A DNA stretch of 24,000 nucleotides from Synechococcus sp. UW140 (lineage in GTDB: Bacteria; Cyanobacteriota; Cyanobacteriia; PCC-6307; Cyanobiaceae): positions 89,157 through 113,156 of the forward strand of contig CALRRL020000006.1 in assembly GCA_943370565.1 (NCBI GenBank), given 5' to 3'. Below are positions 1 through 24,000 of the stretch, piece by piece. Numbering within the stretch: the stretch's first letter is position 1; every line of letters starts with the position of its first letter. The notes under the pieces are model-generated. The model saw nothing but the letters and a program-made list of their open reading frames with translations, searched no databases and was not told the origin of the DNA. The position numbers and the translations under genes are program-made.

Positions 1-53
1 TGGCGCCACCAGGGGGACCGGCGTCGCCGGAGCCTGGGCCAGGAGCAGGGGGA

Positions 54-1247
54 TCACGGATGCACCACCCCAGCGCCAGCGCCAGCACGGGCAGGGCCTG
101 CGCCGGGGGCAGCGGCACTGGGGCTAGGGGCGCCGGGGGCAGGGGGCTTGGCGTCCGCGGCCTTGGCCGCAGCGGCCGGCTCCTTGATCAGCACCCGGGA
201 CACCTCGGCCGCCATCGAGCGGATCAGTTCGGTGGAGCGGGGGTCATTGAACGGACCCTTGACCATGAAGGCCGCCACGGCCCGCTGGCCATTGGGCAGT
301 TCGATCAGGGCGCCATCGGCGTAGGCGATGCCGATATCGCCGGTTTTATTCAGCACGGTGATGCCCTTGGCCCGCAATTCGCTGTCCGGCGGGTAGGTGC
401 TGCTGCCGGTGACACCCCGCAGCACCCCGGCCGGGATCAGGGTGCGGGTCACGGTGCGGCCCATCACCTCGCGGAACAGGTCCCGGGCCCGGGGGCTGAG
501 CCGCTCGCCCGTTTCCACCAGGGCGATCGTGCGGGCCAGGTCGTGGCTGCTGGTGGTGTTGGTGCCGCCCAGGTCAGGCAGCCAGTTGTTGACCTTGGTG
601 GCCGTCAGGCCCAGGGAGCGGAAGCGGGCATCGATGCTGGCCTTGCCCCCCAGCCGTTTGATCAGCAGGTTGGTGGCCGTGTTGTCGCTGACCCGGATCA
701 TCTCGGCCGCCGCCTCGTACACGGGGTAGCGGGTGCCCAGGGGACTGGCGCCCATCCAGCCCGAGCCGGCGCCCACCACCTCCTTGGTGAGGGTGAGGGG
801 TTCGTTCCAGCGCACCAGACCGTGGTCGATGTCCTCCATGGCGGCCAGCAACACCGGCGTCTTGATCGAGCTGGCGGCGGGCATGGGCTCGTTGCTGCGC
901 AGCTGGGCAAAGCGCCCGTCATCGAGCACCAGCACGAACCCCGAGGCCTTGAGGTCCTTGTGGACCGCCGCCAGCCGGGCCCAGGCCTGGCTCAGGCCGG
1001 TGAGCTCGAGATGGGGCTCGAAGCGCCCCAGGGGAAGGCCCTGGGGCAGGGGTTGCAGGGGGGAGGCCGTGGCGGGCAGGGCCCGGGGGGGTTGGATCGC
1101 GCCGCTGGCCAGGCGCGGGGCCAGGAGCTTGAGGGCCGTGCCGGTGATCACGCCGAGGCCGATGCCCATCACCAGCAACCGCAACACCAGTCTCAGGGGC
1201 TGACCCCAGCTGCCGGATCCGGGGCGGGCAGGGCGACTGGAACTCAC
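54..1247 (-). CDS. Class A beta-lactamase-like serine hydrolase with an N-terminal membrane anchor and an Ala/Pro-rich C-terminal tail
   Basis: C-terminal two-thirds of ORF 54..1784 carries the class A triad of motifs: SSIK (S-x-x-K), SDN (RVSDNTATN) and KTG (LNKTGDIG). The first ~180 aa of the tracked ORF overlap the upstream methyltransferase gene and look non-coding. I place the start at GTG 1247, just downstream of the neighbour's stop at 1282. ATG 1169 (MGIGLGV...) is an alternative. Confidence 0.7.
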   Translation of the reverse strand: MSSSRPARPGSGSWGQPLRLVLRLLVMGIGLGVITGTALKLLAPRLASGAIQPPRALPATASPLQPLPQGLPLGRFEPHLELTGLSQAWARLAAVHKDLKASGFVLVLDDGRFAQLRSNEPMPAASSIKTPVLLAAMEDIDHGLVRWNEPLTLTKEVVGAGSGWMGASPLGTRYPVYEAAAEMIRVSDNTATNLLIKRLGGKASIDARFRSLGLTATKVNNWLPDLGGTNTTSSHDLARTIALVETGERLSPRARDLFREVMGRTVTRTLIPAGVLRGVTGSSTYPPDSELRAKGITVLNKTGDIGIAYADGALIELPNGQRAVAAFMVKGPFNDPRSTELIRSMAAEVSRVLIKEPAAAAKAADAKPPAPGAPSPSAAAPGAGPARAGAGAGVVHP

Positions 1248-1281
1248 GAAATCGCCAAACAAACCATTCGTTGGGCCGACC

Positions 1282-2385
1282 CTAAGGGGTCCTGCGGGTG
1301 CTTGCCCAGCGCAGTTGGCGCACCATGCCGCGCAGCAAGGCCACTTCGCCTTCGCGGATCTGGGCCCGCTGCAGCAGGCCCCGCAGCTTGGCCATGCGGG
1401 CGTGGGCCGTGTGGGGATGGAGAAAGCCCACCGCCAACAGCAGGTCCTCGGCGTCAGCCAGGGTGGCCTCGAGGGCGCCGCGCAGGCTGGTGGCAGCCCC
1501 CTCCTGGCCAGCGGGCGGGGCCCCAGGGGCGATCTGTTGGCAAGCCGTGACAGTTGGGGCGTCGGGGCCGCCATCGCCAGGGCAAGGGAGGGGGGCCCGG
1601 CCCTCGGCCTGGCTCGGGGACTGGGCAGAAGGGAGAGCTGGGAGTTGATGGGGGGGGTGGCCCTGGGCCTGCCCCTGGGAAGGGTCCTGCTGCGGGAACG
1701 GCGGCCCCGCCAGGGAGGGGGGCGCGACGGGCGCCGCTGGGCCAGGCAGGCGGCGCAGGTCATGCAGGCAGATCGCCACCGCATGGGAAAGGTTCAAGGA
1801 GGCGTAATCGGCACTGCTCTCCAGGCGCAGGATCCGGCCCGCCTGCAGCAGTTCGTCGTTGCTCAGGCCCCGATCCTCCCGGCCGAACACGAGGGCCACC
1901 GGGGCGGCTCCGGCCCCGGAGCTCGCCAGGGCGCCCTGGCGGGCCTGCCCCTCCTCGGGCGCGATCAACCAGCGCAGGGCCGACTCGGGTCCCTCCACGG
2001 GCAGCTCCTCCCGCTCAAGCCGGCCGCTGGTGGCCACCACACGGCGACAGTCGGCGATGGCAGCGGCCAGGTCGGGGTAGGTGGCCGCCTGCTCCAGCTG
2101 GGCCTGGCCATGGACCGCCATGCGCCGGGCCTCCTCGCCGAGGGGGTTACAGCGCGGGGCCACCAGGCGCAACTGGCTGATGGCGAAGTTGGCGCAGAGC
2201 CGGGCGACGCTGCCCACATTCAGGGGGCCCGCCGGCTCCACCAGCACCACCACAATGGCCGGGGCGGGCGGCGACGGCCCCGGCGATGCCGGGCCTGCCG
2301 CTACGGACTCTCCGGGGGGACCGGGCCAGGCGGACCCCTCGCCCACGCCGGCGGCAGGACCATCCCTGCGTGGGCCGGTGCTCAT
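1282..2385 (-). CDS. SpoU/TrmJ-type RNA 2'-O-methyltransferase with a long Pro/Gln/Ala-rich internal linker
   Basis: The ORF has a SpoU-like core (VVVLVEPAGPLNVGSVARLCANF ... LVFGREDRGLSNDEL ... SLNLSHAVAICLHDL). It also has a TrmJ-like C-terminal helix region (LEATLADAEDLLLAVGFLHPHT...LLRGMVRQL). The start ATG overlaps the upstream gene's stop by 4 nt (ATGA at 2382-2385). Confidence 0.8.
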   Translation of the reverse strand: MSTGPRRDGPAAGVGEGSAWPGPPGESVAAGPASPGPSPPAPAIVVVLVEPAGPLNVGSVARLCANFAISQLRLVAPRCNPLGEEARRMAVHGQAQLEQAATYPDLAAAIADCRRVVATSGRLEREELPVEGPESALRWLIAPEEGQARQGALASSGAGAAPVALVFGREDRGLSNDELLQAGRILRLESSADYASLNLSHAVAICLHDLRRLPGPAAPVAPPSLAGPPFPQQDPSQGQAQGHPPHQLPALPSAQSPSQAEGRAPLPCPGDGGPDAPTVTACQQIAPGAPPAGQEGAATSLRGALEATLADAEDLLLAVGFLHPHTAHARMAKLRGLLQRAQIREGEVALLRGMVRQLRWASTRRTP

Positions 2386-2915
2386 GAGAGCGTGTGCAGG
2401 TAGGCCAGCAGGTCGGCCATGGCCTGGGGTTCCGGCTGGAAGCGGGGCATGGGCGGCGTCTGGCCGCTCACCACCTGCTGGATCAGTTGGCGGTCGTTCT
2501 TGCGGGCCTTGACGCCATGGAGGTTGGGCCCCACCAGACCCTGGGCACCGATGCCATGGCAGCCGGCGCAGTTGATCAGAAACAGCTGGCCGCCCCGCTC
2601 GGCCGAACCGGCCAGTTGCAGGGTGCTGCGGCTGTAGGGATCGCTGCGGGCCGCGGGCAAGGCCACCAGCAGCAGAAACAGGGCCGTGGCCACCGCCGCC
2701 ACCACCAGCATCGCCGTCACCAGGCTGCGCTGCCGGGGACCGGGCTCCAGGCTGGCGTCAGGGCCGGATGTGGCTGACCTGGCCGAAGACGCTGGCCTGC
2801 CTGAAGACCCAATGGTGACCGGAGACCCTGATGGGGCCGATGATCCTGCTGGAGCCGGCGTGCTGGACGGATCGGGGGCCGGGGATGGGGCCGGGGCGGA
2901 GGGCGGGGCGATCAA
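2382..2915 (-). CDS. cytM: Membrane-anchored mono-haem c-type cytochrome (CytM-like)
   Basis: Haem-binding CAGCH motif, downstream Met ligand candidate (QTPPMPRF) and one hydrophobic helix ([20 protein letters not shown]). It lies divergent to petG, as I recall for cytM in picocyanobacteria. The first 68 aa are a low-complexity Pro/Ser/Ala tract, so the true start may be ATG 2711. Confidence 0.7.
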
Positions 2916-2987
2916 GGTTTCTGCCGAGCTGGTAAGCGGCCGCCTGGGCCATGGGAAGATTCTGCAACTTCAAGCCGTCCCCCAGCC

Positions 2988-3101
2988 ATGATCGAACCCC
3001 TGCTCTGCGGCATCGTGCTCGGTCTGATTCCCGTGACCCTGCTCGGCCTGTTCGTGGCTGCCTGGAACCAGTACCGCCGTGGCAGCGCCCTGGGCGGCTG
3101 A
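2988..3101 (+). CDS. petG: Cytochrome b6-f complex subunit 5 (PetG), 37 aa
   Basis: Hand translation gives [37 protein letters not shown]. This closely matches the PetG consensus as I recall it ([29 protein letters not shown]+RG). It is too short for the supplied ORF track. Confidence 0.9.
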
Positions 3102-3576
3102 ACCCAGCGCCTGCGGGCCTGAGGTTGGCTGAGCGACGGTTCGTAGTGAATCAGGGCGCAGGACCGAATCGGGAGCGGCCGCTGGGGTGATCTACAGCGG
3201 CCGACGTCAGCGACTCGGCATCTCCCAGATCGCAAGGTTGGGCTCCAAGTTGTGGGCCCCTGCTTCTGGCTAGAGAGCTTCGCGAAGCTTGGAAACCAAG
3301 CTTGGCGATTCGCATGGCCTATGGGCTAGCTGGGATCTCCCAAGCCAAGCAGCCCAATGGCGACGGGTTCCAGAGCTTGCTTCCGATCCAAACGTGGGGC
3401 AATAGGGACGCTCTGAACCGCTGGTCAGCGATCCAACCGCCCCCAGATAGCAACTGAGACCGCAGGGGTTCAGCCTGACGACTCTAGGGATCTCGCGATC
3501 GTCTTCAGGGCTGTGGCTGGGTTTGTTGGGTGAATGGGCCCTTGGCACGGGAGTGCGGGGGCTGGCGATCCCCGGT

Positions 3577-4149
3577 TCAGGGAGTGGCTTGGCGCAGTTG
3601 CAGCAGGGTGCTGCTGCCGTAGCGCCGTTGGTCCTGCACCTCCCAACCCGCTGGGACCTGGGGAATGCCGCTGCTGGCGCATTCCCACAGCATCAGCCCT
3701 TCGGGCTTCAGCCACCCCCCTGCCGCCACGGCGGCGGCTACCGCTCCGTAGAGGCCGGCGCCGTAAGGCGGATCGGCGTAGATGAGGTCGAAGCCGCAGG
3801 CCTGGGGGGCCTGGGGGCCCCTGGCCAGCCAGCCCAGCACCTCGCGCTGCACCACCAGCGGGGCCGGGCCAGGACCCGCCGCCAGGCCCCTGGCCACGGA
3901 CTCCAGGTTCTGGCGGGCCGTTGCCACCATGCGCCGGTCCTGATCCACCGCCAACACGGGGCTGGCCCCCCGCTGCAGGGCTTCGCAGGCCATCACGCCA
4001 CTGCCGCAGAACAGATCCAGCCAGGCGCTGCCCGCCAGGCGATCCGCCAGCATGTTCATCACCGCCAGGCGCAGGCGGGCCGGCGTGGGCCGGGCCACCT
4101 GGCCAGCCGGACTCTCGAGCTTGCGCCCGCCGCTGAGCCGCAGGCTCAT
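3577..4149 (-). CDS. rsmD: 16S rRNA (guanine966-N2)-methyltransferase RsmD family
   Basis: MSLRLSGGRKLESPAGQVARPTPARLRLAVMNML..LDLFCGSGVMACEAL..IYADPPYG is the N6-adenine/RsmD-type SAM methyltransferase signature. The start ATG (4149-4147) overlaps the hisH stop by 4 nt. The longer tracked ORF (to 4506) runs through hisH in another frame. Confidence 0.85.
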   Translation of the reverse strand: MSLRLSGGRKLESPAGQVARPTPARLRLAVMNMLADRLAGSAWLDLFCGSGVMACEALQRGASPVLAVDQDRRMVATARQNLESVARGLAAGPGPAPLVVQREVLGWLARGPQAPQACGFDLIYADPPYGAGLYGAVAAAVAAGGWLKPEGLMLWECASSGIPQVPAGWEVQDQRRYGSSTLLQLRQATP

Positions 4150-4841
4150 GGCCGGCTGGCCAGCCAGCGGAGCCAGCGCTGCAGCAGGTGCTGGCCGGCC
4201 AGGCCCGATTTCTCGGGGTGAAACTGGCAGGCCGACAGGGCCCCCTGCCAGACGGCGGCGGTGAGGGCCGTGCCCGCGAAGGCCACCTGGGCGGTGACGC
4301 AACGGGGGTCGCTGGGCACCGCGGCGTAGGAATGGACGAAGTACATCCAGGCATCCGCCCCGGCGGAGGCAGAACTGGAAGGGCTGGCCAGCGCACCAGG
4401 GGAAGCAGGGGCCCCAGCGCCGCTGGCCAGGCCGGGCCAGAGGGGACTGGGTTGGGCCGGGACCAGGGGGGCCCAGCCCATGTGGGGCACGGGGTGGCCC
4501 GGACAAACCGGCAGGGCCCTGACCAGGCCCTGGAGCAGCCCCAGCCCGGGAACCTGGCCCTCCTCACTGCCCTCGAACAACAACTGCAAGCCCAGGCAGA
4601 TGCCCAGCAGGGGCCGGCCCGCCCCACACCATTGCTGAATCGGCTCCACCAGGCCGGCGGCATGCAGCCGCTCCATGGCCGGGTCAAAGGAACCCACCCC
4701 TGGTAACACCAGGGCGTCGCACCGCTGCATGGCAGCCTGATCGCCCACGGCCTGCACCGTCACCCCCAGTCGCTCGAAGGCCCGCTGCACCGAGTGCAGG
4801 TTGCCCATGCCGTAGTCGATCAGGCCGATGGCGTGCGTCAA
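4146..4841 (-). CDS. hisH: Imidazole glycerol phosphate synthase, glutamine amidotransferase subunit HisH
   Basis: GLIDYGMGNLHSVQRAF, catalytic-Cys context LLGICLGLQLL, YFVHSY and QFHPEKSG are all present. A low-complexity Ala/Ser/Pro insertion lies before YFVHSY. Confidence 0.9.
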   Translation of the reverse strand: MTHAIGLIDYGMGNLHSVQRAFERLGVTVQAVGDQAAMQRCDALVLPGVGSFDPAMERLHAAGLVEPIQQWCGAGRPLLGICLGLQLLFEGSEEGQVPGLGLLQGLVRALPVCPGHPVPHMGWAPLVPAQPSPLWPGLASGAGAPASPGALASPSSSASAGADAWMYFVHSYAAVPSDPRCVTAQVAFAGTALTAAVWQGALSACQFHPEKSGLAGQHLLQRWLRWLASRP

Positions 4842-5060
4842 AGCTGGCTGGAAATCAGAGCTGGAATTCAGATCGAAAGGGGCCTGCCATGGGGTCTGGG
4901 AGAGCAGGCTCCAGGCTGGCGGCCATCAGGGCGACTCCTCGCATCGAAATGGAGCCCAAGGACTGGATCCAGGTGGCTTGCAAAGCCCCATCTGCTCGAT
5001 CAAAGCCGTTGGCTCCATGCCGAAAAGCCTCTGCCTGAACCAGAATTTTTGTCAAGTTAG

Positions 5061-5101
5061 CAAATCAAAAATGATGCCTAGACTTGTGGTCCAGACATCA
5101 T
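5061..5101 (-). terminator. Rho-independent terminator downstream of trxA
   Basis: The minus strand reads AUGAUG-UCUGGAC-CACAA-GUCUAGG-CAUCAU followed by UUUUGAUUUG. That is about 13 bp of stem (two G-U pairs) plus a U-rich tail, 32 nt after the trxA stop. Confidence 0.6.
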
Positions 5102-5132
5102 GCATGACAGAGCTAGCGAACAAGACGCCTGA

Positions 5133-5456
5133 TCAGAGGTACTTGCTGATGGTGGACGAGAGGGTGGTTTTGGGCACCGCACCCACAACCGTGTCCACCT
5201 TTTGGCCGTCCTTGAACACCATCAGAGTCGGGATGCTACGAATACCGAACTGGCTGGCGACGTTGGGGTTTTCATCGGTATTGAGCTTGAAAACCTTGAT
5301 CTTGCCGTCAAATTCCTTGGCAATCTCATCAACAATGGGAGCCACCATGCGGCAAGGACCACACCAGGGAGCCCAGAAGTCCACCAGCACAGGCACATCG
5401 CTCTTGAGAACGTCCTGCTCAAAGGAGGCGTCGCTGACGGCGGTAGCACTGGACAT
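5133..5456 (-). CDS. trxA: Thioredoxin
   Basis: The WCGPC active site sits in [11 protein letters not shown]. Starting at the second ATG (MSSATAV...) gives the canonical 107-aa length. Confidence 0.9.
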
Positions 5457-5562
5457 TCTAGAAGGGGCCACGGTTTTCCGGAATCTAGCAAGCTATTTGG
5501 GCCTTGCCGCAAGCCCCTGGAAAGTCGTTACGGCCCTGGCCTGCTGGCGCCCATACAAAGAC

Positions 5563-5621
5563 AAAAAGCCCGGACGCGCCGGGCCGGGGGGTGTGAGGAG
5601 TGTGCGAGCCGAAGCCCCCAC
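5563..5621 (-). ncRNA. yfr1: Yfr1 small regulatory RNA
   Basis: The minus strand reads GUGGGGGCUUCGGCUCGCAC (stem-loop with UUCG loop), then ACUCCUCACAC, then CCCCCGGCCCGGCGCGUCCGGGCUUUUU (terminator hairpin plus U-tail). ACUCCUCACAC is the invariant single-stranded Yfr1 motif. The length is about 59 nt. A TAGTCT -10-like box lies at 5633-5628. The position between the guaB-like gene and trxA matches the known yfr1 locus in marine picocyanobacteria. Confidence 0.8.
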
Positions 5622-5678
5622 AACTTGAGACTAACGCCCCCCTCGCGGGCCGCTGGGGCCGGCCTGGGCAGCGAGCGG

Positions 5679-6842
5679 TTATTTGCCCATGCCGAGCTGC
5701 TGGGCCTTTTGGTACACCTTGCCTTCGGTGAGCAACGAGGGGGCAACCACCACTTCCACCTGTTGCATTTCCTTCAAGGTGCGGGCGCCCAGGGTGCCCA
5801 TGGACGTGCGGATGCAGCCGAGCAGGTTCTGGGTGCCGTCATCGAGGCTGGCAGGGCCGCGCAGGATTTTGGCCAGGCTGCCGGTGGTGCCCACCTTGAT
5901 GCGGGTGCCGCGGGGCAGCACCGGACTGGGGGTGGCCATCCCCCAGTGGAAGCCGCGGCCGGGGGCTTCAGCGGCCCGGGCAATCGGGGATCCAATCATC
6001 ACGGCATCGGCGCCGCAGGCCAGGCATTTGCAGATGTCACCGCCGGTGACGATGCCGCCATCGGCCACGATCGGCACATAACGGCCGCTTTCCTGGAAAT
6101 AGTCGTCGCGGGCCGCGGCGCAGTCGGCCACGGAGGTGGCCTGGGGAATGCCGATCCCGAGCACACCCCGGGAGGTGCAGGCCGCTCCCGGACCGATGCC
6201 CACCATCACGCCGGCGGCTCCCGCCCGCATCAGATCGAGGGCCACCGCATAGGTGACCGTGTTGCCGATCACCACGGGCACGCCCATGTCCCGGCAGAGG
6301 GCTGCCAGATCGAGGGACTGGCGGCCCTCCGGACCCACGTGCTCGGTGGAGACCACGGTGGCCTGCACAAAGAACAGGTCGGCACCGGCTTCGGCGATCG
6401 CCTTGCCGAAGCGCAGGGCCGCCACCGGCGTGGCACTCACGGCGGCAATGCCGCCCTGGGCCTTGATTTCGGCGATGCGGCTGCGAATCAGGTCCTCACG
6501 CACTGGGGCGCTGTAGAGCTCCTGCATCAGGGGCACGAACTCCTCCTTGCCCACCGAGGCGATCCGATCGAGCACCGGATTGGGATCGTCGTAGCGGCAC
6601 TGAACCCCTTCGAGGTTCAACACCCCCAGGGCCCCCAGCCGGGAGAGTTCCACCGCCATGCCCACATCCACCACCCCATCCATGGCGCTGGCAATGATCG
6701 GGATCTCGCGGCTGATGCCCCCCAGGCTCCAGCTGCTGTCGGTGACGTCGGGATCGACGGTGCGGCCGCCGGGCACCAGGGCAATTTCATCAATGCCATA
6801 GGCACGACGAACGGTGCGGGAGCGGCCGAGCTGAATGTCCAC
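5679..6842 (-). CDS. guaB: IMP dehydrogenase family protein (short, CBS-less GuaB-like form, 387 aa)
   Basis: RRAYGIDEIALVPG, the catalytic-loop-like GIGPGAACTSR and ADGGI..GGDI.KCLACGADAVMIG are present. I place the start at GTG 6842 (VDIQLGRS...) to give the typical length. ATG 6875 is the alternative. Confidence 0.8.
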   Translation of the reverse strand: MDIQLGRSRTVRRAYGIDEIALVPGGRTVDPDVTDSSWSLGGISREIPIIASAMDGVVDVGMAVELSRLGALGVLNLEGVQCRYDDPNPVLDRIASVGKEEFVPLMQELYSAPVREDLIRSRIAEIKAQGGIAAVSATPVAALRFGKAIAEAGADLFFVQATVVSTEHVGPEGRQSLDLAALCRDMGVPVVIGNTVTYAVALDLMRAGAAGVMVGIGPGAACTSRGVLGIGIPQATSVADCAAARDDYFQESGRYVPIVADGGIVTGGDICKCLACGADAVMIGSPIARAAEAPGRGFHWGMATPSPVLPRGTRIKVGTTGSLAKILRGPASLDDGTQNLLGCIRTSMGTLGARTLKEMQQVEVVVAPSLLTEGKVYQKAQQLGMGK

Positions 6843-6926
6843 CGGAAGGCTGATGCAGTCGGGCCAAGCTATCAACCGGGCTTCAGCGCCAGGCTCCAGG
6901 GGCCTGGCCCAGCGCCGCAGGGCGCC

Positions 6927-8039
6927 TCAGCCCTGGCCCCGGAAGGCCGTCCAGCGCTGCTTGAGGCCCGCGATCAGGGCCCGGCGCTCCTGGCTGCGCA
7001 CCAATCGGGTCAGACCAAACCGAACCACGGTGATCAGGCCCACCAGTTCCAACAGGCCGGGGGCCAGGGGGAAGCGGTCGATCACGCCCAGCAGGGCCCC
7101 ATAAATCTGCAGCACCACAACCAGGCCAAGCAGGCCGGCCACCAGGGCCAGGGGGGTGCGGGCGGCTTGCCACTGGGCCTGGAGCTGGCCGCTGGCCAGC
7201 CAGGCCTGCACCTTGCTGAGCAACAGGGCCCATTCGCCGCCCTCCCCGGCTGAGTCGGCCGCGCCAGCATCGTCTTGGGCCAGCAGCTCTGGGCGGCCCG
7301 GCAGGTCGATGGTGGTGGCCACCGTGGGCACCGGCGGAACCGACGTTGGCGCAACGGCCCCTGGCTCGGACGCGGGCAGCGGGGCGGACGGGCTGGCGCT
7401 GGAGCCGGCGGGCCCCGGCTGCAGCGGCGCAGCGGCGGGTTCCGGGCGGGGCTCGGGCGGCCTGACCCCAGCGCCGAAGCCGAGGCTCAGGGCCGGCGCA
7501 GAGCTGGAAAAGCTGGGAATCGGCACCGCAAGGCTCGGGGCCTGGGCCGGCTCGGGGGCGCTGGCTTCGGGGGCAGCATTGCCGGGCTCAGCCGGTTCAG
7601 GAGCTGACGGTTCGGAGGCTGACAGTTCGGAGGCTGACCCTTCAGGGGCTGATGCATCAGTCGCTGACGCTTCAGGCGAGGTGCCATGAACGTCGGCTGC
7701 GGGGTCCGCCTGGGGGACTTCAGCAGGCTCCGCTTGGGTTGTTGCGCTCCCTGGCCCGTTTGGTTCGGTCCCTTCAACGTCTGTTGATTGAGCGTCTGGC
7801 GATTCGTCTTCAGGGGCTTCGCCTTGGCTGGCTTCCCCTTGGCTGGCCTCTGCTCCGGAGGAGTCGCCCTCAGACGCGGCTGGGGCGTCAAGGATTGAGC
7901 TGGCCCCCTCGGCCGGGGCGGCCTGGTCGCCTGGGGGTGGCGTGGGGGGCTCAGCCTCGGCGCCGGGCGATGCCAGGGACGCGCCCGGTTGACCTGGCTG
8001 CTGATCGTCGTCGGTCGGCAGGGCGGACGCGTCGGCCAT
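6927..8039 (-). CDS. CAAD-domain (CurT/CURT1-like) thylakoid membrane protein with a ~270-aa acidic low-complexity N-terminal region
   Basis: The C-terminal ~100 aa (PLALVAGLLGLVVVLQIYGALLGVIDRFPLAPGLLELVGLITVVRFGLTRLVRSQERRALIAGLKQRW) has the two-helix CAAD pattern. The start is set at MADASALPTDD (ATG 8039). The tracked ORF extends to 8486 only by running into the upstream gene. Confidence 0.75.
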   Translation of the reverse strand: MADASALPTDDDQQPGQPGASLASPGAEAEPPTPPPGDQAAPAEGASSILDAPAASEGDSSGAEASQGEASQGEAPEDESPDAQSTDVEGTEPNGPGSATTQAEPAEVPQADPAADVHGTSPEASATDASAPEGSASELSASEPSAPEPAEPGNAAPEASAPEPAQAPSLAVPIPSFSSSAPALSLGFGAGVRPPEPRPEPAAAPLQPGPAGSSASPSAPLPASEPGAVAPTSVPPVPTVATTIDLPGRPELLAQDDAGAADSAGEGGEWALLLSKVQAWLASGQLQAQWQAARTPLALVAGLLGLVVVLQIYGALLGVIDRFPLAPGLLELVGLITVVRFGLTRLVRSQERRALIAGLKQRWTAFRGQG

Positions 8040-8280
8040 GGATCCGGGGCGAAACGGAGGCAGGCGGGACTGTATCGCCGTTTCCCAGGAGACCACCGGC
8101 CGAATTCCGCTTTGTTGATGGTCCCCTGGCGGGTGCTCCCGCTCACCGGCGCCAGCAACACACAGCCCGCTGGGCCCGACCCGCGCCCCAGCAGCGCCCC
8201 AGCCGCGACCGGGCCGCGACCGGGCCGCCTGGCAGGTCCCGGGCCTGGCCAGGGCCGGCTCGGCCACGCCCGCTCCTGGC

Positions 8281-9435
8281 CTAGCCCTCGAGGGGCACCA
8301 GGGCCGGCCGGCTGCCCAGGGGCGCCAGGGGCAGGCGCAGGGGGAAGCGGTCCTCCTGCAGCTGGCGCAGCAGCTCCTCAGCGATCGAGGCGGCCAGCCG
8401 CGGGCTATGGGCCGGCGCACAGGCCACCAGCTGGCCATCGACCGGAATCTGGCCGGCCAGCAGCTGGCTGTAGGGCACGGCCCCAAAGCTGGGACGGATG
8501 CGGCGCGGGATCGAAAAATCCAGCACCGGCGCCTCCAGGGAGTGGTCTGGGGTGGCGGCCTGGCGGGCCACGGCCAGGCTGATCAGGGGCACGGGCGCCG
8601 CGATCGCCACCAGCAGGGCACTGCCATGGCCCTCAAAGAAACAGGCCCGCAGCCACTCGGGACGCAGGCCCTGCAGCTCCACCGTCAGGGCGGCCACGGC
8701 CCCGGGGCTGCGGGCGTGGCCGCTGGCCAGGCGGCGCGGGTTGGGCTGGTGGCCGCTGCCCGGGCCGCTCACCCAGCCCAGGGCACCCGCCACCAGCACG
8801 GGGGACCCGGGGCCCAGCAGGGCCAGCCCCGGCATGGTGAGACCGATGCTGGCGGCGCCGGAGCAGCCGTAGAGGGCGGTGCCGAAGGGGCCGAGCAGGG
8901 GCCCATAGGGGCTGCGGGTGAGGCCCTCGGCGCTGCTCACCGCCACCACGCCGTTTTCGACGATGCCCCGGTGCAGCAGCAGCCGGCCACTGCCGATGCG
9001 ATCGAGGCCGAGCCGGCTCTCCAGCTCCCGGCGCGGATGCAGGGCCGTGGCATCGCCGCTGGCGCTCAGGTCCAGCTCCTGGCCCGCCAGCAGGGCCGCC
9101 AGCACCTGGGCGCCGCCGCGGCGCAGGGGCTCCACCAGGCCACCACCGATCGGCAGCACCAGGTCGGTGCTGCCATGGCCGCCCCAGCCCTCCACCCCAT
9201 CAAGCTGGAAGCGGCGAATCCGGATCGGCGGATCACTGGGGCCCAGGTTGAGCACCAGGCTGGCCTGGTCCGTGAATTCGGCCGTGCTGGCCACCACCAC
9301 ATCGGTGGCGGCATAAGCCGCCTCCAGCCCCTCGGCGGCCACCCGCTGGCGGAAGGCCAGCGCCGTGCTGACACGCAACTGGCCACGGGCCTGGCGCTGC
9401 CGCAGGTCGGCCTCGCTACGGGGCTGGGGGGCCAT
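8281..9435 (-). CDS. DUF39 / COG1900 family protein (homocysteine-biosynthesis-like domain)
   Basis: TDVVVASTAEFTDQASLVLNLGPSDPPIRI resembles the DUF39 signature as I recall it (VDVVTTGTFG...NFG.SDPPIK). Further Gly-rich blocks lie downstream. It is one uninterrupted 384-aa ORF. Confidence 0.7.
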   Translation of the reverse strand: MAPQPRSEADLRQRQARGQLRVSTALAFRQRVAAEGLEAAYAATDVVVASTAEFTDQASLVLNLGPSDPPIRIRRFQLDGVEGWGGHGSTDLVLPIGGGLVEPLRRGGAQVLAALLAGQELDLSASGDATALHPRRELESRLGLDRIGSGRLLLHRGIVENGVVAVSSAEGLTRSPYGPLLGPFGTALYGCSGAASIGLTMPGLALLGPGSPVLVAGALGWVSGPGSGHQPNPRRLASGHARSPGAVAALTVELQGLRPEWLRACFFEGHGSALLVAIAAPVPLISLAVARQAATPDHSLEAPVLDFSIPRRIRPSFGAVPYSQLLAGQIPVDGQLVACAPAHSPRLAASIAEELLRQLQEDRFPLRLPLAPLGSRPALVPLEG

Positions 9436-9480
9436 GGGCGGAACAGTCGATAAACTGGGTGTTGCTAGAGACGGTCATCG

Positions 9481-12174
9481 ATGGCGGATCCAACCGGTCC
9501 CGGCGAATCCGACGGGCGGATCATCCAGACCGACCTGCGCAACGAGATGTCGCGCTCCTATCTGGAGTATGCGATGAGCGTGATCGTGGGCCGGGCCCTG
9601 CCCGATGCCCGCGATGGCCTCAAGCCGGTGCATCGCCGCATTCTTTATGCGATGTACGAGCTGGGCCTCACCAGTGACCGGCCCTACCGCAAATGCGCCC
9701 GGGTGGTGGGGGAAGTGCTCGGTAAGTACCACCCCCACGGCGATACGGCGGTCTACGACGCCCTGGTGCGCATGGCCCAGGACTTCTCGATGCGCATGCC
9801 CCTGATCGATGGGCATGGCAACTTCGGCTCGGTCGACAACGACCCGCCGGCAGCCATGCGCTACACCGAATCCCGGCTGCAAGCCCTCACCACCGACAGC
9901 CTGCTCGAGGACATCGAAGCCGAAACCGTCGATTTCATCGACAACTTCGATGGCTCCCAGCAGGAGCCCACCGTGATGCCGGCGCGGGTGCCCCACCTGC
10001 TGCTCAACGGCTCCTCGGGCATCGCCGTGGGGATGGCCACCAACATCCCGCCCCACAACCTCACCGAACTGATCGATGGCCTGCTGGCCCTGATCGCCAA
10101 CCCCGAGCTGGACGACCGCCAGCTGCTGGCGATCATCCCCGGCCCCGACTTCCCCACCGGCGGCCAGATCCTGGGCCGGCGCGGCATCCGCGAGGCCTAC
10201 ACCACCGGCCGGGGCTCGGTGACCATGCGCGGCGTGGCCGCGATTGAAACCGTGGAGGGCAAGGGTCGCCCCGACCGGGATGCGGTGATCATCACCGAAC
10301 TGCCCTACCAGACCAACAAGGCGGCCCTGATCGAGCGCATTGCCGAGCTCGTCAACGACAAGAAGCTCGAAGGCATTGCCGACATCCGCGACGAAAGCGA
10401 CCGCGATGGCATGCGCATCGTGATCGAACTGCGCCGGGATGCCTATCCCCAGGTTGTCTTGAACAACCTGTTCAAGCTCACCCCCCTGCAGAACAATTTC
10501 AGCGCCTACATGCTGGCGCTGGTCAACGGCGAGCCGATCCTGCTCACCCTGCGCAAGATGCTGGAGGTGTTCCTCGACTTCCGCATCGAGACGATCGAGC
10601 GGCGCACCCGCTACCTGTTGCGCAAGGCCGAGGAGCGCGACCATCTGTTGCTCGGTCTGTTGCTTGCGCTCGAGCAGCTTGATCCGATCATCGCCCTGAT
10701 CCGGGCCGCCGCCGACGCCGCCACCGCCCGCCAGCAGTTGCAGGAGCGCCATGGCCTCAGTGAGGTGCAGGCCGATGCCATCCTGCAGATGCAGCTGCGC
10801 CGCCTCACCGCCCTGGAAGCCGACAAGATCCGGCTGGAGCATGAGGATCTGGTCACCAAGATCGCCGACTACAAAGACATTCTCGGCCGGCGCGAGCGGG
10901 TGCTGGGCCTGATCGAGGAGGAGCTCCAGGCCCTGCGGGCCCGCTACGACTCACCGCGCCGCACCGAGATCCTCGATCTTGAAGGCGGCCTCGAAGACAT
11001 CGACCTGATCGCCAACGAGCGCTCGGTGGTGTTGCTCACCGAAACCGGCTACCTCAAGCGCATGCCGGTGAGCGAATTTGAAGCCACCAGCCGCGGCACC
11101 CGCGGCAAGGCGGGCACCAAGAGCCAGGGTGAAGAGGGCGTCAAGCTGTTCATCAGCTGCAACGACCACGACTCCCTGTTGCTGTTCAGCGACCGCGGCG
11201 TGGTCTATTCCGTGCCGGCCTACCGGGTGCCGATCTGCAGCCGGGCCGCCAAGGGCACGCCGATCGTGCAGTTGCTACCGATCCCGCGCGAAGAACTGAT
11301 CACCTCCCTGCTGGCAGTAGGCGGCTTCGAGGAACACGAGCAACTGGTGATGCTCACCAGCGGCGGCTACATCAAGCGCACCCGTTTATCGGCCTTCGCC
11401 AACATCCGCTCCAATGGCCTGATCGCCATCGCCCTGGAAGACGGCGATGCCCTCTGCTGGGTGCGCCAGGCCCTCCCCGGCGACAGCGTGCTGATCGGCT
11501 CCCACAAGGGCATGACCATCCACTTCCGGCTCAGCGATGAGGAGCTGCGGCCCCTGGGTCGCACCGCCCGGGGCGTGCGGGCCATGAACCTGCGGCCCGG
11601 CGATTCCCTGGTGAGCATGGATGTGCTGCCGGCCGAACTCGCCGACCAGGTGGCCAGCTCCGCCGAGGGCGAGCTGGAGGGGGAAGGGGATCTGGAGGCC
11701 GAAGGGCTGGAGGAGACGGCCGCCAGTGAGGGGCCCTGGGTGCTGGTGGCCTCGGCCAGCGGCCTGGGCAAACGGGTGCCCGTGAACCAGTTCCGCCTGC
11801 AGCGCCGCGCCGGCATGGGCCTGCGGGCGATCAAGTTCCGCCGCGAGGGTGATGCCCTGGTGGGCCTCAAGGTGCTGGGTGCCGGCGAGGAACTGCTCCT
11901 GGTGAGTGAGCGCGGCGTGATCGTGCGCATGCGCTCCGATGCCATCCCCCAGCAGTCCCGCGCCGCCACCGGCGTGCGGCTGCAGAAGCTCGACAGCGGC
12001 GACCGCCTCGCCGAAGTGGTGCTCGTGCCCCCCTCCAGCGACGAGGAGGAGGGGGCCGTTGGGGAAGGCAGCCTGGATGCGTTGCCCCTGGAGGCAACGC
12101 CTGAGGCATCCTCTGCAGCCAGCCCCGCTCCGGCGGATCAGGCCGCTGGGGCCGCCACCGACGACGACGCCTGA
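9481..12174 (+). CDS. gyrA: DNA gyrase subunit A
   Basis: [39 protein letters not shown] and AAMRYTE (active-site Tyr region) are present. The C-terminal beta-pinwheel repeats and an acidic tail follow. Confidence 0.97.
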
Positions 12175-12199
12175 GCCAGCTGCCCCAGCGGCGGACTGC

Positions 12200-12222
12200 C
12201 TGGCTGTTGACCCCACAGCCAG
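12200..12222 (+). terminator. Stem-loop downstream of gyrA (possible terminator or RNA-stability hairpin)
   Basis: CTGGCTGT-TGACCCC-ACAGCCAG is a perfect 8-bp stem, 26 nt after the gyrA stop. No U-tract follows, so intrinsic termination is uncertain. Confidence 0.35.
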
Positions 12223-12288
12223 GGCGGCGATCGGTCTGGAGGGTGCCGAGGGGCCGCCCTAGGCTCGGGCGTTGCACCCTGAGCGCCT

Positions 12289-13620
12289 GTGCCCAGCCCC
12301 AGCGAGCCGGCCCCAGTCGACAGGGCTGGGCAGACGCCGATGCGGGCGCCGCTCGACCCAGCCGGTGATGGGCCGGTGGATGTGCTGGTGGTGGGCGCCG
12401 GGCCGGCGGCCCTGGCGATCAGTGCGGCCCTGGCGGCCCATGGCCTTCGCCTGGCCGGCGTGGCCGAAACCGATCCGCAGGATCCCTGGCCCAACACCTA
12501 TGGCATCTGGGGGGAGGAGCTCGATCGCCTTGGCCTCGCGGACCTGCTGGAGCATCGCTGGAGCGAGAGCATCAGCGACTTCGGTTGCCGGTTCGGCGAT
12601 GACAGCGGGCGCGTGCGGCACCAGCGCGACTATGGCCTGTTTGATCGCCGCCGGTTGCAGGAGCACTGGCTCGCCCCCTGCCGGGCGGCCGGCATGGCCT
12701 GGCATCAGGATCGGGCCCTGGCGATCGAGCACCACGGGCTGACCTCCACGGTCAGCACCGCATCAGGCCGGCAGCTGCGGGCGCGGCTGGTGGTGGATGC
12801 CTCGGGCCATGGGCCCGTGTTCGTGCAGCGACCCCAGGGCGGGCCGATCGCCGGCCAGGCGGCCTACGGCATCGTCGGCCGCTTCAGTGCGTCGCCGGTG
12901 GAGCCGCAGCAGTTCGTGCTGATGGACTACCGGGCAGATCACCTCAGCGCCGCGGAACGGCAGGAGCCCCCCACTTTTCTCTATGCGATGGACCTCGGCG
13001 AAGGGCGCTTCTTCGTGGAGGAAACCTCCCTGGCCCTGGCCCCGCCGCTGCCCTTTGATCAGCTGCGGCAGCGCCTCGAGCGGCGGCTGGCCCAGCGGGG
13101 AGTGGCGGTGCTGGCGGTGGAGCACGAGGAGTTCTGCCTGTTTCCGATGAACCTGCCCCTGCCGGATCTCGACCAGCCCGTGGTCGGTTTCGGTGGGGCG
13201 GCCAGCATGGTGCATCCGGCCTCGGGCTATCTGGTGGGGGCCCTGTTGCGCCGGGCGCCGGTCCTGGCTGCGGCGATCGCCCGCGGCTTGACCACGGCTG
13301 GCCTGGACTCCGCTGCCGTGGCCCGCCAGGCCTGGCAGGCCCTCTGGCCACCGGAGCTGCGCCGCAAGCACGCGCTCTACCAATTCGGCCTCGAGAAGCT
13401 GATGCGGTTTGACGAAGCGCAGCTGCGTCATTTCTTCGCCAGCTTCTTTTCCCTGCCCCAGCCCCAGTGGTCGGGGTTTCTGGCCAACACCCTCACCGTG
13501 CCGGAGCTGGTGACGGCGATGCTGCGCCTGTTCGCGATCGCCCCGGCGGATGTGCGGTGGGGCCTGTTTAGCTCCCAGGGGCGCGAGCTCAGCCTGGTGC
13601 GGCCGTTGCTCTGGCCCTGA
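12289..13620 (+). CDS. crtL: Lycopene beta-cyclase, CrtL type
   Basis: The FAD fold DVLVVGAGPAALA is present, with long collinear blocks typical of cyanobacterial CrtL (NTYGIWGEELD, FVLMDYR, PPTFLYAMDLG, CLFPMNLPLPDL, VVGFGGAASMVHPASGY, YQFGLEKLMRF). An alternative start is ATG 12340. Confidence 0.9.
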   Translation: MPSPSEPAPVDRAGQTPMRAPLDPAGDGPVDVLVVGAGPAALAISAALAAHGLRLAGVAETDPQDPWPNTYGIWGEELDRLGLADLLEHRWSESISDFGCRFGDDSGRVRHQRDYGLFDRRRLQEHWLAPCRAAGMAWHQDRALAIEHHGLTSTVSTASGRQLRARLVVDASGHGPVFVQRPQGGPIAGQAAYGIVGRFSASPVEPQQFVLMDYRADHLSAAERQEPPTFLYAMDLGEGRFFVEETSLALAPPLPFDQLRQRLERRLAQRGVAVLAVEHEEFCLFPMNLPLPDLDQPVVGFGGAASMVHPASGYLVGALLRRAPVLAAAIARGLTTAGLDSAAVARQAWQALWPPELRRKHALYQFGLEKLMRFDEAQLRHFFASFFSLPQPQWSGFLANTLTVPELVTAMLRLFAIAPADVRWGLFSSQGRELSLVRPLLWP

Positions 13621-13631
13621 CCAGACCAGGC

Positions 13632-14810
13632 CTAGGCGGCAACCGTCGCCCCGGCGCAGGAACTGCCCTGGCCGGCGGTGCAGCCGAAGCAGTGGTTGCC
13701 GAGGGCAATCGGCAGACCCGGCAGGGATTCGGCGTTGACCTCGGCGAGGGTGCGCGGCGCCGAGGTCCCCCCAGCCGCAAGGGGCAGGTCCAGCATCTGG
13801 TTGAAGTCGCAGTCGTGCAGCTGGCCGTCGGGGGCCACCGACAGGGTGTCGCGGCACATCAGGCCGCAGAGGGCGGCGGGATTGAAGGCCTGGGCGAGCT
13901 GGTCCAGGTAGGGGCCCACCTGGCCCTGGGTGTGAAGCTGCTGCAGGAAACGGGCGATCGGCATGTTGTTGAGGCCGATCAGCCGATCGAAGGTCACCCC
14001 CTCCCCGGCCAGGCGGCGCCGCCAGGCCGCCGTATCGCAGGCGGTGAGCTGCTGCAGGGCCTGGCCAGCTGGATTGCTCATCAAGGTGAGCACCCGATCG
14101 GGATCCCCCTGGCCGTAGCCCAGCTGGTTGAGCCGGCGCAGGGCGGTGAGCGAGCCGGCCCAAGTGCCCTCGCCCCGCTGGGCATCCGTGCCGTCCGCCT
14201 CGGGGGCCGGCAGGCTGGCGACGATCTCCACCTGGTTGTCCGCCAGGAAGGCAGCCAGGTCGGCCAGGGCCGGCAGCAACAACACGGTCAGGTTGCTGCG
14301 GTCGATCACCCGGCAGCCCTGGCGGCGGGCCGCCAGCACCAGGCGCCGGAAGGCGCCGTGCAGCTCCGGAGCGCCGCCGGTGAGGTCCACCACCTGGGGA
14401 CGCAACCGCCCGATCGCCTCCAGGCACTGCTGCACCACCGGCTCCGCCATCTGGCTGGTCCCCTGATCCGGCCCGGCATCCACGTGGCAGTGGCTGCAGC
14501 GCATGTTGCAGAGGCGCCCCAGGTTGAGTTGCAACACCCGCAGGGCTGAGCGCCGCGGCGCGGCCAGCTGGCGCCCGGCCAGGGCGGCGCCGAAGCCCGC
14601 CTGCGGCGCCAGGGCCGCCTGCAGCAACTGGCGTTGCTGCGCGGGTGCCAGGGCCTGGGGCCGCCCCGGGGCAGCGGTGGTCGGGAGGGTGGTGGTCACA
14701 GGGGCAGGGGATCGGCCAGCGGGGCCGTGATGGGACTCAAACAACTTGCTTCCGCCGCAAGGCGGGCTCTTGGGCAGGGGCGAGAAGGGCGGGGGCGCCG
14801 CGGCCTGCAT
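13632..14810 (-). CDS. Radical SAM / Cys-rich domain protein of the ArsS (arsenosugar biosynthesis) family
   Basis: The CX3CX2C cluster motif is in LNLGRLCNMRCSHCHVDAGP. A C-terminal Cys-rich tail (GNHCFGCTAGQGSSCAG) is typical of this family. The start is uncertain between ATG 14810 and GTG 14699, because a lower-GC stretch with a small hairpin lies between them. Confidence 0.75.
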   Translation of the reverse strand: MQAAAPPPFSPLPKSPPCGGSKLFESHHGPAGRSPAPVTTTLPTTAAPGRPQALAPAQQRQLLQAALAPQAGFGAALAGRQLAAPRRSALRVLQLNLGRLCNMRCSHCHVDAGPDQGTSQMAEPVVQQCLEAIGRLRPQVVDLTGGAPELHGAFRRLVLAARRQGCRVIDRSNLTVLLLPALADLAAFLADNQVEIVASLPAPEADGTDAQRGEGTWAGSLTALRRLNQLGYGQGDPDRVLTLMSNPAGQALQQLTACDTAAWRRRLAGEGVTFDRLIGLNNMPIARFLQQLHTQGQVGPYLDQLAQAFNPAALCGLMCRDTLSVAPDGQLHDCDFNQMLDLPLAAGGTSAPRTLAEVNAESLPGLPIALGNHCFGCTAGQGSSCAGATVAA

Positions 14811-14946
14811 CCCAGGGTGGTGGGCAGGCCGGCGGGACCGCAAGCCCGGCGGCCTGCCTGGCTGATGGCCAGGACTAAGGGCCAGGCCGAGCGGCCCCAG
14901 CTGCCGGCTCCAGAGCCCTTCGGCCGCCCCCGGGGCAGGGGACTGG

Positions 14947-16596
14947 CTAGGCGCCCATGGACCAGCTGGCCCAGTCGGCGGCATTCACCAGGGGGAAGAG
15001 GCCATCCTCGGCCTGGACCGCCGCCAGCCAGCCGGGGGGCGGTTCCGTGCCGGCATCGATCGCCGCCATCAGGCGCCAGTAGCGCTCCAGGTGGCGATGG
15101 ATCCGCTCCCGGGCCAGGTCGGTGGTGGTGCCGGCCCGCAGGATGAAGCTCCAATCGGAGCTCTGGGCGAGCAGCAGCTCCCGGGCCGCCTGGTGGAGCA
15201 GGTCCCGGGCCCGGGGGCTGCCAACACCCCGGTTCACCTGCTCCACCATCACGGTGGAGGCCCGGTGCCACTCCGGCACCACCCAGGCGTTGCTGTCGTT
15301 CAGCCAGTAGTTGTGGTAGCCCCCCTGGCCCCAGCTCGAGGGGGAGGGTTGGCAGACCTGCAGGGCGTCGCCGCGGCTGAGGGTGTCGCGCAGGGTCACC
15401 AGGGTGACGCCCTGGTCGGCCGCCTGGCGGAACAGGGCCTCCAGGAACTGGGGCCCTTCGTACCACCAATGGCCAAACAGCTCGGCATCAAAGGGGGCCA
15501 CCAGCAGGGGCCGCCGGGCCATGGCACCGGCCAGGCCCGCCAGCTGGGCCGCCCGACCGGCCAGGTAATCGCCGGCGTGCGCGGCGGCGAGGCCCCTGGC
15601 GGCGGCGGGGTCGTAGGGCTGCTTGCCATCGAGGGGGCACGCGTGGCCGCTGACGCGGTGCAGCTTCAGGCCCAGGGGACGGGGGCAACCGATGCCGAGG
15701 GCGGCCAGGTCCTGGGGGTCCAGGTCCCAGCCCAGGTCGCGGTGGAACTCCCGGTAGGCCGCCTGGCCCGGATAACCATCGCGGGCGCTCCACACCGGCA
15801 GGGTGGCCTCACTGTCCCGGCCGAAGAAGGCCATGCCGGCGGGCGAACAGATCGGCGCGTACACGCCGTAGCGGGGTCGGGGCAGGCCATGCAGCAGGCC
15901 ATGGCCATCGAGCACCGCGTAGCGCAGGCCGCAGGCCACCAGCAGCTGGTCAAGGCCTTCGTAGTAGGCGCATTCCGGCAGCCAGATCCCCTGGGGCCTC
16001 ACCCCCAGCAGGCGCTCGTGCTCCCGCACCGCCGTGAGCAGCTGGGCCCGCACCGCCTCGGGCCGGTTGCGCAGCAGGGGCAGGTAGCCGTGGGTGGCGG
16101 CACAGGTGAGCAGGTCAAGAACTCCCTGCTCCTGCAGGCGACGGAAGCGGGGCATCAGGTCGCCGCCGCAGGCCTGCCAGGTGGCCTGGGCGTGGTGCAA
16201 CTGCTGGGCCAGGGCGGCACTGGCCTGGGCGTAGGCCGCCGGGGCCCGCTCCAGCAACTGCAGGCGCACAGCCAGCCAGGGTGCAAAGCGCCCCGCCAAC
16301 TGGGGGCTCGCCATCAGCGAGAGCAGGGTGGGCGACAGCCCCAGGCTGAGCCGGGGCCGCTGGCGGGGATCGGCCGCTGCCGCCTCCAGGGCATCCAGCA
16401 GGGGCAGATAACACTCCAGCAGGGCCTGGAAATACCAGTCCTCCTCCAGGGAACCCGGCTCGCTGGAGAGCACATAGGGCAAATGGGCATGGAGCACCAG
16501 GGCCAGGTCCCCCCCGGCTGGTGCTCCAACGGGGCGATCGGCGGACGCAGGAGTGAAGCTGGCCTCGTCGCCGGCAGCCAAGACCCTTCCCCGCAT
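14947..16596 (-). CDS. Glycoside hydrolase family 57 protein (GH57 alpha-glucan branching/processing enzyme)
   Basis: The N-terminal GH57 signature LALVLHAHLPYV is present, with HGYLPLL, WLPECAY and a C-terminal LLLAQSSDWSFIL block. The start is set at MRGRVLAAG (ATG 16596). The tracked ORF start at 16902 would overlap the divergent NYN gene. Confidence 0.85.
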   Translation of the reverse strand: MRGRVLAAGDEASFTPASADRPVGAPAGGDLALVLHAHLPYVLSSEPGSLEEDWYFQALLECYLPLLDALEAAAADPRQRPRLSLGLSPTLLSLMASPQLAGRFAPWLAVRLQLLERAPAAYAQASAALAQQLHHAQATWQACGGDLMPRFRRLQEQGVLDLLTCAATHGYLPLLRNRPEAVRAQLLTAVREHERLLGVRPQGIWLPECAYYEGLDQLLVACGLRYAVLDGHGLLHGLPRPRYGVYAPICSPAGMAFFGRDSEATLPVWSARDGYPGQAAYREFHRDLGWDLDPQDLAALGIGCPRPLGLKLHRVSGHACPLDGKQPYDPAAARGLAAAHAGDYLAGRAAQLAGLAGAMARRPLLVAPFDAELFGHWWYEGPQFLEALFRQAADQGVTLVTLRDTLSRGDALQVCQPSPSSWGQGGYHNYWLNDSNAWVVPEWHRASTVMVEQVNRGVGSPRARDLLHQAARELLLAQSSDWSFILRAGTTTDLARERIHRHLERYWRLMAAIDAGTEPPPGWLAAVQAEDGLFPLVNAADWASWSMGA

Positions 16597-16647
16597 TGGG
16601 ATCACTCTAAGCTCTGCCCCTAGGCTGATCCGATCAGACGAGGCGCC

Positions 16648-17184
16648 ATGCAGCTGGCCTTGGCGGTTGATGGCCACAGCATGTTTTACACCCAGCAAAA
16701 GCTGGGCTGGTTCTTCGACCCGCGCCGGCTGATGGAGCTGGCCGCATCCCAGGCGGACCTGGAGGTAGGCAGCGCCTTCTGGTACCTGGGCCTGAAGGAC
16801 AACACCGACCAGCGCCCCTTCCGCGATGCCCTCACCAGCCTGGGCTTCAGCGTGCGCACCAAGCCCCTGCGCGAATTCGGCCATGACCCGGACCAGCGCC
16901 ACTTCGCCCGGGCCAACCTGGAGGTGGAGATCGCCCTCGATCTGATGGCCGTTTCGGGCCGCACCGATGTGGTGTGGCTGCTCAGTGGCAGCCGCGACCT
17001 GGAGCGCACGGTGGAGGTGCTGCGGGCCCGGGGCCTGAAGATCGTGCTGATCAACACCGATGGCATGGTGCCGCGGGAGTTGCGCAATGCGGTGGACCGC
17101 TTCTGGGACCTGGCCAGCCTGCGGCCCCAGCTGGAGCGGTCCGAGGCCCTGCAGGCGCCGGTGTTCAGCCGCAACACCCCCTAG
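16648..17184 (+). CDS. NYN/LabA-like (PIN-related) domain protein
   Basis: [10 protein letters not shown]...[46 protein letters not shown] fits the NYN/DUF88 pattern of acidic residues on a Rossmann-like fold. Confidence 0.75.
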
Positions 17185-17221
17185 ACTGGTCCCAACTCAT
17201 ACTCATTCCGCCTTTCGTCCC

Positions 17222-18847
17222 ATGGCCCGCGATCCCAGCCGGGTATTGATCTTCGATACCACCCTGCGCGATGGGGAGCAGTCCCCAGGCGCCAGCCTCA
17301 ACCTCGAAGAGAAGCTGGCGATCGCCCAGCAGCTGGCCCGCCTCAGGGTGGACATCATCGAAGCGGGCTTCCCCTTTGCCAGCCCCGGCGATTTCAATGC
17401 CGTGCAGCGCATCGCCGCCAGCGTCGGCACGGCCGATGGCCCGGTGATCTGCGGCCTGGCCCGGGCCGCCAAGGGCGACATCAAGGCCTGCGCTGAAGCG
17501 GTGGCACCAGCGGCGCGGCGCCGCATCCACACCTTCATTGCCACCAGCGACATCCACCTCGAGCACAAGCTGCGCAAGAGCCGCGCCGAGGTGTTGCAGA
17601 TCGCCGCTGAGATGGTGGCCTATGCCCGCTCCCTCGTCGATGACGTGGAGTTTTCCTGTGAAGACGCCGGCCGCTCCGATCCCGAATTCCTCTATCCGGT
17701 GATCGAGGCGGCGATCGCCGCCGGCGCCGGCACGATCAACATCCCCGACACGGTGGGCTACACCACCCCAGCCGAATTCGGCGCCCTGATCAAAGGGATC
17801 AAGGAGAATGTGCCCAACATTGACCAGGCGGTGATCTCGGTCCATGGTCACAACGACCTGGGCCTGGCCGTGGCCAATTTCCTCGAGGCCGTCAAAAACG
17901 GCGCCCGCCAGCTCGAATGCACCATCAATGGCATCGGCGAGCGGGCCGGCAATGCCTCGCTCGAAGAATTGGTGATGGCGCTCCATGTGCGCCGCAGCTA
18001 TTTCAATCCCTTCCTGGGCCGGCCCGCCGACAGCAGCGAGCCGATCACGGGCATCCGCACCGAGGAGATCTACAAAACCTCACGGCTGGTTTCGAATCTC
18101 ACCGGCATGGCGGTGCAGCCCAACAAGGCGATCGTGGGGGCCAATGCCTTTGCCCATGAATCGGGCATTCACCAGGATGGCGTGCTCAAAAATCGCCTCA
18201 CCTACGAGATCATCGACGCCCGCACCATCGGCCTGGCCGATAACCGCATCTCCCTCGGCAAGCTCTCCGGCCGCAGTGCCTTCCGCGCCCGCCTGGAGGA
18301 GCTCGGCTACACCCTGGAACGCCAGGACCTCGACGATGCCTTCGTGCGCTTCAAAGAGTTGGCCGACCGCAAGCGCGAAATCAGCGACCGCGATCTTGAA
18401 GCGATCGTCAGCGAGCAGGTGCAGCAACAGGACGAAGCCCGCTTTAGCCTCAAGCTGGTGCAGGTGAGCACCGGCACCAACCTGCAGCCCACCGCCACGG
18501 TCACCCTGATTGATGGCGACGGCAGTGAACGCACCGAAGCGGCGATCGGCACCGGTCCGGTGGATGCGGTCTGCCAGGCCCTCAATCGCCTCGCCCAGGT
18601 GCCCAACGAGCTGGTGGAGTTTTCGGTGAAATCGGTCACCGAAGGGATTGATGCCATGGGCGAGGTCACGATCCGGCTGCGCCGCGATGGGGTGCTCTAT
18701 TCCGGCCATGCCGCCGACACCGACATCGTCGTGGCCGCTGGCCAGGCCTTTGTCAATGCCCTCAACCGGCTGGTGGCCGGCAGCCAGCGGACCCCCCTCC
18801 ATCCCCAGCTGGCGCCCCTGCCCCTGGCCGAGCTGCCGCGGCTATGA
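17222..18847 (+). CDS. leuA: 2-isopropylmalate synthase
   Basis: [40 protein letters not shown] and the C-terminal LeuA dimerisation/regulatory domain are present. The start is at MARDPSRV, and the tracked upstream extension overlaps the NYN gene. Confidence 0.95.
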
Positions 18848-19788
18848 GCAGGGCTGCGGCACCACCCTCCCACCGCCCCACCGGTCCCCGGCCGGGGGCT
18901 CCAGGCCCCGGGGACCTTGCGTCCAGGGCGGCCCAGTCGTTGGGCCCGGGTCCCCGCGGGCTTCAGGCGGCCCCCCTGGCCAGGGGCCTGCAGCTGGTGC
19001 TGCTGCTGGGGATCGCCCTGGCGATGCTGCTGCCCCTGATCTGGCTGGTGAGCACCTCCCTCAAGGGCCCGGCAGAAGACATCTTCACCAGTCCCCCAGC
19101 CCTGCTGCCCAGCCAGCCCAGCATGGAGGCCTACCTGCGCCTGTTCAGCGACAACCCGATGCTGGGGTACCTCCTCAACAGCACGCTTGTTAGCGGCCTG
19201 GCGGTGGTTGCCAACCTGCTCTTCTGCTCCCTGGCGGCCTACCCCCTGGCGCGGATGCGCTTTGCCGGCCGCGGCCTGGTGCTGGCCCTGGTGGTGGCCA
19301 CGATCCTGATCCCCTTTCAGGTGGTGATGATTCCCCTGTATCTATTGATGGTGCAGCTGGGCCTGCGCAATACCCTGCTGGCCCTGATCCTGCCCCAGGC
19401 CGCCACCGCCTTTGGCATCTTCCTGCTGCGCCAGAGTTTTGCCGGGGTGCCGGCCGAACTCGAAGAGGCGGCCCGCATCGATGGCTGCACGCCCCTGGGC
19501 GAATGGTGGAACGTGATGATTCCCGCGGCCCGGGCCGACCTGATCACCCTGGCGATGTTTGTGTTCATCGGCACCTGGAGCGATTTCCTCTGGCCCCTGG
19601 TGATCCTCGATGACCCCAAGCTCTACACCCTGCCCCTCGGCCTGCAGCAGCTGGCCAGCAGTTTCTCCCTCGACTGGAGATTGGTGGCGGCCGGTTCGGT
19701 GGTCTCGATCCTGCCGGTGCTGGCGGTGTTCATTGGCTTGCAGCGCTATATCCTTCCCAGCGCCTCAGGGGATGCCGTCAAGGGCTGA
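18844..19788 (+). CDS. Carbohydrate-type ABC transporter permease (MalG/CUT1-like)
   Basis: [10 protein letters not shown] is present, with the EAA loop [29 protein letters not shown] and about six hydrophobic segments. The ATG overlaps the leuA stop (ATGA at 18844-18847). The Pro/Arg-rich first ~40 aa make the exact start uncertain. Confidence 0.8.
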
Positions 19789-20706
19789 GTCAGCCCCCTG
19801 AGCCTGGCACCCGGAGCCGGGATGGGGGCTCCAATCCGGGCTCCCCGAGCCCAGTTCCTGCCGCAACCAACGCGCCATGGCCGTGTTGATCGCGAGCAGA
19901 TCGGCCACCGGCTGGTTGGTGAAGGGCAGGGTCTGCAGGTAGCCATCGGGGCCGAATTCCGGCGTCAGGGTGAGGGGCTGGATGGGTCCAGCCGCCTGGC
20001 GGGCGGCCTGGCGAGAGCGCTGGCTTGCGGCAAACAACCGCCAGCAGGCCAGGTGAGCCGCCAACGCCTCGCCGTGTTCCGGCGCAAAGGGATGGTTCAC
20101 CTGGGGCCCCTGGGCGTGGCCGATGCGGGCATGGATGTGGTCCACATGGGCGGCCATGGCCTGGATCGGCGCCAGCTCCGGCGTCATCAGCCGCTCCGCC
20201 ACCACGCACCAGTGGCTGAGGTCGGCCGTGAGCCGCAGGCCCGGGAAGGCCCCAAGCCAGTCGGCCATGGCCCAGGGATGGGCCAGGCTGCGGGAGCGAT
20301 GGGTTTCAAAGCTCACCGCCAGACCACTGGCCTCAGCCAAGGCGATCGCCCGGGGCCAGAAGCGTTCCTGCTGGCGCCAGCTCCAGCTGTCGCTACCGGT
20401 GATCACCGTCACCTTCAGGGGCCGCAGGCTGGGGCAGGCCTCCAGCTGCTGCTCCAGCTCGGCCAGGTGGTCGTCCACGGACGCCGCCAGGTCGGGCACG
20501 TAATCGCCACCGGTGACCAGTTCCAGCACCAGCTTCAGATCAGCCTGGCCCAGCTGGTCGGCGGCGGCGGCCAGGGGGCGCTCGCGAAGCACCGGGTGGC
20601 GCAGGTTCAGCTCCAGGCCATCGAAGCCCCGCGAGCGGGCCTGGTCGATCGCGGCCTCCAGCCGTCCGCTGAACCCCCAGAGGCTGTGGAAGAGGAGCAG
20701 GTCCAT
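19765..20706 (-). CDS. Xylose isomerase-like TIM-barrel protein (sugar phosphate isomerase/epimerase family)
   Basis: GFDGLELNL...VSFETH...ADLSHW...HIHARIG fits the pattern of the AP-endonuclease-2/xylose isomerase-like fold. The 3' end overlaps the convergent permease gene by 24 nt. Confidence 0.7.
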   Translation of the reverse strand: MDLLLFHSLWGFSGRLEAAIDQARSRGFDGLELNLRHPVLRERPLAAAADQLGQADLKLVLELVTGGDYVPDLAASVDDHLAELEQQLEACPSLRPLKVTVITGSDSWSWRQQERFWPRAIALAEASGLAVSFETHRSRSLAHPWAMADWLGAFPGLRLTADLSHWCVVAERLMTPELAPIQAMAAHVDHIHARIGHAQGPQVNHPFAPEHGEALAAHLACWRLFAASQRSRQAARQAAGPIQPLTLTPEFGPDGYLQTLPFTNQPVADLLAINTAMARWLRQELGSGSPDWSPHPGSGCQAQGADSALDGIP

Positions 20707-20825
20707 CGGCGAGGCCTGGGCAGGGGGTCTGGCTGGGGCACTGTTGGCCGGCTGCGGCGGGAGTTCGGTAACGACCGGTACAACCGGCCCCGGCCAGGGG
20801 CGAGACGATCCCGGAGCGGATAGCT

Positions 20826-20960
20826 GTTCCTAGGGTTCCGGCCCAGACCTCCCGGGCAACCGGGTGGCCTGGGTGACTGGTCCGAGAGGGACGCACCGGG
20901 CGGGCCTGCTCCAGCGGGTCTGGCCGGTGGCACGGAGGGATAAAAGCCCGGGAGACCGCC
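20826..20960 (+). promoter_or_regulatory. Guanidine-I (ykkC) riboswitch aptamer in the 5' leader of the arginase-family gene
   Basis: All conserved ykkC blocks are present in order. They are CTAGGGTTCCGG (20830-20841), CTGGTCCGAGAG (20877-20888) and CACGGAGGGATAAAAGCCCGGGAGA (20931-20955). A helix lies between the first two blocks: CCCAG/CTGGG enclosing CCCGG-GCAA-CCGGG. CACCGG/CCGGTG pairing lies before the last block. The element ends 22 nt upstream of the ATG at 20982. Confidence 0.88.
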
Positions 20961-20981
20961 CCCCACAGCCCCCCTGCCTCC

Positions 20982-22172
20982 ATGACGGACGTCCAAGACG
21001 GCTCCAGCCCCTTCGCGCGGCGCCATCCCACCGAGGGCATGGCCGCCCTGGAGAAAGAACTGGCCCTGCCCCTCACCGGCTGGCAACAGGAAGTGGACCA
21101 GGGCATCCGCTACGGCCTGGAAGCGGCCGAAAGCATCGTCGATCGGCGCATCTCCACCTTCTCCCGTGGTGAATTGCCCCATTACGCGGGCATCAACACC
21201 TTCATGAAGGCCCCCTACATCGAGGATGTGCACCGGGTCGGCGAGTTTGATGTGGCGATCGTGGGGGTTCCCCACGACAGCGGCACCACCTATCGACCCG
21301 GCACCCGCTTCGGTCCCCAGGGCATCCGCCGCATCTCCGCCCTTTACACCCCCTACAACTACGAGATGGGCGTGGATCTGCGCGAGCAGATCAAGCTTTG
21401 CGATGTCGGCGACATCTTCACGATTCCGGCCAATAACGAAAAGTCGTTTGACCAGATCTCCAAAGGCATTGCCCACGTGTTCTCCAGTGGCGCCTTCCCG
21501 ATCATCCTCGGCGGCGACCATTCGATCGGCTTCCCCACCGTGCGCGGCGTCTGCCGCCACCTGGGCGACAAGAAGGTGGGCATCATCCATTTCGATCGCC
21601 ACGTCGATACCCAGGAGATCGACCTGGACGAGCGCATGCACACCTGCCCCTGGTTCCATGCCACCAACATGGCCAATGCCCCGGCCGAAAACCTGGTGCA
21701 ACTGGGCATCGGCGGCTGGCAGGTGCCCCGCGAGGGGGTGAAGGTCTGCCGCGAACGCGGCACCAACGTGCTCACGGTCACCGACATCTGCGACATGGGC
21801 CTGGAGGCGGCCGCCCAATACGCGATTGAGCGGGCCACCGATGGCACCGATTGCGTCTACATCTCCTTCGACATCGACTGCATCGATGCTGGCTTTGTGC
21901 CAGGCACCGGCTGGCCCGAACCGGGAGGCCTGCTGCCCCGCGAAGCCCTGAAATTGCTGGAGCTGATCGTGCGCAATGTGCCGGTCTGCGGCCTCGAGAT
22001 TGTGGAAGTGTCGCCCCCCTACGACATCAGCGATATGACCTCGCTGATGGCCACCCGGGTGATCTGCGACACCATGGCCCACCTGGTGGTCAGTGGCCAG
22101 TTGCCCCGCAAGTCAGCCCCCAGCTGGCTGTCGAAGGAATGCAACATGGCCGTCGATCGCAAGTGGAGATAG
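20982..22172 (+). CDS. gdmH: Arginase/ureohydrolase-family enzyme, most likely Ni-dependent guanidine hydrolase (GdmH)
   Basis: The ureohydrolase metal motifs GGDHSIGFP, IHFDRHVD and SFDIDCID are present. There is a ~70-aa N-terminal extension before the core. The motif GTGWPEPGG has Trp where I recall agmatinases having GTGTPE. The gene is preceded by a guanidine riboswitch and followed by HypA/HypB-like genes. Confidence 0.8.
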   Translation: MTDVQDGSSPFARRHPTEGMAALEKELALPLTGWQQEVDQGIRYGLEAAESIVDRRISTFSRGELPHYAGINTFMKAPYIEDVHRVGEFDVAIVGVPHDSGTTYRPGTRFGPQGIRRISALYTPYNYEMGVDLREQIKLCDVGDIFTIPANNEKSFDQISKGIAHVFSSGAFPIILGGDHSIGFPTVRGVCRHLGDKKVGIIHFDRHVDTQEIDLDERMHTCPWFHATNMANAPAENLVQLGIGGWQVPREGVKVCRERGTNVLTVTDICDMGLEAAAQYAIERATDGTDCVYISFDIDCIDAGFVPGTGWPEPGGLLPREALKLLELIVRNVPVCGLEIVEVSPPYDISDMTSLMATRVICDTMAHLVVSGQLPRKSAPSWLSKECNMAVDRKWR

Positions 22173-22175
22173 GCC

Positions 22176-22616
22176 ATGCATGAAGTTGACATGACCAAAT
22201 GCCTGCTCCTCTCCCTGCAGGACTGGAAGCAGCAACACCATCCCCAGGTGCCAACCGTGGCCGTGGTGCATCTGCAGGTGGGGGATTTCACCTGTGTGGA
22301 GCCCGACGCCCTGGTGTTCACCTGGGGGGCCCTGGTGAGTGGCACCTGGCTGGCCGGATCGGAACTGCGCATCGAGCGAACTCCGCTGCTGGCCCGCTGC
22401 CTCCCCTGCGGGGCCAGCTACAGCCCCCTGGCGGAGCAGGCCTACCGCTCCCCCTGCTGCGACCACCCGATGGAGGAGATCCTCAGCGGCCGCGAACTGC
22501 GGATCCGCTCGATCGAGTACAGCCTGCCGGAGCCTGCGGGCGACCAGTCCAGCCCCGGATCGGCAACTCCAGGGACCCGCAAGGCCCAGGAGCTGGTGGC
22601 TGGGGCCCGGGCCTGA
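22176..22616 (+). CDS. HypA-like nickel metallochaperone (GhaA-type accessory protein)
   Basis: It has the N-terminal MHE nickel-binding start (MHEVDMTKCLL), a HypA-like fold pattern and the Cys motifs CLPC ... CCDH. It starts 3 nt after the upstream stop. Confidence 0.8.
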   Translation: MHEVDMTKCLLLSLQDWKQQHHPQVPTVAVVHLQVGDFTCVEPDALVFTWGALVSGTWLAGSELRIERTPLLARCLPCGASYSPLAEQAYRSPCCDHPMEEILSGRELRIRSIEYSLPEPAGDQSSPGSATPGTRKAQELVAGARA

Positions 22617-22780
22617 GTCCAAGCCTGAGCGAGGGGCCATCTGCTGCAATCCCGCTCCAGCCAGGCGGCGCCACTGAGCCAAGCAATCAAGCGCATCAAG
22701 GCCACTCCCTAGCTCGCGGTTGAGGCCATTGCTGGTTTCTTGATTGCCATCCCATTTGACCCTGATTTGCCTGAACTGCC

Positions 22781-23512
22781 ATGCACATGCCCCTAGAAGA
22801 CACCCTTGGCCTCAATTTATTGGCGGCCAACCAACATCAAGCCGAACACAACCGCGAGCATTTTGATGCCTGGAGATTGCTCTGTCTCAATGTGATGAGC
22901 AGCCCGGGGGCGGGCAAAACCTCCCTGCTGGAGCGCAGCCTCGCCCAACTCTCCGAGGAGTTTGCGATGGCGGTGCTTGAAGGGGACATGACCACCCAGC
23001 TCGATGCCGAACGCCTGGAGGCGGTGGGGGTGCCGGTGGTGCCGATCACCACGGGCCGGGCCTGTCACCTCGATGCGGCGATGGTGAGCGGCGGCCTCAA
23101 GCTGCTGGGCCAGCGCCTCGATCCCGCCAGCCTGGATCTGCTGTGGGTGGAAAACGTGGGCAACCTGGTCTGCCCGGCCGAATTCGAGGTCGGCGAACAC
23201 AACAAGGTGGCCCTGCTCAGTGTCACCGAAGGCGAGGACAAGCCCCTCAAGTATCCGGTGATGTTCCGCGAAGCCGATTGCGTGCTGATCACCAAGATTG
23301 ATTTGCTTCCCTATCTGCCGGTGGATGTGGATCGCATTGAAGCCCACATCCGCCAGGTCAATCCCCGCTGCAGCGTGATCCGGGTGTCGGCCAGCAGCGG
23401 TGCCGGCCTGGACAGCTGGCATGCCTGGTTGCGGGCCAGCCATGCCGCCCAGTGCCCGCGCCCCGTTGGGGCATCCCCCCGCTCCGCCCACCCCACCCTG
23501 GTGAACGCATGA
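22781..23512 (+). CDS. HypB-like nickel-dependent GTPase (GhaB-type accessory protein)
   Basis: The P-loop [11 protein letters not shown], the [12 protein letters not shown] metal/switch motif and the guanine-specificity motif TKIDLLP are present. Confidence 0.85.
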
Positions 23513-24000
23513 GTAACCCCGACTGGTCCCAGATCAGAGCCGAGCTGGAGCAGAAGGGCGTGCGCTACGCCCTGGCCAGCTTTGTCGATCTGCACGGCAT
23601 GACCAAGGCCAAGGCCGTGCCTTTAGCCCACCTGGGCCAGATGGCCCGGGGCTCGGAACTGTTCACCGGCGCCGCCCTCGATGGTGTGCCCCAGGAGGTG
23701 AGCGATGACGAGGTGGCGGCCCTGCCCGACCCTGCCAGCCTGACGATTTTGCCCTGGCAACGGGAGGTGGCCTGGTTCGCCAGCGACCTGCAGCTGCGCG
23801 GCGAGCCGTTTGCCGCCTGCAGCCGCAACGTGCTGCACCGGGTGCGGGCCGAAGCCGCCGCCATGGGCTATCGCTTCAACCTCGGCATCGAAACGGAATT
23901 CTTCGTGCTGAAGCGCAATGGCGCCGGGGACCTGGTGCCCTACAGCGAACGCGACACCCTGGATAAGCCCGCCTATGACGTGCGCGGCCTGCTCGACAAC
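23509..24000 (+). CDS. Glutamine synthetase family protein (GlnA/PuuA-like), 5' part only; continues beyond the window
   Basis: An open frame runs from ATG 23509 to the window edge, so it is absent from the ORF track. The N-terminal GS beta-grasp pattern is present ([22 protein letters not shown]...[12 protein letters not shown]), followed by GIETEFFV. The ATG overlaps the HypB-like stop (ATGA). Confidence 0.8.

Follow-up and report, generated by a model that had tools for sequence, protein, structure and literature searches.

A guanidine-I aptamer in the short, terminator-free leader of a picocyanobacterial gdmH operon and its candidate role as a translational ON switch

The region described here comes from a freshwater picocyanobacterium of the Synechococcus/Cyanobium type and forms the 5' leader of a gdmH-ghaA-ghaB operon within a 24-kb window (the whole stretch of DNA that was analyzed). 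The preliminary description of this DNA had placed the leader in front of an arginase-family gene, which can be named more exactly. By its matches to Pfam Arginase (E = 1.6e-77) and to Synechocystis Sll1077 in the PDB (7ESR/7OI1; E = 4.8e-232 with phmmer, residues 9 to 396 aligned), the product is an orthologue of the guanidine hydrolase GdmH. The gene is followed by HypA-like and HypB-like genes in an order that is kept in 51 picocyanobacterial loci, and no terminator-like site was found between the genes of this cluster. The first ATG, at 20982, is conserved in all relatives. A second ATG at 21039, with GAGGG before it, was considered as the true start and rejected: the codon is not ATG in six relatives (L010, L016, L018, L022, L025, and L049), and the N terminus read from the first ATG matches Sll1077. 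Coordinates of all features are collected in Table 1.

Table 1. Features of the gdmH leader and the genes behind it, in coordinates of the window
Feature	Position	Strand	Basis or remark
NtcA-type box GTAACGACCGGTAC (GTA-N8-TAC)	20768..20781	+	Centred at -41.5 from the predicted transcription start
-10-like hexamer GACGAT, 22 nt past the NtcA box	20804..20809	+	Putative, from conservation
GCGG, predicted mRNA 5' end and candidate 5' strand of a P0-like helix	20816..20819	+	Conservation
Guanidine-I (ykkC subtype 1) aptamer	20819..20956	+	RF00442 score; P1/P1a covariation
Aptamer helix P1	20825-30/20888-93		
Aptamer helix P1a	20833-34/82-83 and 20838-46/69-80		
Aptamer P1b, GCAA hairpin	20851-64		
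Aptamer helix P2	20894-901/20922-29		
Aptamer helix P3	C20931-G20951 and GGG 20937-39/CCC 20947-49		
Switching segment GGCACGGAGGG (P2 end, junction, P3 5' strand), containing GGAGG 20934-38	20929..20939	+	
CCGC right behind GGGAGA, candidate 3' strand of a P0-like helix	20956..20959	+	Conservation
C-rich linker, 22 nt, 73% C, 9% G, no Shine-Dalgarno, no U-run	20960..20981	+	
Anti-P3 strand CCCCCCUGCC, -13 to -4 from AUG	20969..20978	+	Favoured OFF-state partner of 20929-39
CCUCC adjoining the start codon	20977..20981	+	Motif present, helix disfavoured
gdmH orthologue, Ni-dependent guanidine hydrolase, arginase fold, 396 aa	20982..22172	+	Pfam and PDB similarity
HypA-like Ni metallochaperone (ghaA-like)	22176..22616	+	Pfam HypA, E = 1.5e-24
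HypB-like GTPase Ni chaperone (ghaB-like)	22781..23512	+	TIGR00073 hypB, 280.9 bits (cutoff 121.2)

The ykkC assignment in the preliminary description holds: an Rfam cmscan of the whole window places RF00442 (Guanidine-I) on the aptamer region at 77.8 bits, above the gathering score of 63 (E = 1.5e-12), with the full model (1 to 107) covered. A permissive rescan of 20760 to 21020 returned no second riboswitch family, even at E values up to 10. Three conserved blocks, CUAGGGUUCCG, GGUCCGAGAG, and ACGGAGGGAUAAAAGCCCGGGAGA, each identical to the model consensus, appear in the expected order with helices P1/P1a/P1b, P2, and P3 between them. The signature blocks are located at 20830-41 (CTAGGGTTCCGG), 20877-88 (CTGGTCCGAGAG), and 20931-55 (CACGGAGGGATAAAAGCCCGGGAGA), and the GCAA-capped hairpin reads CCCGG-GCAA-CCGGG. 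These elements had been read correctly beforehand, as had GGAGG at 20934-38, CCTCC at 20977-81, and the ATG that adjoins it. The guanidine-I consensus is matched at every highly conserved position; the pocket nucleotides A46 (Reiss numbering) and A38/G67 (D. dadantii numbering) are pyrimidines in subtype 2.

Comparison across relatives leads to the same identification. Of 52 Synechococcus/Cyanobium loci with the orthologous gene, 51 have the aptamer upstream of it, and compensatory double changes were found in 10 predicted P1/P1a pairs in an alignment of these 51 leaders. Based on this recurrence and covariation together with the model score, the element is a guanidine-I aptamer and a conserved, selected RNA rather than a chance match. 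The unconstrained fold of the whole leader was uninformative, as its energy is not unusual (z = -0.14) and its 5' end mispairs with coding sequence. By analogy with the Synechocystis homologue, for which both properties were measured, the aptamer would be selective for guanidinium, and guanidine would activate the gene (PMC12704784).

Upstream of the aptamer, the spacing of conserved elements points to an NtcA-activated promoter. GTAN8TAC occurs as a single perfect copy in the 24-kb window (0.14 expected), and 47 of the 51 related leaders have GT-N10-AC at the identical offset (-48). The -10-like hexamer has A at -11 in 49 and T at -7 in 50 of the 51 relatives and always lies 6 nt ahead of GCGG, although a simple sigma-70 scan gave no match at 20804-09. 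Overall, the geometry of NtcA box, 22 nt, nAnnnT, 6 nt, and GCGG is kept in 47 to 50 of 51 relatives. The arrangement resembles a class II NtcA promoter, with a perfect box near -41.5 and a -10 element that reads only GACGAT as against TAN3T. NtcA control of gdmH is known from Synechocystis (PMC12704784), and transcription here most likely starts at about G20816.

The stretch between aptamer and start codon is very short. Linkers in the 51 leaders span 19 to 33 nt (median, 23) with a mean of 53% C and 12% G, so that AUG lies 19 to 33 nt past CCGC in every picocyanobacterial leader. A terminator stem overlapping the 3' end of P3 is typical of the guanidine-I family but not defining, and this usual platform was not found in the window. 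A plus-strand scan and a U-run check between aptamer and gdmH were both negative for an intrinsic-terminator-like site, as the preliminary description had noted in stating that no U-tailed terminator follows. Two minus-strand terminator-like matches (20974-20949) mirror the aptamer AUAAAAGCCC and the C-rich linker; no minus-strand gene ends there, and they were rejected. Rho-dependent termination at the C-rich, G-poor linker was also considered; to our knowledge, cyanobacteria have no Rho, and we dismissed it on that background.

In place of a terminator, the linkers appear to carry complements of the P3 strands. The switching segment pairs with the anti-P3 strand in both unconstrained and apo-state folds, in the register GGCA.GG.GGG (20929-39) with CCC.CC.UGCC (20969-78). 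Pair probabilities are 0.53 to 0.997 in the isolated 3' segment, and this pairing is the minimum-free-energy structure in the window and most relatives. In relatives, the linker motifs CCGUG, CCUCC, and CUGCC are complementary to this same segment, and the CCCCCUGCC motif recurs in otherwise dissimilar linker families (L005/L008/L049/L050 and L183). Of 59 linkers, 23 contain CCGUG and 30 contain CCUCC, where 0.9 and 14.7, respectively, would be expected. Across 24 linker families, complementarity to P3 strands exceeds that of shuffled controls (Fisher combined p about 1e-7), with p < 0.05 in 8 families, p < 0.25 in 18, and p > 0.5 in only 2; with RNAduplex, p is below 0.05 for 27 of the 51 leaders. 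Thus, the match noted beforehand between a G-rich 3' block and a C-rich, start-adjoining stretch stands at the level of the clade but not for the window alone, whose linker is no more complementary than shuffled C-rich linkers (p = 0.17 to 0.18; ddG, -9.3 versus -9.7 kcal/mol). Whole-leader ddG and accessibility measured against shuffled linkers were set aside as a test, the signal being weak overall (-13.1 versus -10.8 kcal/mol) and not seen in the window. A rule-based covariation count of the nucleotide 5' of GCACGG against the nucleotide after linker UGC gave G:C 13, U:A 4, U:C 11, and U:G 1.

The aptamer is flanked by two short complementary motifs. In 50 of the 51 leaders, GCGG stands at constant spacing from the -10 hexamer, with GGGG in the remaining one (L050). 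CCGC is found in all 51, and also in another 15 picocyanobacterial leaders from metagenomes, always together with upstream GCGGA. CCGC is not present in the terminator-type cyanobacterial leaders L072, L074, L078, and L080. GCGG and CCGC could pair as a closing helix, and they do so with a probability of 0.94 when the aptamer helices are enforced; as the two motifs are invariant across the genome loci and metagenome leaders but for the one GGGG, this helix is without covariation support. In the holo-constrained fold that contains it, the region from -12 to +9 is 0.57 unpaired, compared with 0.33 in the apo-constrained fold, where the anti-P3 helix forms and P0 is lost. AUG is unpaired in both modeled states, and the predicted change in accessibility is modest. 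In the nearest-neighbor model, the apo fold is more stable than the holo fold by about 11 kcal/mol. This gap exceeds what ligand binding alone can pay, and therefore unmodeled tertiary contacts or kinetics must matter.

We consider it fairly probable that the element is an NtcA-driven gdmH leader in which guanidine acts as an ON switch through anti-P3 pairing, with control exerted at translation. The promoter would report nitrogen status and give a transcript beginning at G20816, the first 141 nt of which would fold into the canonical guanidine-I aptamer. Without guanidine, the weak P3 hairpin would be displaced as its 5' strand paired with the linker; the anti-P3 helix would end 3 nt before AUG, inside the ribosome-binding window of an mRNA without a Shine-Dalgarno sequence, and initiation would be poor. 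With guanidine, the aptamer core would hold P3 in place, probably with the aid of the GCGG/CCGC helix clamping the mRNA 5' end to the aptamer 3' end, and the linker would then be single stranded, allowing gdmH to be translated. The ON logic is suggested by homology with the Synechocystis reporter, and translational ON-switching is our best inference from the modeled pairings. Counting against it, one linker family (L006 type) carries an AGAGG Shine-Dalgarno-like motif downstream of the anti-P3 strand that stays free.

The same anti-P3 hairpin might act on transcription instead, as a noncanonical terminator or pause site without a U-tract at which guanidine permits read-through into gdmH, a reading that we regard as unlikely. 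Guanidine-I riboswitches are described as usually transcriptional (PMC12186494, PMC5340920), and the authors of the Synechocystis study favor such a mechanism by analogy (PMC12704784). Filamentous cyanobacterial leaders (L072, L074, L078, and L080) carry canonical AGCCCGGGAGA...UCUCCCGGGCU-UUUU terminators that use the P3 3' strand, with the ATG 60 to 300 nt further on, and some marine Synechococcus linkers (CUCCC-UUGUUUG-AUG in the L015 type; CCUGGGCU in L161) resemble truncated terminators. However, the hairpin lacks a trailing U-run both in the window and in 48 of 51 relatives, the maximum of 5 U per 8-nt window being reached in 3 leaders; the hairpin loop would measure about 30 nt; and AUG always lies 0 to 17 nt from the helix, a restriction for which a device acting on transcription alone would have no need.

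The platform first proposed for this leader, in which GGAGG pairs with the start-adjoining CCUCC and sequesters the start codon directly when guanidine is absent, now appears quite improbable. The complementary blocks exist and adjoin AUG, and their helix can be extended to CACGGAGG/CCUCCAUG with one A.C mismatch. Comparison of orthologous leaders also found CCUCC within 4 nt of AUG in 13 of 59 linkers, compared with 4.1 +/- 1.9 expected and a maximum of 11 in 500 shuffles. Nevertheless, the helix has a pair probability of 0.002 in the window, its best enforced form reaches -14.5 kcal/mol compared with -19.5 kcal/mol for the overlapping register, and CCCCC-ATG breaks it in the closest relative (L001; 98% aa identity), which keeps the other register. 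Many relatives do contain CCUCCGUG, a perfect complement of CACGGAGG, but 5 to 6 nt upstream of AUG and not on it. A switch of mRNA stability, in which a guanidine-dependent GCGG/CCGC helix buries the 5' end from RNase E/J with translation effects secondary, is hard to credit: the predicted transcription start is the first G of the conserved GCGG in all leaders, P0 forms only in the holo-constrained fold, and guanidine-III is an earlier example of a riboswitch that controls access of RNase E (PMC12186494), but the case is purely inferential, the helix is 4 bp long and lacks covariation, and the selection of linkers for P3 complementarity is left unexplained.

The pairing of aptamer and gdmH is itself already known, having been validated experimentally in Synechocystis (PMC12704784). 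In Synechocystis sp. PCC 6803, the riboswitch of gdmH (sll1077) lies behind an NtcA promoter, binds guanidine with a Kd of about 58 uM, and raises GFP 4- to 5-fold (Itzenhauser et al. 2025, PMC12704784). The present leader shares the Rfam family, the operon of gdmH, HypA-like ghaA, and HypB-like ghaB, and, apparently, control in two layers, with a guanidine aptamer behind an NtcA-type promoter. Binding and reporter induction are measured properties of the Synechocystis leader and predicted ones of the leader described here. A terminator was also suggested for Synechocystis by analogy (PMC12704784), whereas the window has none and instead presents a 22-nt C-rich linker and GCGG/CCGC flanks.

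The leader also shares features with other known riboswitches. The core is identical to that of terminator-type guanidine-I riboswitches, such as Dickeya dadantii ykkC (PMC5340920) and the filamentous cyanobacterial leaders, and in both types the conserved 3' region (P3) would switch partners. In the terminator type, it is the P3 3' strand that enters a U-tailed terminator, whereas in the window the P3 5' strand is predicted to pair, with no U-tract and with AUG within 3 nt. The proposed logic of guanidine opening the initiation region resembles that of the guanidine-II and -III translational ON switches (PMC12186494), although these have unrelated aptamer folds and free a Shine-Dalgarno sequence, of which the window leader has none. 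In PRPP/ppGpp riboswitches (ykkC subtype 2), the 5' tail pairs with the 3' end in a P0 helix that feeds the expression platform (PMC6031431). So far, an end clamp of this kind has been reported only for the PRPP/ppGpp subtypes, and guanidine aptamers are said to lack it. The overall ykkC fold is common to both, and the GCGG...CCGC flanks could act as P0. In contrast to subtype 2, the element fits the guanidine-I model and has genes of guanidine metabolism behind it rather than purine or amino acid genes, and its candidate helix is read from conservation; it does not belong to subtype 2, the P0-like feature being the only one in common.

What is unusual is the proposed wiring of the switch to the gene through a very short C-rich leader with no terminator. 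Tentatively, and with more doubt than confidence, we suggest that the gdmH leaders of picocyanobacteria may represent a separate guanidine-I architecture that has not been described before. It would combine a P0-like clamp, made by a GCGG at the exact transcript start pairing with CCGC, with a 19- to 33-nt C-rich linker that competes for the P3 5' strand in place of the ancestral terminator, and it would turn a normally transcriptional class into a translational or 5'-end-stability switch on top of NtcA control. With the element described here, guanidine assimilation in abundant freshwater and marine picocyanobacteria would respond to two inputs, nitrogen status through NtcA and guanidine itself, which extends the Synechocystis result to a group important for aquatic nitrogen cycling. 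In the high-GC genomes of these organisms, a very short leader lacking a Shine-Dalgarno sequence appears to have taken the place of the classic terminator, and an end-to-end clamp may have been gained. If true, this would give cyanobacterial engineering a compact guanidine switch that needs no terminator, and it would illustrate how an expression platform can turn over while its aptamer stays the same.

The three conserved blocks and the GCAA-capped hairpin that the preliminary description had read from the sequence are all present, and an Rfam 15 scan of the whole window found RF00442 (Guanidine-I) on the + strand, matching its full model over 20819-20956 with 77.8 bits (gathering score 63) and E 1.5e-12. 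Because this score exceeds the gathering threshold, the covariance-model check proposed for the riboswitch does not overturn it, and a guanidine-I riboswitch before an arginase-family gene is confirmed. No further riboswitch family appeared at E up to 10 in a permissive Rfam rescan of 20760-21020. The product of the 396-aa reading frame matches the Synechocystis Sll1077 structures 7ESR and 7OI1 (E 4.8e-232, residues 9-396), Sll1077 being the Ni-dependent guanidine hydrolase GdmH (PMC12704784), and the identity of aptamer and gene is close to certain.

Coordinates of features in the window
Feature	Position	Strand	Remark
Yfr1 cyanobacterial sRNA (RF01116)	5565-5621	-	65.8 bits vs gathering score 38; the window's other Rfam match
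IMPDH-like gene	5679-6875	-	adjoins Yfr1
Xylose-isomerase-like TIM-barrel protein gene, 313 aa	19765-20706	-	Pfam AP_endonuc_2, weak match
Putative -10 hexamer GACGAT	20804-09	+	from motif geometry
Conserved block CTAGGGTTCCGG	20830-41	+	
GCAA-capped hairpin	20851-64	+	
Conserved block CTGGTCCGAGAG	20877-88	+	
Conserved block CACGGAGGGATAAAAGCCCGGGAGA	20931-55	+	
GGAGG	20934-38	+	
CCGC, invariant	20956-59	+	directly after GGGAGA
CCTCC	20977-81	+	touches ATG at 20982
gdmH orthologue, 396 aa, arginase fold	20982-22172	+	ORF 3' of aptamer
HypA-like gene	22176-22616	+	3' of gdmH orthologue
HypB-like gene	22781-23512	+	3' of HypA-like gene

The HypA-like and HypB-like genes after gdmH reproduce the ghaA/ghaB arrangement of Synechocystis (PMC12704784); the order of the three is conserved across 51 picocyanobacterial loci, and no terminator-like sites were found in the gaps between them. 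The HypA-like/HypB-like gap is 165 nt of noncoding DNA (22617-22780), comparable to that in the closest relative, L001, and contains no promoter-like match, terminator-like match, or NtcA box. The nearest genome among the matches listed is a Synechococcus sp. UW140 MAG (98% amino-acid identity), and the neighbors are the usual cyanobacterial core genes (gyrA, lycopene cyclase, leuA, and the IMPDH-like gene). The Yfr1 match bears out that this DNA comes from a picocyanobacterium. Divergent from gdmH, and sharing a 275-nt intergenic region with it, lies the TIM-barrel gene, whose product has no NCBIfam match; it is probably unconnected with guanidine control, since the adjacency is retained in only 6/52 related loci.

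Itzenhauser et al. (2025) studied the RF00442 motif of the gdmH 5' UTR in Synechocystis and reported a guanidine Kd of about 58 uM by in-line probing, abolished binding in a G16C mutant, a 4-5 fold guanidine-dependent rise of a GFP reporter, and an NtcA-dependent operon promoter with its box centered near -42; the authors left the mechanism undetermined and proposed a transcriptional ON switch by analogy (PMC12704784). The riboswitch-gdmH pairing was therefore already known and the window is a new instance of it, for which ON logic is very probable by homology. The NtcA-type sequence GTA-N8-TAC occurs once in the window, at 20768-81 (0.14 expected). When 51 upstream regions were aligned on the invariant GCGG, counting positions from it, G, T, and A stood at -48, -47, and -46 in 47-49/51, A at -36 in 47/51, C at -35 in 50/51, A at -11 in 49/51, and T at -7 in 50/51. 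The predicted layout is thus an NtcA box centered at -41.5, 22 nt, an nAnnnT -10 hexamer, 6 nt, and GCGG, with a putative transcription start at G20816. The guanidine-I riboswitch, gdmH-ghaA-ghaB, and an NtcA-type promoter together are a fresh case of a known, experimentally validated arrangement.

Searching genomes with the GdmH protein gave at least 80 loci for comparison. Among the matches listed, 51/52 Synechococcus/Cyanobium loci have the 3' aptamer block 25-40 nt 5' of the first in-frame ATG, and all 19 Prochlorococcus loci lack it; Rfam confirmed the aptamer in 12/13 picocyanobacterial and 3/4 filamentous cyanobacterial loci scanned. Plentiful compensatory changes in helices P1 and P1a (double changes at 10 pairs across 51 distinct aligned leaders), together with three conserved blocks free of variation, show selection on the aptamer as a structure. 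In the block GGUCC(G/A)AGAG (window 20879-88), 19/51 picocyanobacterial leaders carry A for G within the otherwise invariant GGUCCGAGAG; the window has G. The gdmH leader of Synechococcus sp. MIT S9452 (L037, about 2830-3000) retains the NtcA box GTATCGCCTGTTAC, GCGGA, and ...ACAAAAGCCTGGGAGACCGC, has lost CUAGGGUUCCG, GGUCCGAGAG, and ACGGAGGG, gives no Rfam match, and has the look of a guanidine-I aptamer in decay. In Prochlorococcus (L053-L071, contigs from single cells and MAGs), gdmH orthologues of 82-85% amino acid identity occur along with HypA/HypB-like genes; their upstream regions are AT-rich, no guanidine-I aptamer was found there, and Prochlorococcus seems to have lost this riboswitch layer.

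Reviews and structural papers describe guanidine-I riboswitches as usually transcriptional, the 3' end of P3 being shared with a terminator. The absence of a U-tailed terminator noted earlier was upheld: no + strand terminator-like site or U-run follows the aptamer. After CCGC, the window's linker runs 22 nt to the AUG (73% C, 9% G), with neither a Shine-Dalgarno sequence nor a U-run; across 51 leaders it spans 19-33 nt (median 23; 53% C, 12% G), with at most 5 U in any stretch of 8 nt. In contrast, filamentous cyanobacterial gdmH leaders (L072, L074, L078, L080) have a textbook terminator, AGCCCGGGAGA...UCUCCCGGGCU then a U-run, with the ATG 60-300 nt beyond it and both GCGG and CCGC missing, which argues that the picocyanobacterial platform is a lineage-specific substitute for the terminator. 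In leader L161, CCUGGGCU, the 3' strand of the classic terminator stem, sits immediately 5' of the AUG without a U tail, and marine Synechococcus linkers (L015/L022/L028/L032) read CUCCC-UUGUUUG-AUG; both look like intermediates between terminator and short linker.

The preliminary description proposed that GGAGG pairs with CCUCC beside the start codon. That exact helix fails: its pair probability is 0.002 in the isolated 3' segment, and its best enforced fold reaches -14.5 kcal/mol against an MFE of -19.5. The MFE instead pairs GGCA 20929-32/UGCC 20975-78, GG 20934-35/CC 20972-73, and GGG 20937-39/CCC 20969-71, an overlapping and mutually exclusive register (anti-P3). L001 reads CCCCC-ATG, which disrupts GGAGG/CCUCC and keeps the MFE register, and the motif CCCCCUGCC recurs in otherwise dissimilar linker families (L005/L008/L049/L050 and L183). 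The general idea, a C-rich element by the AUG competing for P3, is supported at the clade level by linker complementarity and motif counts. RNAduplex of either P3 strand with each linker, compared with shuffled linkers, gave p<0.05 in 27/51 leaders (median p 0.043). With metagenome leaders added and clustered into 24 linker families, 8 had median p<0.05, 18 p<0.25, and 2 p>0.5, one of these being the non-cyanobacterial L117, included only through a CCGC that arose by chance. Fisher's method combines the families to a p of about 1e-7, which is optimistic because they share ancestry. CCGUG occurs in 23/59 linkers (0.9 expected), CCUCC in 30/59 (14.7 expected), and CCUCC within 4 nt of the AUG in 13/59 (4.1 expected), both motifs being complements of portions of GGCACGGAGGG; a second leader group (tail GGGAGG, junction ACACGG) carries CCUCCC(G), complementary to the P3 3' strand. 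The window's own linker does not differ from composition expectation against shuffled linkers (p 0.17-0.18; ddG -9.3 vs -9.7 kcal/mol). Anti-P3 competition is, on balance, the probable OFF state.

GCGG (20816-19) is present in 50/51 leaders and CCGC in 51/51, and the two co-occur in 15 more metagenomic picocyanobacterial leaders; outside picocyanobacteria, they occur together only in L117, apparently by chance, among the metagenome leaders. Their pairing probability is 0.94 with the aptamer helices enforced; with only P1 enforced, the anti-P3 helix appears and the pairing is gone. The candidate helix resembles P0, which joins the aptamer ends and feeds the expression platform in PRPP and ppGpp ykkC subtypes and is described as missing from the guanidine aptamer (PMC6031431). 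Both strands are invariant and so uninformative for covariation, and this closing helix is a tentative candidate.

In constrained folds, the region -12..+9 is unpaired at 0.57 with guanidine bound and 0.33 without, the AUG is unpaired in both alike, and the unbound fold is more stable by about 11 kcal/mol (nearest-neighbor model). The competing helix lies 0-17 nt from the AUG in all leaders, a short, constrained distance that, with the lack of a U-tract and the contrasting terminator-type relatives, points to Shine-Dalgarno-independent translation initiation as the step that would be controlled. We give translational control roughly even odds; the rival mechanisms are a pause or termination of transcription that needs no U-tract and an effect of the GCGG/CCGC clamp on 5'-end stability. 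Lacking a terminator does not by itself make a guanidine-I leader rare: no U-run follows the aptamer in many metagenome leaders of non-cyanobacterial origin (L084, L085, L103, and others). In leaders of this type, the GGGAGA tail of the aptamer has a complement of the CUCUC/CCUUCUCGG type, and a GGAG Shine-Dalgarno lies 5-8 nt 5' of the ATG. Platform architecture is the sole part of the window's riboswitch with some novelty, and guanidine-I platforms that lack a terminator and probably act on translation look common, against the usually transcriptional picture in the literature.

Follow-up and report, generated by a model that had tools for sequence, protein, structure and literature searches.

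On the evidence of its sequence, the locus is very likely an operon for guanidine assimilation in a picocyanobacterium of the Cyanobium/Synechococcus type, comprising a guanidine riboswitch, the guanidine hydrolase GdmH, and two Ni-loading helpers, GhaA and GhaB (Table 1). It lies towards the end of the window, i.e., the whole 24-kb stretch of DNA analyzed. The initial annotation had read the apparent trio of agmatinase, hypA, and hypB in this way, and its three ORFs were recovered at the same positions, all on the plus strand. The preference for a guanidine hydrolase over an agmatinase is supported by the 85% identity to Sll1077 of Synechocystis sp. PCC 6803, the signature residues, the aptamer, and the gene order.

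The reference system in Synechocystis is arranged as guanidine-I riboswitch, gdmH (sll1077), ghaA (sll1078), ghaB (sll1079), and gimABC (PMC8390497, Wang 2021; PMC12704784), and the order of riboswitch, hydrolase, HypA-like gene, and HypB-like gene in the window matches it, as had been claimed. The gdmH–hypA–hypB trio recurs in 75 of the 80 related cyanobacterial loci, Prochlorococcus among them. The closest relatives, L001 and L002, show 98% GdmH identity, and the nearest genomes are those of lake or brackish-water picocyanobacteria labelled Synechococcus sp. UW140 or uncultured Synechococcus.

The reinterpretation is not new: Doré et al. (ISME J 2023; bioRxiv 10.1101/2022.08.17.504260, PMC10119275) had already made it for Synechococcus and Cyanobium. 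The guanidine-breakdown operon is known, this group of organisms included; guanidine as an N source, a Ni arginase-fold enzyme with dedicated chaperones, and the control by a riboswitch and NtcA have all been published. The additions made here are small and limited to side observations, i.e., a terminator-less riboswitch platform, a GmaS-type ligase gene coupled to hypB within the operon, and an SPCC zinc motif in the HypA-like protein.

Table 1. Features of the guanidine locus and its flanks (positions refer to the window)
Feature	Position	Strand	Size	Support
Xylose-isomerase-like TIM-barrel protein, function undefined, divergently transcribed	19765..20706	-		Pfam AP_endonuc_2, 33.7 bits
NtcA-box-like GTAACGACCGGTAC (GTA-N8-TAC), tentative	20768..20781	+		Motif match
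Guanidine-I (ykkC subtype 1) riboswitch aptamer	20819..20956	+		Rfam RF00442
C-rich linker, putative translational expression platform	20957..20981	+	25 nt	Predicted pairing with aptamer segment GGCACGGAGGG at 20929-20939
gdmH, predicted Ni-dependent guanidine hydrolase (arginase/ureohydrolase superfamily)	20982..22172	+	396 aa	Orthology to Sll1077
ghaA, putative HypA-like Ni metallochaperone	22176..22616	+	146 aa	Pfam HypA, 86.6 bits, E 1.5e-24
ghaA-ghaB spacer, lineage-specific	22617..22780		164 nt	Most relatives 2-60 nt
ghaB, putative HypB-like Ni-binding GTPase	22781..23512	+	243 aa	TIGR00073 HypB, 281 bits
GmaS-type glutamate-amine ligase, N-terminal part, runs off the window end	23509..24000	+	164 codons	Pfam Gln-synt_C, Gln-synt_N

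The hydrolase and its leader

By its sequence, the hydrolase is a clear orthologue of the characterized guanidine hydrolase. It is 85.0% identical to Sll1077 (PDB 7ESR/7OI1) over 386 positions, with residues 9-396 aligned to 7-392 of 7ESR (E 4.8e-232, 773.6 bits). In the alignment by which the initial annotation proposed to check its reading, the 773 bits and 85% identity to Sll1077 stand against 127 bits and 33% for E. coli SpeB (PDB 7LOL), an Mn enzyme acting on agmatine; characterized agmatinases score 125-135 bits. The Arginase domain (Pfam, E 1.6e-77) starts at residue 90. The long N-terminal extension noted at first was borne out: it amounts to ~55-60 residues relative to SpeB, which lacks it, and its ~60 aa align with the extension of Sll1077, a feature described for GdmH (PMC10927577). 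The C-terminal extension is likewise shared with the Synechocystis enzyme.

The residues regarded as guanidinase-specific are Thr105, His222, Trp313, and Glu344 in the enzyme of Nitrospira inopinata, the tryptophan being Trp305 in Synechocystis (PMC11410670). All four are present in the alignment as T103, H220, W311, and E342, whereas the respective columns of SpeB hold Ser, Asn, Thr, and Glu. The tryptophan of GTGWPEPGG, which had been singled out from the sequence, is W311, and SpeB shows GTGTP in the same column. The metal-ligand motifs GGDHS, HFDRHVD, and SFDIDCID are intact and, in the alignment, match those of Sll1077 and of the N. inopinata guanidinase (9FEK) residue for residue; the arginase fold and the metal ligands of the family are also common to SpeB.

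The N. inopinata protein, a member of the same fold family, is 64.6% identical to the GdmH of the window. Its N-terminus is extended further, the C-terminal tail seen in the window protein is missing, and the comammox genome, unlike the window, is devoid of identifiable Ni chaperones (PMC11410670). The metformin hydrolases MfmAB/MetCaCb (PMC10927577, PMC11271267) belong to the same superfamily of Ni-dependent ureohydrolases, and they also feature N-terminal loops and HypA/HypB-type chaperones encoded alongside. At the same time, they are distant (~140-150 bits against the window GdmH), form heteromers, and act on another substrate.

The Ni dependence and the substrate specificity of GdmH are predicted here by orthology. 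The protein would adopt the arginase fold, assemble into a hexamer, and contain a dinuclear metal center, converting free guanidine into urea and ammonium, in a narrow pocket presumably shaped by the four signature residues together with the N-terminal extension. This reaction was shown for the Synechocystis enzyme, and the biochemistry of GdmH was established by Funck et al. 2022 (Nature 603:515, as relayed in PMC11271267).

The guanidine riboswitch put forward as independent evidence for the substrate was confirmed: the RF00442 hit spans the full model (1-107) and, at 77.8 bits (E 1.5e-12), exceeds the gathering score of 63. The Guanidine-I family was also found upstream of gdmH in five of seven relatives scanned. 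The start codon of gdmH follows the aptamer end after 25 nt, and no plus-strand terminator was found behind the aptamer. The usual Guanidine-I platform, an intrinsic terminator overlapping the aptamer 3' end, is therefore not seen in the window. The linker contains no T-run, and neither do the 48 distinct linkers of the relatives (21-37 nt), in contrast to Leptolyngbya-type loci, where a terminator hairpin is present. Because of these features, the riboswitch probably acts on translation, whereas a transcriptional ON switch has been suggested for Synechocystis (PMC12704784).

In the modelled ensemble fold, positions 20969-20978 pair with 20929-20939 (p ~0.6-0.7). The complementarity of linker and aptamer exceeds that of shuffled sequences in 83% of the cases, although the 48 linkers are phylogenetically related and the pooled p-value is inflated; the window linker alone is not better than its shuffles (z = -0.56). 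In the proposed mechanism, the leader would fold into the guanidine-I aptamer, and guanidine binding would lock the conserved ACGGAGGG segment into it. This may free the C-rich linker along with the start codon, and in this way the ligand would turn translation on rather than stop termination. Two terminator-like sites on the minus strand (20949-20974) were discarded as artefacts, since they represent the reverse complement of the aptamer AAAAGCCC segment and no upstream minus-strand gene ends there.

Control by both the riboswitch and NtcA has been validated in Synechocystis, where gdmH is NtcA-regulated (2025 PNAS, PMC12704784). In the window, GTAN8TAC has a single match (0.14 expected by chance), but just 4 of the 52 related leaders contain the strict NtcA box, i.e., it is not conserved across relatives; the box was kept as tentative because it is unique in the window yet so rare in the leaders. 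Tentatively, it would place the transcription start at ~20816, just before the aptamer, so transcription probably begins near this position, and the promoter may be one activated by NtcA. A sigma-70-like promoter was not found.

Neighboring genes and the range of substrates

The ATG of the ligase gene overlaps the ghaB stop codon (ATGA). The encoded fragment shares 91% identity with its full-length orthologue in the near-identical relative L001 (12532-13881), and the best solved relatives of the latter are the glutamate-methylamine ligases 9QUR and 7CQL. The GS residues Asp50 and Ser53, which belong to the ammonium site, are absent. Judging by these features, the gene coupled to hypB is to be read as encoding a GmaS-type glutamate-amine ligase and not a classical glutamine synthetase.

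Further downstream, the cluster of L001 harbors an SsuA/TauABC-like ABC importer, and it is closed by a Rieske oxygenase weakly similar to N-demethylating oxygenases. In this relative, the downstream genes add the ligase, a GimABC-like importer, and the oxygenase. The orthologue of the divergently transcribed TIM-barrel protein is situated upstream or at the distal end of the cluster in most alpha-cyanobacterial loci. Compared with Synechocystis, the importer in the relative is a common trait; the ligase gene inserted between ghaB and the transporter and the attachment of the Rieske and TIM-barrel genes are differences. The SynCAG_001/ProCAG_004 “guanidinase” cluster of marine Synechococcus, Cyanobium, and Prochlorococcus is the same cluster, with its ykkC riboswitch, speB2 (the sll1077 orthologue), hypA, hypB, TauABC-like transporter, and Rieske protein (PMC10119275); the text consulted is silent on a GmaS-type ligase, a TIM-barrel gene, and the kind of expression platform.

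It is conceivable, albeit unlikely, that the Cyanobium-type operon exceeds the published GdmH/GhaAB/GimABC module in two respects. Its riboswitch would have swapped the terminator for SD-independent start-site occlusion, and the GmaS-type ligase translationally coupled to ghaB, the Rieske oxygenase, and the TIM-barrel protein would constitute an undescribed branch capturing the amine from (substituted) guanidines by gamma-glutamylation and not by ordinary GS.

Less probable still is the suggestion that, in this lineage, the physiological substrates of the operon include substituted guanidines, e.g., methylguanidine, from which GdmH would release urea and an alkylamine taken over by the ligase. 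It draws on the GmaS-like gene at the ghaB stop without the GS ammonium-site residues, on its resemblance to two characterized glutamate-methylamine ligases (43-44% identity; PMC7948447), and on the similarity of the Rieske protein to N-demethylating enzymes. Yet GdmH of the window has exactly the pocket residues of its Synechocystis counterpart, which is specific for guanidine, and the guanidine-I riboswitch is very substrate-specific, other guanidino metabolites not being recognized (PMC11410670). Moreover, the Rieske gene occurs in loci lacking a GmaS-like gene, and RhGmaS also takes ammonium, though poorly (PMC7948447).

Predicted nickel chaperones

The assignment as GhaA and GhaB is supported by synteny and sequence motifs. 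The HypA-like and HypB-like genes directly behind the arginase-family gene, on which the initial annotation had built, are indeed found in this order: ghaA starts 3 nt past the gdmH stop codon and directly follows gdmH in the relatives too, and ghaB comes next. The HypA-like protein has a conserved N-terminal MHE (MHEVDMTK) and CxxC, while its C-terminal tail is poorly conserved. It scores 81.4 bits with the TIGR00100 equivalog, below the cut-off of 88.1, and phmmer detected no solved relative. All 120 homologues among the matches listed are picocyanobacterial; the syntenic homologues of the Leptolyngbya type are 46-49% identical for HypA and 61-64% for HypB.

The closest solved structures to the ghaB product are those of HypB (2WSM, 2HF8, and 4LPS). 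Its motifs comprise the P-loop GAGKT (GxGKT), the CH motif RACHLD, the cysteine of NVGNLVCP, and TKID; the alignment with 2WSM and 2HF8 extends across GxGKT, CHLDA, and ENVGNLVCP. GhaA, in which MHE would provide the nickel site and the Cys4 motif the zinc site, and GhaB, a GTPase with a CH...C metal site, would load Ni2+ into GdmH, as shown in Synechocystis; there, GdmH is Ni2+-dependent, and its activation needs both proteins (PMC11271267, PMC10927577, PMC12704784).

Alternatively, the pair could serve another Ni enzyme (a urease, Ni-SOD, or hydrogenase) encoded at a different site of the genome and be a mere neighbor of the hydrolase, which we consider very improbable. In its favor, urease maturation in Helicobacter pylori involves HypA and HypB as well, urea as the GdmH product needs a Ni-urease, and the view is limited to the 24-kb window. 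As claimed at first, there are no hydrogenase genes in this window according to the Pfam scans of its other long ORFs, and Prochlorococcus is not known to possess hydrogenases. The pair keeps its place behind gdmH with a gap of 3-6 nt in the 75 loci mentioned above, across distant cyanobacteria including Prochlorococcus. In Synechocystis, the homologous pair shares a transcript with gdmH, and the activation of GdmH depends on it (PMC12704784, PMC11271267); the metformin hydrolases of the same superfamily are accompanied by dedicated HypAB as well (PMC10927577). This conserved synteny and the Synechocystis precedent led to the rejection of service to another enzyme in favor of the loading of GdmH.

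Two peculiarities of this part of the operon deserve mention. The zinc motif of the HypA-like protein is unusual: its second Cys motif is SPCC and not the canonical CPxC, with four Cys still present. The spacer between ghaA and ghaB was considered as a conserved element, and this idea was dropped: in the alignment of the window, L001, and L002, conservation is lower in the spacer than in the coding sequence on either side, and searches of the spacer for promoter-like and terminator-like sites gave no hit.

Gene names in automatic annotation

The practical value of this reading lies in annotation, since curated models still name the genes agmatinase, HypA, and HypB. The initial annotation had anticipated such mislabelling, and it does occur: the hydrolase narrowly passes the TIGR01230 agmatinase equivalog (179.5 bits, cut-off 174.3). 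That the protein is a genuine Mn-dependent agmatinase of polyamine synthesis, as the automatic name has it, is scarcely credible and was rejected. This equivalog score and the shared metal ligands speak for it; against it stand the far lower identity to SpeB than to GdmH, the failure to reach the cut-off of the stricter PRK02190 model (NF002564; 209.9 bits vs. 302), the GTGWP instead of the agmatinase-type GTGTP along with the Asn of SpeB at H220, the guanidine-specific riboswitch upstream, and the finding that Sll1077 degrades guanidine and leaves agmatine undegraded (PMC8390497). With the wrong names, what is an N-assimilation trait of aquatic picocyanobacteria, an abundant group, is assigned to the metabolism of polyamines and hydrogen; among the matches listed, the HypA-like homologues that bear a name are called hydrogenase HypA.

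Probable guanidine hydrolase and nickel chaperones

The initial annotation took the arginase-family gene and the hypA- and hypB-like genes behind it for a Ni-dependent guanidine hydrolase (gdmH) with its own nickel chaperones (ghaA and ghaB), rather than for speB, hypA and hypB. This reading is supported by the orthology of the hydrolase to Synechocystis Sll1077, the riboswitch, the order of the hypA and hypB homologs, and a published cluster of the same kind. All three ORFs were recovered where that annotation had placed them, and the guanidine riboswitch it called scored above the Rfam gathering threshold.

Features of the gdmH locus and of the rest of the window
Feature	Position	Strand	Details
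Hydrolase ORF (gdmH)	20982-22172	+	396 aa; Pfam Arginase, E 1.6e-77
HypA-like ORF (ghaA)	22176-22616	+	146 aa; Pfam HypA, E 1.5e-24
ghaA-ghaB spacer	22617-22780		164 nt
HypB-like ORF (ghaB)	22781-23512	+	243 aa; TIGR00073 HypB, 281 bits
GmaS-type ligase fragment	23509-24000, runs off window	+	ATGA overlap with the hypB stop codon
Guanidine-I riboswitch aptamer	20819-20956	+ (same strand as the trio)	Rfam, 77.8 bits vs gathering score 63, full model
Putative NtcA box	20768-20781		GTA-N8-TAC
TIM-barrel protein, xylose-isomerase-like	19765-20706	-	Pfam AP_endonuc_2
ORF read as LeuA	17060-18847		595 aa
Radical-SAM protein	13632-14984	-	C-terminal DUF3641 domain
Yfr1 sRNA	5565-5621	-	RF01116, 65.8 bits

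In a search of all PDB sequences, the hydrolase matched Sll1077 (7ESR/7OI1) best and nearly end to end (E 4.8e-232, 773.6 bits). The guanidinase of Nitrospira inopinata (9FEK, 577 bits) came second, and scores of only 125-170 bits were obtained for true agmatinases, guanidinobutyrase, proclavaminate amidinohydrolase and the subunits of metformin hydrolase. The four-way alignment gave identities of 85.0% to Sll1077, 64.6% to 9FEK and 33.0% to the E. coli agmatinase SpeB, and it bore out the long N-terminal extension claimed earlier (~55-60 residues, common to the hydrolase and Sll1077, absent from SpeB). An N-terminal loop of such kind is a described feature of GdmH (PMC10927577). The N. inopinata residues Thr105, His222, Trp313 and Glu344, thought to be important for guanidine catalysis (PMC11410670), are all conserved as T103, H220, W311 and E342; the corresponding SpeB residues are Ser, Asn, Thr and Glu. 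Since the SpeB Thr (GTGTP) stands opposite W311, the initial annotation was correct in giving agmatinases Thr in place of this Trp. The metal-ligand motifs GGDHS, DRHVD and DIDCID are intact.

The HypA-like gene starts 3 nt past the hydrolase stop codon, and its product retains the MHE nickel motif at the N-terminus along with a CxxC motif. At the second zinc motif (within residues 92-97) the protein has SPCC, not the canonical CPxC; SPCC is common to all aligned homologs from Synechococcus, Cyanobium and Prochlorococcus, and Leptolyngbya-type homologs retain CPxC. The C-terminal tail (~residues 118-146) is not conserved, varying in length and sequence. The HypB-like protein can be aligned to HypB structures from archaea and Helicobacter, and the alignment takes in its P-loop and CH...C metal site. 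The unusually long ghaA-ghaB spacer occurs elsewhere only in L001 and L002, the related loci nearest to the window (2-60 nt in other relatives); it is poorly conserved and holds no promoter-like or terminator-like match.

A scan limited to one genome per species returned more than 588 loci with hydrolase relatives. Among the best 80, the HypA-like and HypB-like genes lie downstream of the hydrolase in 75; of the other five, three lie on contigs that end just past gdmH. Many of these 80 loci come from Prochlorococcus, whose genomes are not known to encode hydrogenases. The predicted mislabelling is real, since all named database homologs of the HypA-like protein are labelled hydrogenase maturation HypA (one of them HypA2), and the hydrolase narrowly passes the TIGR01230 agmatinase equivalog.

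As the initial annotation stated, no hydrogenase gene was found among the long ORFs of the window. Pfam scans identified beta-lactamase-like, SpoU methylase, cytochrome c, IMPDH/GMP reductase, CAAD, HcyBio, GyrA, lycopene cyclase, radical-SAM/DUF3641, GH57, ABC permease and xylose-isomerase-like TIM-barrel proteins; one ORF outside these scans is read as LeuA (2-isopropylmalate synthase) from its sequence and its conserved L001/L002 neighbor. The Yfr1 sRNA identifies the source as cyanobacterial, and its closest relatives put it among picocyanobacteria. The combination of radical-SAM and DUF3641 domains is reminiscent of the ArsS-type enzymes of arsenosugar synthesis.

Sll1077 was reported to break guanidine down into urea and ammonium and not to degrade agmatine (PMC8390497). 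According to the passages of PMC11271267, PMC10927577 and PMC12704784 citing Funck et al. (2022), GdmH is Ni2+-dependent and its activation needs GhaA and GhaB. In Synechocystis, the RF00442 element upstream of gdmH binds guanidine (Kd ~58 uM), gdmH-ghaA-ghaB form a single NtcA-controlled transcript, and GimABC is a guanidine importer; gdmH is frequent in marine Synechococcus (PMC12704784). The same cluster was described in Synechococcus/Cyanobium and Prochlorococcus by Dore et al. (bioRxiv 10.1101/2022.08.17.504260, also PMC10119275), comprising a ykkC riboswitch, speB2 (the sll1077 ortholog), hypA and hypB, for which Ni insertion was proposed, and genes for a TauABC-like transporter and a Rieske protein. 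By orthology, GhaA and GhaB would load GdmH with nickel, and the loaded enzyme would convert guanidine into urea and ammonium. The initial interpretation is thus correct without being new, since the operon belongs to a system that had been published for the same clade; the value of the analysis is limited to annotation correction and side observations (e.g., riboswitch platform, GmaS-like ligase, SPCC).

Putative promoter and proposed riboswitch expression platform

The GTA-N8-TAC box is the sole copy in the window (0.14 expected by chance) and may direct transcription from a class II NtcA-type start at about 20816, immediately ahead of the aptamer. Since the strict box occurs in just 4 of 52 related leaders, this promoter reading is tentative.

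The gdmH start codon lies only 25 nt past the aptamer, and no plus-strand terminator was found after it. In the unliganded ensemble fold, positions 20969-20978 of this C-rich linker pair with the conserved aptamer segment 20929-20939 (p ~0.6-0.7). The 52 picocyanobacterial leaders found to carry the aptamer contain 48 distinct linkers, which span 21-37 nt and all lack a T-run. Linker complementarity to the aptamer CACGGAGGGA segment beats composition-matched shuffles in 83% of cases (mean z = -1.6), a pooled statistic that overstates the support because the leaders are related; taken alone, the linker in the window does not reach significance (z = -0.56). The complementary words vary by clade, e.g., CCUCCGUG, CCGUGCC and CCCCCUGCC. 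A translational ON switch, operating by occlusion of the start region, is proposed for the picocyanobacterial platform. Leptolyngbya-type loci, in contrast, possess a classical hairpin ending in CUCCCGGGCUUUUU, with 60-110 nt more before the ATG, which suggests that the platform switched from transcriptional to translational in picocyanobacteria.

Compared with loci L072-L078, picocyanobacterial guanidine-I riboswitches lack a terminator, and their C-rich linker shows complementarity to the aptamer ACGGAGGG segment. In Synechococcus sp. MIT S9452 (L037, about 9900-10000), the aptamer core is degenerate, with CATCGGTGGAA for CACGGAGGGA, and does not reach the Rfam threshold. Rfam gave no match in L054, the single Prochlorococcus locus scanned with it, and none of the Prochlorococcus loci (range L053-L071) has the conserved aptamer core words upstream of gdmH, although all retain gdmH-hypA-hypB along with the transporter and Rieske genes.

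GmaS-like ligase and other neighbors

The gene translationally coupled to ghaB looks like a GmaS-type glutamate-amine ligase, not a classical glutamine synthetase (GS), as judged from its solved relatives and from diagnostic residues (PMC7948447). Its full-length ortholog in the near-identical L001 (12532-13881; 91% identical over the window fragment) passes the NCBIfam model for 'type III glutamate-ammonia ligase'. Among solved structures, however, it matches the glutamate-methylamine ligases 9QUR (399 bits) and RhGmaS 7CQL (331 bits) best, with true glutamine synthetases reaching at most 275 bits. The ligase lacks E. coli GS Asp50, replaced by Thr (ELFTGAAL, seen inside the window), as well as Ser53, the Tyr179 loop and the Glu327 flap, and carries the GmaS-type SGxTW insertion. 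In 27 of 52 alpha-cyanobacterial loci such a gene comes after ghaB, and in a Halomicronema locus (L078) it is placed between ghaA and ghaB. A neighboring 'GS' was mentioned for Synechococcus WH8020 (PMC12704784).

Past the ligase, L001 encodes an SsuA-like binding protein, a permease, an ATPase and a Rieske oxygenase. The TIM-barrel gene, whose product matches no solved structure by sequence, recurs beside the cluster, either upstream and divergent, as in the window, or convergent after the Rieske gene. Capture of amines from substituted guanidines is a possible, if speculative, role of these extra genes. In a marine Synechococcus locus (L022), a Glutamine-II riboswitch (RF01704, 72.8 bits; 5638-5699, plus strand) precedes the guanidine cluster by ~4 kb.

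Follow-up and report, generated by a model that had tools for sequence, protein, structure and literature searches.

Guanidine has been recognized only recently as a real nitrogen source, and two routes of its degradation (by a carboxylase and by a nickel-dependent hydrolase), one importer (GimABC) and several exporters are known. The described systems closest to the locus studied here are sll1077-1082 of Synechocystis (PMC12704784) and the marine cluster Syn-eCAG_001 (PMC10119275), which share the order riboswitch, gdmH, ghaA, ghaB and NMT1-type ABC importer, with an NtcA box upstream. In Synechocystis the importer has been described as GimABC (PMC12704784). The gene list of the marine picocyanobacterial cluster comprises speB2, hypA, hypB, tauABC and a Rieske gene only, the last lying at the cluster end, and a trailing Rieske gene has been noted in marine Synechococcus and Cyanobium clusters (PMC10119275). 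A preliminary description of the locus in the freshwater picocyanobacterium Synechococcus sp. UW140 had proposed a glutamine synthetase (GS)-family gene as an undescribed further component, absent from the characterized GdmH-GhaA-GhaB locus, and the absence is borne out for sll1077-1082 (PMC12704784). The word 'undescribed' has to be narrowed: the literature on gmaS and guanidine, and on guanidine riboswitches and Rieske proteins, yielded no characterization of a GS-like ligase from a guanidine operon, but one sentence does mention a GS gene flanking gdmH in Synechococcus WH8020 (PMC12704784). As set out below, we regard it as settled that this gene encodes a gamma-glutamyl ligase of the GmaS lineage, not GlnA, and that it is a dedicated part of operons that respond to guanidine and are linked to NtcA.

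The window, that is, the whole 24 000-nt stretch of DNA analysed, ends within the ligase gene, the frame of which is open over 164 codons to the window end (Table 1). The premise that a guanidine riboswitch and a GdmH-GhaA-GhaB module lie upstream proved sound: the aptamer scores 77.8 bits where the Rfam RF00442 gathering score is 63, the gdmH product matches Sll1077, the solved Synechocystis guanidine hydrolase (PDB 7esr/7oi1), with 774 bits, and the two following products match HypA and HypB models. Extension of the contig, which had been proposed as a check, was possible through the HypB-like protein, found as an exact match on one 30.8-kb assembly contig (L001). This contig is identical to the window across the entire 3068-nt overlap and holds the full GS-like gene (L001 2577-3926, 449 aa). 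Beyond a gap of 185 nt the same strand encodes an SsuA/NMT1-family solute-binding protein, a permease and an ATPase, and then a 365-aa Rieske/Ring_hydroxyl_A oxygenase. The three transporter genes correspond to GimABC of Synechocystis, and the GimA-like solute-binding proteins share an invariant WxxW motif and several invariant Asp residues. The complete array therefore consists of an NtcA box, a guanidine-I riboswitch and eight same-strand genes, gdmH-ghaA-ghaB-ligase-gimABC-Rieske, and since gimABC and the Rieske oxygenase gene continue the operon, the ligase gene is the fourth of eight and not a terminal addition. What sets the UW140 operon apart from the Synechocystis and marine loci is the GmaS-like ligase gene between ghaB and gimA, predicted to be translationally coupled to ghaB, and the lack of a consensus NtcA box before gimA.

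Table 1. Features of the guanidine operon and its upstream flank in the window (positions counted from the first nucleotide of the window)
Feature	Position	Strand	Evidence
Xylose-isomerase-like TIM-barrel protein, 313 aa, divergent upstream gene	19765..20706	-	Pfam AP_endonuc_2 33.7 bits
NtcA-type box GTAACGACCGGTAC (GTA-N8-TAC)	20768..20781	+	Perfect match to pattern
Guanidine-I (ykkC subtype 1) riboswitch aptamer	20819..20956	+	RF00442 77.8 bits, model 1-107 full
gdmH, Ni-dependent guanidine hydrolase orthologue, 396 aa	20982..22172	+	Pfam Arginase 261 bits
ghaA, HypA-like Ni chaperone, 146 aa	22176..22616	+	Pfam HypA 86.6 bits
ghaB, HypB-like GTPase, 243 aa	22781..23512	+	TIGR00073 hypB 281 bits
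ATGA stop/start overlap, ghaB/GS-like gene	23509..23512	+	Read from sequence
GmaS-like gamma-glutamyl ligase, first 164 codons	23509..24000	+	TIGR03105; Pfam Gln-synt_N/C

The ATG at 23509-23511 opens the GS-like frame and the TGA at 23510-23512 closes the 243-aa HypB-like ORF (22781-23512), the four bases reading ATGA as the preliminary description had it. Between the preceding stop and this ATG the frame offers only one alternative start, a GTG at 23452, and comparison with other loci supports the ATG at 23509 as the start of the gene. Among 57 picocyanobacterial loci with both ghaB and the GS orthologue, the junction is ATGA (-4) in 23 and TGATG (-1) in 31, with a 1-nt spacer in two and a 35-nt spacer in one. 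A stop/start overlap is thus retained in 54 of the 57, and because it is kept across these loci it is not a chance arrangement, which lends support to the translational coupling of the ligase gene to ghaB that had been claimed.

The NtcA-type box is the sole perfect match to its pattern in the 24-kb window, where 0.14 would be expected by chance. The aptamer begins 38 nt beyond the end of the box, a -10-like hexamer (GACGAT) lies 22 nt downstream of the box, and a GTA-N8-[TC]AC box is found at the equivalent position in picocyanobacterial loci. The aptamer scores above its gathering threshold and precedes the operon on its strand, with no terminator in between, which places the operon in the guanidine-I regulon. 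On L001, consensus scanning predicted no sigma-70-like promoter between the riboswitch and gimA and no NtcA box between the leader and gimA, whether before the ligase gene or before gimA itself; the plus strand showed no terminator-like site upstream of L001 position 4788, and there was no further riboswitch or RNA family at E<=1 in the 185-nt gap between the ligase gene and gimA or elsewhere on the contig. An independent promoter before either gene was accordingly rejected. Because the promoter and NtcA searches were consensus scans, we infer co-transcription of the ligase gene rather than observe it, but its membership of the riboswitch-led unit, as earlier claimed, is well supported by the absence of any predicted internal promoter or terminator and by the position of the sole NtcA box before the riboswitch. 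The aptamer is separated from the gdmH start by only 25 nt in Synechococcus sp. UW140, with no terminator there, and the guanidine-I switch of this strain probably acts on translation or via some other mechanism.

The subfamily of the gene, held to be unassignable from the codons visible in the window, can be assigned. Even the window fragment (residues 11-164) has TIGR03105, the 'type III glutamate--ammonia ligase' model, as its best match (160 bits, with 152 of its 435 positions aligned), the Pfam Gln-synt_N/C domains being matched too. The full-length ligase passes this model (569.2 bits, cutoff 469.6, model positions 3-435) and falls below both the GlnA model TIGR00653 (341.2 bits, cutoff 429.15) and the PuuA model NF045547 (278.9 bits, cutoff 650). 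PuuA was rejected on the latter score and a GlnN-type GS III on length. The nearest PDB entries are the gamma-glutamylmethylamide synthetases (GmaS) 9qur (392 bits) and 7cql from Rhodovulum sp. 12E13 (325 bits), with approximately 44 % identity to each, and true glutamine synthetases score below these GmaS structures. GmaS is of the same fold family and length as the ligase, and the two have their catalytic residues in common. No other GS gene is present in the 24-kb window, and no N-methylglutamate pathway genes (mgsABC, mgdABCD) were found there or within the 10 kb downstream; the ligase thus differs from GmaS in lacking such neighbours and in lying under a guanidine-I riboswitch and NtcA.

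The comparison of active sites relied on the residue roles in GmaS and GS that were published with the RhGmaS structure (PMC7948447). All three catalytic residues of GmaS (Asp177, Glu186 and Arg312 in RhGmaS numbering) are conserved in the ligase, which also retains Lys30', Tyr147 and Glu179 and, in the Glu flap, carries a Trp. In the methylamine pocket (Tyr147, Gln175, Asp177, Glu179, Glu186, Asn188, Lys30') five of seven residues are kept, the exceptions being Gln175, replaced by Ser, and Asn188, replaced by Asp. Like GmaS, the ligase is without the ammonium-site residues and the catalytic flap Glu of type I GlnA: in the window protein and in 12/12 orthologues, Asp50' is replaced by Thr, Ser53' by Ala and the Glu327 flap by Thr/Trp. 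The three GS positions were located with the E. coli sequence, which served as a ruler only, and were compared with their RhGmaS counterparts Ala48' and Trp300 as a check (PMC7948447). Residues binding ATP, glutamate and metal (Glu129, Glu131, Glu212, Glu220, His269, Arg321, Arg339 and Arg359) are conserved and are common to the ligase and type I GlnA, with which it shares approximately 30 % identity. From its sequence, the gene is assigned as encoding an ATP-dependent gamma-glutamyl ligase of the GmaS/TIGR03105 lineage that forms a distinct sub-clade.

This sub-clade departs from proven GmaS enzymes, and from a canonical GmaS-type paralogue that many Cyanobium genomes carry approximately 8 kb downstream of the ligase gene, by five changes seen in every orthologue examined: Gln175Ser, Asn188Asp, Ala48'Thr, His237Asn and Trp189Phe. 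The first two line the amine pocket and are invariant from cyanobacteria to Stutzerimonas, and the five-change signature reappears in distant representatives down to approximately 46 % identity. Phylogenetic placement, suggested in the preliminary description, was by a neighbour-joining tree (441 columns, 100 bootstraps), in which the clade is separate from both proven GmaS groups with support that depends on the breadth taken: 100/100 for the cyanobacterial and Stutzerimonas core, 92/100 for the wider group around it and 80/100 for the separation of the entire clade from the groups of 9qur and 7cql. Sequences with the exact five-residue signature (T/S/D/F/N) are not strictly monophyletic (0/100 bootstraps), because variant signatures are nested in the clade.

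In a scan that took one genome per species, 80 loci were obtained, and the linkage of a GS-like gene to gdmH or a ykkC-type riboswitch, which the preliminary description had thought worth surveying, recurs widely. In about 55 picocyanobacterial species (Cyanobium, Synechococcus UW140-like, Vulcanococcus, Aphanothece) the ligase is 72-95 % identical, and the order riboswitch-gdmH-ghaA-ghaB-ligase-gimA-gimB-gimC-Rieske is kept on every contig of sufficient length. In Nodosilinea, Leptolyngbya, Phormidium tenue and related filaments, twelve loci, here called Nodosilinea-type, encode a ligase 67-69 % identical in a different setting: no gdmH, ghaA or ghaB, nor any recognizable hydrolase, lies within 10 kb, and a guanidine-I aptamer is located approximately 100 nt upstream of the ligase gene itself (78-84 bits with Rfam in 7/7 loci tested; detected by motif in 11 loci). 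A perfect NtcA box precedes this riboswitch in 11/11 loci, and the genes downstream are gimABC-like (47-54 % identical) and then a Rieske oxygenase gene (approximately 37 %). In one such leader (L062) a terminator hairpin of -33 kcal/mol (z = -7.1), followed by a U-run, overlaps the aptamer at its 3' end, a layout that by its predicted fold is that of a classical transcriptional ON switch. These orthologues of Nodosilinea, Leptolyngbya and Phormidium, each directly behind its own guanidine-I riboswitch, are the strongest support obtained and were not foreseen in the preliminary description.

Other settings are more varied. A Stutzerimonas orthologue, 67 % identical, lies in a TetR-linked cluster with genes for a BiuH-like isochorismatase-family hydrolase, an MBL-fold protein, an ABC permease and ATPase, and a solute-binding protein of the TIGR03427 'urea-carboxylase-associated' family (513 bits). 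In a Phormidesmis locus (L058) the ligase gene follows that of an amidase-signature enzyme, near a cyanate lyase gene; no riboswitch was found at either the Stutzerimonas or the Phormidesmis locus. Two distant clade members (L082 and L085) follow creatininase-family genes, the pair in L085 being preceded by a ykkC-type leader that is a variant of borderline score (63.9 bits), and at a further locus (L086) the ligase gene precedes that of a MetX-like alpha/beta hydrolase adjoining an Amt transporter gene.

What the ligase does in these operons is a matter of graded likelihood. Our current working hypothesis, to which we would give somewhat less than an even chance, is that it traps the leaving group, NH4+ or an alkylamine, of guanidine-type hydrolysis, both role and substrate being deduced from sequence and context. 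Nitrogen limitation would lead NtcA to open the promoter and guanidine would turn the leader on; GimABC would then import guanidine or close analogues, and nickel-loaded GdmH would cut the C-N bond. Translated by coupling to ghaB, the ligase would join the released nitrogen nucleophile (NH4+ from guanidine, or methylammonium from methylguanidine) to glutamate as a gamma-amide, such that the nitrogen would be kept in a very small cell and enter metabolism as glutamine or a glutamine analogue. We favour this trapping role because a C-N hydrolase, of varying family, adjoins the ligase across five architectures, with ammonia or a small amine as the common product, and because GmaS enzymes accept NH4+, RhGmaS turning it over besides methylamine (PMC7948447). 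Several points count against it. The ammonium residues of GS are missing; Gln175Ser and Asn188Asp are predicted to enlarge the amine pocket and to add negative charge, which would be needless for NH4+ and is unlike the proven methylamine enzymes; cells should already possess a high-affinity GlnA, next to which a second ammonia trap looks redundant; and the Nodosilinea-type operon, as described above, has no recognizable hydrolase nearby. Marine Synechococcus operons, moreover, do without the ligase (PMC10119275), and the methylguanidine-to-methylamine version is weakened because Synechocystis GdmH is reported to be highly specific for free guanidine (PMC12623156). Two features of the Nodosilinea-type loci, the ligase gene in first place behind a guanidine-I ON switch and the lack of a known guanidine-degrading enzyme in the operon, would fit a ligase that acts on guanidine or an alkylguanidine itself, a reading that we consider unlikely though not fanciful. 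Glutamate, ATP and guanidine would then give gamma-glutamylguanidine, an N-acylguanidine, and a partner would cleave this, for example to glutamine and urea. The S175/D188 clade would thereby use ATP to gamma-glutamylate, and so activate, the highly stable guanidinium ion, with a ureohydrolase, a creatininase-like protein, a BiuH-like hydrolase or the Rieske oxygenase as candidate partner; this would amount to a third, ATP-driven assimilation route with a logic analogous to that of guanidine carboxylase, of which Nodosilinea and Leptolyngbya would have the minimal form in their riboswitch-ligase-importer-Rieske operon. The creatininase, biuret hydrolase and ureohydrolase families act on acylguanidine- or acylurea-like bonds, and to our knowledge all other 'misannotated' enzyme classes under guanidine riboswitches proved to act on guanidine. 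The variant ykkC-type leader before the creatininase-family/ligase pair speaks for direct ligation as well, as do adjoining solute-binding proteins of guanidine type (GimA-like with invariant WxxW and Asp, or TIGR03427), and the pocket changes, more room through Gln175Ser and a fourth carboxylate through Asn188Asp, would favour a cation that is larger and can donate many hydrogen bonds. That pocket argument is drawn from a sequence alignment only, however, and no such activity has been reported. Co-encoded GdmH already consumes free guanidine and would be in competition with the ligase; the Phormidesmis orthologue, which has amidases and cyanate lyase as neighbours, is not preceded by a riboswitch; and marine operons combine the Rieske oxygenase with GdmH in the absence of the ligase (PMC10119275).

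It is quite unlikely, in our estimation, that the enzyme is simply a true GmaS, with methylamine as its physiological substrate and no tie to guanidine chemistry, the gene riding in a nitrogen-scavenging island. The nearest solved relatives are indeed GmaS enzymes, TIGR03105 is passed, every GmaS catalytic residue is kept, and the downstream Rieske oxygenase resembles the N-demethylases CntA, Stc2 and NdmA and could demethylate gamma-glutamylmethylamide. Yet identity to the proven enzymes is just 44 % or so, the clade stands apart from both groups of GmaS (80-100 % bootstrap), the methylamine pocket differs at two of its seven residues, no N-methylglutamate pathway genes are nearby, and many Cyanobium genomes already hold the canonical paralogue some 8 kb away; such a reading would also leave direct guanidine-riboswitch control in three lineages unexplained. 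As for an ordinary housekeeping glnA, set beside ghaB by chance or independently transcribed, which the preliminary description had recognized as a danger to its own proposal, the presence of Pfam Gln-synt_C and the label 'glutamine synthetase' given to homologues in the sources are what speak for it. It was rejected on HMM cutoffs and active-site residues: the GlnA model is failed (341 bits, below the cutoff of 429) and Asp50', Ser53' and Glu327 are absent. With the conserved overlap with ghaB, and with no promoter-like site or NtcA box upstream of the ligase gene, this explanation is effectively refuted, its likelihood being close to nil.

A GS-family ligase and a Rieske oxygenase also occur together in the operons of arylamine systems (gamma-glutamylanilide synthetase with aniline dioxygenase; NpaA1, PMC11335346), and the logic shared with the UW140 operon is that an amine is handled by gamma-glutamylation. 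The UW140 operon differs in having no gamma-glutamyl hydrolase or amidotransferase partner, its Rieske protein is nearest, at low scores, to the N-demethylase/C-N-cleaving types CntA, Stc2 and NdmA, and marine strains carry the UW140-type Rieske gene without the ligase. To the characterized guanidine systems, from all of which it is missing, the present analysis adds a conserved riboswitch-controlled enzyme; its clade is now defined by a sequence signature, and three natural operon variants are at hand. If the trapping hypothesis is true, the operon shows how tiny nitrogen-limited cells keep NH3 or methylamine during guanidine use; if instead the ligase acts on guanidine, both the enzymology and the pathway would be new, and the chance that it hides new chemistry is a realistic one. 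On either reading, the annotation of thousands of genes labelled 'type III glutamine synthetase' would improve, and the use of guanidine-inducible systems in cyanobacterial biotechnology would be informed.

The TIM-barrel gene divergent from the operon (Table 1) is probably a neighbour outside it; a 'TIM barrel domain-containing protein' adjoins the marine guanidine cluster in supplementary data (PMC10119275). The remainder of the window consists of ordinary core genes, among them gyrA, leuA and that for lycopene cyclase.

The Rieske/Ring_hydroxyl_A oxygenase gene that closes the operon is complete on L001, the 30.8-kb contig that extends the window (see table), and is retained at the operon end in about 50 picocyanobacterial loci and in 10 of the Nodosilinea-type loci, in which the riboswitch directly precedes the ligase orthologue. 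The solved structures closest to its product are those of C–N-cleaving or N-demethylating enzymes, namely CntA (69 bits), Stc2, NdmA and SxtT, and the oxygenase could be an alkylguanidine demethylase. In Nodosilinea-type operons the gene is followed by one for a conserved protein with a weak Pfam match to HRI1, a gene that the picocyanobacterial operons lack.

The interval between the aptamer and the gdmH ATG is just 25 nt long and contains neither a terminator nor an obvious Shine–Dalgarno sequence. Nodosilinea-type leaders, in contrast, carry a strong intrinsic terminator, and the expression platform therefore differs between the lineages. Further downstream, ghaA and ghaB are separated by 164 untranslated nt, a spacing shared by the window's own clade (L001–L010), whereas the gap in most other picocyanobacterial loci is 10–50 nt; the longer gap breaks the chain of translational coupling. 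The 185-nt intergenic region that separates the ligase gene from gimA on L001 contains no NtcA box, and includes approximately six tandem copies of a unit of about 10 nt (CCGAGTTCAG-like).

A ykkC-type leader located 5′ of a creatininase-family/ligase pair at locus L085 scores 63.9 bits against a gathering score of 63. Normally conserved core positions are changed in this leader (GGACCGAGAG, and ACCAGGGGACAAAAGCCCGGAAGG replacing ACGGAGGGAUAAAAGCCCGGGAGA), and it may represent a variant ligand class.

About 35 Cyanobium loci carry, approximately 8 kb downstream of the operon, a second paralogue that is of the canonical GmaS type: it scores 627 bits with the GmaS family model TIGR03105, retains Gln175 and Asn188, and is 62% identical to Rhodovulum GmaS. 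The paralogue is preceded by a gene for a PRK07581 MetX-like alpha/beta hydrolase, and at the actinobacterial locus L086 a member of the ligase clade is followed by a hydrolase of this same family.

In Stutzerimonas the ligase (67% identical) lies in a conserved TetR-linked cluster together with genes for a BiuH-like hydrolase, an MBL-fold protein, two proteins without a family match, an ABC permease and ATPase, and a TIGR03427 solute-binding protein. In the older literature, S. stutzeri is reported to catabolise creatinine through methylguanidine to methylamine (PMC12623156).

Coordinates of features in the window and in related loci
Feature	Location	Strand	Remarks
Aptamer end to gdmH ATG	window 20957–20981		
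ghaA–ghaB gap	window 22617–22780		
Tandem repeats	L001 3940–4000		
Rieske oxygenase, 365 aa	L001 6720–7817	+	last gene of operon, ~4.1 kb past window end
Conserved protein with weak HRI1 match, 289 aa	L062 15599–16468		also L059, L068–L070
ykkC-type leader	L085 2658–2753	+	
Canonical GmaS-type paralogue	L015 19129–20430; L011 18093–19355		
TetR-linked cluster	L074 4301–13163		Stutzerimonas kunmingensis; in L072–L081
sRNA Yfr1	window 5565–5621	−	

The window also encodes the cyanobacterial sRNA Yfr1, which matches Rfam RF01116 over the full length of the model with 65.8 bits, above the gathering score of 38. The cyanobacterial operon, with ligase identity of 82–94%, was also found in six metagenome-assembled genome records with unrelated titles (Pimelobacter simplex, Bifidobacterium breve, Chitinophaga, Tabrizicola, Sulfopaludibacter and Bordetella parapertussis; L006, L008, L014, L033, L037 and L039); these appear to be bins that were deposited publicly under the wrong label.
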